Position numbers and translations under genes: made by a program. DNA of 64,000 nucleotides from NCBI GenBank assembly GCA_026397015.1, contig JAPLVR010000006.1:96001-160000 (forward strand). The letters run 5' to 3'. The notes beneath the pieces were generated by a model. The model was not told the DNA's origin. It ran no database searches and saw only the letters and a program-made list of their open reading frames with translations. Of the stretch, positions 1-64,000 are shown piece by piece. This DNA comes from Candidatus Iainarchaeum sp. Lineage in GTDB: Archaea > Iainarchaeota > Iainarchaeia > Iainarchaeales > JAAZKV01. Position 1 is the stretch's first letter. Every line of letters begins with the position of its first letter.

Positions 1-839
1 ATTTCATCAAGGGTAAGCTGTTTTTTGAACCCCAAACGGGCAACTTCCTTGAAGTAAGTCTGAATTATTTTGAAAGCAATCTCTTCTTCGCTCTCGCCCA
101 AAAGATTCTCCACTTCATCTCTTGAAACGGTTCGTGAACTCGAAATAACGGACTGCATTATTGAGCGTATTTGTGCAGGAGTAACGGCTTCGGAAGAAGT
201 CGAAATGGTTGTCGTCCTTCGAATTTTGGCTGGACGCACTTTGTGCACCCTGCGCACCCCCCTCACAATCTTTACAACTCTTTTAACCCTTCTCCTTTTA
301 GGTTTGATAATAATCTTTCTTGTTCTGTATCTCAACTTGGTAATAACCCTCGGCTTGGATTTTATATTCCTTGTTCTGTATCTCAACTTAGTAATAACCC
401 TCGGCTTGGATTTTATCCTTCTGACCTTAACAACCGTTTTCGTAACAGTCCTGGTTTTGCCTTTCCTGCCAAGCTTGCCTGCTTTTGCAAGCCTCCACAA
501 CGCAACCGCCTGCTTGAAGGTCTTTCCCAAACGCATCTGGGAACCGATGAATTGATTGTAGGCGGAAGGCCTTCGCTTGGTTTTGTTCAAAAGAGCTTTG
601 TATTTGTTCCACTCTTTTACGGCTTTCGCAAAGGTGGCGCCCGCAAGTATCTGCCTTTTAATAAAAAAATTGTATTCTGAAACGTGCTTTGAAGGCATTT
701 TCTTTTTTTTCTTCAATTTTTCTATTTCAACTTTAAGTTTGTTAATCTCCTTCCCCTGTTCCGCGGTTTTCTTCCGCGCCTTCACAGCCGCTTTCTTCGC
801 AGATTTTATTTCCTTCCTGCCCTTCCTGTCAACAGCCAA
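1..839 (-). CDS. Highly basic putative nucleic-acid-binding protein with two HMG-box/YABBY-like motifs (3' end runs off window)
   Basis: Not in the ORF track; translated by hand. TTG at 839 follows GGTGA and the frame stays open to base 1. Reads MAVDRKGRKEIKSAKK...SEYNFFIKRQILAGATFAKAVKEW...RPSAYNQFIGSQMRLGKTFKQAVALW... The + strand ORFs 70-555 and 577-921 are its antisense shadows. Confidence 0.8.
   Translation of the reverse strand, partial: MAVDRKGRKEIKSAKKAAVKARKKTAEQGKEINKLKVEIEKLKKKKKMPSKHVSEYNFFIKRQILAGATFAKAVKEWNKYKALLNKTKRRPSAYNQFIGSQMRLGKTFKQAVALWRLAKAGKLGRKGKTRTVTKTVVKVRRIKSKPRVITKLRYRTRNIKSKPRVITKLRYRTRKIIIKPKRRRVKRVVKIVRGVRRVHKVRPAKIRRTTTISTSSEAVTPAQIRSIMQSVISSSRTVSRDEVENLLGESEEEIAFKIIQTYFKEVARLGFKKQLTLDE
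319..416. repeat. Two-copy in-frame tandem repeat, 51-bp period (IKSKPRVITKLRYRTR)
   Basis: 319-365 and 370-416 are identical over 47 bp except one base. Confidence 0.9.
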
Positions 840-1037
840 ATCAATTCACCCGTACAAAATAAATTTTAGCTCGGGCTTAAAACGATGCCCGATAAAGTAT
901 CTCGACCAAAAGGGTATATAAAAGTTTCCTTTTAACTGGAAAAGGTGAATGGTCCGCATTTTGCAACTTTTTGCCATAGCTTTTTCGAAAACGACCGAAA
1001 TAGTGTTTTTTAAACAATCATTCCACAAATTGAAACC

Positions 1038-1184
1038 ATGAGCATAAAACCAAAGTGCGACAAATGCGGAAAGGAATTAACCGAATTCGGGGGCATCCTT
1101 TTTGGGCCGCCAAATAGAAACTCAAAAGTCAAAAAGCACCACTTGTGCAGGAAATGCTACAAAAAAATCGCTGCGGAACTTTAA
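1038..1184 (+). CDS. 48-aa zinc-finger-like protein (CxxC...CxxC)
   Basis: Below the ORF-track length cutoff. MSIKPKCDKCGKELTEFGGILFGPPNRNSKVKKHHLCRKCYKKIAAEL, ATG to TAA. Confidence 0.75.
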   Translation: MSIKPKCDKCGKELTEFGGILFGPPNRNSKVKKHHLCRKCYKKIAAEL

Positions 1185-1252
1185 AAAACAACAAAACCCA
1201 AAAAAACAGCCCAAAGGCAAAAGTTAAATACCAATAAAGAAATAATCCTTGC

Positions 1253-1933
1253 ATGCGGAGAATATTCAGGCGCGGAATCGCGCGCCCAAAAAAAAGGAAA
1301 TTTTTCAGAAAGGCGTTCAGGGCGATTGCCCTCGCCGGGCTGCTTGGCGCAACGGCGGGGTGCGCGCCCCCGCGAAACGCGATAATCATAAGGGGAAGGA
1401 TGGGGAAAGCCGCAGCCAAAAGGGAGCAAAAAGAACTCATTGAAAAGCTCGGGCTGGAAAGGACATGTATGCTTTACGAAAGGAAGGTGAAGCACGAGAT
1501 ACTTATGGATGAACTTAATAAGGAAAGCCGGGACATCATCAAAACGGAAAAGGAAAGCCAGGACATTATCAAAATGGAACAGGAACTTGGCAAATCAACA
1601 AGCCTAAAGAGGAAACTGAATGTGCTGGAAGAGAAATTTGAATTATTAAAAAGAAAATACCTAGAATACCAAGGCAGGTTCGAGGAAAAGGAGCAGAAGA
1701 TAATAACAAACATACAGGAGGGGCACTACATACTCCTTTACCCGGAAGAGTACAAAAAAGAACTCGGAAAATACGTGAAAGAAAATAAGCGCGAGCCGAA
1801 TGAAAACGAGCTGAAATCAATAGTGAAAAAGGCATCGTACCTGGCATGGCTTCAAGCGAGGGTTGCAGCCAAAAATGAATGGGAAGAATTCGTTCAATAT
1901 CTGATAAAAATCAACAAAAAAAAGGCTAAATAA
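1253..1933 (+). CDS. Hypothetical coiled-coil protein with basic N-terminus and lipobox-like signal
   Basis: 226 aa. RR-rich N-region, hydrophobic AIALAGLLGATAGC, then E/K-rich helices. Confidence 0.7.
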   Translation: MRRIFRRGIARPKKRKFFRKAFRAIALAGLLGATAGCAPPRNAIIIRGRMGKAAAKREQKELIEKLGLERTCMLYERKVKHEILMDELNKESRDIIKTEKESQDIIKMEQELGKSTSLKRKLNVLEEKFELLKRKYLEYQGRFEEKEQKIITNIQEGHYILLYPEEYKKELGKYVKENKREPNENELKSIVKKASYLAWLQARVAAKNEWEEFVQYLIKINKKKAK

Positions 1934-2013
1934 AATAACGGAAAAAAAATCCGGATAAAGGCTGCCGATAAAAAATAATTCCGTGCCGGCAAAATAAAAT
2001 AATCGGAAAAAAA

Positions 2014-3084
2014 TTACCTCGCCGCCTTCGAAATCAGCCTGGTAAACCCCCTTCCCTTTTGCACGCGCCGCGCCCTCAAAATTCCCTTTCCCTCCAAATC
2101 AGAAACCGCCTTGCGGAGGGTACGCTCCGAAAACTTCCTGCCAAGCGCCTTGTAAACCGCGCCAGCATCCACTTCCCCGCCCGCAACAAAGTTGAGGACC
2201 AAAAATTCCTGTTCCGAAAGGTTTTCCGCAATCTCGAACTTCACGGGTTTCTCCTGCATGAAAGAAGCGCGCACATGCTTCAACTGAACCTGCTTTGCGT
2301 TTTCCCTCTCCGCCAGGCGCGCCGCCTTCAGAAGCACTGTTATTGCTATCCGCGCATCGCCCCCGTTCTTTGCCGCGTGAGCGGCGCAAAGCGGAATCAC
2401 TTCGTTTTCGAGAGCGTTGCCGAAGAATGCGTACTGCGCCCTTTCCTTCAAAATCTCCTTCAATTCGATTGGTGAATACTTTTCAAATGAGAGGTGCGAC
2501 GCCTGGAGCGAACTTCTCACCCTTTCGTCAATTGCGGAAAGGAAGAAGGCGTCGTTGGAAATGAAAACCATCCCGAGGAAAAGGCCCTTTTCCTCGCCAA
2601 GCCTGGAAAAATCATAAAGCAGTTTTTTTGAATCATCCGTTTTCAGCAGCTGCTCGGCCTCGTCAAAAACGATTATCGGAATGACTTTTTTCGATTTGAG
2701 AAGCGCGACAAGCCTTTCATAAACCTCTTCGCTTCCAAGCCCCCTTTCCGGCACCGGATAGCCTAAAGAGTTGACCGTTTTAACAAGAATCCCGTTGCGG
2801 GTGGATTTTTCAAAGCAATTAATGTAAACGCATTTCGCCCTGTCTGAAAACTCCTCCAATTCGTGAAGCACATATTTCAGGGTAACGGTTTTTCCGGTTC
2901 CGGGAAAACCCGAAACAAAAATATTGCCCGGCTTTCTGCCCATGGTTGCCGGCTTCAGCGCAAAAACAAGTTCGCTTATTTCCCTTTCACGGAAAGGAAG
3001 CCTCTCCGGAACAAACTCCGGATAAAGATAGCGCTCGTCTTTAAGTATTCCTTTTTCATCTGACTTTTCAAAAGGATTCGCCAT
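2014..3084 (-). CDS. cdc6: Orc1/Cdc6 replication initiator AAA+ ATPase
   Basis: FVPERLPFRE, Walker A GFPGTGKT, YINC, GDARIAI sensor-2, C-terminal winged-helix-like region. Confidence 0.93.
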   Translation of the reverse strand: MANPFEKSDEKGILKDERYLYPEFVPERLPFREREISELVFALKPATMGRKPGNIFVSGFPGTGKTVTLKYVLHELEEFSDRAKCVYINCFEKSTRNGILVKTVNSLGYPVPERGLGSEEVYERLVALLKSKKVIPIIVFDEAEQLLKTDDSKKLLYDFSRLGEEKGLFLGMVFISNDAFFLSAIDERVRSSLQASHLSFEKYSPIELKEILKERAQYAFFGNALENEVIPLCAAHAAKNGGDARIAITVLLKAARLAERENAKQVQLKHVRASFMQEKPVKFEIAENLSEQEFLVLNFVAGGEVDAGAVYKALGRKFSERTLRKAVSDLEGKGILRARRVQKGRGFTRLISKAAR

Positions 3085-3145
3085 ATGTGAAAAGTTGTGG
3101 CAAAGTAATTAAAACAATGCCCGTTTTCAGGCAATCGTCTAAAGA

Positions 3146-4801
3146 TTAGTTAAGCGGGAACTCCAAAAGCGCAACCTGATTTTTTATGCCGAAATTTTCG
3201 AGCGTTTTTTTGTTTATTTCGCCGATGAAACCTTTTTTGCCATTCACAATTATTTCCGCGCAATTCTCACCCATAAAAGGGAACTCCTTCCTGCGAAGTT
3301 CGACCTTTAAATTCAAATAATTACAAATAGAAACCAGCGCTGATTTTATGTCGGTGAAATTGACTTTTGAAGAGGAAAGCGCAACACACAAATTAGTAGT
3401 TTGTTTTACCCCATTAGGCGCGTCTTTGTCCAGCTCCAAACATGTGCCAACTTCGAATATTCTCTGCGGATAAAGCTCGGACTTGTTTTTTGCAAGGAAA
3501 TTAACCAGCTGCGGGGCAAGCCTTTTCCTCAATATCCCGTAATTAAGAGAAACAGGGTTTGCAATTTCGACAAACTGTTCATCAATGTGAAAATTTTTTC
3601 CCTGAATTTCCTTTGAGGTCAGGTTATAGGTCAGAACTTCCTGCAAACCTATTCCGACACAAGCGTCCCTCGCAGAATCAAACAAACTAATTTCCTTCAG
3701 CTGCGAACCGATGACGCTCATCTTAATCTGCCTTGGAACAATTTTGTTGAAACCATAGGAAATGAGCAAATCCTCTATAACATCAACGGGATGCAAAATA
3801 TCCGTCCTACAAGAAGAATATTCCACAACAATTTTTTTCGCATCAATTTTCACATTATAGCGGGCACGCTCAAGCAGTTCTTTTACCTTCGCATCATTCA
3901 ACTTCAAACCGGTTTTCTTTTCAACCAACGCCTTTTCAAAAGAAATTTTTTTAGTTAAAAAGCGGGGGGTTTTCAAAAAAGTTTTGGGGTAAATTTTTCC
4001 TTTCGAATAATTTATTTTGCAAGAATATATTTTTCCGCCGCGGTCGGCAAGAGCCATGCACATCACCTCGAGCGCTGTTTCAATGGTCTCGAGCGAAAAT
4101 CCGGTAACCTCAACAAAAAGGTTCTTTGTTTTTTCAGTAACCTTTCCGGTAGCGTTCGAATTTATTATCGGGGGCATGGAAGCAACCATTTTATTAGCAT
4201 CCATTACAATCGGATAAACCGCCGAACCCTGGACCAGCCAGCCATAAATTTTTCCCTTTTCGTGCTGGGAAATAATCTCGCTTGGCCTCATCGGAACTTT
4301 CCATTCCAAAGGAACGAATTCTATTTCATTGTCCTTAAATCCCTTGTAATAAACCGGAGGCTTCATCACGTCAAAATCATAAAGCCCTATTGCGGCTTCC
4401 TTCCTTTTTCGACCGAACGTTTCGCAAATCTTTTCCTGGAGCTGGACCATTTGAACAACAAAATCGCCATCAACTTTTACGCCCTTAAGAACAGCGCATG
4501 CAATGAACGGCCTCACTTTCTCGAGATTTGAATCAACAAAAACATTTACGCTACTTTCTCCCACCACATATTTTCTAATTCCTTTCTCTTTTCCAATGCG
4601 CGCCCTTATTTCGCGCGCCAATCCTTCGGTGCTCCACAAATCCGGCCTGTTGGTTTCTTTGCAATCCACTTTCAAATTATTTCCATCAACAGAATCTATT
4701 TCGCACTTGACATACTCCAAAACTTCTTCCAGTCCCTGCTCATCAAATTTTTTTCCGACCAACTTTTCGAAATCCTTTTTTGAAACATCAAGCGTCGGCA
4801 T
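3146..4801 (-). CDS. pheT: Phenylalanine--tRNA ligase beta subunit (archaeal type)
   Basis: MPT start, NRPDLWSTEGLAR, SMPPIINS, RTDILHPVDVIED. Confidence 0.97.
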   Translation of the reverse strand: MPTLDVSKKDFEKLVGKKFDEQGLEEVLEYVKCEIDSVDGNNLKVDCKETNRPDLWSTEGLAREIRARIGKEKGIRKYVVGESSVNVFVDSNLEKVRPFIACAVLKGVKVDGDFVVQMVQLQEKICETFGRKRKEAAIGLYDFDVMKPPVYYKGFKDNEIEFVPLEWKVPMRPSEIISQHEKGKIYGWLVQGSAVYPIVMDANKMVASMPPIINSNATGKVTEKTKNLFVEVTGFSLETIETALEVMCMALADRGGKIYSCKINYSKGKIYPKTFLKTPRFLTKKISFEKALVEKKTGLKLNDAKVKELLERARYNVKIDAKKIVVEYSSCRTDILHPVDVIEDLLISYGFNKIVPRQIKMSVIGSQLKEISLFDSARDACVGIGLQEVLTYNLTSKEIQGKNFHIDEQFVEIANPVSLNYGILRKRLAPQLVNFLAKNKSELYPQRIFEVGTCLELDKDAPNGVKQTTNLCVALSSSKVNFTDIKSALVSICNYLNLKVELRRKEFPFMGENCAEIIVNGKKGFIGEINKKTLENFGIKNQVALLEFPLN

Positions 4802-6255
4802 TAAAGCATCACCGCCTTTGCTTTTCTCAAATAGCCCAAGTTTTCTGAAAACAAATCCCTTATGTCTCTGGTGCCGAGCTTGAACATCGCTAACCTGTCA
4901 ATACCGATTCCCCACGCAATCGCCTCTCCTTTGATTCCCAAGTTTTTAAGCATCTCGGGCCTGAACATTCCTGCGCCGGCAAACTCTACCCAACCCATTT
5001 CAGGGTGTTTCGCGCTCAGCTGGACGGAAGGCTCGGTAAAAGGATAATAATCAGGAATAAATTTCACTTTTTTCGCGCCGGCGATTTCCACGGCGAATTC
5101 TTCAAGCATTCCAAGCAAGTGTCCGAAATTTAAATCATCGCCAACAATAAAACCTTCCAGCTGATTGAACTCGATCAGATGCGTTGCATCCAAAACATCC
5201 GGACGGAAACAGCGCGCAATCGCAAAATACTTGCGCGGCATTTCAACGCCCTCAACAAGCTGCCTGGCGCTGTGCGCCGTCCCATGCGCGGCAGGCATCA
5301 AGCGTTTCGCAATTTCTTCGTTCCAGTTATACCTCCACCCAGTGCTTGCCGAAACGCCGCCGTTCTCGTGCGCGGCTTTTACCGCTTTTACTTTTTCCGC
5401 GGAAGGCAAAACGCCGAAGCGCGGCTGTTTCAAATGATAGGTATCGGTCCATGCCCGCGCAGGATGATTCTGCGGCTGGAACAAAACATCAAAATTGTAA
5501 AATTCCGGAACAATCAGCGGAGCATTCATCTCTTTGAAACCGAGGGCGACAAGCTTCTGCCTTATCTGATTCAGAAATTGGACATAAGGCGCCTTCTTTC
5601 CCAAAAACAATTCTGGAACAGGCGCTTCAACATCGAACTCTCTTGAAACCTTCTGTGTCGACAATATTTCGCGCGCGGCCTTTCCGGAATTCGTGATTGA
5701 AATTTTTCTTTCGATGAATTCTTTTTTCTCGACCAAACCTCGTTTAAACAATTCTAACGCTTCAACTTTTTTCCCCTCCGAAATTGATTCAAGCAGGTTC
5801 TGTTCTTCAAAAGTTTCCTGGCTTTTTGCAACGCCCGTTTCTTCAATTACCCCGTTCACGATTGTGATGAATGCCTTCTTTTTATTTATCCCGAGCGCCG
5901 CGTTGAATTCTTGGACATCCAACTTTGACTCTTCCATCAAATCTTTGAAGCCGGCCTTTCCACCGAGCTTTGTAAGGACCTCAAGAAAAATATTTTCAGG
6001 CATTCCCTTCTCAAGCGCTGTTTTTCCAGCCGCAGTTAAAAAAAGTTTTTCTGAGCGCGTTTCAGAAATTTTTGCGAACCCTTTTTCGGCAAGCCACGCG
6101 CAAGCCCTGCGCACCGAGTCAATCGACAAAGCCGCTTCGGACGCGATTTCCTCGAAGCTTTTTTCCGAATCGCCGATCCCTAAAATGGCTTTTCGTTCTA
6201 TGTCGCTAAGCTCCCTAATCCTGCCCAAATCGCCAGTTTTTCCAGCCATCAACAA
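4801..6255 (-). CDS. pheS: Phenylalanine--tRNA ligase alpha subunit
   Basis: NFDVLFQPQNHPAR, DATHLIEFNQLEG, YYPFTEPS, GAGMFRPE, WGIGIDRLAM. Confidence 0.97.
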   Translation of the reverse strand: MLMAGKTGDLGRIRELSDIERKAILGIGDSEKSFEEIASEAALSIDSVRRACAWLAEKGFAKISETRSEKLFLTAAGKTALEKGMPENIFLEVLTKLGGKAGFKDLMEESKLDVQEFNAALGINKKKAFITIVNGVIEETGVAKSQETFEEQNLLESISEGKKVEALELFKRGLVEKKEFIERKISITNSGKAAREILSTQKVSREFDVEAPVPELFLGKKAPYVQFLNQIRQKLVALGFKEMNAPLIVPEFYNFDVLFQPQNHPARAWTDTYHLKQPRFGVLPSAEKVKAVKAAHENGGVSASTGWRYNWNEEIAKRLMPAAHGTAHSARQLVEGVEMPRKYFAIARCFRPDVLDATHLIEFNQLEGFIVGDDLNFGHLLGMLEEFAVEIAGAKKVKFIPDYYPFTEPSVQLSAKHPEMGWVEFAGAGMFRPEMLKNLGIKGEAIAWGIGIDRLAMFKLGTRDIRDLFSENLGYLRKAKAVML

Positions 6256-6411
6256 GATAAGCTTATTTGTTATTTTAAAGGTTTCCAGTGCGGCAGACTA
6301 AAAAAACAGCAAGTTATTTAAGGAGTAAAAACAATAAATTTGGTTGGCATAGGTGCTTTAGATGGGCGACGATTCCGGTTAGTTGAATGGAATTAAAGAA
6401 CGCTAATTCAA

Positions 6412-6693
6412 ATGGCGAAAATTATGGCCGATGAGAAAGAGGGCGGGAAGGTTGACGGCCTTTTTAATGGAATTAAAAAATATGTTTCTGAAAGAATAGG
6501 CACTTTTGTTGCATTTCTTTTTTTTCTTGTCGCACTCGGTGCCTTCATGGCGATGGTCGTGATGAAAAAGTGGCCCGAATATACATATTTGACCGTAATA
6601 ATTCCGATAATCGCCGGAATCACTTCATACTATAACAGGGCGGTTGCGCTCGGATTGTTTTTACTCATAGCCTTTTTTGTATTCATTTTGTGA
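6412..6693 (+). CDS. Small membrane protein (about 3 TM)
   Basis: 93 aa with hydrophobic segments. Confidence 0.7.
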   Translation: MAKIMADEKEGGKVDGLFNGIKKYVSERIGTFVAFLFFLVALGAFMAMVVMKKWPEYTYLTVIIPIIAGITSYYNRAVALGLFLLIAFFVFIL

Positions 6694-6775
6694 TTCTTTT
6701 CTGAAAAAATCACGAGATTTCAGCAATCAACGAACTTTTGGAAAATCTTTTAAAGCCCGGGAAAAAAATCTTCTT

Positions 6776-7294
6776 ATGCGCGGCATCTTCTGTTTCAGCA
6801 TTACTCTGGTTATGCTCGCAATACTGCTCAACTTTTCGATTATTGAAAATGGGTTTTACTCAAAACTGGAAAAAGGCAAGAGCGCATTGATTGAAATGGA
6901 AAGCGGGAACAAAGAAAGAACCATAATTGAAAATAATGTCGACAAAATTGTGAGCACAGAAATAGCCGAGCAGATTGAAAATGGAAACCTCAATTCCGAA
7001 TCAATAAAAGACGAGATAAATTCTTCCCTCGCCGGCTATCTCAAAGGCAGGGCGAATGCTTCAACAATCTTCTCAAAAACACAGGGCTCAACAATAACAA
7101 AAGAATTTCTAAATGGCAACAGCAACGCCTTCATACTTGAACTTGGTGGAAAAAAATATGGAGAATATTCGTTTGCTTCAAACGCCGAAAAAACAAACAT
7201 CGTCTCGAAAACTTTCGGCAATAACGCAAAAGCCATTTTTACAATTCCCATTGACTACACAATCAGAAAACTAGCAGGGGGCGTAAAAAATTGA
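6776..7294 (+). CDS. Pilin-like protein (class III-type N-terminus MRG-IFCFSITLV)
   Basis: Likely ATG at 6776 within ORF 6677-7294. Single N-terminal hydrophobic helix; first of four overlapping genes. Confidence 0.65.
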   Translation: MRGIFCFSITLVMLAILLNFSIIENGFYSKLEKGKSALIEMESGNKERTIIENNVDKIVSTEIAEQIENGNLNSESIKDEINSSLAGYLKGRANASTIFSKTQGSTITKEFLNGNSNAFILELGGKKYGEYSFASNAEKTNIVSKTFGNNAKAIFTIPIDYTIRKLAGGVKN

Positions 7295-7617
7295 GCACAC
7301 TCGAAGCGTTAATTTCATTGATTGCTTTGCTTGCATTCATTGGAACAATGCTTGCAGTGCTTTCGCAGCAGAAAGAAAGCATCCTTCTTGCGGAAGCCTC
7401 GGTAAATGCAAAAGCCGACTCGTTTTTTTGCGCATTAACAATCGATTCAATTTATTCCAACAGCATTGATTCATACTCGCAAAAAATTTTATGTTCTATT
7501 GGCCGGAAAAAAACAAGTGCAACTTCCAATAGAACTCTGAAAGAAACGGAGACTTTGGCGGAAGCCGAAAGCGGCTTTGAGACGGCGGTGAAATCGTTTG
7601 GGCATTATATCAAGTAA
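7291..7617 (+). CDS. Pilin-like protein (STLEALISL N-terminal helix)
   Basis: Pilin-like SxxE plus hydrophobic helix; lacks a basic leader; overlaps both neighbours. Confidence 0.6.
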   Translation: MSTLEALISLIALLAFIGTMLAVLSQQKESILLAEASVNAKADSFFCALTIDSIYSNSIDSYSQKILCSIGRKKTSATSNRTLKETETLAEAESGFETAVKSFGHYIK

Positions 7618-8062
7618 AGGGATGTTATTCTCAATCGATACAATAATTGCTTCAACGATTATTCTTCTTTCGCTTCTTGTTTTTTTCACGGCGCTTGAAA
7701 ATCACACAAGCGAAATAAGCGGAACGGGCGAAAAAATCTTCCTTGAGGAAAAAACCATCTTCGTGGCGGATTCATTTGTGAAAAATTACGATCCTGAAAA
7801 CGGGCTGCTTGGAGCCTGCGTCCCAGATTATGAAAAAAAGCGTGTGCGGTCAAACGAAATCTCATCGGCAAATTTTTTGAACATTAAGCTCGTTGAAATC
7901 GACAAATTTTTTGTAAAAAAAATTTCATTCAAAAACCGCACAACAGACACAACTGTTTTTTCAACCGAAAAAAAAGGAAAGGAGTGCATAGTGGCAAAGA
8001 GATTTGCGCTTATTGATTCCGAAAAAGCGGTTATTGAAATAATGGGGTGCCTGCTTGAGTAA
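7598..8062 (+). CDS. Pilin-like protein (KG-MLFSIDTIIA)
   Basis: Class III-like cleavage motif followed by a hydrophobic helix. Confidence 0.7.
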   Translation: MGIISSKGMLFSIDTIIASTIILLSLLVFFTALENHTSEISGTGEKIFLEEKTIFVADSFVKNYDPENGLLGACVPDYEKKRVRSNEISSANFLNIKLVEIDKFFVKKISFKNRTTDTTVFSTEKKGKECIVAKRFALIDSEKAVIEIMGCLLE

Positions 8063-8399
8063 AGGGTTTATACTTTCAATCGAAGCAACAATTTCAATCC
8101 TTCTTCTTGGGCTTGCCCTCGCCACCATGTTTCAGCACCAAAGCTTTTCGTTCAAGGAAATAACCGTTTTGCAGCAGGAAAACGACCTGCTGAAAATATG
8201 GGGAATCAAATTCCCATCCGACTCTGAAATGATTTTCGATGCGAAAAAAATGTTCGGGGAAAATTTCGATATTTTTGTCGACGGGAAACAAATCTTTGCC
8301 TCAAAGGAACTGCACAAAAACTGCGTTTCAAGCGAGGCAACAATTTTGGACGATTCGCTCAAAGAAAAAAATTTTTTAATAAAGGTTTATTTTGAATAG
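8055..8399 (+). CDS. Pilin-like protein (KG-FILSIEATISI)
   Basis: Class III-like cleavage motif followed by a hydrophobic helix. Confidence 0.7.
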   Translation: MSKGFILSIEATISILLLGLALATMFQHQSFSFKEITVLQQENDLLKIWGIKFPSDSEMIFDAKKMFGENFDIFVDGKQIFASKELHKNCVSSEATILDDSLKEKNFLIKVYFE

Positions 8400-8788
8400 G
8401 CGCGCAACCCCACTATGCCGTTGCTTTTTTCGATTTCAACGACAAATTTTTTTGTAAATTCCTGCCTTTGCAGGTTTTGGCCCTCACCAAGAATCGCCTC
8501 AAATGTTTGCGAAGGGCTTGCAAAAAAAACAATTTTTCCTTCCGATGAAATGGTTATTTTCCGCGCGGGAACAAATTCGAAAACCTCCTTTGAACCGTCG
8601 CCAAGAAATTCGAAAAAACTCGCTTTTTCCTGGACAGTTTCCGCGATTTGCTTCGCCAGTGCGGAATCACCCGCGTCAAAAAATGCTTCCATGGAATAGG
8701 AAATCGCCGGCAGTATTATTGCGAACGCCGAGAAGAAGCCGAGCAACAAAAGCAGGAACTCCAGCGAACTCTGGCCCCTTTGCCTCAT
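8387..8788 (-). CDS. Class III signal peptide (type IV pilin-like) protein
   Basis: MRQRG-QSSLEFLLLL, canonical G-QxSxE motif. Confidence 0.8.
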   Translation of the reverse strand: MRQRGQSSLEFLLLLLGFFSAFAIILPAISYSMEAFFDAGDSALAKQIAETVQEKASFFEFLGDGSKEVFEFVPARKITISSEGKIVFFASPSQTFEAILGEGQNLQRQEFTKKFVVEIEKSNGIVGLRAYSK

Positions 8789-8976
8789 ATGTCATCAATC
8801 TTCTTGAACACTTCGTCGGCGGTTTTCTTCAACTTGTCTGAACCTTCTGCGGACGTTTCCTGCAGCTGATTCACCAGCAGAAGGACAACCGCGACAACCG
8901 CCGCCAGCACAATTATCAGCTCGACGGAAATCTGCGCTTCTTCCTCTTTAAAAATTTCATCAAAAAATTTCTCCAT
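8785..8976 (-). CDS. Short class III signal pilin
   Basis: EEA-QISVELIIVLAAVVAVV; 63 aa. Confidence 0.8.
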   Translation of the reverse strand: MEKFFDEIFKEEEAQISVELIIVLAAVVAVVLLLVNQLQETSAEGSDKLKKTADEVFKKIDDI

Positions 8977-9098
8977 AAAGTAAGCCTTCTTTTTGTATTT
9001 AAAAAGATTCGGTTTTTTTCGTTGCGAGACGAAGATGAAAAAATTGTTCTGAAGGGGTTTGTTTACTTTTTTAAATCTGTCGCAAATTGGTTCTTCCT

Positions 9099-9734
9099 AT
9101 GAAGACACAGGAAAAATTCGACCTAATTGTTTCATGGATAACGCTAAGCATTGCATTTGCAATTGTAATCGGGTTATTTCCTTTCGGCCTGGAAGAAATT
9201 TTTATAACTCTCCCCATCGCATTTCTCGCGGTCGGCACGGGATTTGTTTTCCACGAACTTGCGCACAGGCAGGCGGCGCGAAAATTCGGCTTTCACTCTG
9301 AATACAGGGCGTGGTATGGAATGCTCGTGGTCGCATTGATTTTTTCACTAATAACAAGAATGGTTATTGCCGCGCCCGGCGCAACTTATTTTTTCGGAAA
9401 AAACGTTTCAAGGAGACAAAACGGGATAATCTCGGTTGCCGGCCCGATAACAAACATTTTCATAGGCTTCATTTTTTTGCTGCTCATGATTGCGCTTGTA
9501 AAAAGCAATATTTACACCTCTGAAATCAGCGTGGTACCGGCAATACTATACTATGTTTCACAAATAAATTTCTTCTTCGCATTTTTCAACATGCTTCCGA
9601 TACTGATATTTGACGGGGCAAAAGTTTTTGTCTGGAATAAAAAAATCTGGTTTGCGGTATTTGGAATTGCCGCGCTGATGTCGTTCCTTCCGGACATTAT
9701 TCTTGGCGTTTTCGGCATAGCGCTCGGCATGTGA
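9099..9734 (+). CDS. Site-2 protease family (M50) membrane metalloprotease
   Basis: HELAH, SVAGPITN, FNMLPILIFDG motifs; multiple TM helices. Confidence 0.9.
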   Translation: MKTQEKFDLIVSWITLSIAFAIVIGLFPFGLEEIFITLPIAFLAVGTGFVFHELAHRQAARKFGFHSEYRAWYGMLVVALIFSLITRMVIAAPGATYFFGKNVSRRQNGIISVAGPITNIFIGFIFLLLMIALVKSNIYTSEISVVPAILYYVSQINFFFAFFNMLPILIFDGAKVFVWNKKIWFAVFGIAALMSFLPDIILGVFGIALGM

Positions 9735-9751
9735 AACCAAAAAGAAAAAAA

Positions 9752-11947
9752 TTATCCGACATATGAGGGTCTGAATTCGAGCGCCACTTCCGCAAATTTT
9801 GAATATGCGTCTGAGGTTTGCTCGTCAATGGTCGGCTTTAATTTAGAAAGAACCTTCTCAAAATGCGCCATTTTTATCGGAGATGGAACTAATTTATTTT
9901 CTTCCAAAACCAGAAGCGCGGCTTCCCTTACAACTCCGCTCAGGTCGGCGCCCGAAAACCCGTTGGTTTTTTTCGCCAACTCCTTCAATGAAACGGATTT
10001 ATCCAGATTTACGTTTTTGGTGTGAACCTTAAGTATCGCTTCGCGCGCCCTTTCATCAGGCGCTAAAACTGGAATTAGCTTGTCAATTCTTCCGGGTCGG
10101 AGCAAACTTGTATCTAACATGTCCGGCCTGTTTGTCGCGGCAATGAAAATAACATCTCTCATTGATTCTATTCCATCCAGTTCCGTAAGAAGCTGATTGA
10201 CCATTTGGTCGTAAACCTTTGAACCTGAGTGCGAGCCGCGTTTCGCCGCAACAGCATCAATATCATCAAAAAAAATTATGCATGGAGCAACTTGCCTTGC
10301 GCGCCTAAAAATTTTTCTTATTCCCTTTTCACTTTCGCCTACCCACATGCTCAAAAGCTCCGGCCCCTTAATCGAAATGAAATTGGCCTCGCTTTCAGTT
10401 GCAATCGCTTTTGCCAAAAGCGTTTTCCCAGTGCCGGGAGGCCCATAAAGCAAAACCCCGTTCGGAGGCCTTATCCCCATCTTTTTGAAAGCATCAGAAT
10501 TCTTTAGCGGCCACTCAACCGCCTGCTTCAATTCCTGCTTAACAGCCTCAAGCGCGCCGACATCCTCCCATTGCACATTTGGAATTTCGATTGCGACTTC
10601 TCTAAGTGCGGAAGGCTGGACATCCTTCAGGCCTTCAAGAAAATCGCTTTTTTTAATATTAAGGTTTTCCAAAACTTCTGCGGGAATAGTTTCTTCCTCC
10701 AAATCAATTTTTGGAAGATAACGGCGCAGCGCTTTCATTGCCGCTTCCTTTGTAAGAGCCTGCAAATCGGCGCCGACAAATCCGTGTGTTATTGAAGCAA
10801 AGAAACCCAAGTCAACATCCTTGTCAAGAGGCATTCCGCGCGTGTGAATACTAAGAATCGCTTTTCTCCCATTTTTATCCGGAACACCGAATTCGATTTC
10901 GCGGTCAAAGCGACCGGGTCTTCGCAAAGCCTCATCAAGAGAATTTATTCTGTTGGTTGCGGCCATTACAATAACTTCGCCGCGCGCAGCCAAACCATCC
11001 ATAAGAGAAAGTATTTGTGCAACAACGCGCCTTTCAACTTCCCCGACAACCTCGTCCCTCTTCGGCGCAATCGAATCTATCTCATCAATAAAAATTATTG
11101 AAGGGGCATTTTCACTCGCATCCTGAAAAATTTTTCTGACCCTTTCTTCGGCTTCTCCGACAAATTTCCCCATTACTTCGGGAGCTGAAACGGAAATGAA
11201 ATGAACCTGCGCCTCGTTTGCAACTGCTTTCGCGAGCAAAGTTTTTCCTGTGCCGGGCGGCCCGTGCAACAAAATTCCTTTTGGTGGAACGATTCCAAGC
11301 TTCTGGAAAAGCTCCGGATGCTTCATCGGAAGTTCAACCATCTCCCTGACTTTTTTAACCTGCTCTTCTAAACCCCCGATATCTTCGTAGGCAATTTTTT
11401 GAACGCCTTCAATCGAACTTTTCACGGGCTTGTCCTTCAATGCGAATTGGGTTGTATCAACAACCTTCACAATGCCCCTCGGCTGCGTGTCAACGACGCT
11501 GTAAATGAACCCCGAACCGAAAACAGAAACCCAAACATTATCGCCTATGGTAAGAGGCCTCCCCAGAAAACTTTTCTTCAAAATCCTGTCGTAGCCGGAA
11601 GCAATTATTCTGACCTCTTCAATCGGCGCAAGCACAACCCGCTTCGCTTCCTTGGGAACAACTTTTTTCACCCTGACTTTTTCATTCAGGCCGACGCCTG
11701 CATTGTGCCTTATGAATGAATCCATTCGCACGACTTTTCTTCCTTCATCTTCCGTGCGCGCCGGCCAAACAATTCCGGCTGTTTTCTTTTTGCTTTCCGC
11801 CCCTTCAATTTCAACTATCTCGCCGGACGTGATGCCGAGCGCATCCTTTGTTTCCTTGTCGAGAGTGATTATATTGCGGCCGACATGAGTAGGATCGGGA
11901 TCTAAAACTTGCAGGACTATTTCCTTTTCCTTGTCTTCCTTTTTCAC
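9752..11947 (-). CDS. cdc48: CDC48/VAT family AAA ATPase
   Basis: N-domain plus two AAA modules (GPPGTGKT twice), [10 protein letters not shown]-terminal SYVG. Confidence 0.96.
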
Positions 11948-12040
11948 CGAAAAAACCTCAAATTGAGCACAGCTTAAGTTATTACAACAAAAAAAGGATT
12001 AAAAATATGCCCTTCCAAAAAAAGTTCGGCAAAAAACGAA

Positions 12041-12871
12041 TTATTTTTTTAAAATTTCGAGGGTGCCGTTTGGAAGCGCCGAAACAAAATCATCGACGCT
12101 AAAGGAATAACCGTTTTTTTCAAAAATCGGTCTCAATTCCTTGGCGGCGTCGCTCTTTTTTTTGGAGCCCTGCCTTACTTCAACGAAAAAAACGCAATTT
12201 TTTTTCGCTGCGGAAAATGGTGCGGCCATCAAAACATTTTCCTTCTCATAAAATCCGATTGCACAATTAAGCACGGAATTCCTGAACCAATTTCTTTCGC
12301 CGTAAATCATGAAAGCGCCCGCACCCATTGACTCGCCGGAGGGCGCCTTCTTTGAAACCTGTTCAGGCTTTACCGAATATGCATCCGCGTGCGCGCGGTT
12401 TTCCTCCCATGCCTTGGAAAAGGTAACTGCAAATTGCGCCGCTTCCTTCATTGTCTGTTCAGGCACAATTTTGCCGGCCGTTTTTATTATACAGTGCGGC
12501 GCGCCGAAAACATCCGCGTGAAAATAAACATCGTCTTTTTCCACCCTTTTTTTTACAATCTCCTCATTCGAATGCGCGTCCCTTCCGCCTATTACAAGAA
12601 AACCGTCGCTAGAAACAAACCATCTGTATTTTTCGAACCACTTCTTTTCCCTCTTTTTTGCAAAAATTTTCTTTTGAGCCTGATTTTCTGCCGCGGTCTC
12701 TTTTTTTTCCTTTTGCTCCGCAAGCTTTTTTTCGGCCTGAACAAGCGCTTTCTTAATCCCTTCAATTTTTCTGCGCGCGAGCTTCGCATTCTCAAAATAA
12801 GCTGTTGCGTTTTCTTCCACTGATTTTTTTAAATCAATTTCAATCAGTTCCTTTTCCGAAGGCGTTCCCAT
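12041..12871 (-). CDS. NFACT RNA-binding domain protein (short Rqc2/NEMF-like)
   Basis: SVEENATAYFENAK coiled coil, WFEKYRWFVSSDGFLVIGGRDA, FHADVFGAP, QVSKKAPSGE. Confidence 0.88.
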   Translation of the reverse strand: MGTPSEKELIEIDLKKSVEENATAYFENAKLARRKIEGIKKALVQAEKKLAEQKEKKETAAENQAQKKIFAKKREKKWFEKYRWFVSSDGFLVIGGRDAHSNEEIVKKRVEKDDVYFHADVFGAPHCIIKTAGKIVPEQTMKEAAQFAVTFSKAWEENRAHADAYSVKPEQVSKKAPSGESMGAGAFMIYGERNWFRNSVLNCAIGFYEKENVLMAAPFSAAKKNCVFFVEVRQGSKKKSDAAKELRPIFEKNGYSFSVDDFVSALPNGTLEILKK

Positions 12872-12904
12872 TTTATTCAGCTCCTTCTATTTAATTGCTT
12901 CAAA

Positions 12905-13459
12905 TTAATCCAGCCCGGCTTTCTTCCGCATAATTTCAATTATTGAATCGGTTCGCGAGCCGCGCTTGAAAGTCGGCTCTGTGAGATAGAAAACCTGCCT
13001 GTCTTTTACCACATCGTAATAATTTGGAATCTTCTTTACGTAACGTTCCTGCAAATTTTTGTGGTAGGATTCGACGTCGGAATAGAACTGCGAACTTATC
13101 ACATTAAAATTTCCGGAACCCATTATTGAGTTGAGTGCATAAACGTGCGGATCTTTTTCGGCGGCTTTCAAATATTGTTCTATCAAATCCTGGCGCGAAA
13201 AATCAAGTTGCAAAAGTTCAACTGCTTCAAGCTTATAGCCGAGCTTCCAAAAAGCAATTTTTGGGCCGTAACCTACGAGCAATCCTTCCTTTTGAAGAAA
13301 ATCAAGCGAAGCCTTTATCGTTGCCAGATGATACTTTGTTTTTACTTTTATTCTGCGAATATTCGGCTGAACTGAGCCACCCTCAAGCAATGCCTGAAGA
13401 ATATTTAGCCTGATAATGTCATCCGCTTTCATTTTCTGAGCCACAAAAACATCTCCCAA
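12905..13459 (-). CDS. Lrp/AsnC-like transcriptional regulator
   Basis: N-terminal HTH-like segment, GYGPKIAFWKLGY linker, RAM-like domain. Confidence 0.7.
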   Translation of the reverse strand: MGDVFVAQKMKADDIIRLNILQALLEGGSVQPNIRRIKVKTKYHLATIKASLDFLQKEGLLVGYGPKIAFWKLGYKLEAVELLQLDFSRQDLIEQYLKAAEKDPHVYALNSIMGSGNFNVISSQFYSDVESYHKNLQERYVKKIPNYYDVVKDRQVFYLTEPTFKRGSRTDSIIEIMRKKAGLD

Positions 13460-13644
13460 CCAACAAAATCAAAATGCACCCAAAAAAGCGCATTTTTAGT
13501 TGATTATTACACCCATGGCTATTTAAATGTCATTTTTATTACACTTAAACTCAATTAATACTTATTAACGGTGATGGCGTATAATATGTCATAATTTTAA
13601 GGAGGGGGTTTATCTAAATCTGATAAAAGTAGAAAATTTGGAAA

Positions 13645-13721
13645 AGCTGATTGGGGTTGTTGGACAGGCTCACCAGGATTTCTAAGTTCTTTCTGTCTTC
13701 CAACAATCCCTTCAATCAGCT
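13645..13721. other. Long imperfect intergenic hairpin (possible ncRNA or regulatory element)
   Basis: AGCTGATTG/CAATCAGCT, GGGTTGTTGGA/TCCAACAATCCC and ACAG/CTGT are nested complementary arms. Confidence 0.5.
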
Positions 13722-13811
13722 GAATTAGAAAAATATTTTTATTTCTCGGCTGGCGCTCTGGGCTGGTTTTCGCCGCGCCCTTGGCTGCTTTTCGGACTTA
13801 TTTCATTTTTG

Positions 13812-16028
13812 CTACTGGCTATTTGCAGAATCGATTTCTTCGTTCTCTTCGATTTCATTCAGAATTTCTTCGGAAATGATTTTCGCTTTCTTTGAAGAAG
13901 ATTTTTTCGCCCGTGCTTTCTTTGCTGGTTTTGGTTTTTCTATGACTTTTGTTTTTTCTGGCGCCGCCGAACTTTTTTCTTCGACCTTTTCCTTCTGTTC
14001 CTTCTTTTTTCCCCAATCATTTTTTGTAACACACGTCATTGTAAGACACATTTTGTATGAGAATCTGATGTTCCTTATTTTGACAATCGGAGCGCCGCAC
14101 TCTGGACAGGAATCGGAGGTAAGAGTGATTGCGCCCTTTTGCGGAAGAGGGAAAGAATTATTGCACCGCGGATACTCGCTGCAGCCGACAAACCGCTTTC
14201 CGGATTTTCCATGGCGTATTACAAGCTGGCCATTGCCGCACTTGCCGCACTTCCCAACCACAGAGCTGAATCTAAGGGCGCTTCGCAATTCGCCACCGAT
14301 GCTGTCCTTTTCCTTAAACAAAACTTCCATGACACCGTGCAAATATTTTCCGGAATTTGCCACAACCTCTTCGCGCGTCTTTTTTCCGGCTGCAATTTCA
14401 TCCATTTCCTTTTCAACATTCGCTGTCATTTCAGGTTTTGTGACAAGAACGCAGTGTTTCTCCAAAGAATCGATTACGGAAAATGCCACCTTGCTCGGTT
14501 CAAGACTTGTTCCGCCGACAATATAACGGCGCGAATAAAGTTTTTGTATTATCGCGGGGCGGGTCGATTTTGTGCCGAGATTATTTTCCTCCATCAATTT
14601 TATCAGAGATCCCTGGCTGTAGCGCGCCGGCGGTTCGGTGCATTTCTCAAACAAATCAAGCTTCTCAATTTTAACATTATCGTCAACATCAAGCCTCGGA
14701 AGAATTATTTCGGAAAGCTTGCTGTAAGGATAAAACGCTTTCCACCCTGCGGAAATTATTATCTGTCCGCGCGCGGCATAAGGCTCTCCTTCCGCATCAA
14801 GCAGAACTGTAACGTTCTCGGTTTCAGCATCGTCTGCAAGAGTCGCGAGGAAACGCTTCGCAATAAGTTCGTAAATTTTCCACTCATCGTTATTTAACAT
14901 TTCTTTTTGAACCGCCGAAACGGGATGAACAGGCGGATGGTCTTTCGTTTCCTTCCCCGCGGAAGGGTTAAGCGTTTTTTTTCCAAGAATTTTGGTTACG
15001 TCGCGCTCAAGCTCGCGCACGGAAACAAGCCTGTTTAGAATTTCGCGCAAATCCAGATTCTTCGGGTAGACACAATTGTCCGTTCTCGGATAAGATGTGA
15101 ATCCGCGTTGATAGAGCGTTTCGGCGAGGCTCATCGCCTTGCTGGCAGAAAAGCCGATTGCGGTCGCGGCGCGCAAAAATTCTGTTGTGTTAAAAGGAAC
15201 GGGCTTCTTAAGTGTACGCCTTTTTTTCTCGATTTTCTTAACCACCGCGCTCTTTGGATTCTTTGCAAAAACTTCTTTTGCCTTTTTTTCGTTCCAAAAT
15301 TTTCCCTCGGAGTGAAGCGCCAAAAACTTTTCCTTATTTTTGTCGCAGTGCGCGGCAATCTCCCAATATTTTTTCGATTCAAACGCCAATCTTTCCTTTT
15401 CCCTGTCAACAATCAGCGCGAGGGTTGGTGTCTGCACCCTTCCAACGCTTAAAAATTCTTTTCCCAGCTGGCCGGATATGAGCGAAAGAAACCTTGTAAG
15501 AACCGCGCCCCAAATCAAATCTATTTCCCTGCGCGCATTTGCGGAATAAGCAAAATTATAGTCGAATTTTTCCAGCGAGCTAAAAGATTTTTCAATATCC
15601 TCTTTTATTATTGCGGAAAAATACGCCCTTTCAACTTTTATATTTTTGTTCGTTTCTTTTGCATAGACCAGCGCTTCGAGGCCGATTGCTTCCCCTTCCC
15701 TATCGGCATCGGTAGCAACGATTATTCTTTCCGACTCTAACGCCGAATCCTTTATACAATTTATTATGTCACGCTCGGTCGGGGAATAAATTATTTCGGC
15801 ATCAATAAGTTTCCTGACATCTGTGCCTATCCAATTCGAGTACTGCACCGGAAATTCAACATCGGAAATGTGGCCTCTCAGCGGAATCAACCTGACGGGG
15901 CTTCCTTTCCATTCAAACTCAAAAACCTTGGCTCCGCTGACGGACCTGACAGAAACTTTCCCGTCCGCAAGAAGCGAGGCAATTCTTTCCCCTGCAATCG
16001 CCTTTTCGGAAATAATTATGTCCATCAA
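13812..16028 (-). CDS. topA: DNA topoisomerase I (type IA)
   Basis: SEK, ATDADREGE, SVGRVQTPTL, catalytic SYPRTD, GTKSTR, C-terminal Zn ribbons. Confidence 0.96.
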   Translation of the reverse strand: MMDIIISEKAIAGERIASLLADGKVSVRSVSGAKVFEFEWKGSPVRLIPLRGHISDVEFPVQYSNWIGTDVRKLIDAEIIYSPTERDIINCIKDSALESERIIVATDADREGEAIGLEALVYAKETNKNIKVERAYFSAIIKEDIEKSFSSLEKFDYNFAYSANARREIDLIWGAVLTRFLSLISGQLGKEFLSVGRVQTPTLALIVDREKERLAFESKKYWEIAAHCDKNKEKFLALHSEGKFWNEKKAKEVFAKNPKSAVVKKIEKKRRTLKKPVPFNTTEFLRAATAIGFSASKAMSLAETLYQRGFTSYPRTDNCVYPKNLDLREILNRLVSVRELERDVTKILGKKTLNPSAGKETKDHPPVHPVSAVQKEMLNNDEWKIYELIAKRFLATLADDAETENVTVLLDAEGEPYAARGQIIISAGWKAFYPYSKLSEIILPRLDVDDNVKIEKLDLFEKCTEPPARYSQGSLIKLMEENNLGTKSTRPAIIQKLYSRRYIVGGTSLEPSKVAFSVIDSLEKHCVLVTKPEMTANVEKEMDEIAAGKKTREEVVANSGKYLHGVMEVLFKEKDSIGGELRSALRFSSVVGKCGKCGNGQLVIRHGKSGKRFVGCSEYPRCNNSFPLPQKGAITLTSDSCPECGAPIVKIRNIRFSYKMCLTMTCVTKNDWGKKKEQKEKVEEKSSAAPEKTKVIEKPKPAKKARAKKSSSKKAKIISEEILNEIEENEEIDSANSQ

Positions 16029-16098
16029 AAGGAAGGGCTTAGAAAATAATTAAAAAGCCAAAGCATTCTTTCTGCAATCGCCGAAGGGCAAAAAAGAA

Positions 16099-16587
16099 TC
16101 ACAATTTATTCTGCAAAGGCATGCTTGGAAGAGTCCTCGTCTGCTTTAGTTCGGAAGTAACGACCATTGTTTTTACAGCCAGCACCCCGTCAATAAGGCC
16201 TATCTGCCCTATGAACCTGTCGGCGCTTTCAAGATTAGGCACAACAATTTTCGCAATCAAATTATACTCCCCTAAAACCTGATAGAGTTCAAGAACAAAA
16301 TCCATTGTCACAAGTTTTTTCATTATGTCCCTCTGCTTTGAAGGATCCACCTGCATCTGCACAAAAATAGGGTTTTCATAGCCGAGTGCCTTGTAATTTA
16401 AATCAACCGAAATTGATTGAATGACGCCTTTTCGCTTCAATGATTCAACCCTTTTCTTTATCGCGACATCGGTAAGCTTTGTCTCCCTTGCAATCGCAGA
16501 AAAGGAGGCGCGCCCGTCAAGAAGCAGCGCTTTGAGAATTATGTTATCAATCTTATCAAGAGAAGCACCCAACCAAAAACACCCCAA
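16099..16587 (-). CDS. Lrp/AsnC family transcriptional regulator
   Basis: LDKIDNIILKALLLDGRASFSAIAR HTH; GEYNLIAK. Start codon uncertain. Confidence 0.9.
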   Translation of the reverse strand: MGCFWLGASLDKIDNIILKALLLDGRASFSAIARETKLTDVAIKKRVESLKRKGVIQSISVDLNYKALGYENPIFVQMQVDPSKQRDIMKKLVTMDFVLELYQVLGEYNLIAKIVVPNLESADRFIGQIGLIDGVLAVKTMVVTSELKQTRTLPSMPLQNKL

Positions 16588-16724
16588 AAGTTCAAAAAAC
16601 CAAGAAAACTATTAAACAAATAAACCCAATGATTATTTAAAGTTTGCTTTTCTAACGCGGCCGGACTTTCGAGAACTTGCCTTAAAACAAAACAAAACAA
16701 AAAAAAAGAAATAATTCTTTTATT

Positions 16725-17540
16725 TTAGAGCTTTCCGCCGAAGTGCTTTTCCCTCAGGCGCACGGCATTTATTTTTTTTGGCCTCTCAGCCGGTTTGGCC
16801 TTCGACTGATAATACTCGACGCTTCGCAGCAGCTCGAACTTCATTATGAAAGAATAAGATTTCATCTGTTCAATCAGGGGGACAAGCAAAACAAGCACGA
16901 AAACAAGAGAAATAAAATTTCCAGGAAGGGCGAGCATATCCAAGCCGAATTCGATTGCAAATATTATTGCGAGCAAAATTGAACCAATTAGCACGGTTGA
17001 CACTGCGAGAACCGGCTGGGCCAAAATAAACTTCAGGCTATCTACAATGGAACCCGAAATATTTTCTTCATCCAAAACAATGCTCTGTGGCGCGTACATA
17101 AGCGCAAACGCGATAACAAAATTTATCGCCACAATTACGACAGGGACCAGCCCATACTGGGCGCCAAAAACGGAAACCAAAAAAAATATCGCCACCATCC
17201 CGAGGTAGAGCAAAAATATTTTTAGCGCCGCACCGCGCATCAGCTCATTCCAGTAATCATCAAGAGACATGTGCTGGATATCCCTTCTTACGGCATAAAT
17301 TGTCAGGGAAACTAAAAATGAAAAAAAATACAAAAAAACCAGCCCTGCAATCAGCCCGAGCAGAATTGAAAGAGTTGCGCCATAGCTGAGGAAAACAGTG
17401 CCGGACGCGATGTAAAAGTCCTCGAACATCACGAAAAGCAACACAAACACCAAAAGAAGCAGGTAGCTCACCGCCACCTTCAGATTTGAGGAGTATTCCT
17501 CAACGGCCTTCTTCAAAACCAGCCCAAGCATCTCAAACAT
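16725..17540 (-). CDS. Integral membrane protein (about 6 TM)
   Basis: 271 aa, strongly hydrophobic. Confidence 0.8.
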   Translation of the reverse strand: MFEMLGLVLKKAVEEYSSNLKVAVSYLLLLVFVLLFVMFEDFYIASGTVFLSYGATLSILLGLIAGLVFLYFFSFLVSLTIYAVRRDIQHMSLDDYWNELMRGAALKIFLLYLGMVAIFFLVSVFGAQYGLVPVVIVAINFVIAFALMYAPQSIVLDEENISGSIVDSLKFILAQPVLAVSTVLIGSILLAIIFAIEFGLDMLALPGNFISLVFVLVLLVPLIEQMKSYSFIMKFELLRSVEYYQSKAKPAERPKKINAVRLREKHFGGKL

Positions 17541-17602
17541 AATCCAAATTATATACTTAAATGTTTAAAAACCAAAAGCAACAACCCAAATTCGGAGAAA
17601 AA

Positions 17603-18862
17603 CTACTTCTGGCAGGAAACAATTTCGCCCTCAAAAAAATTCGGATACGCTTTTGTTATTCTTACGCGGGCAAATTTTCCAAAACAGCTTTTAACCAAAA
17701 CCGGCCTGTAGCAATCGGTGCGCGCGGTAAAAAACCCATTGCCCGCTTTTTCCGAAACCAGCGCATCAAATTTCTTTCCAACCAGCTTTTTGTTTTTTTC
17801 CAAAAAGAGATTCTTGCAAAAAGACGAAATTTTTCTGCTCCTTTCTTTTTTTTCAGATTCGGAAAGCTGGTTTTTCATTATGGCTGCCTTTGTTCCGGGG
17901 CGCTTTCCAAAGCGCGAAATGTTCACTACATCCGGTTTTGCCTTCCCAAGCAAAGCCAAAGTTTTTTCAAAATCGGCTTTTGCTTCGCCCGGAAAGCCGA
18001 CAATTACGTCAGTTGAAATTGTGATGTTCGGCTGGCTGGCACGCGCGATTTTTAGGCAATCCAAAAAATCCTTTCCTGAATATTTTCTCCCCATCGCTTT
18101 CAAAATCTGGTCAGAGCCACTCTGCACCGGAAGATGGAGAAATTTATAAAGACGCCTGTTTTCGAATAGAGGCATAAGCTGTTTGTGAATTTTTTTGAAA
18201 TGATTCGGATTCATCATTCCGAGGCGGACAAAATAATCACCCTCATTTTTCAAGAGGCGCTTCAAAAGTTTTGGAAGCGATGAACTGGAATCAACGCCGT
18301 AACAGCCCAGATCCTGCGAGGTGATCCAAATTTCTTTTGATTCAGCCGTTGCTTTTTTGAAAGCAACTTCAATTTCCTTTTCGGAGTATGAATGCAATTC
18401 TCCGCGCGCAATTTTTGTGATGCAATAAGAGCATCCGCCGACACAGCCGGTCGCAATCGGAATAATTGAAATCATTTCCCTGGTTTTTACGCTTTTCATT
18501 TCCGGGGAAAATTTTTTCGGCCTTATTTTCAACGCACGGCAAAGGGACTCAAGATTCGTGTCAAGAACTGTCATTTTCTCCGAAATTTTTTTTATTGGCG
18601 CACTTCTCGCCGCCGAAAGGCAACCAAAAACAAATAATTTCGCGCCGCTTCTTTTATTTTCAAAAAGAAAACTTATGCGGGAAAGCATTCTCTGTTCAGT
18701 AACGGCTTTAACCGCGCAGGTGTTAATTACGACAATATCCGCTTCCTTAAAATCATCCGCCTGCTCAAACTTTTGCGATTCAAGAAATCCGGAGATTTTT
18801 TCCGTTTCAGAAATGTTCAGGGCGCAGCCGTAACCCTCGACATAATACTTTTTTAACTTCAT
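17603..18862 (-). CDS. tRNA methylthiotransferase (MtaB/MiaB family radical SAM)
   Basis: UPF0004 (YGCALN, INTCAV), CxxxCxxC, HLPVQSGSD, VIVGFPGE, TRAM domain. Confidence 0.92.
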   Translation of the reverse strand: MKLKKYYVEGYGCALNISETEKISGFLESQKFEQADDFKEADIVVINTCAVKAVTEQRMLSRISFLFENKRSGAKLFVFGCLSAARSAPIKKISEKMTVLDTNLESLCRALKIRPKKFSPEMKSVKTREMISIIPIATGCVGGCSYCITKIARGELHSYSEKEIEVAFKKATAESKEIWITSQDLGCYGVDSSSSLPKLLKRLLKNEGDYFVRLGMMNPNHFKKIHKQLMPLFENRRLYKFLHLPVQSGSDQILKAMGRKYSGKDFLDCLKIARASQPNITISTDVIVGFPGEAKADFEKTLALLGKAKPDVVNISRFGKRPGTKAAIMKNQLSESEKKERSRKISSFCKNLFLEKNKKLVGKKFDALVSEKAGNGFFTARTDCYRPVLVKSCFGKFARVRITKAYPNFFEGEIVSCQK

Positions 18863-18911
18863 ACTGAAAATTGAAAGAAAATATTAAAGAATTGTTAAGT
18901 TATGAAAAGCG

Positions 18912-19556
18912 TTACGATTCTTTTTGTTTTTCATAAAGTTCAAGAACAAAAAATGGAAGCCACGCAGCTATGGCGCCGAGCATGAAAATCAGGTACATGC
19001 TTTTTCTAAGCTCGGGCCAGTAATTTACAGGAAGGAATTGAACAAGCTTGGTTGACTGCCCGCTCTGATACTGCGCAGCGTATTCCTTATTCACAGTGTC
19101 AACGTCATTTGAACATGTGCTCTCATTGAAACAAAAATAAAGGGAAACTGAAATGCCGTTTCGTTCCGCGGCAAGCGCGGCATTGTTGCCATAATGCCAT
19201 GCGAGGTTTATCATGTAGCCGAAGTAAAGCGCAATCACAAGCAAAACGAAGAATAAGAGCGAGGAGGCAACCTTTGTTTCAAAATATTCATTGAACCATC
19301 TTATCACAAAATAACAGAGGGCGAATCCGGTTAGGGGCGCAAAAAAAAACATCAGCGAACTCCACGTGTCATACGGTAAAATTGATCCTATTATAGGAAT
19401 TCCTCTAAAACCGTCAAGAGCACCCGCAGAGAGACATTTGCCCCCGGAAAATATGTTGGTGCATGCCCCGCCGATAAACCAAAAAATTGAGTAAGAAACA
19501 AGGAACCATATCAATGCCATAACGAGAAAAAATTTCTTGTTACCACTTAATGCCAA
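18912..19556 (-). CDS. Hypothetical membrane protein
   Basis: 214 aa, about 4 TM helices with Cys-containing loops. Confidence 0.75.
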   Translation of the reverse strand: MALSGNKKFFLVMALIWFLVSYSIFWFIGGACTNIFSGGKCLSAGALDGFRGIPIIGSILPYDTWSSLMFFFAPLTGFALCYFVIRWFNEYFETKVASSLLFFVLLVIALYFGYMINLAWHYGNNAALAAERNGISVSLYFCFNESTCSNDVDTVNKEYAAQYQSGQSTKLVQFLPVNYWPELRKSMYLIFMLGAIAAWLPFFVLELYEKQKES

Positions 19557-19669
19557 AAGAAACCACCGCTAAAAGCCCTTAAGAAAACTGTCCGATAATA
19601 TGCTTTTAATCTTTACTCAGCGCTCATTTCCTAGAAGCGGCGCTGGTGCTGCTCGAAAAACCGATTTTT

Positions 19670-20635
19670 ATGACACAAATTGAAATTCCATGGGTTGAAA
19701 AATACAGGCCGAATTCGCTGGACGACGTAATGGGCCATGAAGGCATAACAAAGCGCCTGAAAGCATATGTAAAACAGAGAAATCTTCCGAATATGCTTTT
19801 CTCCGGTCCGGCGGGAACTGGAAAAACAAGTTCCGCAATCGCGCTGGCAAGAGAGCTCTTCGGAAAAAATATGGGAATGAATTTTTTAGAACTTAACGCA
19901 AGCGATGAGCGAGGCATCGATGTTGTAAGAAACACAATCAAGGATTTTGCGCGAACACTTGCCTTCGACACCGATTTCAAAATAATTTTTTTGGACGAAT
20001 GCGACGCTCTTACAAACGATGCACAGCAGGCGCTAAGAAGGACGATGGAAAAATATACTAAAACCTGCAGGTTCTGCCTGTCATGCAACTACTCTTCAAA
20101 AATAATCGAGCCGATACAGTCAAGATGCGTAATTTACAGGTTCAAACCACTGAGCCCGGAAGACATTGCAAAACAAATTGATGCCATCGGAAAAAAAGAG
20201 GGGCTCACAATCGACGAGGGCGCAAAGAAGGCAATCAATTACGTGTGCCAGGGCGACTTGAGAAAGGCAATCAATATTTTACAGGGCGCATCGTCAACCG
20301 GAAAAAAAATTACTGAAGACATAATATACAACGTTTCAAGCCGCGCAAGGCCGGAACAAGTTAGGGAAATGATTATGCTGGCACTGCAGGCGAAATTTTT
20401 GGAAGCAAGAAAAAAACTGGACGAATTAATGTACGAACAGGGGATGAGCGGAGAAGACGTGCTGCTGCAGCTTTACAGGGAAACAATGGCGCTTGAAGAA
20501 AATGAACTGTCGGACAAGGCAAAAATTGAGCTGGTTGACATCATAGGAGAATACGATTTCAGAATGGTTGAAGGCGCAAACGAAAGGGTACAGCTTGAAG
20601 CGCTTTTGGCGCAGTTCATGAAATACAAAAAATAG
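19670..20635 (+). CDS. rfcS: Replication factor C small subunit
   Basis: PWVEKYRP, GPAGTGKT, ELNASDERGID, IQSRC. Confidence 0.97.
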   Translation: MTQIEIPWVEKYRPNSLDDVMGHEGITKRLKAYVKQRNLPNMLFSGPAGTGKTSSAIALARELFGKNMGMNFLELNASDERGIDVVRNTIKDFARTLAFDTDFKIIFLDECDALTNDAQQALRRTMEKYTKTCRFCLSCNYSSKIIEPIQSRCVIYRFKPLSPEDIAKQIDAIGKKEGLTIDEGAKKAINYVCQGDLRKAINILQGASSTGKKITEDIIYNVSSRARPEQVREMIMLALQAKFLEARKKLDELMYEQGMSGEDVLLQLYRETMALEENELSDKAKIELVDIIGEYDFRMVEGANERVQLEALLAQFMKYKK

Positions 20636-20763
20636 CTGCCAAAGCTTCCTAAATTTTTTATTTTCAACTTTTTTGATTTTTCAAATTTTTCATTTTAAAA
20701 TGATTTCTTATTCAAACAGATAGTAATATAAGCAACGTGCAGGGCAATATTTTTGGTGAATCC

Positions 20764-21408
20764 ATGCCGAAAAAGCCCCCAAAACCGCCTCCAAAAAATC
20801 ACGGCAGTCCGGAAAATCAGCTGCCGATGCAATTGAGGTTCCAACTAAGCCGAAAGGAACTGATAGACGCGCAAACAAAGGCGGAAGCGCAGGTGGCATG
20901 GAAAACCCTGAACAGCTTCATAAGCCAGCGAAAATTTGACAAGACGCTTCACGAAAATCTTGCCAGGGGGATTGACAAGCTGGCTTTTAAAAAGGTCACC
21001 ATGGCACTTGAAATAGATCCGAAAACAGTCGGAAATGCTTACAGAATAGTCCGAAAAATAAGAAAGGCCAACCTCCAAAAGGAATACATCATGAGGTACG
21101 TGAAACTTTACGGCACGCTTGTGAGAATGGGAATAATTCCTGCCGAAAAGATTATTTCGGTAAATAAGCACCTAGTTCCGAGGCTGCAGAGGGCGATGGA
21201 CGAAAAAGAAATGCTTAAGATGCAGCTTGAAAAAGCCATCGGTGACAAAAAAAAATCCGATGTTATTTTGAAAATCATTTCTAAAGTTGGTGGCAGATTC
21301 ATGCCAACGCCGCCGCTGAGCGACGCGGTCCTGAGAACGATAAGCAAGAAAAATGCGAAAAAAATAATTGCAAGCCTTCCTCCGCCTTCAGAGCTGCCGC
21401 CCATTTGA
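20764..21408 (+). CDS. Basic hypothetical protein (MPKKPPKPPPK...)
   Basis: GGTGA RBS before ATG 20764; K/R-rich. Confidence 0.7.
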   Translation: MPKKPPKPPPKNHGSPENQLPMQLRFQLSRKELIDAQTKAEAQVAWKTLNSFISQRKFDKTLHENLARGIDKLAFKKVTMALEIDPKTVGNAYRIVRKIRKANLQKEYIMRYVKLYGTLVRMGIIPAEKIISVNKHLVPRLQRAMDEKEMLKMQLEKAIGDKKKSDVILKIISKVGGRFMPTPPLSDAVLRTISKKNAKKIIASLPPPSELPPI

Positions 21409-21462
21409 ACTCACAAGAATCAGGGCAATAAGGATGAATGTGCTCCTGCTTGAGGGGAACAG

Positions 21463-22695
21463 CTAGTACCACTCGCTTATTCTTTTCTGCTCCTTAAAAT
21501 GCTTCAGCAATTTGGATTTTTTTCTATACTTTTGAATCGGGACGCCCAATTTAGTTGAAAGGAACTCAAGCGCCAAATTTAGAGTTGAAAATTCGAGCGG
21601 CTTTTCTTTTAGTGCGGCGCGGACATTCTCCCTAATCTGCCACACTCCGAGAGGGACCATGTAGCCGGAACCGATTTCTCTGAAAATTATTGCAGCCGCC
21701 TGCTTCTTCTGAGCGACCAAATGTTCGGCAATGGCAAGGCGCGCGGCGAAATAAGCTCCCTCGGTTTCCTCTGGATAGCCCTTTAAGCCCTTGTTAAATT
21801 CATGGTCCGCGCCGATGTTGACTTCCTTCGCCCCGGGATTCCAGACACCCCCTGGATTCCACGCCTCAATCTGCTCAAAGGACCACGGATAGGGCATGAG
21901 CATCACCCAAAAATTGTTGTCCAAATAATTTGAATGGAACAGTTTGAATGAATCGATCAGCGCGCTCCGCCTTATTTTTTCGTCAATGAAATATTTTGAA
22001 ATATTTGAATCAACGGCGGTTATCGCCCAGCGCGTCGGCACAATTTTCCTGTTCTTTTTCAAGCCGAGCGAGCCGCTTGAAAGCACCTTTGAAAGAACCG
22101 AAACCGGAAAACCATCGTTGAAAAGCTCCACCAACGCCGTTGCGGATTTTGCATCCGTGTCGGAATAAAAATTTTCAATCTTTTTCGGCACCTTCGGGTT
22201 TCCGGAAATTGTCAGCTTTTTAAGTTTCACGCTCGGACCCATCGGGGCGACAAAAGAATCAAAAGAGATTTCCATCTTCGGCTTGTTTGCGAGCGAAAGC
22301 TCGACATTGAGCGAGCCGGAAGCCATTGTTATTTCCTGAAAATCCTGCAATTCGTAATTCGGGTTCCTTGCGGAATTAACCGGCATCGTTTTGTAAGAAC
22401 GGAGCAGCGACTCCCTGAAGGAAATTATTTTCTCCTGCGGCAAGCCGTACCACTGCTCGGGCAAATCGCTCATCCCGACTGATTCGCTTGGAAGCGAGGA
22501 AAGGGGCGCGACAGCTACCTTCGGATAATTTCTCCACGAAACGAAGAAGCCCGGCGGAGTCACCCCTTCAAATTCATTCCCTTTTATCGCGGATTCGATT
22601 GTTTTCTGCCGCGACCGCTTCTCAAGAATTGGGCAGCTTTCCAGGCCGCACAAAAGCTTTCCTTTGCATCTGATGCATAGCTCCGGCGAAATCAT
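21463..22695 (-). CDS. nreA: Nre family DNA repair protein
   Basis: CIRCKG..CG..CP, VPTRWAITAVD, PLGVWQIRE, C-terminal PIP-box-like QKRISEWY. Confidence 0.92.
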   Translation of the reverse strand: MISPELCIRCKGKLLCGLESCPILEKRSRQKTIESAIKGNEFEGVTPPGFFVSWRNYPKVAVAPLSSLPSESVGMSDLPEQWYGLPQEKIISFRESLLRSYKTMPVNSARNPNYELQDFQEITMASGSLNVELSLANKPKMEISFDSFVAPMGPSVKLKKLTISGNPKVPKKIENFYSDTDAKSATALVELFNDGFPVSVLSKVLSSGSLGLKKNRKIVPTRWAITAVDSNISKYFIDEKIRRSALIDSFKLFHSNYLDNNFWVMLMPYPWSFEQIEAWNPGGVWNPGAKEVNIGADHEFNKGLKGYPEETEGAYFAARLAIAEHLVAQKKQAAAIIFREIGSGYMVPLGVWQIRENVRAALKEKPLEFSTLNLALEFLSTKLGVPIQKYRKKSKLLKHFKEQKRISEWY

Positions 22696-22869
22696 CCCAT
22701 ACCAATCCGAAAATTAAAACAAAAATCAATCCGCGAATCTCAAATAATTTTGTGGACAAAAAGAAACAAAAATGCATCCATGCTTTTGTGCCGGTCAAAA
22801 AAATATTAAAAATTAAGAAGGAAGCCCAACGAAAACCTTTTTATTTCCTTACCAATCCATTTCTGATTC

Positions 22870-23118
22870 ATGCCTTTCAAAGATATTGTGGTCGAAATTA
22901 AGAATATGCCGGCACGGCCGAGAACGAGAGGTGCGAACGGCTCAAAGGGAATAATTGACGCATGCGCTCCGAGCCTAAGGGAGGCGATTGAACAGTCCGT
23001 TGCGCCTGTAAAAAGCTGGAAAGAATGCAGGCATGTGCGTATGGACGGCGAGAATGCGCTTTGCAGGGAATACATTTCAAAATGCGGCAGGGAAAAGTGC
23101 ACACGCGTAAAAAAATAA
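22870..23118 (+). CDS. Small Cys-containing hypothetical protein
   Basis: 82 aa with a C/H-rich C-terminus; fills an intergenic gap. Confidence 0.55.
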   Translation: MPFKDIVVEIKNMPARPRTRGANGSKGIIDACAPSLREAIEQSVAPVKSWKECRHVRMDGENALCREYISKCGREKCTRVKK

Positions 23119-23248
23119 CAAATTTTTCTTCCAAATTTTTTCTAATTCTAATTGCCAGTTGAAATTGATGCAAGCCCGCAACAAAGGAGTTTTAAAAAAG
23201 GTTTGCTGGCTCAGTTATAAAAGCGCAAATTAGAGGTTAAAAGCGCCG

Positions 23249-25012
23249 ATGCAAGTTGATTTTATGGCAGAAAAAAAGGAAGCGGAAGAACTTGAAAAGC
23301 TTTGGCATACAACGGCGCATGTATTTGCCGACGCGCTGACCGAGCTTTACCCGAAGGCAAAAATCGCAATCGGACCGCCGATAGAGTGGGGCTTTCACTA
23401 TGATTTTGAGCTGGATAAAAACATTGACGGAAAAGATTTGGAAAAAATAGAAAACAGGATGAGGGAAATCCTTTCCAGAAAAGAAAAATTGACAAGGAAA
23501 GAAATTTCGACGAAAGAAGCGCTCCAGTTTTTTAACGATAATCCTTACAAAGTGGAAATGATAAAAGATTTGGCGGCAAAGGGAGAAAAAACTGTTTTAA
23601 TTTATTATACCGGAAAATTTGTGGACCTGTGCAAGGGGCCGCATCTCGAAAGCACCGAACCGATAAAAGCGGTGAAACTTCTAAAAATTTCTTCGGCATA
23701 CTGGAAGGGCGATGAGAAAAACAAAGTGCTGCAAAGAGTTTACGGAATCGGATTCAAAACGCAGAAAGAACTTGATAACTGGCTCGAAATGAGAAAAAAG
23801 GCCGAAAAAAATTCTAATGTAAAACTGGGAAAAGAACTCGACTTGTATATGATAAGCGAGGAAGTCGGAAAAGGGCTTCCAATCTGGACTCCAAAAGGGA
23901 CTCTTCTTAGAATGCAACTTCAGGAATTTTTGACAAAAGAACAGATAAAACGCGGATACAGTTTTCTTATAACGCCGCACATCGCAAAACTTGACCTCTT
24001 CAAAAAATCCGGGCACTACGACAATTACAGGGAAATGATGTATGCGCCGATAAAAATAGATGATGAAGAATATTTGCTGAAGCCGATGAACTGCCCGTTC
24101 CACATACAATATTACATGCGAAAACCGAAGAGCTACCGCGACCTTCCTCTTAGACTCAGCGAGATGGGGACGGTTTACAGATATGAAAAAAGCGGCGAGC
24201 TCTCGGGACTGTTAAGAGTGAGAGGATTTACACAGGATGACGCCCATATTTTCTGCACACCAGAACAGGTGAAAGAAGAATTCAAGGCGGTCTTTGACAT
24301 GGTAATGCGTGTAATGAAAGTTTTGGGGCTGGAAAATTTCAGAGTCAGAATCGGAACAAGAGATGAAAAAAGCACAAAATATATTGGAGATATTAAAAAC
24401 TGGGAAAGGGCGACAAAAGAAATAATCGAGGTTCTTGAAGAGTGCAAAATAAAATTTGAAATAAACGAGGGGGACGCCGCATTCTACGGCCCGAAAGCCG
24501 ACATACTGATAAAGGATTCGCTCGAAAGAGAATGGCAAACCGGAACGATACAACTGGACTACAATCTGCCGGAAAGATTTGAACTGGAATACATCGCCGC
24601 CGACGGAAAAAAACACAGTCCGGTCATGATACACAGGGCGCCGTTCGGAAGCTTTGAAAGATTTGTAGGAATAATAATCGAGCATTTTGGGGGTGCCTTT
24701 CCGCTGTGGCTGGCTCCGGAACAGGTAAGAATCATTCCTGTTTCCGAAAAGTTTGCAAAATACGGGAAAAAGGTTAGGGATGAACTTGCGGAAAAAGAAA
24801 TCAGGTGCGTGCTTGACGACAGCAACGAAACCCTCGGGTATAGAATAAGGGAAGGACAAAAGGAAAAAATCCCCTACATACTGGTTGTGGGCGCAAAAGA
24901 AGAAGAGGATTCCTCTGTTGCCATAAGAGACCGCCAGGGAAAACAAGAAGTCATGAAAATGGAAAAGTTTATTCAAAACGCGCTGAAGGAAATCGCCGAA
25001 AAAAGTCCCTAA
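23249..25012 (+). CDS. thrS: Threonine--tRNA ligase (bacterial-like, with editing domain)
   Basis: HTTAH, DLCKGPH, KPMNCPFH, RVRGFTQDDAH, GDAAFYGPK. Confidence 0.97.
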   Translation: MQVDFMAEKKEAEELEKLWHTTAHVFADALTELYPKAKIAIGPPIEWGFHYDFELDKNIDGKDLEKIENRMREILSRKEKLTRKEISTKEALQFFNDNPYKVEMIKDLAAKGEKTVLIYYTGKFVDLCKGPHLESTEPIKAVKLLKISSAYWKGDEKNKVLQRVYGIGFKTQKELDNWLEMRKKAEKNSNVKLGKELDLYMISEEVGKGLPIWTPKGTLLRMQLQEFLTKEQIKRGYSFLITPHIAKLDLFKKSGHYDNYREMMYAPIKIDDEEYLLKPMNCPFHIQYYMRKPKSYRDLPLRLSEMGTVYRYEKSGELSGLLRVRGFTQDDAHIFCTPEQVKEEFKAVFDMVMRVMKVLGLENFRVRIGTRDEKSTKYIGDIKNWERATKEIIEVLEECKIKFEINEGDAAFYGPKADILIKDSLEREWQTGTIQLDYNLPERFELEYIAADGKKHSPVMIHRAPFGSFERFVGIIIEHFGGAFPLWLAPEQVRIIPVSEKFAKYGKKVRDELAEKEIRCVLDDSNETLGYRIREGQKEKIPYILVVGAKEEEDSSVAIRDRQGKQEVMKMEKFIQNALKEIAEKSP

Positions 25013-25072
25013 TAAAAGCCCTCAAAATGCTACAGTAGTAATAAATATATAATTAGACACTTTATCTATTGC

Positions 25073-26899
25073 ATGGCAGAAGACTATCTGACCGGGCTGA
25101 TGAAACAGCTCAAAGACAAAACCGTTTCTGAAACAGGGGAAGAAAATGCGGATTCGGAGACACAGCCGCAGACTTTTTCAACCGAAAAATCCGCACAAAC
25201 AACCGACGAAGAAATAATTCTTTCGGCAAAAAAAGAAGATGCGCCGATAATAAAGGCGCCGACTTATGAGGCGGAAATCGAAGGGCCAGAAGCGGAAGGC
25301 GCGGGAAGAGAAGGAATCGGGATCGATAGAACAGGCGCAGAAACCGGGGCGCTATCTCCTCTGAAAAAAGAAATAATCGAAGGGGATGAAAAAGCGGCGG
25401 AAGTGATTGAAAAAACAACCGCGGAAAAAGAAGTCGAGCAGAGCCAAAAAATAGAACTGAAATCTTACGGCAAAGTAAAAATATTTAAGATTCCGGAAAA
25501 GCCGCTGCCCTACTATTTCATTCCTACGCCGAGACCGACATCGGCTGAAAGAAAAATAATTAACACGATAAAAGAGGCAACCACAAGACTAATCTCTATC
25601 GCACCCTACAAAGTCAGGGACCCGGAACAAAGGCGCATCGTGTACAAACAAAAAATAATTGAAATAATCAAAAACAGCCCGTCGCTAAGAGTGCCGGAAA
25701 GCAGAATAAATTTTTACGCGGAAGCGGTTGTAAGGGAAATGGTCGGTTACGGAATAATTGACGACCTGATAAAAGATGACGGACTTGAAGAAATAATGAT
25801 AATAGGCCCGAAGAAACCAATCTACGTTTTCCACAGAGAATTCGAAATGATGAGCACCAACATAGAATTTTTTTCCGAACAGGAAATAGAAGACCTGATA
25901 AATAAAATTGCAAGAGAAGTCGGAAGAAGGGTCGATGTTTCGGCGCCGCTACTTGACGCCAGGCTTCCCGACGGAAGCAGGGTAAATGCAACTATTCCTC
26001 CGGCATCCATAAGCGGCGGAACACTAACAATAAGAAAATTCAGGGCAGACCCTTACTCTATAATCGACCTCGTAAAATTGGGAACACTTACAAGCGAAGC
26101 CGCCGCATTCCTCTGGCTTTGCGCCGAGGGAATGAGCGTGAAACCTGCAAACATCCTAATTTCCGGAGGCACGGGGTCTGGAAAAACAACGCTGTTGAAT
26201 GTGCTTACCGCATTTGTTCCGGAAAGGGAAAGAGTAATAACAATCGAAGACACAGCCGAATTAAGTTTGCCGCTCAAGCACTGGATAAGGATGGAGGGGC
26301 GGCCGCCCGGATTGGAGGGAACAGGCGAGTTGAAGATGGATATACTCACAAAGAACTCGCTGAGAATGAGACCGGACAGAATCATCGTCGGAGAAATAAG
26401 GCACGAAGAAGCATTCACTCTTTTCACCGCACTCAACACGGGCCATGACGGATGCATGGGAACAGTTCACGCAAACAGCCCGCAGGAAACAATAATCAGA
26501 GTAACGAATCCGCCCATGAATGTTCCGCAAATAATGCTAAGCGGACTAGACTTGATAATAATAGAACACAGGATGCACGACAGAAAAAAAGGAACAATAA
26601 GAAGAATAACCGAAATAGCCGAAATTTATAACGCGCTCGAAGGCAACCCGAAAACGGAAACAATCTACAAATGGGACCCGATTAAAGACACACTTGAAAA
26701 AACACTTGTAAACAGCAGGTATCTTGCCGACCTGAGGGCTTTCAGCGGCCTCAATAAGGAACAGATAAATGCGGAGCTCGAAATAAGAAAAACATTTTTG
26801 GAAGAATTGCTCAAACAAAACGTGCGAAGCATCTCCGCGGTTTCATCCGCAACAAAAAAGTTTTTAACAAAAAAAGCCGAAGCGGGCGATACACGATGA
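25073..26899 (+). CDS. Type IV pilus/type II secretion ATPase (CpaF/VirB11 family)
   Basis: DARLPDGSRVNA, GGTGSGKTT, IEDTAEL, RMRPDRIIVGE, NTGHDG; acidic disordered N-terminus. Confidence 0.93.
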   Translation: MAEDYLTGLMKQLKDKTVSETGEENADSETQPQTFSTEKSAQTTDEEIILSAKKEDAPIIKAPTYEAEIEGPEAEGAGREGIGIDRTGAETGALSPLKKEIIEGDEKAAEVIEKTTAEKEVEQSQKIELKSYGKVKIFKIPEKPLPYYFIPTPRPTSAERKIINTIKEATTRLISIAPYKVRDPEQRRIVYKQKIIEIIKNSPSLRVPESRINFYAEAVVREMVGYGIIDDLIKDDGLEEIMIIGPKKPIYVFHREFEMMSTNIEFFSEQEIEDLINKIAREVGRRVDVSAPLLDARLPDGSRVNATIPPASISGGTLTIRKFRADPYSIIDLVKLGTLTSEAAAFLWLCAEGMSVKPANILISGGTGSGKTTLLNVLTAFVPERERVITIEDTAELSLPLKHWIRMEGRPPGLEGTGELKMDILTKNSLRMRPDRIIVGEIRHEEAFTLFTALNTGHDGCMGTVHANSPQETIIRVTNPPMNVPQIMLSGLDLIIIEHRMHDRKKGTIRRITEIAEIYNALEGNPKTETIYKWDPIKDTLEKTLVNSRYLADLRAFSGLNKEQINAELEIRKTFLEELLKQNVRSISAVSSATKKFLTKKAEAGDTR

Positions 26900-28002
26900 G
26901 CGAACAGGGCGCAAGTTCATATGCAATAGACAAGGATGAGGTTGAAAGAATAGTCGAGGGAATGAAGAAGAAATACCGCGACGACGGAATGCACTTCGAG
27001 GAGGTTTCCGACAATCTCAAAGAATTGCGGGGAATTATTGCGGAAGAATCATATTCAAAAATAGACATCGAAAGCGAATCGGACGTCGAAAACTTTGATT
27101 CAAAAACTATGCAATTCTTCGGAAACTTTTATCTGAAAACAAAAAATTTTCTAAAACCAATACAGAATTCGCTGAAAAAGCTTCCCTCAAACAAGGAGCT
27201 GAGCTATTACCTCTATTCGGCAGACATGCACTATTCGTCAAACCAGTATGTCGCGATATCAAGCGCTGTGGGGCTGCTCATCGGGCTTATAACATTCGCA
27301 ATAATAATTCTTTTGAGCGCAATTCTTCTGAATCCGTTGATTTTGATAATCGCCGTTCCAATGGCAGTTGTAACAGGATTTATTGCAATGATGATTACGC
27401 TCTTTATCCCAAAACAAAATGCGATTGCGCGGGGGGAAGCATGCTCGACAGAACTTCCGTTCGCATTGAGACACATGGCAACGGAACTCAAAGCCGGAAT
27501 AGGGTTGTACAAAACAATACAGGCGATTGCGGTTGCCGATTACGGGGTTTTGAGCGAAGAATTTGCAAGAACTATAAACGAAATCGAAGAGGGAACGGAT
27601 ACAAGCCTCGCATTAAGGCACCTTGCGCTCAGAACACAAAGCAGGCCGCTCAAAATGGCGATGATGCACATAATAAGGGCGATGCGAATCGGGGGAAACC
27701 TTTCTGGAATAATTAATGAAATTGCAAACGATGTTTCCGACGATTTAAAAAACAGAATAAATTCATTCTCGCAAAAAATGAATCTCTTTTCAGTAATATT
27801 TATTTTCCTCGGGATAGTAATTCCAGTCGGAATAACCATACTTGGGGTAATAAGAAACTCGCCGATAACAAGCGGCAGCCAGGAAATGTTCAAGGCGATT
27901 CCGCTGACGCCGCCCGTAATGTTGATATTTTATTTCGTGGTGATGCCAATGCTTTTCATCATGATGAATTTAATGATTTATTCAATACAACCAAAAATGT
28001 GA
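26896..28002 (+). CDS. T2SSF/TadB-TadC-like pilus membrane platform protein
   Basis: ELPFALRHMATELKAGIGL, YGVLSEEF; TM helices; follows the ATPase. Confidence 0.9.
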   Translation: MSEQGASSYAIDKDEVERIVEGMKKKYRDDGMHFEEVSDNLKELRGIIAEESYSKIDIESESDVENFDSKTMQFFGNFYLKTKNFLKPIQNSLKKLPSNKELSYYLYSADMHYSSNQYVAISSAVGLLIGLITFAIIILLSAILLNPLILIIAVPMAVVTGFIAMMITLFIPKQNAIARGEACSTELPFALRHMATELKAGIGLYKTIQAIAVADYGVLSEEFARTINEIEEGTDTSLALRHLALRTQSRPLKMAMMHIIRAMRIGGNLSGIINEIANDVSDDLKNRINSFSQKMNLFSVIFIFLGIVIPVGITILGVIRNSPITSGSQEMFKAIPLTPPVMLIFYFVVMPMLFIMMNLMIYSIQPKM

Positions 28003-28017
28003 AAAAATGGTGAACAG

Positions 28018-28926
28018 ATGAGCATAGTTGAAGATTACATAGAATGGGTTGAATTCAGCAGAATTCCATTCAAGGCGCCAGTCTGGGTCACAATGTCGCT
28101 GGGAATATCCGCGGCAGTAGGCGCCGCTTCCTTCATAGGAAGCTTCTTCATTCTCAGCGAGATAACGCTGCTTCCAATTGCGTTCACACTTGCAACTCTC
28201 GTACTGCTTCTCGGCTACCCTTACATGAAAACCGAATCAATAATTGATTCCATCGAAAAAAACTTTAGTGACGCACTCAAACAAATGGCTGACACTCTAA
28301 AAGCGGGCGACACCTACGAAAGTGCCCTAAGGGAAGTTGCCAACGCAGAATATGGAAGGCTTTCGGAAGAAATGGATATCGCGTTACGAAGGCTCGAGGA
28401 AGGCGAAAACTTGGAAACATCGCTCAACGGATTCGCAGAAAGGGTTAACTCAAAAGTCGTAAGAAGAACAACAACCATAATACTCGATTCGATAAGAACG
28501 GGAGCCAGTCTGGCAGACATTCTCGACCAAATTTCTGACGACGTTAGGTCATTCCAAAGAATCAAAGAGGAAAGAAAAGCGAATACTACAATGCAGTTTG
28601 CATTCATGGCATTGGCAGGCGGATTAATAGCGCCCGCAATTTTCGGCGAAGTAAACAGCGTAATGACAATATTTTCAAAAGTCTCGCTCAAAATGCTTGA
28701 AGGGGCGCAGCTGGAAACAAGCAAAAAGGTAACAGAATTTATCATGATGCTAATTCAATCCTACATAATAATTGAAGTTATCGCATCGGGCGCAATGATG
28801 TCAATAATCAGAGAAGGAAAACTCAACAAAAGCGTTATATATATCCCAATACTATTACTGTTGGCATTCATCGCATATTACTCCGCAAGAATGATAACAC
28901 AGGGGGCGGTTGCCGGAGCGATATAA
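28018..28926 (+). CDS. T2SSF/TadC-like pilus membrane platform protein
   Basis: DALKQMADTLKAG, YGRLSEE, GASLADIL. Confidence 0.9.
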   Translation: MSIVEDYIEWVEFSRIPFKAPVWVTMSLGISAAVGAASFIGSFFILSEITLLPIAFTLATLVLLLGYPYMKTESIIDSIEKNFSDALKQMADTLKAGDTYESALREVANAEYGRLSEEMDIALRRLEEGENLETSLNGFAERVNSKVVRRTTTIILDSIRTGASLADILDQISDDVRSFQRIKEERKANTTMQFAFMALAGGLIAPAIFGEVNSVMTIFSKVSLKMLEGAQLETSKKVTEFIMMLIQSYIIIEVIASGAMMSIIREGKLNKSVIYIPILLLLAFIAYYSARMITQGAVAGAI

Positions 28927-28979
28927 ATAATTGAAAAATTGGAAATAGGGCGATTAAAAAAATATTGTCGGTGAAAAGA

Positions 28980-29123
28980 ATGGAAGAAAAAGCACAGGTA
29001 AATTTGGAGTACTTGCTGATAATCGCTGGCGCTGTCGTAATAGCGACAGCAGTAGGGCTATTCATAAAACAAAGCGCAAGCTCGGTAACACGCTCGGCGC
29101 AGGAAAAGAGCGCACAGGGTTGA
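28980..29123 (+). CDS. Minimal 47-aa class III signal pilin
   Basis: Not in the ORF track. MEEKA-QVNLEYLLIIAGAVVIATAVGLFIKQSASSVTRSAQEKSAQG, with GGTGA RBS. Confidence 0.85.
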   Translation: MEEKAQVNLEYLLIIAGAVVIATAVGLFIKQSASSVTRSAQEKSAQG

Positions 29124-29217
29124 AAAACGCTTATTCCAGCTTCAAAAAGCAAAACATTTAAAAATTAGGAAACCCTTATACAATGGTGGTTTTTACGGTT
29201 CAAAGGAGGTTATAAAA

Positions 29218-29526
29218 ATGGAGGGAAGAGGACAAGGCTCAATCGAGTATTTGCTTATCATCGGCGCGGCGATAGTTATTGCTGTAATAGTAATTGCAGT
29301 GGTAGTGAGTATCGGCGGAGGCAATAAGGAAAGCACGAATCAGACAACTCTTGAAGCACAAGACATGAAGGAATGCCTCATAGACTGCTGCTACAAGACA
29401 CAGAGCATAAAATACAACCTAGACAAAAATGTTAGTCTGCCCGACTGCAACAGCATACCAAATGTATGCCAAGGCCTAGACATGAATCAGGCAGCTTGCC
29501 TTAAGTGTAATAAAGTAAAATGCTAA
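29218..29526 (+). CDS. Class III signal pilin with Cys-rich head
   Basis: RG-QGSIEYLLII; 8 Cys in the C-terminal domain; GGAGG RBS. Confidence 0.88.
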   Translation: MEGRGQGSIEYLLIIGAAIVIAVIVIAVVVSIGGGNKESTNQTTLEAQDMKECLIDCCYKTQSIKYNLDKNVSLPDCNSIPNVCQGLDMNQAACLKCNKVKC

Positions 29527-29536
29527 TTTTTTGGTA

Positions 29537-29558
29537 GAAAAGGCCTTCGGGCCTTTTC
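29537..29558 (+). terminator. Perfect 9-bp hairpin with UUCG tetraloop (terminator or RNA stabiliser)
   Basis: GAAAAGGCC-TTCG-GGCCTTTTC, 10 nt after the pilin stop, flanked by T tracts. Confidence 0.6.
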
Positions 29559-29636
29559 GAATATTTTTTCATAATTCCATTTTTTTACTTTGGGCGCTGG
29601 CGCAACCTTTAAATAGCAAAATCACGTATTATTAGC

Positions 29637-29969
29637 ATGGAAAATAAAAGGATTATTGAAGCACAGGGGGCAGTCGAATATTTGCTTCTGCTGGCGGCGG
29701 GAGTCGTTGTTGTGGCAGTAGTAATAACTTTCTTGATAAATGCAACCACTGCGGGGCAGGGTGCCGGTTGCCAACAGCTTAACACCTACCTGTGTGATAC
29801 CCTGCATTCGAAAACAGATGAATGCGCTTGTTACATAGGGCCTGGGGGAAAGTGGCCTGATGACACTAATGTAGATGAATACATGAACGATAATCACAAA
29901 GTGAGCAACTTTTGCTGTATAACATACACTAATTGTGCAGCACTTACGTCGAAATGGAACTGTACCTGA
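29637..29969 (+). CDS. Class III signal pilin with Cys-rich head
   Basis: EA-QGAVEYLLLLA; 8 Cys. Confidence 0.88.
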   Translation: MENKRIIEAQGAVEYLLLLAAGVVVVAVVITFLINATTAGQGAGCQQLNTYLCDTLHSKTDECACYIGPGGKWPDDTNVDEYMNDNHKVSNFCCITYTNCAALTSKWNCT

Positions 29970-29996
29970 ATAGTTGAGTCGAAAAGAGCTGAATAA

Positions 29997-30179
29997 ATGG
30001 GAATGATAGGAGAAGAGCGAGCGCAGGTCTCATTCGAGTACCTGCTAACAGCGGTTTTCGGGATAGTTCTGGCGATAAGCGCCGCGATAATAATTGAAAC
30101 ACTGAGGGAAATAGCTCTGGGCGCTCAGGCGGATATCCTGTCAACAAGAGAAGAAGTAATTTCAAATATAATGAGATAA
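29997..30179 (+). CDS. Short class III signal pilin
   Basis: ERA-QVSFEYLLTAV; 60 aa. Confidence 0.85.
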   Translation: MGMIGEERAQVSFEYLLTAVFGIVLAISAAIIIETLREIALGAQADILSTREEVISNIMR

Positions 30180-30234
30180 AATAGAAACAAGGAGAAAGTC
30201 GAAAACGGCAAGGCTTCTCAAGACAAGAAATTTA

Positions 30235-31488
30235 TTATTGGCGCCCGTCTCTTAACAGCAAACTTGGAATAATTCCGTTCAATTCCCCGATTTTTTCAAC
30301 CAGATTGGAATACCCTTTTGCCTGCCTTGCAACCCTGCTTCTCAACAAATCGATTTTGCCGGAAATTTCCCTGTGCAATTTTGACTCAACAGAAGGATTT
30401 CTTTTGGCTTTACTTAAAAGTTTTTCCAGTTCGATGCTTGAATGATTAATCATTCTTTGCCATTCCATCAAAAGGCGCAAATTCCTCAGAACGGAAAATT
30501 GAAGGGCCCTTGCCCGTGTGTACGCATGCCCGCTTCCCTTGGAAAGATAAATCTTTTCAAGATTGTCCAAATTTGTTATGACATCCTGGAGGTCTCTTGA
30601 ATAATACAAAAATTTTTTAGGATTAAAATTTTTAGAAGTGAAATCGCGGTTGGCTTCAAGAGCCCTCTGAAAAATCCCTAATTTTTTTATCTGCCTTGTG
30701 TTTTCTGCAACAAACCACCAGACCGGGGGCACCCCTCTTGGAACTTCGCGCTGGAAAGCCGCTATCTTTTTGCGAAGAAGCCTGTAATCACCAACGGACA
30801 TCTTGTCCAAATCTTTTATCTCCGCCTTTAACAAATCATACGCGCTCTTGCCCCCTCTCTTTGGTGGAACAAGTGAAATCGAAAAAGAAAAAAGTTTTGG
30901 CGCCTCTGGCCCGCCAAGCGGAAGAAAAAATGCGTGCTTTCCATCCTCCACCGGAATTGAAAATAATCCCCCCTTTCCGCCTTCCCTTAAGCCCGGCTTG
31001 AAATTTTGCTCCACAAACCTGCGGAGCTTCCTTGCATTCCCGAAATACAGGGCGGTTCTTGTTACAAAACAAAAATGCGAAGCCTGTTGATTTTCCCACG
31101 TAAATTTTCCACCGATTTTTTTTATTATGACCGGAAAATTTTGCGTGTAATGCCCGAAAGGGCTGGATTTCACTTCCAGCGTTTTTGCATTCCTGTCAAA
31201 AGATTTTATTACCCTGTCAACCGCCGCCTTGTCTTTTATGCCCCCTGTGTTCTCAATCAGCGCCAATTCCTTGACGGTTGACAAGAATTCTTTCGACGGC
31301 TTTTTGTCTGTTAAAAATACATCGATTCCACTGGACCATTTTTTTGTTCCGTGGGCAAATTTTCCTCCGAGACCTATAACTTTCCTCTCGGCCCACCTGC
31401 CAAACACTTTGTAAAAGGGAACACGCACCATCACAAAATTAGCGTCGCGGAAGTTTAAATGTGTTTTGGTTTTTGGAAAACCACCCAA
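30235..31488 (-). CDS. Basic hypothetical protein
   Basis: 417-aa ORF, K/R-rich, no recognisable motif; start may be 31431. Confidence 0.7.
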   Translation of the reverse strand: MGGFPKTKTHLNFRDANFVMVRVPFYKVFGRWAERKVIGLGGKFAHGTKKWSSGIDVFLTDKKPSKEFLSTVKELALIENTGGIKDKAAVDRVIKSFDRNAKTLEVKSSPFGHYTQNFPVIIKKIGGKFTWENQQASHFCFVTRTALYFGNARKLRRFVEQNFKPGLREGGKGGLFSIPVEDGKHAFFLPLGGPEAPKLFSFSISLVPPKRGGKSAYDLLKAEIKDLDKMSVGDYRLLRKKIAAFQREVPRGVPPVWWFVAENTRQIKKLGIFQRALEANRDFTSKNFNPKKFLYYSRDLQDVITNLDNLEKIYLSKGSGHAYTRARALQFSVLRNLRLLMEWQRMINHSSIELEKLLSKAKRNPSVESKLHREISGKIDLLRSRVARQAKGYSNLVEKIGELNGIIPSLLLRDGRQ

Positions 31489-31542
31489 TTGAGAAGTTGC
31501 CGAGCGGAATCAAAATTTGAAAATAATATCCGGGTTTGAAAG

Positions 31543-32667
31543 TTAGCCTTCCCATGCAGCGTTTTCTATTTCCTGAACCTTTCTCTTGGCTTTTTTTGAG
31601 CGCATTAACTCTCCCTGGTATATTTTCTTGAGTTCTTTGTCGGAAAGCATCAATTTGTCCCAAGGGACTGCAAATCCTCTTTTTTCGAACATAGAAATCT
31701 TGTGCTTCAATTTTGTATTGCCCATCATCAGATATATTTTTCTTTTCAAAGGGTCCTGACCGCGCGAAGCCAAAAGTTCAACGTTTGCAATAATCTCCCC
31801 AGTTGGAACAATCAGCAATCCTGGATTTGTTTGATAAGCTTGCTTTAGCCCGTACAAACTATTGAGGATTGCCCTTCCTCTCTTTGACCTGAAACTTTTT
31901 TCGTGCAAATATTCCCTGAATTTTGGCGTCTTCGCAATGCTCGCAAGTCTGTCCATTCTCCATGCGCGCTTTGAATACAAATCTATAGTGCCCATTCCAG
32001 CCTTGTAAAGAATCCTTGCGCGGTCCTGCGCGCCCCTTATTCCGAGCTCCTTAACCAAAAGATTGTGGAGCTCGCGCAACTGTTTTTCGGGCATTGTCCA
32101 AAGATCAACATAATTCAGGCTTTTTGAAAAATCGAATCCCAGGCGCTTGAGAAGTTTCGATCTTGCAGCCCTTTGCTTCGGGGTCATTTTTAGCATTGCT
32201 TTTATTTTTGCCGGAGAAGGGCTTATTCCCTTATAATAATCCGTCATGCTTCCCTTTGCTTCCCTTCTCAAAGAGACTGTTCTAACTTTCGTAAGCCCTC
32301 TTTCGGTAACTCCAAGCTCCCCGAAAATCATCCTCCTGAGCTTCTCATTGAAAACCGGCCTTGTCGCCCTCAAATCTGCATGGAATGCATCGTAAATTCT
32401 CCTCTCTGGCTGAGCAAGCCCTTGGTAACGATAATCCGAAATTTTTCGACTGACCAGCTGCCCGATTTTCTCGCGCCCAAGTTTGAGAGCGATTTTATAG
32501 TTGTAATAATCGCCGAAACTTTTGAACTTTGCAGGATAGGCTCTTCCGGTTGCCTTGTTGCGTGCGCTTATTCTCCTCCGCATCCCCTTTAAAACGCGCC
32601 TCTCATACGCCGCCTTTTCTTTCAGATTCATCTTGTTAATTTTTTTTGCGGGTTTTCTCGCGGGCAT
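31543..32667 (-). CDS. Very basic hypothetical protein (MPARKPAKK...)
   Basis: Long K/R-rich ORF with no recognisable motif. Confidence 0.75.
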   Translation of the reverse strand: MPARKPAKKINKMNLKEKAAYERRVLKGMRRRISARNKATGRAYPAKFKSFGDYYNYKIALKLGREKIGQLVSRKISDYRYQGLAQPERRIYDAFHADLRATRPVFNEKLRRMIFGELGVTERGLTKVRTVSLRREAKGSMTDYYKGISPSPAKIKAMLKMTPKQRAARSKLLKRLGFDFSKSLNYVDLWTMPEKQLRELHNLLVKELGIRGAQDRARILYKAGMGTIDLYSKRAWRMDRLASIAKTPKFREYLHEKSFRSKRGRAILNSLYGLKQAYQTNPGLLIVPTGEIIANVELLASRGQDPLKRKIYLMMGNTKLKHKISMFEKRGFAVPWDKLMLSDKELKKIYQGELMRSKKAKRKVQEIENAAWEG

Positions 32668-32850
32668 AAAAATCACGTAACATGAAACAGGCTGCCATGC
32701 AACCCTAATAATTAATTTGCGTTCCCTAAGTATTTAATACTTGCTATTCAACCAACCGTGAAACGGCCAAAAGTGGAATAGGGCGGTTTTCCCGAACCCG
32801 AAAGATTTTTTAACTTCAAGGGGCAGGTCTTGTATAAAGAGGGTGGTAAC

Positions 32851-33768
32851 GTGCCGATAATTAGGTTTCGCGAGCCGCGAATGAAGAAAGAAGTAAAAAT
32901 GGGCTTTGCCCAAAGGCTAAGATGCGGAACAAAAGCAATGATGACCAACCTCCACGTGAGAATGACCAAAAAAACCCCTGCAATAAAATTTTACACGTCA
33001 AAAAACCTCCCGAGAAACACAAGGGTCTGCGTTTTTGGGCCGCACCCTGACGACGCGGCAATAAGCCTCGGCGGAACGCTCCACATGCTTACAAGGCCAC
33101 ACGAGAAAAATAACGTTTTTTCATTTGCGCTTACCAGCGGACACAGGGGGGTTGGAAACCACCACGACCCGAAAATAAACAGGCGGCTTACGCCAAAAAT
33201 CAGGGCATACATAAGGAAGAGGGAAACCCGCGCGGCAGACAAAATAATCGGGATAAAAACAAATTTCCTCGACATGGATTTTTACGAAAAAGGGAAGATT
33301 ACCGCGCTCGACATGAAAAAAGCCGAAGAGGCGCTGCAAGCCGTAAAACCGAAAATAATCTTCATGCCTGCGCACGGCGACATAAAACAGGAAACACACC
33401 AATTTTCCCACGAACTGCTGAAAAGGGCAATAAACAATTACGTGAGAAAAACCGGCGAACCTTTGGAAATATGGTTTTATGAAACGCCCTACTACAGCCT
33501 TTCTCCAAGAATGCTGAATGTGGAAGTGGAGCTTGCCGAGAAAAGCAACAGCGCGAAAATTGCCTCACTTGGAAAACTTAAAAGCCAGACCGCAAGAACC
33601 AATCTTGAAGCCGAAGAAAGGCTTGGCGATGCGAGGAAGGGAATAGTTGAACAGGAACTAAAGCACAACGGAAACAGGAAAATTCTCACAAAAATAAGCC
33701 CTGTTGCAAATTTTTCAAGGTGCGCGGTAAGAAGGAGGCTCTTCGGAGTCAGCTGGAAACTATTATAA
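32851..33768 (+). CDS. PIG-L/LmbE family deacetylase with basic N-terminal extension
   Basis: VFGPHPDDAAISLGGTL, LTSG, RKRETRAA, WFYETP, LKSQ. Confidence 0.8.
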   Translation: MPIIRFREPRMKKEVKMGFAQRLRCGTKAMMTNLHVRMTKKTPAIKFYTSKNLPRNTRVCVFGPHPDDAAISLGGTLHMLTRPHEKNNVFSFALTSGHRGVGNHHDPKINRRLTPKIRAYIRKRETRAADKIIGIKTNFLDMDFYEKGKITALDMKKAEEALQAVKPKIIFMPAHGDIKQETHQFSHELLKRAINNYVRKTGEPLEIWFYETPYYSLSPRMLNVEVELAEKSNSAKIASLGKLKSQTARTNLEAEERLGDARKGIVEQELKHNGNRKILTKISPVANFSRCAVRRRLFGVSWKLL

Positions 33769-33828
33769 TCAAATATTTTTTTAATTATTTAAAATTTAAA
33801 AAGACAAGAATGAAAAGGCACGGTAAAA

Positions 33829-34692
33829 ATGCCAAAAAAAAATCCCATAGTTGAAAGGATACGGAAGCTCAGGATGCTCCACAAGACAAACGAAAAAAGG
33901 CCGGACTTTTACGGGCTGGGCCTGTTCCACGGAAGCGGAAAGGAGCTCTCGCAAATGAGGATTGCCGCCGCGCAGAAAAGGCTCGCGGCAGCAAACATAA
34001 AACCAAAAGTGACAGCAAGGCTCCTTGCAAAAATTGCAAGGGAAACGAAAAAGATGGGCTGGCACGAAAAGGAACTCAATGAACTTGTGCAGGCAAAACA
34101 AAAGTACATAGACAACCGCCTCTATCCAGAAAAGCTGGCGAAGCAGACATCGCAGAGAATAAAAAAAATCCATGAAAAAATGATGCTGGCGGAGAACACA
34201 ATAAAAAAAACACAGGCGCACATTGACAGGATACGCGCAAAAAAAGACAAAAGATACGACAGAAAAATATTCGCGCTTGAAGCGAAAAAATACCGGAAAA
34301 AAATGTTCAGCCTCATGAGGCGGCAGGCGCTTTACAGGCTTGCCGGCAAGGGCAAGGAAAGGTACAAATCGTTTGAACTTGAAATACTCGAGCAGGAAAA
34401 AGCCTACAGGATGTACCTGAAAATGGCAAAAATCAGGGAAAAATTTGACATTTTTGAGGCGAGGGAAAAAAAATTCGACAGGATGAACGGAAAACAAAAA
34501 ATTTCCCACCTGCAGAACGAGATAAACTATTTGAAACAATCAATAAGGCTCACCAGCGAGAACCCCTGGCTGGTCGCCGAAAAAATCGGGGGCAAAGCCG
34601 GGCACTTCACTGACATGCAGCTTGACATACTGAATGAAAAAATGGAGCTTCTCAAAAAGCTTCAAAACGCGGTCTCCGAAAAGCCCAAATAA
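33829..34692 (+). CDS. Very basic helical hypothetical protein (MPKKNP...)
   Basis: 287 aa, K/R-rich, coiled-coil-like. Confidence 0.75.
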   Translation: MPKKNPIVERIRKLRMLHKTNEKRPDFYGLGLFHGSGKELSQMRIAAAQKRLAAANIKPKVTARLLAKIARETKKMGWHEKELNELVQAKQKYIDNRLYPEKLAKQTSQRIKKIHEKMMLAENTIKKTQAHIDRIRAKKDKRYDRKIFALEAKKYRKKMFSLMRRQALYRLAGKGKERYKSFELEILEQEKAYRMYLKMAKIREKFDIFEAREKKFDRMNGKQKISHLQNEINYLKQSIRLTSENPWLVAEKIGGKAGHFTDMQLDILNEKMELLKKLQNAVSEKPK

Positions 34693-34734
34693 ATGGTTTT
34701 TTAAACACAAAAAACCTTACTCATATCGGTAAAA

Positions 34735-35865
34735 ATGTTTCAGGAAGCCGCAATAATTGTCTCAATTGCAGGGCTGATTGGCGCCACCTACACCGACTTA
34801 AAAGAAAGAATAGTTCCAAACAAGCTTAACTACGGCCTGGGTGCAGCAGGGCTCGCAATTTACAGCGCGCAAAGCCTATTCGAAGCGAGCTGGAATCCGA
34901 TATTTTATTCAATAATCGGATTGGCAACGGGTTTCGCATTCGGATGGCTTCTCTGGAAGCTCGGCGTCTTCGCCGGCGGGGACGTCAAACTATTTGCCGG
35001 ACTCGGCGCGCTCAACCCCCTGACTCCGGCGCTTGCGCAAACCATCAACCTATTTAACGTGCTTCCAAAATTTTACTCGCTTGGCCTTTTCTTTTTTCCA
35101 ATAACGCTTTTCATTTATTCCCTCATTTCTTTCCTCCCGTACGGACTGGTGGTCATCTTTTTCAAACTCTCAAAAAACAAGCCGTTTCAGAAAAAGCTTG
35201 CAAAGGAAGTGGCCATGCGGGCGAAGCAAGCCGCACATTTTTCGCTCTTTGCAGCGGCCGCATACACGCTGATTTACCAAATGACCCCAAACCCCCTCCT
35301 TGCACTTGTCGCAGTAATCGCGTGGGGGCTGCTCGGAAAGCACAAAAAATTTGCAACCATTCTCGCGCTTCTTTGGGCGCTTGCGGTGAATTATTCGATG
35401 CTTATTCAAAACGTCATAACACTAATTATTATTTCGATAATCGGCTATGGAACGGTAAAACTGCTTTTTTCGCTTAGGGCGCTCCTTTCAAAGAAGGTTG
35501 CCGTTGCAAAACTTGAAGAGGGGATGATCCCCGCAAACAGTTTTTTATACAGCGGAAAAAAAATTGTTATGGTTGAACCAATTTCTATTGAACAAATAAT
35601 TAGATATGCAAAAGAAAAAAAACTAGTTGAAATGCTGCGCGGATTAACGGGCGAGACGAAAGAAATAATTTCATCGAAAAAAGCCAGGGGCATGACACTC
35701 GAAGAAATACACCTGGTGAAAAAACTTGCGAAAGAAGGAAGAATGCCCCGAAAAATTACGGTGAAGGACTCGATGCCTTTCGTACCGACAATGCTAATCG
35801 GCTACTTCATCTGTCTTCTAATCGGAGATTTTTTTCTGATGGCATTTGTTGGGGGCATCTTATGA
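34735..35865 (+). CDS. Prepilin peptidase (A24 family, EppA-like)
   Basis: TDLKERIVPN, AGGDVKLF aspartate motifs, extra TM helices, MPFVP C-terminus. Confidence 0.9.
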   Translation: MFQEAAIIVSIAGLIGATYTDLKERIVPNKLNYGLGAAGLAIYSAQSLFEASWNPIFYSIIGLATGFAFGWLLWKLGVFAGGDVKLFAGLGALNPLTPALAQTINLFNVLPKFYSLGLFFFPITLFIYSLISFLPYGLVVIFFKLSKNKPFQKKLAKEVAMRAKQAAHFSLFAAAAYTLIYQMTPNPLLALVAVIAWGLLGKHKKFATILALLWALAVNYSMLIQNVITLIIISIIGYGTVKLLFSLRALLSKKVAVAKLEEGMIPANSFLYSGKKIVMVEPISIEQIIRYAKEKKLVEMLRGLTGETKEIISSKKARGMTLEEIHLVKKLAKEGRMPRKITVKDSMPFVPTMLIGYFICLLIGDFFLMAFVGGIL

Positions 35866-36323
35866 AAAAAGGGCAGGCATCAATAGAATTTGTAATAATT
35901 GTTTTCATAGTTATTCTTTTTGTTTTTACAACCACTAAACCACTGCTCGAAAACGCAAAAGGACTTACAGAAGACATCGCAACAATCACAAGGGCAAATA
36001 ATGAGACGAAAAAACTTGGAAACACAGTTATGGAAATTTCGATGCTTGGCGCGGGCTCAAAAAAAACAATCGAACTGAATGTGCCGAAAAATGCAGTGGT
36101 CCACTGCTATCAGGACAGAAATATCGGCTTCACGGTTGAACTGCAAGTGCCTCCATATCCAGAGGACTGCAACAACGGAATATGTGACAAAAATATAATC
36201 ACTGCGAAGTCATTCAACGGAACATCACCGGTTGACTGTAACTCGGAGTTGGTGAACATAAGGGGCCAAAGGACAATTGAAGTTAAAAAAATTGAGGGCA
36301 CACAAAATATATCCATAAAATAA
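35862..36323 (+). CDS. Class III signal pilin-like protein
   Basis: KKG-QASIEFVII. Confidence 0.85.
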   Translation: MKKGQASIEFVIIVFIVILFVFTTTKPLLENAKGLTEDIATITRANNETKKLGNTVMEISMLGAGSKKTIELNVPKNAVVHCYQDRNIGFTVELQVPPYPEDCNNGICDKNIITAKSFNGTSPVDCNSELVNIRGQRTIEVKKIEGTQNISIK

Positions 36324-36343
36324 TTTTCAACGGGGCAACCAGA

Positions 36344-36688
36344 ATGAGACAAACCGGGCAGGTGAGTTTTGAGGCTTTGATAATTTTGCTGGTGGTAATA
36401 AGCTCCGCCATTTTCATAACAACTCTTTACCTGCAAACCCACGACATCACTGTTGCAACGGCAATATGCAGAAACGATTTGCTGCAGCAAATCAATTCAT
36501 TTGAGGGGCAGACAACTCTGGAAAGCATAAGGGTGACTGTAAATGCTGCAAAAGTTGCGACAATAAATGTCAAAACGACGCCTGATAATATTGACATAAA
36601 CAATTTTAAAAATTCAAAGATACAGGAAACAATCTCAAAAATAAAAAGCAATACCTCCTTCAGCGACGTGGAAATAACAATAAACTAA
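36344..36688 (+). CDS. Class III signal pilin-like protein
   Basis: TG-QVSFEALII. Confidence 0.82.
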   Translation: MRQTGQVSFEALIILLVVISSAIFITTLYLQTHDITVATAICRNDLLQQINSFEGQTTLESIRVTVNAAKVATINVKTTPDNIDINNFKNSKIQETISKIKSNTSFSDVEITIN

Positions 36689-36778
36689 AAAACGCGGCCG
36701 TTTTGAATTGCCGATTGATTTTCGTTGCTCGACGAAAAAAACGCTTTCTTTTTATTTGCCCAAAAAACATTTTTTCTG

Positions 36779-37114
36779 ATGAACGAAAAAATGCTCGCGC
36801 GAATCTGCCTTGCAATAACTATAATCGGAATGCTCCTGATGCTTGTTTTTTACAGCCCTGACTTTGGTGAAAAAAGCGTCTCCGAAATATTTTCAATGGA
36901 GGATGAAACAAACGGCCTTTTTTCCGGAAGAATAGATTATGTGATAAAAAATGAGCCTTCGACCAACTTCATCCTGAACGACGGAAATACCACCCTTGTT
37001 TATTACCCAAAAAAAACCGATTTGAAAAAGAATGATTTTGTAAAAGTTTATGCGACGAAAAAGACTCTAAACGGAAAAATCGAGCTTTATGCGCACAAAG
37101 TGGTCAGAGAATGA
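36779..37114 (+). CDS. Membrane-anchored OB-fold-like protein
   Basis: N-terminal TM, then a beta-rich pattern (GRI...FILND...VKVY...GKIELYA). Confidence 0.6.
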   Translation: MNEKMLARICLAITIIGMLLMLVFYSPDFGEKSVSEIFSMEDETNGLFSGRIDYVIKNEPSTNFILNDGNTTLVYYPKKTDLKKNDFVKVYATKKTLNGKIELYAHKVVRE

Positions 37115-38274
37115 TTTTTTTCTACTGCATTCTCGGCATAATAGCGGGAATAATCGCAGGGTTAATCCCTGGTTTGCACACGAACAATATTTCAATACTG
37201 GCGCTTGCAAGCCCCCTTTTTGGAACGGAATTTGCCGCTTTTATTTTAAGTATGTGCGCCGTACAAACTTTTGTCGATTTTATTCCTGCAATTTTTATCG
37301 GGGCACCCGATAGCGATACCTTCGAAGGAGTCCTGCCCGGACACACGATGCTGCTTGAAGGAAAAGGAATGAACGCAATCTGCCACACGGTTTTTGGCGG
37401 AATAGTTTCACTTGTAATCGGAGCGCTTTTGACTCCCTTTTTCTTCCTATTCATCGTGCAGAACAGCGACAACATAATAACTGTAACTCCAATCATTCTT
37501 GCATTTTCGCTTTTAATGTTTGTTTTAGGAGAGGATACCAAAAATAAAAAATTATTCTGCTTATTTGCAATAATCTGCGCCGGCACTCAGGGATTTCTAT
37601 TCAAGAATCAGATATATCCGCTCATAACGGGCTACTTCGGGGTGCCTGCAATCGCATATGCCCTGGAAAAACAGCACAAACAGATAAATCAATCCGAAGA
37701 AGTTGAAATAAAAAATGAAAATATTTTTGATGGGCTTCTTGGAATGGCAGGGGGCTCAATGGTCGCGCTGATGCCCGGAATCGGAAGCAACGTGGCGGCA
37801 GGAATAATAAGACTATTTACAAAAAAAATAAAACGCGAAAATTATCTGACATTGATTGGAAGCATCAATGCTGCAAATTTCTTCTTTTCATATGCAGTGC
37901 TTTTTGCGCTTTCAAAAGCCAGAAACGGGGCGATGATCGTGCTAAAAGAAAAAATATTTTTCACAAACGAAACATTCCTGCTAGGCATAACAATCATGGT
38001 TTTTGCAGGGGGCATCGGGGGAATGGCGACCATTTTTTTCGCAAAAAAGGCAATCGGCTTTTTCACCGAAAAAAGGACGCTTGCGCTTTCAATCGGGGCG
38101 CTCGCCACGATGATTTTGCTTGTCGGGATATTCAACGGGGTTCCGGGTTTGATAGCGCTCGTATTTTCAAGCGCACTCGGCTTTCTGGTTCTGTTCAAAA
38201 AAATCAGGAGGAGCTGCTGCATGGCCTCGCTCATAATTCCCGCAATGTTTTTCTACACATTCATCCTAATTTAG
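37111..38274 (+). CDS. TctA-like (DUF112) multi-pass membrane protein
   Basis: GLIPGLHTN, DFIPAIFIGAP, LPGH...EGKG, MPGIGS. Confidence 0.85.
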   Translation: MIFFYCILGIIAGIIAGLIPGLHTNNISILALASPLFGTEFAAFILSMCAVQTFVDFIPAIFIGAPDSDTFEGVLPGHTMLLEGKGMNAICHTVFGGIVSLVIGALLTPFFFLFIVQNSDNIITVTPIILAFSLLMFVLGEDTKNKKLFCLFAIICAGTQGFLFKNQIYPLITGYFGVPAIAYALEKQHKQINQSEEVEIKNENIFDGLLGMAGGSMVALMPGIGSNVAAGIIRLFTKKIKRENYLTLIGSINAANFFFSYAVLFALSKARNGAMIVLKEKIFFTNETFLLGITIMVFAGGIGGMATIFFAKKAIGFFTEKRTLALSIGALATMILLVGIFNGVPGLIALVFSSALGFLVLFKKIRRSCCMASLIIPAMFFYTFILI

Positions 38275-38642
38275 TGATGTGGAAAATGAAAAAGAGCGTT
38301 CTTGAGGACATGCTGCTCAGCGCGAAAAATTCTTACCCGCGCGAATTTATTTCGCTTCTTGGTGGGGATTTGCAGGGGAAAAAAATAAGCGAATTTGTCA
38401 TCCCGCCGGCCGAGAGCGGAGTAAACTTTAGCTCGGTAAATCTTTATGCGATTCCAATTGATGAAACCATAATAGGAAGCATCCATTCACATCCGGGCAA
38501 TTCGGCTCTTCCAAGCACTGCTGATAAAAAATTTTTTTCGAGATTTCTTATGAACGCGATAGTCTGCCTTCCATTTGGCGAAGAAAACGTTGCTTTCTAT
38601 GATTCCACCGGGAAAAAAATAAGAGTTGAAATTGTTGAATAG
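38274..38642 (+). CDS. JAMM/MPN+ metalloprotease
   Basis: YPRE...GSIHSHPGNSALPSTAD, an intact JAMM motif. Confidence 0.9.
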   Translation: MMWKMKKSVLEDMLLSAKNSYPREFISLLGGDLQGKKISEFVIPPAESGVNFSSVNLYAIPIDETIIGSIHSHPGNSALPSTADKKFFSRFLMNAIVCLPFGEENVAFYDSTGKKIRVEIVE

Positions 38643-38676
38643 TAAGGTTAAAAAAAGCGAAAAGCGTTATTCTTTC

Positions 38677-39102
38677 ATGAAATCCGGACAGATAAGCCTA
38701 GACTTTATGATCGCCGCGCTGATTGCGGTAATAACAATCGGCTCATTTTTGGCTGTCGTGGACAATTTCAGAAACGATTATGAAAAAATGTTCGTGGAAA
38801 ACCAGCTGAAAAAAATCGCGTCTGAAATAGGCTCATTCGCGACAAGTACACAATCAATGGAAGACACCCGTTTCACGACGGAAATGCGCCTCCCAAAAGT
38901 ACAATACAAGGGCAGCACGATGCTTCCGGAAATAAATTTTTATGACGGGCGGGTGGATGTAAATGTAATAATAAACATCGCGTCTTCAGGCGGGCCAAAA
39001 AGTGAAAACATCGGCGCAACGGCTTTTTTCTCGCTCCCGATCGGCGCAAGAATTGACACCAACCAGGACATGTACCAGTGGGTGATTGTAACAAATGAAT
39101 AG
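38677..39102 (+). CDS. Class III signal pilin-like protein
   Basis: KSG-QISLDFMIA. Confidence 0.8.
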   Translation: MKSGQISLDFMIAALIAVITIGSFLAVVDNFRNDYEKMFVENQLKKIASEIGSFATSTQSMEDTRFTTEMRLPKVQYKGSTMLPEINFYDGRVDVNVIINIASSGGPKSENIGATAFFSLPIGARIDTNQDMYQWVIVTNE

Positions 39103-40165
39103 GGGGCAAATAACCACAATCGATTTCATTCTTGCGGCAGGGATTGCAATATTCTGTATCGGCGCCCTAATGAGTTTTGCAGAGCTTAAAACTTATGAAA
39201 TAAAAGAAAACATCGGGGCGAAAATTTTGGAGGAAAAGGCAGGTGCTGCAGTGGCGGTCCTCGCAAGCGGAGCAAAATTCGGCTGCCAGAAAGGAGATTA
39301 TAATTTGGCTTATTCGATAGACATGAACAAAATCCGCTTACTGAGTAAAAATGACCTAAAAAGAATTCTCGGCATTGGGCCAAATGAGGATTACAACATA
39401 AATATGAAAATTGGGGGGGCACCAATAATTGATGAGGCGCCGAACGGAAGAAATATTTTTTCAGTTGATTTGAATCTGCTTGGCTGCAACGATTCAAGCG
39501 TGGGCGGGCCAATCGGATTGTGGCATTTGAATGATAACCTATATGATTCGAGCGGCAACAACCAGACATTACAAAATTTCGGGGCAGCTTGGGATTATGG
39601 GAAAGATGGCAATGCACTAAAATTTGACGGGTTGGATGATAATGTTGGCATTAGTGGAGCGGGCAGCATTTCTGGCGCGAGAACTATTATTGCGTGGGTA
39701 AAGCCAAATTTCAACACTGGTAATGGGCTTCCTGTTATAACAGGCGGGGCTTCAGGAGCAGGAGACTTTTTTGGAATAGCAGGAACTTCTGGAGGGTGCA
39801 ATGTTGGTCAGTATGAATTATATATTGATCATTGGGGTTATGCCTGCTACGATAGTAATATTAAAGTTTTAACCGGTGTCTGGAATCAAGTTGCATTAGT
39901 TTACACAGGTTCAAGCATTACATTTTATGTAAACGAGGTGGCGGGTAACACTCTGCCAAACCAGTTGTACGATTATGGGATTAACACATACACCATTGGA
40001 GGAAATATAATTGGTGGGACCACAACAAAAGGATCATTTAATGGTTTAATTGATGAGGTTGCAATCTGGAACAGAACTTTGAGCGCGGATGAAATTCGCG
40101 CGCTTTATCTTACTGGGCTTTATAATGTTAAAAGAGAAAAGGCAACATTGAAGGTGAGCAAATGA
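39095..40165 (+). CDS. Pilin-like protein with inserted LamG/concanavalin A-like domain
   Basis: RG-QITTIDFILA; GLWHLN..DSSGN, ALKFDG, TIIAWVK, WNQVALVY, FNGLIDEVAIWNRTLSADEI. Confidence 0.88.
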   Translation: MNRGQITTIDFILAAGIAIFCIGALMSFAELKTYEIKENIGAKILEEKAGAAVAVLASGAKFGCQKGDYNLAYSIDMNKIRLLSKNDLKRILGIGPNEDYNINMKIGGAPIIDEAPNGRNIFSVDLNLLGCNDSSVGGPIGLWHLNDNLYDSSGNNQTLQNFGAAWDYGKDGNALKFDGLDDNVGISGAGSISGARTIIAWVKPNFNTGNGLPVITGGASGAGDFFGIAGTSGGCNVGQYELYIDHWGYACYDSNIKVLTGVWNQVALVYTGSSITFYVNEVAGNTLPNQLYDYGINTYTIGGNIIGGTTTKGSFNGLIDEVAIWNRTLSADEIRALYLTGLYNVKREKATLKVSK

Positions 40166-40446
40166 AAAAAAAAGGGTTCATTTTTTCGATTGAGGCTTTA
40201 CTTTCAATAATAGTAACGGTGGCTGCAATTTCAATAATAGGGGGCGCACTAATAAACAGCCAAACTGCGCATGCAAACTTTTTGGAAACAAATGTTGGGA
40301 GTTCTGCTGCAATGGGCGTTTACTTCGGTGATGCGAATCGTTTAGCAGTAGGAAATGAATCAAATGTTGTGTGCAAAACAATAGCTGATTATAATTCAAC
40401 AAGCAAAAACGTTTTTGAGAGAAAATTCTGCGGGGAAATTAAATGA
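40162..40446 (+). CDS. Pilin-like protein (KG-FIFSIEALLS)
   Basis: Class III-like N-terminus; paralogous to 8055-8399. Confidence 0.75.
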   Translation: MKKKGFIFSIEALLSIIVTVAAISIIGGALINSQTAHANFLETNVGSSAAMGVYFGDANRLAVGNESNVVCKTIADYNSTSKNVFERKFCGEIK

Positions 40447-40835
40447 AACCACGTGGATTTGCTTCGGTAATCGCGGTACTTGCCGCTTTCGCAGCCGCAA
40501 TAATACTGCTAAACACAGGTTATCAGGAAAACGAAACAATTTCATTCAAAAACAATTTTCCTGAAACGAAACTTTTTTTGACGGCACATGCGCTTGCGCT
40601 TGAAAGGGGATTGATGCAATGCGACCCTTCTTACAGCACTGAAAAATGCGTTGCAGATTACAACCAACAAATAATTGTTTCAAGCGCGCCGCAAAACACT
40701 TCTTGCAAAACATTCGTCGAGTCTGAAGCCGACGGAAGGTCAAAAATAACACTTGACTGTATAACTCTTGTCGAGGATTCAAAGGCGATGTTATTCTGGA
40801 ATCATTTCAGAAAAATATTTTTCGTGCGCAGATAG
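40443..40835 (+). CDS. Pilin-like protein (RG-FASVIAVL)
   Basis: Class III-like N-terminus; 4 Cys. Confidence 0.65.
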   Translation: MKPRGFASVIAVLAAFAAAIILLNTGYQENETISFKNNFPETKLFLTAHALALERGLMQCDPSYSTEKCVADYNQQIIVSSAPQNTSCKTFVESEADGRSKITLDCITLVEDSKAMLFWNHFRKIFFVRR

Positions 40836-40892
40836 GGTAAACTGCGGGCATATTTTAAGGGTTTTAAAATCCTTTTCTTTCCTATTTAATTT

Positions 40893-42650
40893 ATGAAATC
40901 GAAAAAACGAATTGCGGTAATCGACTACGACAGATGCAACTATGGGAAGTGCGGGAATTACCTGTGCGAAAAGCTCTGCCCGGTTAACAGGACCAGCAAG
41001 GAATGCATAAAGCACAACAAGGGCGAGAAGCCGGAAATTTCCGAAGAACTGTGCATAGGGTGCGAAATATGCCAGAACAGGTGCCCATTTGAAGCGATAA
41101 GCATCGTGAATATTAATTTCGATTTGGGCGAACCGGTGCATTCATTTGGCCAAAACAATTTCAGGCTTCACGGATTGCCGCTGCCGAAAGAAAAAAGTGT
41201 CGTAGGATTGGTTGGAAGAAATGGGATAGGAAAAACCACTTCGCTAAAAATTCTTTCCGGAGAGATAATCCCGAATTTCGGCGGAGAAAAACTGCCTAAG
41301 GAAAAAATAATCGAATACTATAAGGGGAAAGAAGCCCAAAAATTCTTCAAAAAACTTTATTCGGGCCTGGGCTTTTCAGTCGCGGTAAAACCCCAAAACA
41401 TCGGAGCAATAAGGGCAAAGGGAAAAGTCATTGATTTGCTCAAAAAAATTGCAGACGAAGAAAGCGTGCGGAAGGTTGCAAAGGAACTGAAAATTACTGA
41501 AATTCTTGAAAGGGGCGCGGACAATCTGTCCGGAGGAGAATTTCAAAAAATAGCGATTGCCGCAACATGCCTGAAAAGAGCCGATTTATATTTTTTTGAC
41601 GAGCCGACTTCGTTCCTTGACATAAGGGAAAGGCTCAGGGTTTCGGAAGTTATCAGAAATCTTGCAACGAGAGCGGACGTTGTAGTGATAGAACATGATT
41701 TGATTTTACTCGATTATTTGAGCGATTCCGTTTACCTGATGTATGGAAAGCCGGGAGTTTACGGATTCATTTCACAAATAAAAACAACCCGTGAAGGAAT
41801 AAATGCTTACCTCGAAGGCTACTCAAAAGAAGAGAATTATCGTTTCAGGGGGCATCAAATAAATTTCTTCGGGCATGGCGGCGAGGAAAAGAAAAAAAGC
41901 GGCGAAAAACTTGTGAGCTGGCCGAACATAGAAAAAAAACTCGGAAATTTTCATTTGCGCGTATCGGAAAATTCCGTAAAAAAGAATGAAGTGATAGGAA
42001 TTTTGGGGCCCAACGGAATCGGCAAAACAACTTTTATGAGAATTTTAGCCGGAGAAATAAAACCGGACAACACTGAACTCGCGACGCGAATAAAAATTTC
42101 ATATAAGCCGCAATACATCACATATGCCGGGGAGAAACTTGTTGAAGAACTTTTTGAAGTCAAAGATTTTGAAAAACTCAGGGGCGAACTCCTGAGGCCG
42201 CTTGAACTTGAATACCTGCTTGAGAAGAAAGCAAAAAATCTTTCAGGCGGGGAACTGCAAAGGCTTTCAATCGCACTCTGCCTTAGCAAGGAAGCTGACA
42301 TCTACCTTCTTGATGAGCCATCCGCATACCTTGATGTTGAACAAAGATTGAATGTCGCAAAAGTAATAAAGGGACAGATGGATGTGAAAAACCGCTCGGC
42401 GCTCATAATCGACCACGACCTGACATTCATTGACTATTTGAGTGACAAACTTATTGTTTTTACAGGCGAACCCTCTGCCAATGGAAACGCGGAAGGGCCT
42501 TTTTCAATGCGCACCGGAATGAACAAGCTGCTCAGTTATCTTGGCGTAACCGTCAGAAGAGACAAAGACACAAAAAGACCGAGAATAAACAAGGTCGGCT
42601 CGGTGCTTGACAGGGAACAAAAGGAAAAGGACGAATATTATTACGACTGA
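40893..42650 (+). CDS. rli: Ribosome recycling ATPase ABCE1/RLI
   Basis: N-terminal Fe-S Cys clusters; two ABC domains (GRNGIGKT, GPNGIGKT, LSGGE). Confidence 0.97.
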   Translation: MKSKKRIAVIDYDRCNYGKCGNYLCEKLCPVNRTSKECIKHNKGEKPEISEELCIGCEICQNRCPFEAISIVNINFDLGEPVHSFGQNNFRLHGLPLPKEKSVVGLVGRNGIGKTTSLKILSGEIIPNFGGEKLPKEKIIEYYKGKEAQKFFKKLYSGLGFSVAVKPQNIGAIRAKGKVIDLLKKIADEESVRKVAKELKITEILERGADNLSGGEFQKIAIAATCLKRADLYFFDEPTSFLDIRERLRVSEVIRNLATRADVVVIEHDLILLDYLSDSVYLMYGKPGVYGFISQIKTTREGINAYLEGYSKEENYRFRGHQINFFGHGGEEKKKSGEKLVSWPNIEKKLGNFHLRVSENSVKKNEVIGILGPNGIGKTTFMRILAGEIKPDNTELATRIKISYKPQYITYAGEKLVEELFEVKDFEKLRGELLRPLELEYLLEKKAKNLSGGELQRLSIALCLSKEADIYLLDEPSAYLDVEQRLNVAKVIKGQMDVKNRSALIIDHDLTFIDYLSDKLIVFTGEPSANGNAEGPFSMRTGMNKLLSYLGVTVRRDKDTKRPRINKVGSVLDREQKEKDEYYYD

Positions 42651-42673
42651 ACTAAAAGAATCCTTAAAAAAAA

Positions 42674-43072
42674 TCAGGAAAAGAGCGCCTTTCTTGAAGT
42701 AGGGGCAAGGTATCTTTGATTTATTTCACTCTTTTTTAAATACTTGAACTCGGAATGCTCGCTGCTTACCAAAACTTTTCCTTTTAATTTGGAAGAAAAA
42801 ACAAAGAGCAAAAAATTTCCGGGGGTGCCGTTGAACTTTCCAAAAATAGGCAGGACTTTTTCAAGTTTCAAATTTAAACATTTGCAGGAGGTTTCCTCTA
42901 AAATTTCCCTTTTAATCGCATCCTCGAGAGCCTCGCCAAGCTCCGCCTTCCCGCCTGGAAGCTGCCACTTGCCGACAAATATTCTGTTATTTTTGCTGCG
43001 CCTGAGAAACAGTATCCTGCCGCGCGAATCCTTTACTATCGCCTCCACTATTGCGAGATTTCTGAACACCAC
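42674..43072 (-). CDS. NUDIX hydrolase
   Basis: WQLPGGKAELGEALEDAIKREILEET Nudix box. Confidence 0.9.
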   Translation of the reverse strand: MVFRNLAIVEAIVKDSRGRILFLRRSKNNRIFVGKWQLPGGKAELGEALEDAIKREILEETSCKCLNLKLEKVLPIFGKFNGTPGNFLLFVFSSKLKGKVLVSSEHSEFKYLKKSEINQRYLAPTSRKALFS

Positions 43073-43123
43073 CCAAATTTACTGGTTAAAAGGTTTTATA
43101 ACTTTTTTTGAGGCAATTAATCT

Positions 43124-44158
43124 ATGAAAATAATAAAAATAGACCAAAAGAACAATCTGATAAAGGTCGTTCCGACAGTGCTTGATGACCTGTGGCACCT
43201 GGAAAAAATAATTGAGAAGGGGGATATCGCCTCAGGCATGACCGACAGAAAAATAAAACCCAAGAACGAGGGCGAAAAGGCAGAAAGAAAAAAAATATTT
43301 GTTGAACTGCAGATCGAGGAGGCGCATTTCCAGGAGTTCAGCGAGAATTTAAAAATAAACGGAATAATCCTTGCAGGAAAACCAGAGGGACTCATTGAAT
43401 TGAAAAGCCATCAGAGCATGGACATAAAAATCGGAGAAATGGCCACATTAAGAAAAAATTCCCTGAAAAAATGGCAGATTGAAAGGCTTTTCAACGCCGA
43501 AAAAGCGAGCGCATCATCCGGATTACTTGTCGCACTCATGGACGACGAAGAATGCGAAATTGCGTTCGTTAGCCAGTTTTCACTAAACAAAAAGGCAAAA
43601 ATACTTTCAAAAAAGCAGGGAAAAATGTTCAAAGAAGAAAAAAATACTTATTTTGAAGAAGTTCTGGCAAAAATAGTTGATTTGAGGCCGAAAAAAATTC
43701 TAATTGCGGGGCCGGGTTTCACAAGGGAAAATTTCAGGAAATTTGCGGAAGAAAAAAGGCTCAAAAATTTTCCGAAAATATTCAGCGAAAGCACGAACTC
43801 GATTGGTGAAACAGGATTCAGGGAATTGCTCGTGAGCGGAAAAATAAGCGTGCTTGAAAAGGAGCTGCAGCTCGCAAGCGAATCCATTTTGATTGAAGAA
43901 TTTTTGGAAAAACTTTCAAAAGGGCTTGCGGAGTATGGAGCCGAAAAAGTGCGCGAAATGATCCAAATCGGGGCGGTCGAAAAATTAATTGTGGGCGAAA
44001 AATATTTATTGGAAAACAGAAACAGCTGCGAAGAATTAATGGACCTTGCGGAAAAATCAGCCGCCGAAATACATATAATCTCCTCAAAAAATCCGGACGA
44101 AAAAAAAATCCACGGATTTGGCGGAGTGGTTGCGACGCTGAGGTACAAAATGGAATAA
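43124..44158 (+). CDS. pelA: Pelota (Dom34) ribosome rescue factor
   Basis: DDLWHL, AGPGFTRE, FGGVVATLRY. Confidence 0.93.
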   Translation: MKIIKIDQKNNLIKVVPTVLDDLWHLEKIIEKGDIASGMTDRKIKPKNEGEKAERKKIFVELQIEEAHFQEFSENLKINGIILAGKPEGLIELKSHQSMDIKIGEMATLRKNSLKKWQIERLFNAEKASASSGLLVALMDDEECEIAFVSQFSLNKKAKILSKKQGKMFKEEKNTYFEEVLAKIVDLRPKKILIAGPGFTRENFRKFAEEKRLKNFPKIFSESTNSIGETGFRELLVSGKISVLEKELQLASESILIEEFLEKLSKGLAEYGAEKVREMIQIGAVEKLIVGEKYLLENRNSCEELMDLAEKSAAEIHIISSKNPDEKKIHGFGGVVATLRYKME

Positions 44159-44191
44159 ATAAGATCTGCCCGAATAAATAGGCAATAAAAA

Positions 44192-44539
44192 CTAAAAAGT
44201 TTTTACCCCTTCGCCGGTAATGACAATAAACTCATATTCGACACCGGCTTCTTTCAGGGCGGCGAGAAGCGCCAAATGCTCTTTTCCGGAACCGGAAATT
44301 ATTGAAACTTTTATTTTTCCGCCGGGCAGATTTTTCTTTATCTCTTCTTTTATCACGTCAAACCCTGCCCTGTTATTTACCATTATCCATTTCGCCGGCT
44401 TATCCATCTTAAAATTCTCCTTCCCCCATTCATTTGAAATAAGCGCGATTTCATCGAAAGGGTTTTCATCAATCAGCCTCTTTACGTGGCCCCACGTTCC
44501 CTTGCCTATCCCAAGAACTGCAATCAAAGAATTTCCCAC
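44192..44539 (-). CDS. Small Rossmann-like (possibly CARF-like) hypothetical protein
   Basis: LIAVLGIGKGTWGHV...SIISGSGKEHLALL; likely GTG start at 44539. Confidence 0.65.
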   Translation of the reverse strand: MGNSLIAVLGIGKGTWGHVKRLIDENPFDEIALISNEWGKENFKMDKPAKWIMVNNRAGFDVIKEEIKKNLPGGKIKVSIISGSGKEHLALLAALKEAGVEYEFIVITGEGVKTF

Positions 44540-44631
44540 AATAGCCACCGACAAGAAATGCCCCCAATAAAAATAATTGAAAAAAGAACCATTAAAAAAC
44601 AAACATTTATTCTACATAATTTAAATTGCCG

Positions 44632-46236
44632 TTATTTTATTGCTTTTGACATGTAAGGACCTTTCTTTTTATAACTAAAATTTTTTCTATAATATTCTTT
44701 CACGCCTGGGCCGGAAATGACAACAATCTTGTTAGAATCAAATTTTTCTTTCGCGATTCTTTCAGCCTCCCCCATCAACAACTTTCCAATCCCCTGATGC
44801 TGCGTGCTTTCGCCGCTTCTTTTTCCGAGCGGAAGCGCTTTACCATAAACATGCAGCTCCCTAACCAATGCTGTTTTCGAATCGATTTCTTTCCTAAAAG
44901 GTTCAAACGGTTTTCTGAGCCGCAAAAAACCAAACAACGCATCCTTTGATTCAAAGGAAACAAAAGCCTCTTCGCCGCCGCTTGCTTGATAAAATTCAGA
45001 CATTAATTTTGCTTTTGAAAACTCGCCGGCACCGATTTTTTCATCATACAACTTTAAACCCGCTTCCCTGCACCTGATACAGGCGCATTTTTTTCCGCCG
45101 AAACGAAGCTCTTCCCGCACAAGCTGCCTTAGATTTGTTTTTTTGATGCCTGCAGAAATAACATTGCTCGGAATATCCCTGTTGACACGCATGACACGAA
45201 CCCATTTCGGCAATTCTGATTTTATCCGCGCCAGCATTCTAACGGCTTTCTTTTCTTCAATCGGGAAAAAATTGCCTTTTAGCCATTCGTCATAAAGTTT
45301 AGTTCCTTCCATCACCAGGCACGGATAAAATTTTACCATATCCGGCTTAAAACGCGCATCGTGAAAAATATTTCTGAAATTTTTCAAATCTTTTTTGTAA
45401 TCACTTCCTGGCAGGCCGGGCATCAAGTGATAAAGAATTTTGAAGGCGGAATCTTTCAAAAGGCGGGTTGATTCAACAACATCTTCTACTGAATGGCCGC
45501 GGTTTATCGCCTCATAAATTTCATTGTCTGGATTTTGGACTCCCAGTTCAACTCTCGTGCCCCCGAGGGAAAGCATTTCACTTATCTCTTTTTTTCCGCA
45601 CAAATCCGGCCGGGTTTCAAAAGTAATTCCAATAATTCTCCGCTTGGAATGTTCGGCGTTCAAAAGCGCGGCTGAAAGATTTTCCGATTTTTTTTCCGTC
45701 ACCGCATCAATGCTTTTTTTCAAAATAGAAACCTGCTTTCGGCGCGGGAGAGCGGTGAAGGAACTTCCCTGAAAAATAAGCTCGATTTTTTCCGCAAAGT
45801 TTCCGGTCGCGTCAAGCTGCAGTATTCTGTTTGAAACTATTTTATACGGGTCATAATTTAGGCGCTGCGCCCTCAGTGCGCTCGGCTCGAAACCGGTATA
45901 TGATTGCGGAGCCTTCTTGCCCGCAAACGCAGACGGACAATAAATACATTTTCCGGGGCAAGGAAAAGGAGGCATCATAACAGCAATTACCTGGACGCCT
46001 GAAAGGGTGCGCGTCGGCTTTATTGAGAGAAGCGAAAGGACTTTTTTCGACGGTTTTTTTGCAAATGAAAGTACAAACGGATTTGAAGGCATTTCATCGA
46101 GATGCGATTTCTCACTCCAAAAAAATTTCCGCGCACTCAAATCCTTCTGCGAATTAATTTTGCCTGAATTGATTTCTTCAATCATGCGCAACGCGAATTC
46201 GGTGCGCCTCGCTAAGCCGCCTTTTTTGAAGACCAT
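44632..46236 (-). CDS. elp3: Elp3 tRNA U34 carboxymethyltransferase (radical SAM + KAT)
   Basis: KPTRTLSG, CPGKCIYCP, ETRPD, ELGVQ, VRELHVYG, QHQGIG. Confidence 0.96.
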   Translation of the reverse strand: MVFKKGGLARRTEFALRMIEEINSGKINSQKDLSARKFFWSEKSHLDEMPSNPFVLSFAKKPSKKVLSLLSIKPTRTLSGVQVIAVMMPPFPCPGKCIYCPSAFAGKKAPQSYTGFEPSALRAQRLNYDPYKIVSNRILQLDATGNFAEKIELIFQGSSFTALPRRKQVSILKKSIDAVTEKKSENLSAALLNAEHSKRRIIGITFETRPDLCGKKEISEMLSLGGTRVELGVQNPDNEIYEAINRGHSVEDVVESTRLLKDSAFKILYHLMPGLPGSDYKKDLKNFRNIFHDARFKPDMVKFYPCLVMEGTKLYDEWLKGNFFPIEEKKAVRMLARIKSELPKWVRVMRVNRDIPSNVISAGIKKTNLRQLVREELRFGGKKCACIRCREAGLKLYDEKIGAGEFSKAKLMSEFYQASGGEEAFVSFESKDALFGFLRLRKPFEPFRKEIDSKTALVRELHVYGKALPLGKRSGESTQHQGIGKLLMGEAERIAKEKFDSNKIVVISGPGVKEYYRKNFSYKKKGPYMSKAIK

Positions 46237-46259
46237 ACGGACTAATTTGGCTGATTAGA

Positions 46260-47018
46260 TTAAAAAAACAGAGCCAAAAGCCCGTTGAGCATATAACTGG
46301 ACACCATCGAAAATGAATAGAAAGGCAAACCGTAAATCACCGATTTGAACTTGCTTGCCAGCGTCGGCACCGCGTCGAGGGTCGTTTTGAATTTAGATGC
46401 CTTGTTTGAATAGCCAACTATAAACTCAAACTGTTTTTTTCCCTGAACCTTTGGAACGATTGAAAGTTTTTCAACCTTTGAGGAATTCTTAGGAACGAAA
46501 AAATAGGTGCCCGCAAACCAATCGTTTGAAAGGGTCGATGAAACCGAGAAAAATGCATCAGCGCTTGATTTGTTCACCAAAACAAATTCATACTCCGCGG
46601 AGGAACCGACATCGACTGTTTTCGAAAATCCGTTCATTGAAGCCGCAAGCAGGCCATTTTCAACAAGAAAATAAACCTCCGCGGTTTCCTTAACGCCCGA
46701 ATCCTTTTCGGAAAACTCCAGCTTAATTAAATTTTTCCAGTTCACTTCGCTCTTTGGAACATAAATGAAAAGTTTCAATGATTCAATCTCCTCAACGACC
46801 TTTGTGGTAAATCCTTCGGGAAGTTTTGTTTTTAGCTCGACCGCCGAATACTTGTTGTTCTCTTTTGAAAAAATAAGTTCGAGAGTGCCCCCGGGATAAA
46901 CTTTTCCGACCAAATCATTACCTTCAAGGACTTTTGATTCGGGCTCAATAAGCCTTATCGCAAAGGCACCGGAAGCAATCATGAGCAGCAAAAGCAATGC
47001 AAGAGATTTTTTAAACAT
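46260..47018 (-). CDS. Secreted or surface hypothetical protein
   Basis: Signal peptide MFKKSLALLLLLMIASGAFA, beta-rich body, hydrophobic C-terminus. Confidence 0.75.
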   Translation of the reverse strand: MFKKSLALLLLLMIASGAFAIRLIEPESKVLEGNDLVGKVYPGGTLELIFSKENNKYSAVELKTKLPEGFTTKVVEEIESLKLFIYVPKSEVNWKNLIKLEFSEKDSGVKETAEVYFLVENGLLAASMNGFSKTVDVGSSAEYEFVLVNKSSADAFFSVSSTLSNDWFAGTYFFVPKNSSKVEKLSIVPKVQGKKQFEFIVGYSNKASKFKTTLDAVPTLASKFKSVIYGLPFYSFSMVSSYMLNGLLALFF

Positions 47019-47069
47019 TACAAACACTAATTGAATACGTATAGAAATGTAATAAAAAGGTTGGTTTTT

Positions 47070-47669
47070 ATGGGCAGTGCGGGGGAAAAAAGCCGTTTCA
47101 AGATGACAAAAGAACGCCATACGGGAACTTTTGAAAAGGCCCTAAGGGAAGGAAAAGTTGACAAGGATTTTGTTCCGCTCTGCAAATACATCTCAAAGAC
47201 AAAAAATTATTTCACCGCAAGCAGCTGCGCCGGAAGAATTGCGCTGGTCGCGCTTGACAAGGGAGAAACGAAGAAGGAAAGCGCTTTTTACAGAAAATGG
47301 CACCGCACAGTGGCTGAGAAAGAAGTAATTGGCGCGGTAAAAGAATTCAGCGGAAAAGTGCTTTGGTTCAAACAGGAATCGTTGATACTCCACCTCGGGA
47401 CGGACACCCTTGAAAACGCCAAAAAGATACTTGTTGCCTGTGAAAAGGCGGGAATAAAAAGGGCGGGAATAAAAGTCGCGAAAGAAGGAAGATTTATCGT
47501 TGAAATTATAGGAACGCAAACAATAAATACGCCGGTAAAGGAAGACGGAAAAATTCAGGCGGATGAAAACTTTTTGAATTACCTTGTGAAAAAAGCGAAT
47601 GAAAAATTTTCAAAGAACCTGAAAGTTTTGAAAAAACTTGAGAAAGAAGCGAGGAAGAATCTCAAATGA
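47070..47669 (+). CDS. taw3: tRNA wyosine-derivative methyltransferase Taw3/TYW3
   Basis: GKVD, YFTASSCAGRI, KWH, ILH motifs. Confidence 0.9.
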   Translation: MGSAGEKSRFKMTKERHTGTFEKALREGKVDKDFVPLCKYISKTKNYFTASSCAGRIALVALDKGETKKESAFYRKWHRTVAEKEVIGAVKEFSGKVLWFKQESLILHLGTDTLENAKKILVACEKAGIKRAGIKVAKEGRFIVEIIGTQTINTPVKEDGKIQADENFLNYLVKKANEKFSKNLKVLKKLEKEARKNLK

Positions 47670-48181
47670 GCCGGCTGTTTGTTGCAATCGACCTCCCAAA
47701 AATCCTGAAAAAAATGATTTCCATGGAAATTATTGAAAAGCTTTCGGGCGTAAAAAAAACTCCTGAAAAAAATCTGCACATAACACTTTGCTTCATCGGC
47801 GAAGCGGACGAGAAAAAAACAATTGAAAAACTTTCAAAAATCGGATTTCAAAAATTCCGAATCGAACTTAACGGAATCGGGAAATTCGGGGAACGGGTTA
47901 TTTGGGTGGAAACAAAATCGGAAGAAATGAAAGTATTGGCGGAAAAAATTTCAAAAACGCTTGGAATAAAAGAGGAAGGGGGGTTCAGCGGGCATCTGAC
48001 AATTGCGCGCGCGAAAAAAAATCAAAATCCTTCCGTTTTTCTGAAAGAAATTGAAAAAATAAAAGACAAAAAAATCGGGAAAAAATTTTTGGCTGAAAAA
48101 TTCGTATTAATGAAAAGCGAGTTACTGCCGGAGGGGCCAGTTTACTCGCAATTAAAAGAATTTTCAGCTGAAGTGCTTTGA
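47666..48181 (+). CDS. thpR: RNA 2',3'-cyclic phosphodiesterase (2H family)
   Basis: RLFVAIDLP, HITL and HLTI motifs, GPVY. Confidence 0.93.
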   Translation: MSRLFVAIDLPKILKKMISMEIIEKLSGVKKTPEKNLHITLCFIGEADEKKTIEKLSKIGFQKFRIELNGIGKFGERVIWVETKSEEMKVLAEKISKTLGIKEEGGFSGHLTIARAKKNQNPSVFLKEIEKIKDKKIGKKFLAEKFVLMKSELLPEGPVYSQLKEFSAEVL

Positions 48182-49702
48182 AACAAGCGAAAGCACTTTG
48201 TCCGGTTGGAAATAATAATCCTGTATCACTTCAAGCACTTCAGAAGGCTTCCTTATTTTTTGTTCGAGCATCCATTCCAAGACTTTTTGCCGCATCAGCA
48301 TTTCCTGTTTCAACTCGTTCTTTGAAATGCCGTTTGCATTCGCCATTTTTTCTATTATATAACTAGGACAATCCGTACGTTTTATTGCCCCAATATTTTT
48401 ATCAAACTCAAATACATTTGCAAGCAAAACTTTGCTCTCCATCCTCGAAACTTCCGCCACCTGCAAAACATTCCTTTGCATTCCGCCGTCCTTCAAATGA
48501 TGCCGCCCCAAAACAACAATCAAATCAATCAGCGGAAGCAAACCCTGAGGAACTGACATCGGGGGTTCCTGCAGGCGGATAATGGCTTCCCTGGAATCGT
48601 TTGCGTGAATCGTGCCCATTACCCCGTCATGGCCGGTATCCATCGCAACAAACATTGTAAGAGCCTCTTTCCCCCTTACCTCCCCAACAATAATTCTGTC
48701 TGGGCGCATTCTCAAAGAATTTCTTAACAAATCATCTATCTGAATCTCATCGCCGGCGGAATGCCTCGCCTCCATTGGAACCCAGTTCGTTCGCCCAAAA
48801 AGTGCAAGCTCAAGGGTGTCTTCGATTGAAATTATCCGCTTGTTGATTCTCACAAAATTTGCAAGCACATTCAGAAAAGTGGTTTTTCCTGTTGCGGTGC
48901 CGCCTGTAATCAAAATATTTGCAGGAGTAACATCAAAGCCGTCAACCATCGTCCATAGGAAAGCGGCGAGCTCTGAATTCAACATTCCGCCCTCAATCAA
49001 ATCAATTATGGTAAGGGGCGTTGGAGAAAATTTTCTTATTGTGAGGGAAGTTCCATGCGGAGAAATATCTGAAATGGTTGCATTGACCCTGCTTCCATCC
49101 GGAAGGCGCGCATCAAGCAACGGATTTTTCGAATCAAATGTTTTTCCGACGCCGGAGGCAATGCGCTGAAGTATTACCTCGAACGATTTCTCCTCGAGCA
49201 CAACGTTTGTTTTGCACATGCCGTACTGCTTATGAAAAACAAAAATGCTATCGGAACTATTAACCATCAACTCTTCAAGAGAATCATCGAGCAAAAAGAA
49301 GGCGAACTGCCTAAGCCCTATTGAGTTTTGCAAAGCCATCCCTGCAAAAAGCTCCCTATTGCCTATGAACTTTATAGGCTCGAGAATTTTTGTGAATGCA
49401 TAAAAAAGGTCAGAAAAAATTTTGTTGGACGGAAGCCTCTCAAGCAGGGAATTTATTTCAACGAGCGAAACAACCTCCTCCCTAAAGACCGAGGAAAACT
49501 CTTCGCCGACGCCCTCAAATTCTGAGAGCTCCCTGAAAGAGGACTTCCTTTGTATCACCCTTTCAAGAAGGTCCATAAATGCCTGTTCTTTCTTTGCAAA
49601 AGGAAGCTGCTTTATTTCGTAAAAATTCTGCGGAAACCCTTCATAAACATCGCCAAATGGGGATGAAGCCAGTTTTTTTCCTTTTGATTCATTGAGGGGC
49701 AT
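48164..49702 (-). CDS. Second CpaF/VirB11 family secretion/pilus ATPase
   Basis: DARLPDGSRVNA, GGTATGKTT, IEDTLEL, RMRPDRIIVGEVRG, DTGHDG. Confidence 0.92.
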   Translation of the reverse strand: MPLNESKGKKLASSPFGDVYEGFPQNFYEIKQLPFAKKEQAFMDLLERVIQRKSSFRELSEFEGVGEEFSSVFREEVVSLVEINSLLERLPSNKIFSDLFYAFTKILEPIKFIGNRELFAGMALQNSIGLRQFAFFLLDDSLEELMVNSSDSIFVFHKQYGMCKTNVVLEEKSFEVILQRIASGVGKTFDSKNPLLDARLPDGSRVNATISDISPHGTSLTIRKFSPTPLTIIDLIEGGMLNSELAAFLWTMVDGFDVTPANILITGGTATGKTTFLNVLANFVRINKRIISIEDTLELALFGRTNWVPMEARHSAGDEIQIDDLLRNSLRMRPDRIIVGEVRGKEALTMFVAMDTGHDGVMGTIHANDSREAIIRLQEPPMSVPQGLLPLIDLIVVLGRHHLKDGGMQRNVLQVAEVSRMESKVLLANVFEFDKNIGAIKRTDCPSYIIEKMANANGISKNELKQEMLMRQKVLEWMLEQKIRKPSEVLEVIQDYYFQPDKVLSLVSKHFS

Positions 49703-49781
49703 AAGACATCGCTTATATATAAGGAAAAGTAGTATAATAATTTTAGTTTTGAATAAAACAGGTTTTATTGGGGGTGAATGC

Positions 49782-51146
49782 ATGAAACCACTGTACCAAA
49801 GTGTTTTGAAAAAATTTACTCCTGCTCAAAGGGAGCTAGCGCTGGAGAAGGCGCTCGTCGAAAAAATAAGAGAAAAAATCGAAAACATCGAAGGAAAACA
49901 TTCGCATATCGAGTGGTGCGGAAGCTCTGCAAGAGGAACCCATCTTCGCGGAGACAGGGACATCGATTTATTTGTGATGTTCGACCAAAAAATTTCAGAC
50001 ACTGAATTGGAAAAAGAAGGTTTGCGGATTGGAAAAGCGGTTTTCAGGGGAAAAAAGTGGAAAAAAGCGTATTCACAGCATCCTTACATACGCGGAACAT
50101 TAGAAGGGTTTGACGTTGAAATAGTTCCAAGCTACATTGTCGAACACGGGCATTTAAAGAAAAGCGCGGTGGATAGGACACCTTTCCACAACAGGTGGCT
50201 CCTCCAAAGGCTTAATGAAAAGAAGCAAAAAGAAATTAGGCTTCTGAAACAATTCATGAAAGGAATCAACGCTTACGGTGCAGACCTGAAAAACAACGCG
50301 CTGCCGGGGTACGGAATTGAACTGCTTGTAACAACTTACGGAACTTTTGAGAACGCGATAAAACAAATCGCTTCATGGAAGCCCGGAAAAATAATTTCAT
50401 TCGGCGCGGATGAAAAAATTGCGAAAGAAAACTTCAAAGGGGCGCCGCTAATACTAATAGACCCTGTAGATGAAAACAGAAACGTGGCTTCGGCGCTATC
50501 CCTTGAACAATTCGAAAGAATGATTCTCGCCGCAAAACTTTTCCTAAAAAAACCCTCTGCGAAATTCTTCTTCGGTGCGAAAACCGAAAAATGGCCGAAA
50601 GAAAAAGTTGAGAAAATGCTCAAGAAAACGGAAATAATTTCAATAAAAGGAAAATTTCCTGCAACGATTTTGCCGGATTTAATCTGGGGACAGCTGGCGC
50701 GCTACGAAAAAAAAGTTTCAACCCATTTGAAGGAAAAAGACTTCTCAATTATTAGAAGCGCGCACTGGAGCGACGAAAAAGACGTTTTTTTCCTCTTTGA
50801 ACTGGAAGCGCTTGAACTGCAGAAAGCGAAAAAAATAACCGGACCTTTTGCAAGCGATTCCGAGAATGCGAAAAGATTTTTGGAGAAAAAAAGAAAAATA
50901 CTTTCCGGGCCGCGCGTCGAAAACGGGAGGCTTGTGCTGGAAATCGAGCGGAAAGAAGAGGAAACTTCCGCGAAAAAAATACTCGAAAAGTTTTTGAAAA
51001 AAAGCAAATGCGAGGAGAAATCAGGGATAAGGATTTGCATCAAAAGCGCGAAAGTGCTGGCTGAAAAGGACTTGCTCCGCGAATACAAGGGGAAATTCGC
51101 CGAATATTTCACGCTTTATCTGGGCGGAAAAGAGGTTTTTGAATAA
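49782..51146 (+). CDS. cca: CCA-adding enzyme (class I)
   Basis: GSSARGTHLRGDRDIDLF, HPYI, SAVDRTPFH, IDPVDENRNVASA. Confidence 0.96.
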   Translation: MKPLYQSVLKKFTPAQRELALEKALVEKIREKIENIEGKHSHIEWCGSSARGTHLRGDRDIDLFVMFDQKISDTELEKEGLRIGKAVFRGKKWKKAYSQHPYIRGTLEGFDVEIVPSYIVEHGHLKKSAVDRTPFHNRWLLQRLNEKKQKEIRLLKQFMKGINAYGADLKNNALPGYGIELLVTTYGTFENAIKQIASWKPGKIISFGADEKIAKENFKGAPLILIDPVDENRNVASALSLEQFERMILAAKLFLKKPSAKFFFGAKTEKWPKEKVEKMLKKTEIISIKGKFPATILPDLIWGQLARYEKKVSTHLKEKDFSIIRSAHWSDEKDVFFLFELEALELQKAKKITGPFASDSENAKRFLEKKRKILSGPRVENGRLVLEIERKEEETSAKKILEKFLKKSKCEEKSGIRICIKSAKVLAEKDLLREYKGKFAEYFTLYLGGKEVFE

Positions 51147-51168
51147 GTGGATCTTGGTGGGATTGCAC
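51146..51168 (-). repeat. Degenerate copy of the tRNA-Ala 3' end (att-like island boundary)
   Basis: AGTGGATCTTGGTGGGATTGCAC vs 52647-52669 AGTGGACTCTGGGGGAATCGAAC: 16/23 identical, ungapped. Confidence 0.45.
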
Positions 51169-51209
51169 ACTTGGCATATTGCCTGTTCATAAAATTGGTT
51201 TTATTTTGG

Positions 51210-52274
51210 TTATTTCAGCAATTCATAAATACAATGCATATTTCCTTCCCTCATTACCCAGCAGCCCCCAAAACATGAATATTTGCTTTTGCAGGCTGCA
51301 CACTTCGGATCGGCCTCAATTATGCTTCGACTCCGATACCTCCTGAAGCCGTTTTTCCAGATTTCTAAAAAAGGCTTTTCAATTGCAGAACCCTCCCTAT
51401 ACTTGGGAATATCCGGCTGCTCTGGACAACCCCTAACATTTCCGTCGACACCTATACAACAGGCAGTAAATCCTATGGTGCACACAAGTGGCTCGCTTCG
51501 TATTCTTGTCTCATACTCTGCCAAAAAAGGCAGGTTTTCGCCAATTTTTATGATTAATTTTCCTTTGTTACTTGATTTTACAAATTCAAAAAGTTTTTTC
51601 AACTCTGCAGGAGCTAGAAGAAGTTTTTTGGTCTGTGCCCTGCCTATTGGCATAACAACCGTAATTCTCCAAAGCCTGACATTTAACTCTAAAAGGATTT
51701 TAAGAAGCTTTTCAAGTTCATTTATGTTGCCGGGCGTAACTGTAGTTGCAACAGAAACAATCGGCACATTCCTTTCCTTCAACAATTTTATTGCATTTAT
51801 TGCCTTTTGATAGCTCTGCGAATTTCCACGGATCTTATTGTGTGTTTCTTCTGGACCGTCTAGGCTTATCTGAACAGAAGAAACACCTGCTTCTTTTATT
51901 TTGCTGGCCATTGCCGCATCAATAAAAAAACCGTTTGTGGCAATTCCGGTATCAATCCCCTTTGTTTTAGCGTATGACAGGATGCTCAGCAAATCGGTCC
52001 TCAACAGAGGCTCCCCGCCCGTAACTGCAAAAAACCCGACTCTTAATTCGGCAAGCTCGTCAATTATTTTTTTTATTTGGGGTTCGGTAAGTTCCTCTGA
52101 ATATTTTTCCTTTGTGGCGCCGCAATGTGCACAGTGGAGGTTGCACTTTCTTGTACAGTCCCACAAAACATAGTAGGGCGGATAAATTTTTCCCGTCCTG
52201 CTCAGCGTATTATTGAAACTGTCAAAAAATATTTGATCCCTTATCTCCGCAAAAAAATATCTCAGATTGAACAT
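51210..52274 (-). CDS. Radical SAM/SPASM peptide maturase (splicease-like)
   Basis: WDCTRKCNLHCAHC, TGGEPLLR, ISLDG, WRITVVMPIGRA; SPASM cysteines CTIG..CC..DGNVRGCP..CAAC..CFGGC. Confidence 0.9.
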   Translation of the reverse strand: MFNLRYFFAEIRDQIFFDSFNNTLSRTGKIYPPYYVLWDCTRKCNLHCAHCGATKEKYSEELTEPQIKKIIDELAELRVGFFAVTGGEPLLRTDLLSILSYAKTKGIDTGIATNGFFIDAAMASKIKEAGVSSVQISLDGPEETHNKIRGNSQSYQKAINAIKLLKERNVPIVSVATTVTPGNINELEKLLKILLELNVRLWRITVVMPIGRAQTKKLLLAPAELKKLFEFVKSSNKGKLIIKIGENLPFLAEYETRIRSEPLVCTIGFTACCIGVDGNVRGCPEQPDIPKYREGSAIEKPFLEIWKNGFRRYRSRSIIEADPKCAACKSKYSCFGGCWVMREGNMHCIYELLK

Positions 52275-52304
52275 ATAACAGAAAATAAGCCCTAAATATT
52301 TAAA

Positions 52305-52565
52305 CTACTTTGGAGGCGCTGGACCGTATTCTATCATAGTATTGGGCGGAGCAGGACCATAAGATACCATTGTGCTTGGAAGAATTACAAACAACAATAT
52401 AATCCCGGGAACAACAAATGTAAGTATTATTCCAAAAATTAAAAATATTTTCTTCTTTGTTTTGAGATATTTTTTAAGGCTGAATACGCCCCCGATTATG
52501 GAAGCGAAAAAAAGAATGACAGCTAATATCAAATATATTTCCATTTGTATGTTTAGGGCAACCAA
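52305..52565 (-). CDS. Two-TM membrane protein with C-terminal tandem TMxxYGPAPP repeats (putative rSAM substrate)
   Basis: Ends ...TMVSYGPAPPN-TMIEYGPAPPK; 30 bp upstream of the rSAM gene on the same strand. Confidence 0.8.
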   Translation of the reverse strand: MVALNIQMEIYLILAVILFFASIIGGVFSLKKYLKTKKKIFLIFGIILTFVVPGIILLFVILPSTMVSYGPAPPNTMIEYGPAPPK

Positions 52566-52648
52566 CTATATAAATATTCCTAAACTTTTTGGCGGATTAC
52601 GAATAATTGCTTTTACAACTTAAAACTTAATAAAATTGAATATTACAG

Positions 52649-52720
52649 TGGACTCTGGGGGAATCGAACCCCCAATCCCGACCATGCGAAGGTCGTGCCT
52701 TACCGTTAGGCCAAGAGCCC
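52649..52720 (-). tRNA. tRNA-Ala(CGC)
   Basis: Cloverleaf with acceptor GGGCTCT/AGAGTCC (G3:U70), anticodon arm CGACC-TTCGCAT-GGTCG, T-loop TTCGATT. Confidence 0.95.
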
Positions 52721-52722
52721 AA

Positions 52723-53244
52723 TCAAAATTCCGCCTCTTCCATATCAATATCAAGCAATCCTTCATTATCCTCCTTAAACACAAACTTTCCTTTTACTTT
52801 TTTGTTGCACAAAACAACTGGCAGCCAGTGCCTGTCATCCTGCCACATTTTATCAAACGGAATCTTTTTCACATGCGTCCAAATCGGTTTCATCTCCTCG
52901 CTCTCTTTAGGCTCGCCCTCCCAATCGCGCACCAAAAAAACATGGACCACCTGGTCCCAGTGCCACTTCTTATCTTCAGGGATTGATGGGAAAATAAATG
53001 TAAGCTCTGCCATTTTTTCAATATTTTCCGGATATGCATTCAATCCCGCCTCCTCCCACAGCTCACGGATGATCGCTTCCTCGACCGATTCCCCGTCTTC
53101 AACCTTTCCTCCAAAGCCGTTCATCTTTCCGCTTCCAAAACCCCTTTTTTTCATCCCGAGCAAAACATGCTCCACCGGGTCGCCCTTCACCAGAAAGCAG
53201 AGTGTCGCCTGCTTCAACCCCTTGTTGTCAATTTTTTTGCCCAT
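52723..53244 (-). CDS. NUDIX hydrolase, 8-oxo-dGTPase (MTH1-like)
   Basis: KKRGFGSG..NGFGGKVE..ESVEEAIIRELWEEAGL, ESEEM, MWQDD. Confidence 0.92.
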   Translation of the reverse strand: MGKKIDNKGLKQATLCFLVKGDPVEHVLLGMKKRGFGSGKMNGFGGKVEDGESVEEAIIRELWEEAGLNAYPENIEKMAELTFIFPSIPEDKKWHWDQVVHVFLVRDWEGEPKESEEMKPIWTHVKKIPFDKMWQDDRHWLPVVLCNKKVKGKFVFKEDNEGLLDIDMEEAEF

Positions 53245-53276
53245 AACAATACCTGTAAAAACCCTTTCTAAATCAC

Positions 53277-53879
53277 CTATGAAAAAACTTTTACATTGAG
53301 CTTTTCCAAATCTTTCTTCAACTGATTGTGATCCTTGTAGTGAATCACATTCATTCCAAGCTTTTTGGCGGGCACAAGATTTACTTCTTTGTCATCAATA
53401 AAAACTATTTTTTGGGGGGCAACGCCAAGCTCCTTCAGCGCAAATTCATAAAACTTCATATCTGGCTTCCTTAAGCCAATTTCTGCCGAGTTAAATATTT
53501 TTGAGAAAAAAGAGACATCCGCCTGACCAACAGAATGCGCCATAAACTCTATTGAGTTGTTCGAAAACCCTGCTAATTTGTATTTTTTCGAAACCTTTCT
53601 GTAAAATTCAATATTTTCGTGCAGGGGAACAATTGTTGCCAAAACTTCTTTTCTCAATTCTTCAATCGATTCATTTGTCCCAAGATTTTTTGCGACAACC
53701 CCCAAAAATTCCTCTTCGCCAATTTTTCCGGTTTCGTACCTGCGCCAATGCTCTCCCTTAAATGAAGAAAAAACCTTTTCTTCATTCAACCCTTTTTTCG
53801 CTTTATACCTTTCAGAAAATCCGGGAAAAATGTCGCTGAAAACAACCCCTCCAAAATCCGTCAAAATCACTTCGATCAT
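53277..53879 (-). CDS. HAD family phosphatase
   Basis: DFGGV, SNN, KPD, FIDD motifs. Confidence 0.9.
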   Translation of the reverse strand: MIEVILTDFGGVVFSDIFPGFSERYKAKKGLNEEKVFSSFKGEHWRRYETGKIGEEEFLGVVAKNLGTNESIEELRKEVLATIVPLHENIEFYRKVSKKYKLAGFSNNSIEFMAHSVGQADVSFFSKIFNSAEIGLRKPDMKFYEFALKELGVAPQKIVFIDDKEVNLVPAKKLGMNVIHYKDHNQLKKDLEKLNVKVFS

Positions 53880-53972
53880 CTTTCCACCGTGGCAATTCCA
53901 CAAAATTACTGAAAACAAGCCTTTTTTAGATTTTGTTTTTGAAAAATAATCAATAAAAATAAGAACGGCGGG

Positions 53973-54836
53973 CTAATTGTCCCCCTTTAAGGCAATTACC
54001 GCGCTGCCGGCCAAAACGAGAACGCCCCCGATGACAACTATTCCTGATGGAATGCTGACCGCGAAAATAAGTGAATAAATGAGGGCGAAGGTTGCCTCGT
54101 TGATTTTTATTGCAGTGGCGTAAGCCAGCTTTATCTCTTTCAAGCCTTTATAGAAAAGGGTCATTCCGATTACGACGCTTAAAGCAGACCCAAAAAAAAT
54201 CAAACCTGCCTGTTCGATTGAGGGGATGACGAACGGCTGGCCCGTAAATAACAGAATGGGAATCGCAAAAAAAATTGCTGAAAAAGTCCTGATGGCGTTC
54301 ACTACAAACGGCGTGGAGTTCAGAGACGCCTTTTTGGCCGAAAGGTATGCAAGCGAATAAAAAAATGCCGATAGAATCCCAAAAAATGTGCCCCCGGAAA
54401 CCAAAAGCGTCTTGTCAAAATTCATCAGTGTGGCGCCGGCCAATACCACTATGATGCCGCCCATTTTGAACCTGTTCAATGTTTCCCTGAAAAAAATAAA
54501 CCCGAACAATGCCGAAAAAACGACCATGGATTGGACCAGCAGCGCGGTGGCGCCCCCGCCGACCAGCGAAATGCCTAACAAGGAAAAAAAAGTTGCAAGT
54601 ATATTAAAGAAGCCGGACAGGACCATCTGTTTTTTTCCGCGAGCAGAAAGCAATTCCTTCCTGTAAAAACAGATGCCGATTGGAAGAAGAAGCAGCCCTC
54701 CGAAAAAAAACCAGTAAAAATTCACAATTTGGGGAGAGAGGCTCTGGACCAACAGGCTGCTTATCACCCAAAAAGTTCCCAAAAAAGCGGCCGAAAGAAA
54801 AACGTAAAAGGCACCGGCCAAAGAAGTCCTATCCAT
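53973..54836 (-). CDS. DMT/EamA family transporter
   Basis: About 10 TM helices in two repeats; FFRE motif. Confidence 0.88.
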   Translation of the reverse strand: MDRTSLAGAFYVFLSAAFLGTFWVISSLLVQSLSPQIVNFYWFFFGGLLLLPIGICFYRKELLSARGKKQMVLSGFFNILATFFSLLGISLVGGGATALLVQSMVVFSALFGFIFFRETLNRFKMGGIIVVLAGATLMNFDKTLLVSGGTFFGILSAFFYSLAYLSAKKASLNSTPFVVNAIRTFSAIFFAIPILLFTGQPFVIPSIEQAGLIFFGSALSVVIGMTLFYKGLKEIKLAYATAIKINEATFALIYSLIFAVSIPSGIVVIGGVLVLAGSAVIALKGDN

Positions 54837-54880
54837 ACAACCAACAAATAAAACAAAAGTTTATATCAATAAGCAGGCAG

Positions 54881-54988
54881 TTTTTGCCAGCGCTTTTTTC
54901 GCCAGCCTTTTTTTCAAAAGGGCAAGTTCGCTATCAGCGAACACATTTTTGCCAGCGTTTTTTCGCCGGCCTTTTTTCTAAAAAGGCC
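54881..54988. repeat. Pair of palindromic repeats separated by a hairpin
   Basis: TTTTTGCCAGCG..TTTTTCGCC(A/G)GCCTTTTTT..AAAAGG at 54881 and 54946; spacer GTTCGCT-ATC-AGCGAAC. Confidence 0.75.
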
Positions 54989-55972
54989 GAATGCAGCCGC
55001 CGGGACTCTTTTCCTGTTGGCTGGTAGTTTGAGGTTGGTTGTTTGTAGAGGGGTGCATTCGAATCCGTTCTGATTGATTTACCTTTCCTTCCATTTAATC
55101 AACTCCTTTATTGAATTAAGCCAATAAAAACACAATTTTCTTTATCATAAGCAATTGCTCCGTCAGTATAGCTCGAATTTAACATTATTTCTCTGTGACC
55201 AGTGGTGCTTCCCATCCACAAACTTAATGCCCTTATACAATTTGACCCGGCAATATTTTCCCCAGAACTATACCCTGACCTCAAAATTATTCCAAAGCGG
55301 CTAACATAATCATCAAAATATTTCCCATCAGAATCTTGATGATCACAACGTGTATAATTACAAAGATCCTTAGACGCTTGAAATTTTACCAATTCATAAA
55401 TCTTGTCATTCCATTTTAGCCGCATTAAGCCATTCTCTTCCCGGATATCATTAAGCTCTTCAAAACTTTCGACATCAATTTCTTTTTGCGATTTACTTGG
55501 TTGGCTTATCACAATTTCTACTAAATCGGGTTCACTTATTGGATCACTTTGATTATCATTCACCAAATCATTTTCAATCGGGTTATTGTTATCCAAGAAA
55601 GGTTGGCTATTAGAATCAATTTCTTGATTAGGGTTCATTTTTATTTGCAACAATAAATACGCCCCAAATGTAACAAGCACTAATAATATTATACAAGCAA
55701 AAATTGTTTCAGCATGGGGAAATGAACTCATACCGTGCGCTATTTTAATATGGGTTCTTGGGCGAGGGTTAAATCTATTGTGTCTTTTTTGAACAGAATA
55801 ATGATAATTGCACAAGCCTGAAGAGAAATACTTCCATTTAGCTATTTTTTTTCCACATCTTTTGCAATGATAACTCATTCAAATCAACTCTTATGTTTAG
55901 AACAGGTATTCGCACCCACTACAGACTCAAAACTACCAACTAATTGAATGCAGCCGCCGGGGCTCGAACCCG
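54989..55972. mobile_element. Integrase-less mini-island bounded by tRNA-3'-end direct repeats and inner inverted repeats
   Basis: GAATGCAGCCGCCGGG(A/G)CTC at 54989-55008 and 55946-55965; imperfect IRs at 55022-55071 and 55899-55938; AT-rich cargo. Confidence 0.65.
55108..55878 (-). CDS. CAP/SCP domain protein with N-terminal Zn-finger-like motif and TM helix
   Basis: CKRC...CNYH; TM helix; LNDIREENGL..L.W, GENIA, WMGSTTGHREIML. Confidence 0.85.
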   Translation of the reverse strand: MSYHCKRCGKKIAKWKYFSSGLCNYHYSVQKRHNRFNPRPRTHIKIAHGMSSFPHAETIFACIILLVLVTFGAYLLLQIKMNPNQEIDSNSQPFLDNNNPIENDLVNDNQSDPISEPDLVEIVISQPSKSQKEIDVESFEELNDIREENGLMRLKWNDKIYELVKFQASKDLCNYTRCDHQDSDGKYFDDYVSRFGIILRSGYSSGENIAGSNCIRALSLWMGSTTGHREIMLNSSYTDGAIAYDKENCVFIGLIQ

Positions 55973-55996
55973 AAGCAATCTTTTTTTGTACCATTA

Positions 55997-56068
55997 TGCG
56001 GCTTACGGGAATTGAACCCGTTCATCCACCTTGGGAAGGTGGAATCATAACCGTTAGACCAAAGCCGC
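55997..56068 (-). tRNA. tRNA-Gly(CCC)
   Basis: Acceptor GCGGCTT/AAGCCGC, anticodon arm CCACC-TTCCCAA-GGTGG, T-loop TTCAATT. Confidence 0.93.
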
Positions 56069-56077
56069 CCTAAACTT

Positions 56078-56152
56078 ATTTTCGCCAGCCTTTTGGAAAA
56101 AGGCACGCCTGCAAAGCAGGCAATTTTTTGCCGGCTTTTTTCTAAAAAGCCG
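56078..56152. repeat. Second pair of palindromic repeats with hairpin spacer, between tRNAs
   Basis: TTTCGCCAGCCTTTTGGAAAAAGGC and TTTTGCCGGCTTTTTTCTAAAAAGCCG; spacer GCCTGC-AAA-GCAGGC. Confidence 0.75.
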
Positions 56153-56154
56153 AA

Positions 56155-56243
56155 CGGGCCTAGAGGGAATCGAACCCCCATCCCAAGATCTCTTCACATT
56201 AAAATTCCGAAGTCTTGTCGGCTATCCATTACCACATAGGCCC
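56155..56243 (-). tRNA. tRNA-Arg(TCG) with 17-nt intron at 37/38 (56190-56206)
   Basis: Acceptor GGGCCTA/TAGGCCC; CAAGA-CTTCGG^A-TCTTG; BHB motif with CTTC/GAAG helix and 3-nt bulges. Confidence 0.92.
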
Positions 56244-56271
56244 CTTGAAAGAATAATTCGCCGCGCTATTT

Positions 56272-57192
56272 TTAATCTTTGGGTAAGGGCACATTCAGAT
56301 TGTTCATCAAGGCCAGTCGCCTGCCAACTATTTTTGGCAAAATTTTTTCCGAATCGATAACTGGACCCTCATAAAATTCATTTGGATTAACAACCCCTGA
56401 TAAAATATTCTTTTGATTTTTGAGAACCAGATTTGGCGGCATAAAACCAAATCTTTTCCAAATCAAAAATCTGTTGTATTTCATATTATTTTTGAAGCCA
56501 ATATTGTGCATCCACAGAATGATGTTCTGATCACCCATTATTGACAGCCTATAAGAATCGTGATTAATTGGGCCCTTTATTTGGCGAGACATCGAAAACT
56601 GAAACCCAGTGTTAATTAAAAGTTTTCCAACACCATCGCATAATTCTTTTGAACAAATGCCCACACAAATAATAGGATATGTGTGCCGCTTCTTATGAAT
56701 TTCTCTATAACCTGACCCGCCCCTTTTTTTGAAATAAATTGTGCCATCTGTATCAAATAACCCTCTTAAAAAACCATAAATAACATCCAAATTCCTCGAA
56801 TTGAGAATTTGTTCTGGAATAGCCACTGTCAAAGTTTTCTTCCCATATGGAAAGCCCTGAGAGTGCATAAATTCGCACACTTTTCTGTTGCAAATCAGAA
56901 ACCCATAAGTATTTCTGTGAGGAAAAAATTTTGGTTTTATTTTAATACCAAAAACCCTTTCAAATAACGGAACAACGTGTTCATCGTAATATTCTTTTTC
57001 GTCAACATTACCGCTTATGTCAAGTTCGAAATGCCTGTTGTTGCGATTCCGCAAATATCCGTCGCCCGCATGAATGCCGCAAACTTCTGCCAAGTCCGGC
57101 GTCATTTCAAGATTCAAAGTTGACTCGCCCAAAGAATTTTGATTCAGCAATTTAAAACTGTTTTGTGAGTTTGATGCCGGTGATGGATTCAT
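56272..57192 (-). CDS. Free-standing LAGLIDADG (DOD-type) endonuclease-like protein
   Basis: Two motifs, LAEVCGIHAGDG and FLRGLFDTDG. Confidence 0.88.
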   Translation of the reverse strand: MNPSPASNSQNSFKLLNQNSLGESTLNLEMTPDLAEVCGIHAGDGYLRNRNNRHFELDISGNVDEKEYYDEHVVPLFERVFGIKIKPKFFPHRNTYGFLICNRKVCEFMHSQGFPYGKKTLTVAIPEQILNSRNLDVIYGFLRGLFDTDGTIYFKKRGGSGYREIHKKRHTYPIICVGICSKELCDGVGKLLINTGFQFSMSRQIKGPINHDSYRLSIMGDQNIILWMHNIGFKNNMKYNRFLIWKRFGFMPPNLVLKNQKNILSGVVNPNEFYEGPVIDSEKILPKIVGRRLALMNNLNVPLPKD

Positions 57193-57425
57193 TCCACCAC
57201 CTCATCATCAAAATCGTCTTCAGAATTCTCCGATACATATTCGAGAATCCAGAGTTCTCTCGAATCCAAGAGTTCCGGGCAATTCCTTGCCAACTTCTTT
57301 ACTGATTTTATTTCCTCTTCTGAGGGAACAAGACAATCATCAATATTAGAAAAAACCATTTGAGCCACCTCCGCAAAAAAATTCCAAGAGCGGAGGTGGC
57401 AATGGCTTTCATTTGACGCAATCAT
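57189..57425 (-). CDS. Small acidic hypothetical protein
   Basis: Overlaps the LAGLIDADG start (ATGA); true start likely ATG 57359 after GGAGG. Confidence 0.45.
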   Translation of the reverse strand: MIASNESHCHLRSWNFFAEVAQMVFSNIDDCLVPSEEEIKSVKKLARNCPELLDSRELWILEYVSENSEDDFDDEVVE

Positions 57426-57518
57426 TTAATAATTCTGGCAAAAGGCATCTGAAAGGCTTATTAAAGGTTTCTTTCAAGAAAATTGTTAAAGTTTTTTGAG
57501 AGCTTGCTGGTGAGCGGA

Positions 57519-57674
57519 ATGAAGAAGTGCGGAACATGCAATACAACGATAACACGGGATTACATAAACTTTAAGTGCCCGTCATGTGGAAAGGGGCAGA
57601 TAGTGCGGTGCGAGCACTGCAAGGAAACTGCGAAAACATACACTTGCACAGAGTGCGGATTCATGGGCCCATAA
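57519..57674 (+). CDS. Zn-ribbon protein (DUF1610/HVO_2753 family)
   Basis: CGTC..FKCPSCG..IVRCEHC..YTCTECGFMGP; upstream of EF-1beta. Confidence 0.92.
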   Translation: MKKCGTCNTTITRDYINFKCPSCGKGQIVRCEHCKETAKTYTCTECGFMGP

Positions 57675-57710
57675 AAGGGCTAAAAAAAATTCTTATTTCT
57701 GGTGAAAGCA

Positions 57711-57968
57711 ATGGGAAACGCGCTCGTAATATTCAAGGTCTTTGCTGACCCTGAACAGCTGAATTCTGTCGAAGCAGAACTGAGGAAAATTGACACCGAC
57801 CAATTCAGGGATTTGAAGCGCGAACCAATAGGATTCGGTATTGAAGTAATAAGGGTCGGATATATTATTCCCGACAAGGTGGACGGGGCGCTGGAAAAGC
57901 TTGAAAATGCGGTAAGAACGGTAAAGGGAATAAATGAAGTCGAAGTTGATGGTGTAACATTATTGTAA
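57711..57968 (+). CDS. ef1b: Elongation factor 1-beta
   Basis: EPIGFGI motif; typical size and conserved context. Confidence 0.92.
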   Translation: MGNALVIFKVFADPEQLNSVEAELRKIDTDQFRDLKREPIGFGIEVIRVGYIIPDKVDGALEKLENAVRTVKGINEVEVDGVTLL

Positions 57969-58049
57969 AAACAATTCGCAATTTTGAATGCAAATCAGTG
58001 GCACGGAGCCAAGCGAGTTTTTTTATTACTTTTTCAGCCTAATTCTTGG

Positions 58050-60089
58050 ATGATAACTTCTATTACGCTTCAAAACTGGCGCACGCACAAAAATAGCACG
58101 CTCGAATTTGGGAAGGGAACTAATGTAATAGTCGGAATAATGGGTTCCGGAAAAAGCTCGGTGATAAATGCAATAAGTTACGCGCTCTTCGGAACTTTCC
58201 CCGCGCTACAAAGCAAACAGGTTTCTCTCGGCGAAATAATAATGGCGCGACCAAACAAATGCGATAATGCGAAGGTAATTCTTCATTTCGAGTATGGCGG
58301 CGGAAATTATAGGATTGAAAGAGAAATTTCGGAGGAAAAAACAAACTACTCAAAACTGTTTGAAGATGAAAAACTGGTTGCCGGACCGAAACAAAAAGAT
58401 GTCAACGAGGCAATTGAAAAAATACTTGAAATCAACTATGAACTTTTCAGCAGGGCGATTTACGCGGAACAAAACGAAATGGATTTTTTTCTCAAACTGA
58501 GCCCGCGGGAAAGAAAACAAAAATTTGACGAACTCCTTGGATTGGAGAAATATGAGAATGCAAGGAAAAATGCCGTTGCCTTGCAAAACCAATTTGCGAA
58601 AGCCAACAAAGAGAGAAACTCACTCCTAAAAGAACAAAAAAAATTGCACGACCCGAAAGAAGAGGCTGCGCTTCGAAAAAAAATAACTGCTGATGAAAAA
58701 GAACTCGAAGAGATTGAAAAGAAAATTACTGGGGCGAAAAAAGAGGAGAAAATGCTGAGAGAAAAGTTGAAAACCGAGGAAGAGAAGGAAAAAGAACACA
58801 AGCTTTATTCCGATTTGCTGATAAAGACAAATTCAAAAATTGAAACACTGCGGGAGCAGATTGAAAAAAGCAAGGCAATTTCACCCAAAGAAATAACAAA
58901 AAAAATCGAAAAGGCGGAAAAAACGCTTGAAGAAAGAGGGAAGGAACTTGAAGGCTGCGAAAAAGAAATTGAAAAACTGGAAAACGAATCCAAGAAACAG
59001 GGAGAAGAAGCGAGGGTTTGTGCGTACAAGAAAAAAGAGCTTGAGAGGGAATTAAAAGAAATCGCCCATCTGAAGGGGAAATGCCCCACCTGCAAAAGGG
59101 AACTTGATGATACACACAAAAACAAACTCGCGGAGGAAATTAACTCAAAAATTTCTGAAATTTCTGCCGCAGGCGAAAAATACGAAAGAGAAGCGAAAAT
59201 CTTTGAAGAAAAAATTGCGAAAGAAAAAAAACAAAGGCGGGCGCGCGAAGAGGAAATTAAAACTCTGCGAAAAGAATTTTACGAACTGGAGGCGGGGCAG
59301 AGGGGGGCAAAGGAAGCGGAAGAAAAGGCAAAGCAGTTTGAGGCGCTGAAAAATGAGCCTGAAAATTTGAAAAAAGAAATAAAGAAAATCGGGTTCAGCA
59401 AGGAAGAGCTGGAGAAGGCGAGAAAAGCGTTTTTTGAAAAGCAGTCGGCGGCGGAACTGCTCGAAGAAAAAGTTTCCTCAAAAAAAGAGCTCTTGAAAAA
59501 CTACGGAAACGGGTTGCAGAAAATCGCCGAGATGAAAAAACTTTTCGAGGAAACCGAAAAAAAAATTGAAAAAACCGAAAGAGCGGCAAATGCGCTCGGA
59601 GTTTTCGGAAATTGCCTGGCAGCAACGCAAACGAGCCTGAGAGAATCTCTAATTGAAACGGTAAATGACGCGACCTCGAACATATGGGAAAAAGTTTACC
59701 CTTACAAGGACTTCACTAACGCAAAACTTTCTATAGAAGAAAACGGGTATGAACTAAAAGTGCTAACGCGAAACAATGAATGGGTGAGGGTTGAAGGGAT
59801 ACTTTCGGGCGGAGAAAGAAGCGCCGCTGCCATCTGCATAAGAATTGCGTTCGCGCTTGTGCTCACAAAGAAATTGTCGATGCTGATACTGGACGAGCCG
59901 ACGCATAACCTTGACACGAACGCGGTTGAAACACTCGGAAAAATGCTGAGGGAAGAACTGCCAAGAATAATCGACCAAATATTTGTTATTACCCATGATA
60001 AACAGTTGGAAAGCGCGGCATCAAGCAATCTTTACACTCTGAAAAGGGACAAAAATTCCGACGGGGCAACTGTAATAGAAACAATTTAA
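58050..60089 (+). CDS. rad50: Rad50/SMC-family ATPase
   Basis: GIMGSGKSS, coiled coil with CPTC zinc hook, LSGGE, ILDEPT, ITHD. Confidence 0.88.
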   Translation: MITSITLQNWRTHKNSTLEFGKGTNVIVGIMGSGKSSVINAISYALFGTFPALQSKQVSLGEIIMARPNKCDNAKVILHFEYGGGNYRIEREISEEKTNYSKLFEDEKLVAGPKQKDVNEAIEKILEINYELFSRAIYAEQNEMDFFLKLSPRERKQKFDELLGLEKYENARKNAVALQNQFAKANKERNSLLKEQKKLHDPKEEAALRKKITADEKELEEIEKKITGAKKEEKMLREKLKTEEEKEKEHKLYSDLLIKTNSKIETLREQIEKSKAISPKEITKKIEKAEKTLEERGKELEGCEKEIEKLENESKKQGEEARVCAYKKKELERELKEIAHLKGKCPTCKRELDDTHKNKLAEEINSKISEISAAGEKYEREAKIFEEKIAKEKKQRRAREEEIKTLRKEFYELEAGQRGAKEAEEKAKQFEALKNEPENLKKEIKKIGFSKEELEKARKAFFEKQSAAELLEEKVSSKKELLKNYGNGLQKIAEMKKLFEETEKKIEKTERAANALGVFGNCLAATQTSLRESLIETVNDATSNIWEKVYPYKDFTNAKLSIEENGYELKVLTRNNEWVRVEGILSGGERSAAAICIRIAFALVLTKKLSMLILDEPTHNLDTNAVETLGKMLREELPRIIDQIFVITHDKQLESAASSNLYTLKRDKNSDGATVIETI

Positions 60090-60140
60090 GCAAAGCGATT
60101 TTCACCGCGCACAAAAAATAGAGATTTAATTAAAATCGAA

Positions 60141-60335
60141 TTATTGCTTTGCTTTTTGTTCTGCAAGCCTTGTGATGTAACCTGCGACAATATTCCTGCT
60201 CGGTTTTGAAAGGCCAAGCTCCATTGTATTCAGAAATTTTTTGTTCTTCTCATAGTCGCCGCCGACCTTATCCGGGAATTCCCTAAGCAGGACCTCAGAG
60301 CGGTATTTCAAAGACTTTGCAACAGATTTTCCCAT
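60141..60335 (-). CDS. rps17e: 30S ribosomal protein S17e
   Basis: DYEKNKK, SKPSRNIVAGYITR. Confidence 0.9.
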   Translation of the reverse strand: MGKSVAKSLKYRSEVLLREFPDKVGGDYEKNKKFLNTMELGLSKPSRNIVAGYITRLAEQKAKQ

Positions 60336-60360
60336 GAAAACACCAAATTAAACTTGCCAA

Positions 60361-60567
60361 TTATTCCAGGTCAATTACTCTTGTTTTGCCGTTGGGATAC
60401 TTCCTCAAAATGCTCAGGGGCAAAACATGCTCGTTGTATTCTTTCTCGGAAACTTCAAGCATTGACATTTCCCTAGTTCCCTTTACCATCGGAGGCGCGC
60501 CCAGCGAAAGCTGAAGGCTCCTCGCGGATAAAACCCTTGTCATCTCAAAACGAGTTAATCTTACCAA
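60361..60567 (-). CDS. rpoK: RNA polymerase subunit K (Rpo6)
   Basis: LTRFEMTRVLSARSLQLSLGAP, LPLSILR; TTG start after GGTGA. Confidence 0.92.
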   Translation of the reverse strand: MVRLTRFEMTRVLSARSLQLSLGAPPMVKGTREMSMLEVSEKEYNEHVLPLSILRKYPNGKTRVIDLE

Positions 60568-60640
60568 CGGCTCACCAACAAGAATAGGTTCAAGAGAAGC
60601 TTTAAAAAAGTAATCCTGAAACAAGCCCAAATGACTGTTA

Positions 60641-62143
60641 TTATGCCCAACGGGAATTCCGTCTCTCAATTTTTGAGCTCAAAGAAAAAGCCCTTATCTC
60701 CGGCTGAGGAAGGCAGTACTCCTTCGAAAAACTCTTTGCAAGTGCAAGAGAAGAAAAGCCCCTCACAAATGCCCCTTTTTGGTCGGCATAAAGAACGCGA
60801 TAACCGCGTTTTTCGGAAAACTCTTTAAACTTGCAGATCGTTGATTCCTGGACAGAGTTTATCGTGCCCGCAATTGAAGGCGAGAAAAATTTTGAGTTGA
60901 GATTCATCAGTTGAAAAGGAATTTCCATTAAAATTCCGCCGAGCAACCTCGCTTGAATCATGGAAAACCAGTAAACGGGATCTGTTTTGGTGAAAAGAGA
61001 ATGACCGGATTTTTCAACATAAGAATTTAGCGCGACAATTTCAGAATTTATCCCGGAAATTTCTTTTGAAAAAAAGCTTTCCTCGTTTTTGCAGAACCAG
61101 CTTAGCAAATGGTTCTTTCCAAACGACGCCTTTTCATTTGTGAGAAGGCGCTTTGCGTCGCCCAGAGGCACTAATTCTTTTTGCCCGTTAAAAAAAGGCC
61201 CGACAGGATAGTTTTTCAAAAAAAACTCCCTTCTTTTCTCCAAGCGAGCTTCATGGAACGGCTTTTCATCGTGAAATTTTTTTGAAAAATTGTTTGAAGA
61301 GCTCTCAAAAAAAACCGCGTCTTCATTAAATATTACTTCAATCATCGAATCCGGGTAAAGATTTTTGTCGTCAACTGTTATTGGGGAACAGCAGGAACAA
61401 TTCTTTGTCTCCAGACCAATATTGAAAAAATTTTTGGTGAACATTTGAGCCCACACCGGAGAAAAATCTATTTCAGAGATATTTTCATAGTGGCCGAGCG
61501 GGGCAAACTCTTTTACGGCATAAAATTTTTCATTTTCTTTGAATGTAAATGGCATGCCTGTTTTGAAATACATATTCTCCAGAAAAATTTCGGTGGCGTC
61601 CTTTGAAGATTCCGGTGCATTTTCCATTTTTACCGAAAGAATGCGTGAGAGCGCCGCTTTTTCCACGAGCGCGACCGTTCCGTCTTCATCAATTCGAACC
61701 GCTTCGCCGAAAGGAATTTTTTTTGTCAGAAAAAAACCGATATCGGAAAAATAATTTTTTGTTTTCATCGGGCCGAAATCTGTGAGTTCGAATTCGTCAA
61801 AAAATTTCCATTTATTTTCCAGCAAAAATTGCCTTTCCGGTTCGAGGAGCAGCGGCTTTTCTCCAAAGGCTCGTGCGAAAACATTCGATATTTTTTTTAG
61901 TTCTGAAAATGAAACGGTTTCGATGCGCTTCTTCTCATTTTCCCCCGAAACCTTAAATTTTTTGATGCCAAGGGAGAGCAGCAAATCTTCAAGCTGTCCG
62001 TTCGAAAGCTTCGTGGAGAAATTAATGAAAGGAAAAAAGGTAAAGCGGTGCGCTGCCTTTTTGCTTTCGTCCGAGAACTCGGCAAGAACCTGCTGCTTCT
62101 CCTCGCGGTACGCTACATTAGTCAAGTAAGCGTGTGTTGGCAT
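60641..62143 (-). CDS. Degenerate (probably inactive) family B DNA polymerase-like protein
   Basis: Motif A relic EIDFSPVW...NIGLETKNCSCC; motif C relic RVLYADQKG. Confidence 0.7.
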   Translation of the reverse strand: MPTHAYLTNVAYREEKQQVLAEFSDESKKAAHRFTFFPFINFSTKLSNGQLEDLLLSLGIKKFKVSGENEKKRIETVSFSELKKISNVFARAFGEKPLLLEPERQFLLENKWKFFDEFELTDFGPMKTKNYFSDIGFFLTKKIPFGEAVRIDEDGTVALVEKAALSRILSVKMENAPESSKDATEIFLENMYFKTGMPFTFKENEKFYAVKEFAPLGHYENISEIDFSPVWAQMFTKNFFNIGLETKNCSCCSPITVDDKNLYPDSMIEVIFNEDAVFFESSSNNFSKKFHDEKPFHEARLEKRREFFLKNYPVGPFFNGQKELVPLGDAKRLLTNEKASFGKNHLLSWFCKNEESFFSKEISGINSEIVALNSYVEKSGHSLFTKTDPVYWFSMIQARLLGGILMEIPFQLMNLNSKFFSPSIAGTINSVQESTICKFKEFSEKRGYRVLYADQKGAFVRGFSSLALAKSFSKEYCLPQPEIRAFSLSSKIERRNSRWA

Positions 62144-62167
62144 GAAAAGTGGTTTATTTTCTTTTAT

Positions 62168-62557
62168 TTAAAAAGGCTTTGAGGGTTCCATGCCGGTGGA
62201 ACCGAAAAACCTGGTTCGGCGGATTTTGCCCCGCATCCTTCTTGTCGGCAGATGTTTCATCCGAAAAAGTCTTAGAGAAGCTTTTGGATCGGCAACATTT
62301 CTTGCAACGGTTTTGAAAACGGAGCCGCTTCTTCTGAGGCGGGCATCTTCTTTCGCTTTTCTCGCAAATTGTTCCCGAATTGATTTTGAAAACAAATCAA
62401 CTTTTTGTTCGCGCGACAACTTTGAAGGTTTTGTTCGAAATGGTGCAGCGTCGCGAGCCCGCCACGCGCCGAATACTTCCTTCACGGCGGCGTCTGCCCG
62501 CGCATGTTCACGAACGCTTTGATTAAGTCTTCTTCTGAAAAGCGCCCTTCTCACCAT
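62168..62557 (-). CDS. Arg-rich hypothetical protein
   Basis: 129 aa; ATG after GGAG; very basic. Confidence 0.65.
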   Translation of the reverse strand: MVRRALFRRRLNQSVREHARADAAVKEVFGAWRARDAAPFRTKPSKLSREQKVDLFSKSIREQFARKAKEDARLRRSGSVFKTVARNVADPKASLRLFRMKHLPTRRMRGKIRRTRFFGSTGMEPSKPF

Positions 62558-62656
62558 TCAATCTCCTAATGAGAATTCGGTCTTTGAAGGATATAAATTT
62601 TTTGGGTGCCGCTTAAATGGGTTTTTAATCCGAATAAAAAAATGTCAAGCCAAAAA

Positions 62657-64000
62657 TCACAAAAAAGTGTCCGCCTCATCTTCCGCCGATTCCTGCGAGG
62701 CGGCATACATTTTCGCGGCTTCCTCAAGCGAAAACTCGTGCTTGCTCGGCTGCGACTTTCTGTTGCGCACCCTGAAAAAGGTCGGCGCATTAACTGCCTC
62801 GCCCAAAAGCAACGCTTCACCTACACGAAGGGAAGAGACAAGGTCCATGCTAGATTTGTCAAGGGCTTCGCTGCTCTGTGCAATATGATCCAAATCGTAG
62901 GGATTGGTTATTCGCAAAATTACATTAGTATTGCAGTTTGCAAGAGTTGTAGTGTCAAGGTGCTTTGGGCGCTGGGAAATTATCACAAGAGAGGCGCCGA
63001 ACTTCCTTCCTTCTCTTGCAATCGTCCGCAGTATTCCCTTTGCAATCGCATGCTCTTCCCCCGTTTTTTCAGGGATGAAGTTATGCGCCTCTTCAAGGAA
63101 AAGAGAAAAGGGCGGAACTCTTTTGGAACGCCTTGAATGGAACAATTTGTGCGCAAAGTAAGCGACAATTATCTGTTTCTTGCGCTGTGAAATAATCCCG
63201 CTTAAGTCGATTACCGTTAACTGCCCGGATTTAACCAAATCTAAAACGCTTGGGTTGTCAATCTTTGAAAACAAATCCAAGTCTTCGAGCTCGCCGACGG
63301 TTGCCAAAATCGTTGAAGCGGTTTTTTCATTCAAATCCGACTGCATCACCTCTGTTTTAATTGTGTTTAAATCGAAGGGACCGACACCAGATTTCATCTC
63401 CGAAGAAAGTTTTGAAATTATTGAGGAAAGGTCGCGCCTTTGGGGCGTTGAAAGTTTCGGCAAAATCATTGAGAGAAACGCAGAGTCAAGTTTTGAAGCC
63501 GCAATCTTAACTTTTGAAGCGTCAACAATCCGCGTTTTCGAAGAAAAATCAACATATTTTTTATCCTTCACGGGCTCGCCGAAACACGTGTACTCGCCGT
63601 GAATATCAAAAACAATTACTGCCACCTGCCCCTGTTCTTTTTTCCGCGAAAGCAATTCTTCTATCAGCGACGCGGCGAAAACAGATTTTCCTGCTCCGCT
63701 CAACGCAAGGACTGCAAGATGCTTTTGCAGCAAACGGGAGAGATTTGGCGAAACTTCAACGTTGTGAAATTGCATCGTTCCAAGCTTCAATCCCTCGTTG
63801 TCGAAACCCAAAAATTCTGTCAACCGCGAATCATCAGCCTTGAAAACTTTTGTTCCGGGAGAAGGGGGAAAGGTGGTGCGCTCAACAATAACTTTTCCTT
63901 CGGAATTTTTTTTGAACACACCGAGCGGCTTCGCCTTTCCGAGCAAAAACTCCCATTCGGCGGTCGGAAACTTCCTCTCCAACTCCTCTCCGATTTCTTT
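62657..64000 (-). CDS. herA: HerA/DUF87 family helicase-like ATPase (5' end outside window)
   Basis: KHLAVLALSGAGKS, FDIHGEY, LEEAHNF, IAREGRKFG, ISQRP; frame open to the window edge. Confidence 0.9.
   Translation of the reverse strand, partial: KEIGEELERKFPTAEWEFLLGKAKPLGVFKKNSEGKVIVERTTFPPSPGTKVFKADDSRLTEFLGFDNEGLKLGTMQFHNVEVSPNLSRLLQKHLAVLALSGAGKSVFAASLIEELLSRKKEQGQVAVIVFDIHGEYTCFGEPVKDKKYVDFSSKTRIVDASKVKIAASKLDSAFLSMILPKLSTPQRRDLSSIISKLSSEMKSGVGPFDLNTIKTEVMQSDLNEKTASTILATVGELEDLDLFSKIDNPSVLDLVKSGQLTVIDLSGIISQRKKQIIVAYFAHKLFHSRRSKRVPPFSLFLEEAHNFIPEKTGEEHAIAKGILRTIAREGRKFGASLVIISQRPKHLDTTTLANCNTNVILRITNPYDLDHIAQSSEALDKSSMDLVSSLRVGEALLLGEAVNAPTFFRVRNRKSQPSKHEFSLEEAAKMYAASQESAEDEADTFL

What the first reader, a model, noticed from the sequence alone, without database searches (positions are those of the whole stretch)
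51210..52565. Candidate archaeal splicease system: rSAM/SPASM enzyme plus a membrane-anchored substrate with tandem YGPAPP cores
Seen: an 86-aa two-TM protein ends in two 11-aa repeats (TMVSYGPAPPN, TMIEYGPAPPK) and lies 30 bp upstream of a radical SAM/SPASM gene. YGPAPP is identical in both copies, yet 5 of its 6 codons differ synonymously (TAT GGT CCT GCT CCG CCC vs TAC GGT CCA GCG CCT CCA), indicating selection on the peptide. Known: PlpX-type spliceases excise tyramine at X-Y-G motifs to leave alpha-keto-beta-amino acids. The enzyme's motifs (WxCTxxCNLxCxHCG, WR....P.GRA, DG...CP) recall the TIGR04133/TIGR03913-like families that pair with YG-bearing substrates; this is my recollection, not a search result. 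Inference: the KKYLKTKKK loop is cytoplasmic, so the YG tail faces outward and the cell may display reactive ketoamides, as a protease inhibitor or covalent host-attachment handle. No separate PqqD/RRE protein or leader peptidase is adjacent.
Basis: partly seen in the sequence, partly recalled or inferred. Interest (0 to 1): 0.9.

Follow-up and report, generated by a model that had tools for sequence, protein, structure and literature searches.

The report
Membrane-anchored tyrosine peptide with radical SAM partner
A tiny archaeal genome carries a two-gene unit in which a radical SAM enzyme most likely modifies a conserved tyrosine in the outward-facing tail of a small membrane protein; the pairing is real and rare, but the chemistry is still unknown.

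Summary
A small two-helix membrane protein (most likely 79 aa, from the ATG at 52544) ends in two YGPAPP cores whose codons differ only synonymously. It lies 30 bp upstream of a 354-aa radical SAM/SPASM gene.

The pairing is conserved: 9 of 9 loci whose enzyme is at least 48% identical encode such a partner directly upstream. None of 63 distant radical SAM loci does.

The enzyme's best curated model is TIGR04133, at 223.5 bits against a cut-off of 425. It forms its own clade and does not group with the Ahb/NirJ/MftC-like proteins used as outgroup.

True TIGR04133 enzymes in the fetched loci sit next to lipoproteins with an invariant YG just after the lipid anchor.

The splicease reading is only partly supported. 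Across 47 cores in 32 partner proteins, Tyr is fixed by the counting pattern and invariant at the first core in the alignment. The next residue is Met 23, Gly 18 and Ala 6 times, and Pro follows in 45 of 47. XYG is therefore not the conserved unit.

Tyramine excision and a Tyr-to-(i+2) cyclophane both remain open. Three anchor designs all place the motif outside the membrane. The complex prediction never ran.

The parts
52305..52544 (-). Partner (candidate substrate) gene: 79 aa from ATG 52544, stop at 52305-52307. The TTG at 52565 would give 86 aa.
   Evidence: ORF list. The 79-aa form is P0001. A TATA-like box lies upstream of the ATG. A family of 29 proteins was found by profile search.
52567..52574 (-). 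TATA-like box TTTATATA, centred about 26 nt upstream of ATG 52544. This suggests a leaderless or short-leader transcript.
   Evidence: Read from the sequence. The promoter role is inferred in an AT-rich region and is not tested.
52476..52538 (-). Transmembrane helix 1 (residues about 3-23).
   Evidence: Hydropathy script; alignments A2/A4.
52449..52475 (-). K-rich loop KKYLKTKKK (residues 24-32), predicted cytoplasmic. Y26 is kept in at least 90% of rows.
   Evidence: the loop 10-mer holds 6 K/R here and a mean of 4.76 over 25 partners. One search gives the conservation.
52380..52448 (-). Transmembrane helix 2 (residues about 33-55), with invariant L35, G38 and L41.
52341..52373 (-). Core copy 1, TMVSYGPAPPN (residues 58-68). 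The invariant Tyr62 is at 52359-52361 and Pro64 follows at +2.
   Evidence: sequence; conservation.
52308..52340 (-). Core copy 2, TMIEYGPAPPK (residues 69-79). Tyr73 is at 52326-52328.
   Evidence: Fifteen of 33 partner proteins carry two copies.
52275..52304 (-). 30-bp spacer between the two genes. It holds TTTAAATA about 26 nt upstream of the enzyme's ATG.
   Evidence: In the close loci the partner stop and the enzyme start taken lie a few to tens of bp apart (coordinates); L003 has the widest gap.
51210..52274 (-). Radical SAM/SPASM enzyme, 354 aa, with no RRE domain.
   Evidence: Pfam; NCBIfam; AlphaFold2 model pLDDT 95.6; Foldseek matches to SkfB, SuiB, CteB, anSME and PqqE.
52122..52157 (-). 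C40-x3-C44-x3-C48-x2-C51. C44/C48/C51 form the radical SAM cluster motif and are invariant in 50 sequences. C40 is an extra Cys invariant in the four closest enzymes.
   Evidence: Alignments A1 and A3.
51231..51482 (-). SPASM region (residues 265-348). C325, C328, C334 and C348 are invariant and C265 and C283 are kept in at least 90% of 50 sequences. C272, C273 and C338 are invariant in the four closest enzymes.
52194..52265 (-). N-terminal helix of the enzyme (residues 4-27), aromatic-rich, ahead of the cluster motif. It stands where other peptide maturases carry an RRE domain.
   Evidence: Secondary structure of the model. Any role in substrate capture is my speculation.

Best explanation
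This is a self-contained two-gene cassette. A cytoplasmic radical SAM/SPASM enzyme, from a clade related to but outside TIGR04133, acts on the Tyr of one or two short cores ([M/G]-[M/V/I]-x-Y-[M/G/A]-P-x-P) in the C-terminal tail of a small two-helix membrane protein.

The enzyme has no signal peptide and needs Fe-S clusters and SAM. The tail is predicted to end up outside the membrane. The modification would therefore be made after translation and before the tail is translocated, and the product would be displayed at the outer face of the membrane.

Shown here:
- the gene pair and its strict co-occurrence;
- conservation of Tyr at the first core and near-invariance of Pro at +2;
- the enzyme's family placement and fold;
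- the charge distribution that fixes the topology.

Inferred: that the small protein is the substrate, that Tyr is the site, and when the modification happens.

The chemistry is not resolved. My odds are:
- a three-residue Tyr(i)-to-C-beta(i+2) cyclophane: about 0.25;
- another modification centred on Tyr: about 0.3;
- the small protein is not a substrate: about 0.15.
For: 1. Linkage. All 9 loci whose enzyme is at least 48% identical have a small membrane protein with the Tyr core directly upstream on the same strand. These are the window, L003, L004, L005, L014-L017 and L094.

2. Control. In 63 distant (31% identity or less) radical SAM loci, 0 of 146 upstream ORFs match the strict core pattern.

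3. The motif is unique in the 898-kb genome.

4. In 33 partner proteins, 32 carry the core, giving 47 cores in all. The count is of Y[GMA][PA] matches, so Tyr and the letter sets at +1 and +2 are set by the pattern. Pro at +2 occurs in 45 of 47, Pro at +4 in 41 of 46, and position -2 is always M, V or I. Position -1 varies. Tyr62 is invariant in the 25-row alignment.

5. Selection acts on the peptide: the five codon differences between the two YGPAPP copies are all synonymous.

6. Enzyme. It has Radical_SAM and SPASM domains. The model has pLDDT 95.6. Its nearest solved folds modify peptides or proteins: SkfB, SuiB, CteB, anSME and PqqE.

7. Family. TIGR04133 is the best NCBIfam model for the window enzyme (223.5 bits) and for all 6 other window-clade members scanned. 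In the careful tree the window clade has support 98/91. With its sister clade it lies beside the group that holds TIGR04133, when rooted on AhbD/MftC-like proteins. The site-mixture quick tree keeps all four groups.

8. Parallel design in relatives. True TIGR04133 enzymes (551-581 bits) sit beside TIGR04134 lipoproteins. All 10 lipoprotein-like ORFs in 8 loci carry YG soon after the lipobox Cys. The L010 partner has three YGV repeats.

9. Topology. The loop averages 4.76 K/R and the tail 0.28 K/R in 25 of 25 partners. L005 instead has a signal-peptide-like N-terminus, then the core, then a C-terminal helix with a basic end. Lipoproteins are a third design. All three place the core on the outer side.
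Against: - There is no direct evidence of any modification. No mass data exist, no RNA run is listed, and the complex prediction never ran.
- The partner has no leader and the enzyme has no RRE, so the usual recognition logic of peptide maturases is absent.
- An outward-facing tail and a cytoplasmic enzyme require modification before membrane insertion. That is plausible but untested.
- A homologous partner in the sister clade (L018) has VYEQ at the aligned site, without Gly or Pro. The shared feature across the wider group is therefore Tyr alone.
- One of the 33 family members (P0029) lacks the core.
- The 33 partners are related to each other, so the counts are not independent events.
- The strict pattern of the control was written from these partners, and it misses one true case (L017).
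Confidence: 0.7

Rival explanations
1. Splicease. The enzyme excises a tyramine equivalent (-135.08 Da, C8H9NO) at each Tyr. [quoted passage not shown]
For: - The window's own cores are SYG and EYG.
- Known splice sites are XYG, with X variable (passages read). Position -1 is variable here too.
- The published splice tags read (..PIRP-L/G-YGLPI..AAGYGVV..) resemble the YG-x-P of the lipoprotein partners and the YGV repeats of L010.
- Splicing needs no second reactive side chain. This fits a tail whose only conserved side chains are Tyr and Pro, and a sister-clade partner that keeps only Tyr.
- Binary spliceases without a Y protein exist.
- For true TIGR04133 enzymes TIGR04103 is the second or joint-second model.
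Against: - Gly follows Tyr in only 18 of 47 cores. Met (23) and Ala (6) make up the rest.
- The residue after Tyr flips between sister enzymes: L003 YG versus L014 YM; L004 YA, L016 YM and L017 YG.
- Every splice site in the passages I read is XYG.
- TIGR04103 scores 135.2 bits against a cut-off of 725, below MftC (155.3) and AhbD (152.2).
- No leader helix or Y protein is present.
- I could not read Scott et al. 2022 (Chem 8:2659), which defines the splicease types, nor any supplements.
Confidence: 0.3
2. Three-residue cyclophane, triceptide-like. The enzyme links the Tyr ring to C-beta of the residue at i+2 (Pro64 and Pro75). This gives a strained Tyr-x-Pro macrocycle (-2.016 Da) that stiffens the displayed tail.
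For: - In the window clade, positions i (Tyr) and i+2 (Pro, 45 of 47) are conserved, while i+1 varies among M, G and A. Known 3-CyFE cross-links likewise join residues i and i+2.
- SPASM enzymes of this kind link C3 of Tyr to C-beta of Asp or Arg, and to C-beta of Ala in a mutant substrate (passages).
- In every partner seen here the i+2 residue has a C-beta hydrogen (P, A, T, V, D, C, Q) and is never Gly.
Against: - No known example with Pro at i+2 appears in the passages I read.
- No 3-CyFE family name appears among the 25 NCBIfam matches shown, of 86 found.
- Position i+2 is not conserved in the lipoprotein partners or in L018.
- Triceptide precursors are soluble peptides with leaders.
Confidence: 0.25
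3. Not a substrate. The small membrane protein is an anchor or accessory that recruits the enzyme to the membrane, where it acts on something else such as a lipid or another protein. Alternatively the adjacency reflects co-regulation only.
For: - There is no leader, no RRE and no protease or exporter.
- Archaeal lipid-modifying radical SAM enzymes exist. GDGT-MAS appears among the weak PDB matches, at 45.2 bits by sequence and TM 0.50 by fold, and in the paper listing.
- The two helices are better conserved in length than the tail.
Against: - The residues most conserved outside the helices are the Tyr-x-Pro cores. These are duplicated in 15 of 33 proteins, and in L003 the two copies are separated by a long Pro/Ser/Thr linker.
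- The predicted topology puts the tail on the far side of the membrane from the enzyme.
- The anchor type changes (hairpin, signal peptide plus C-terminal helix, lipoprotein, three-helix protein) while the Tyr motif stays.
- The nearest solved folds are peptide and protein maturases.
Confidence: 0.15

Closest known systems
TIGR04133 / TIGR04134: radical SAM/SPASM protein with an adjacent putative lipoprotein. Both NCBIfam entries are 'hypothetical equivalogs' with no function in their names.
   Same: - TIGR04133 is the best-scoring curated model over nearly the full length (positions 5-343 of 350).
- Both systems are two-gene units with the small gene upstream, and the enzyme has no RRE.
- In both, the partner is membrane-anchored with a Tyr motif close to the anchor. 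YG-x-P or YG occurs in all 10 lipoprotein-like ORFs of 8 loci.
   Different: - The score of 223.5 is below the 425 cut-off. True members score 551-581.
- The window enzyme belongs to a separate clade.
- Its partner is a two-helix hairpin with a C-terminal tail, not a lipoprotein, and has no TIGR04134 match.
- The core is Y-[M/G/A]-P-x-P rather than Y-G.
- The hosts here carry labels of DPANN archaea and Patescibacteria.
- My searches found no paper on the function of this pair.
Spliceotide spliceases (PlpX with PlpY; binary RhaX, RcsX and RasX)
   Same: They are SPASM radical SAM enzymes that act on a Tyr in a short motif with a variable preceding residue. Leader-independent action on proteins has been shown for PlpXY, and binary systems lack the Y protein.
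   Different: - All sites described in the passages I read are XYG. Here Gly follows Tyr in 18 of 47 cores.
- The score to TIGR04103 is low.
- Here the substrate is an integral membrane protein, with no Nif11/NHLP-type leader and no activating leader helix identified.
Triceptide three-residue cyclophane-forming enzymes (XncB, OscB, MscB, YxdB, YhhB, HaaB)
   Same: They are SPASM radical SAM enzymes that act on an aromatic residue at i and C-beta of the residue at i+2. Tyr-based examples are known. The Y-x-P pattern fits this conservation logic.
   Different: Pro at i+2 is not among the examples I read. Their precursors are soluble peptides, usually with repeats and leaders. No family match was recognised.
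Anaerobic sulfatase-maturating enzyme (anSME)
   Same: It is a SPASM enzyme without an RRE and appears among the top structural matches (TM 0.68-0.70). From my own knowledge, not a call: it modifies a Cys or Ser in a C/S-x-P-x-R motif of a protein that is afterwards exported. That is the same 'target-x-Pro' layout and the same 'modify first, export later' order proposed here.
   Different: The sequence match is only 37.7 bits. The target residue here is Tyr, not Cys or Ser, and the substrate is a small membrane protein, not an enzyme.
Mycofactocin maturase MftC (TIGR03962)
   Same: It is the second-best NCBIfam model (155.3 bits) and acts on a Tyr (passage read).
   Different: MftC acts on a C-terminal Val-Tyr, whereas the Tyr here is internal. 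The cut-off of 265 is not reached. No mycofactocin genes were seen among the 10 neighbours scanned.

Membership tests
Radical SAM with SPASM domain (Pfam PF04055 + PF13186) | CxxxCxxC cluster motif and a C-terminal Cys-rich SPASM domain, each above Pfam's gathering score. | tested here: met
   PF04055 108.1 bits (cut-off 29.5) and PF13186 27.1 bits (cut-off 21.5). C44, C48 and C51 and four SPASM Cys are invariant in 50 sequences.
TIGR04133 (rSAM_w_lipo) | Whole-protein score at or above the curated cut-off of 425 bits. | tested here: not met
   223.5 bits. It is the best of 86 matching families and covers the full length. True members in loci L019, L021 and L026 score 581.5, 570.8 and 551.1.
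TIGR04133 (rSAM_w_lipo) | An adjacent TIGR04134 putative lipoprotein. | tested here: not met
   The window partner has no NCBIfam match. It has no lipobox and is a two-helix hairpin. The only TIGR04134 match in the genome is 16.9 bits inside a 2356-aa frame. Lipoproteins of L019, L021, L020 and L026 score 62.6-119.
TIGR04133 (rSAM_w_lipo) | Placement inside the clade of true members. | tested here: not met
   In the careful tree of 50 rows the window clade (14 rows, 98/91) is separate from the group holding true TIGR04133 (17 rows, 100/99). The site-mixture quick tree keeps the same four groups.
Tyramine spliceases (spliceotides) | Enzyme belongs to the PlpX family model. TIGR04103 is my recollection of that model; PMC11002830 names IPR026482. 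| tested here: not met
   TIGR04103 scores 135.2 bits against a cut-off of 725 and ranks sixth. The published splicease 'types' go beyond this one model, and I could not read that paper.
Tyramine spliceases (spliceotides) | Conserved X-Y-G splice site in the substrate. | tested here: inconclusive
   It is present twice in the window protein (SYG, EYG). Across the family, Gly follows Tyr in 18 of 47 cores, Met in 23 and Ala in 6. Whether non-Gly sites can be spliced was not in the passages I read.
Tyramine spliceases (spliceotides) | Loss of C8H9NO (135.08 Da) with formation of an alpha-keto-beta-amide. | not testable with these tools
   This needs co-expression and mass spectrometry.
Tyramine spliceases (spliceotides) | A Y protein (RRE-like) or an activating leader helix in the substrate. 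| tested here: inconclusive
   No PqqD/RRE-like protein was found among 10 neighbours and there is no leader in the partner. The enzyme has its own N-terminal helix, residues 4-27, whose role is unknown.
Triceptide 3-CyFE systems | An aromatic residue at i and a cross-linkable residue at i+2 in a repeated short motif. | tested here: met
   The Y-x-P pattern has Pro at +2 in 45 of 47 cores and a variable +1 position. There are one or two copies per protein. This is a pattern match only.
Triceptide 3-CyFE systems | Enzyme belongs to a characterised 3-CyFE family (XncB, OscB, MscB, YxdB and others). | not tested
   I held no reference sequences. None of the 25 NCBIfam rows shown carries such a name, but 61 further matches were not shown.
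Cofactor-biosynthesis SPASM enzymes (AhbC/D, NirJ, PqqE, MftC) | Score above the family cut-off, or grouping with these enzymes. | tested here: not met
   Scores against cut-offs: MftC 155.3 (265), AhbD 152.2 (500), NirJ2 142.8 (500), PqqE 117.4 (381). Proteins whose best model is AhbD (L011, P0042, P0052) form a separate group of 8 rows (94/85).

The most novel reading that the evidence does not exclude
Ultra-small, probably episymbiotic cells of both domains share a leaderless 'protein RiPP'. These are DPANN archaea and, by record labels, Patescibacteria. In this reading an integral membrane protein has its outward tail rewritten at Tyr by a radical SAM enzyme before insertion. The cell surface then carries a genetically encoded electrophilic ketoamide, or a strained cyclophane. 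It could act as a covalent handle or protease trap at the contact with the host cell. The Bacteroidota TIGR04133/TIGR04134 lipoprotein system would be the same invention on a lipid anchor.
Probability: 0.2. Interest if true: 0.85.

Novelty: new variant of a known kind. Interest (0 to 1): 0.6.

Why it matters
Radical SAM peptide maturases are known almost entirely from soluble precursors with leaders, and mostly from bacteria. Here the candidate substrate is an integral membrane protein with no leader, the enzyme has no recognition domain, and the hosts are genome-reduced archaea.

Such a small genome (0.9 Mb) keeping the pair suggests it is useful to the cell.

The same design appears on three other anchors: a signal peptide plus C-terminal helix, a three-helix protein and Bacteroidota lipoproteins. 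This points to a general, uncharacterised way of placing a modified tyrosine at the outer membrane face.

The enzyme is small and models confidently, and its target is an 8-11-residue core. If active, it could also serve as a compact tag-and-enzyme pair.

The question can be tested directly by co-expression and mass spectrometry. The same experiment would assign a function to TIGR04133/TIGR04134, for which my searches found no published function.

Tried and rejected
- Complex prediction (enzyme alignment A3, SAM, three 4Fe-4S clusters, tail residues 48-79 of A4). It never entered the queue or got no usable answer, so there is no result of any kind.
- Expression: no RNA holder is listed for the stretch.
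- Laying four DNA runs of a second study gave only short identical fragments and no variants. No test of selection within a population was possible.
- Protein Atlas. The window protein is not held. Its homologue P0006 gave only generic two-helix hairpins with scores below 0.9.
- Fused or longer forms of the partner: none at E <= 0.01 among proteins of 196-2000 aa. The tool itself calls this weak evidence.
- TIGR04134 in the window's genome: one 16.9-bit match inside a 2356-aa frame, which I treat as chance.
- Base composition: the cassette's GC (0.37-0.41) is like its surroundings, so there is no sign of recent transfer.
- Rfam: only three tRNAs in 51000-57500.
- The sigma-70 promoter scan is not meaningful for an archaeon and was not used.
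- Literature. 'TIGR04133' gave 0 papers. 'TIGR04134' gave one paper, where it stands for a type IX secretion C-terminal domain and is unrelated. 'DPANN' with 'SPASM' gave 5 papers; by title and abstract start in the listing, four concern tetraether lipids and one graspetides.
- Scott et al. 2022 is not held and supplements are closed. It may already classify the TIGR04133 clade among the spliceases.
- Rejected idea: a PEP-CTERM or archaeosortase-type sorting signal in the L005 partner. The motif lies about 25 residues before the helix, so it does not fit. This was judged by eye only.
Full report
**What is there.**
On the minus strand the window holds a small ORF (52305..52565, 86 aa from a TTG) and, 30 bp downstream, a 354-aa ORF (51210..52274). 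The small protein ends ...PSTMVSYGPAPPNTMIEYGPAPPK. The two YGPAPP stretches are encoded by TAT GGT CCT GCT CCG CCC and TAC GGT CCA GCG CCT CCA. Five of six codons differ and all five differences are synonymous. Under a simple random-placement model that pattern has P = 7e-4.

The likely start is the ATG at 52544, giving 79 aa. A TTTATATA box is centred about 26 nt upstream of it and overlaps the TTG. The protein collection holds the 79-aa form.

The large protein has Radical_SAM, Fer4_12 and SPASM domains.

**Organism and context.**
The assembly is 898,628 bases in 6 contigs, 85% complete. The neighbours are housekeeping genes: a CCA-adding enzyme with tRNA_NucTransf2 and CAA_C domains, NUDIX, HAD, an EamA transporter, a T2SSE-type ATPase, LigT and an Elp3-like radical SAM protein. 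Among the 10 proteins scanned there is no peptidase, exporter or PqqD/RRE protein.

A tRNA-Ala lies just upstream of the small gene. GC content is like the surroundings.

The closest named relatives of the enzyme come from records titled Micrarchaeota and Nanobdellota. That the host is a DPANN-type archaeon is my inference from these points.

**The pairing is conserved and specific.**
I found eight further loci whose enzyme is 48-61% identical: L003, L004 and L005 from species genomes, L014-L017 from metagenomes and L094. In all of them, 9 of 9 with the window, a small membrane protein with a Tyr core lies directly upstream on the same strand. The gaps between the coordinates taken for the two genes run from none to a few tens of bp, with L003 the widest.

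As a control I examined the 67 fetched loci whose enzyme is 31% identical or less. Four were dropped for having under 400 bp upstream. In the other 63, 0 of 146 upstream same-strand ORFs of 35-200 aa match [MVILFA][VIMALF]xY[GMA]P, and 14 loci have some 'YG'. That pattern was written from the true partners, and it misses one of them (L017, which has Lys at -3).

In the window's own genome the longer pattern occurs twice in 655,884 six-frame residues, both times in this protein.

**The partner family.**
A profile of eight partners retrieved 29 proteins of 65-111 aa at E <= 0.1. With four partners read from loci this makes 33. Two of them carry source labels: Patescibacteria (P0006) and Pacearchaeota (P0025).

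All have two hydrophobic helices joined by a Lys/Arg-rich loop. In the 25-row alignment G19, L35, G38, L41 and Tyr62 are invariant, and Y26 and Pro64 are kept in at least 90% of rows.

Thirty-two of the 33 carry the core, 15 of them twice, giving 47 cores counted as Y[GMA][PA] matches. The composition is:
- position +1: Met 23, Gly 18, Ala 6;
- position +2: Pro 45, Ala 2;
- position +4: Pro 41 of 46;
- position -2: always Met, Val or Ile;
- position -1: variable (V, E, T, S, A, I, D, L).

These proteins are related to each other, so the counts are not independent events. The residue after Tyr differs between sister enzymes on the tree: L003 YG versus L014 YM, and L004 YA, L016 YM and L017 YG. 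It therefore looks like a tolerated position rather than a marker of different chemistry.

**Topology.**
In 25 of 25 partners the loop is strongly basic (mean 4.76 K/R in ten residues). The tail has 0.28 K/R and 1.0 D/E on average, and the N-terminus none. By the positive-inside rule the loop is cytoplasmic and the tail outside.

L005 has a different design: an N-terminal signal-peptide-like segment, then the core (..VIIYGPPE..), then a C-terminal helix followed by a basic end. This again puts the core outside. In L003 the two cores are separated by a long Pro/Ser/Thr-rich linker. The outside location is an inference from sequence.

**The enzyme.**
TIGR04133 is the best of 86 NCBIfam matches, at 223.5 bits over nearly the whole model, but below its 425-bit cut-off. 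The next matches are:
- MftC 155.3
- AhbD 152.2
- TIGR04053 147.5
- NirJ2 142.8
- TIGR04103 135.2
- TIGR03913 120.6
- PqqE 117.4

The six other window-clade enzymes scanned also have TIGR04133 as best model (170-220 bits).

The exhaustive representative search found 687 clusters at E <= 1e-30. Only a handful are 46% identical or more, several of them fragments, so the clade is small.

It is also sparse:
- In the window's own phylum 5 of 215 genomes match at E <= 1e-40, the window's own included. The other four are 30-41% identical, and the one same-genus genome has no match.
- In a sample of the phylum of L004's genome 3 of 401 match at E <= 1e-50, two of them close relatives.

Absence in incomplete genomes is not shown.

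**Trees.**
From 109 candidate rows I built trees of 63 rows (quick) and of 50 hand-picked rows (careful, LG+G4). L025 and the paralog L002 were left out. The groups tested were read off the tree, so the test is partly circular.

The results of the careful tree:
- the window clade (14 rows) has support 98/91;
- a sister clade of 11 rows that includes L010 and L018 has 98/97;
- the two join at 89/88;
- the group holding true TIGR04133 (17 rows) has 100/99;
- eight proteins whose best model is AhbD, with MftC close behind, form the outgroup (94/85).

A quick tree under a site-mixture model keeps all four groups (90, 99, 90, 99), with warnings about long branches.

The refutation condition 'groups with cofactor enzymes' is therefore not met. 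The enzyme is also not a member of TIGR04133 proper. No validated splicease or cyclophane synthase was available to me as a reference row.

**Relatives with other anchors.**
Loci L019, L021 and L026 encode true TIGR04133 enzymes (581.5, 570.8 and 551.1 bits). Their upstream lipoproteins match TIGR04134 (99.8, 119 and 99.7 bits; L020's scores 62.6). In the eight loci L019-L026 all 10 lipoprotein-like ORFs carry YG a few to about 35 residues after the lipobox Cys, mostly as [E/K]-Y-G-[T/V/C/D]-P.

L010 comes from a genome of the window's order and its enzyme is 41% identical. Its partner is a multi-helix protein with the repeats PMYGV, PMYGV and EYGV. Its homologue in L018 (29% identical) has VYEQ at the aligned site.

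Across the wider group the one constant is a Tyr preceded by a hydrophobic residue, close to a membrane anchor.

**Structure.**
AlphaFold2 with the 50-sequence alignment gives pLDDT 95.6 and pTM 0.93. It shows a helix at residues 4-27 ahead of the cluster motif and no separate recognition domain. Foldseek's best solved matches are SkfB, SuiB, CteB, anSME and PqqE (TM 0.64-0.74). All are peptide- or protein-modifying SPASM enzymes, and no splicease structure appears. The sequence search of the PDB agrees.

**What the chemistry could be.**
From the passages I read, spliceases excise a tyramine equivalent at X-Y-G and join the flanking carbonyl carbons. X is variable, and protein substrates and leader-independent action are documented. 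Binary systems lack the Y protein (PMC11414181, first part of the text and passages; PMC9811515; PMC11626197; PMC10849128; PMC11002830; PMC10533398; all passages).

- For splicing: the window's own SYG and EYG, the variable -1 position, the strict YG in the lipoprotein and L010 partners, their likeness to published splice tags, and a chemistry that needs no second side chain.
- Against splicing: Gly is the minority residue after Tyr in this clade, the TIGR04103 score is low, and no leader helix is present.
- For a three-residue cyclophane: in known cases the cross-link joins an aromatic residue at i to C-beta at i+2, with Tyr examples known (PMC11002830 passages). This matches the conserved Tyr and Pro and the variable middle position. 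No partner seen has Gly at i+2.
- Against a cyclophane: Pro at i+2 is not among the examples I read, and i+2 varies in the relatives.

I cannot separate these two readings by computation. My odds are splicing 0.3, cyclophane 0.25, another Tyr-centred change 0.3 and not a substrate 0.15.

**Mechanism proposed.**
The enzyme has no signal peptide and depends on Fe-S clusters and SAM, so it should work in the cytoplasm. The tail is the last part of the partner to be made and must cross the membrane after synthesis. That leaves a window in which the enzyme can act.

The same order (modify, then export) is known for the sulfatase maturase anSME, whose target motif also has Pro two residues after the modified residue. 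Both of those facts are from my own knowledge and not from any call here. The finished product would sit at the outer membrane face. What it does there is unknown; attachment, protease inhibition and structural stiffening are all possible.

**Novelty and limits.**
Searches for TIGR04133 (0 papers), TIGR04134 (one unrelated use) and DPANN with SPASM (5 papers; by title and abstract start, four on tetraether lipids and one on graspetides) found nothing on this system.

The key paper on splicease diversity (Scott et al., Chem 2022) is not held and supplements are closed. It screened neighbours of SPASM enzymes for YG richness (as summarised in PMC10849128) and may already cover the lipoprotein clade.

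The complex prediction never ran, and no expression data exist. I rate this a new variant of a known kind, the radical SAM maturase with an adjacent substrate. Its unusual features are an integral membrane substrate with no leader, an enzyme with no recognition domain, hosts with tiny genomes, and a core that departs from XYG.

Noticed in passing
window 56155-56243 (-) and 56272-57192 (-): An 89-nt tRNA that ARAGORN cannot assign (anticodon shown as 'cg'). Rfam calls it a tRNA at 47.9 bits. It may carry an intron. It lies next to an ORF with a LAGLIDADG_3 domain.
   Followed up: partly
L010 969-1400 (+) and L018 439-840 (+): The partners of the sister enzyme clade are homologous multi-helix membrane proteins (29% identical). 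One has three YGV repeats. The other has VYEQ followed by a Cys-rich tail.
   Followed up: partly
L024 1584-2483 (+); L026 923-1623 (+): Two tandem lipoprotein-like genes, each with a YG motif, lie upstream of one TIGR04133 enzyme. The second ORF in L026 does not match TIGR04134.
   Followed up: partly
L038 254-559 (+); L028 1896-2411 (+): Two distant radical SAM loci (28-31% identity) also have upstream ORFs with Tyr-Gly motifs. One is a 101-aa ORF with ..IMYGPPSHY... The other is a lipoprotein with ..TAYGVMYS...
   Followed up: no
L005 (record titled Gammaproteobacteria); genome handle G217: The genome is only about 0.7 Mb. Its partner has the inverted design of signal peptide, core and C-terminal helix. 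As in the window, a NUDIX gene lies upstream of the pair. The taxonomic label may be wrong.
   Followed up: no
G000:C4:22983-23945 (-) = L002; window 44632-46236 (-): The genome holds a second radical SAM/SPASM-like paralog (31% identical, 375 aa) with no Tyr-core partner seen nearby. It also holds an Elp3-like radical SAM protein.
   Followed up: partly
window 49692-49783: The listed TTG start of the CCA-adding enzyme overlaps the start of the divergently transcribed T2SSE ATPase gene by about 90 bp. An internal Met (..MKPLYQS..) is a likelier start.
   Followed up: no
window 55108-55878 (-): A membrane-anchored protein with a CAP/SCP (cysteine-rich secretory protein) domain, which is uncommon in archaea.
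   Followed up: no
window 51150-52650: Short fragments identical to this stretch occur in four DNA runs of a second study. The organism therefore seems to be present beyond the likely source samples.
   Followed up: partly
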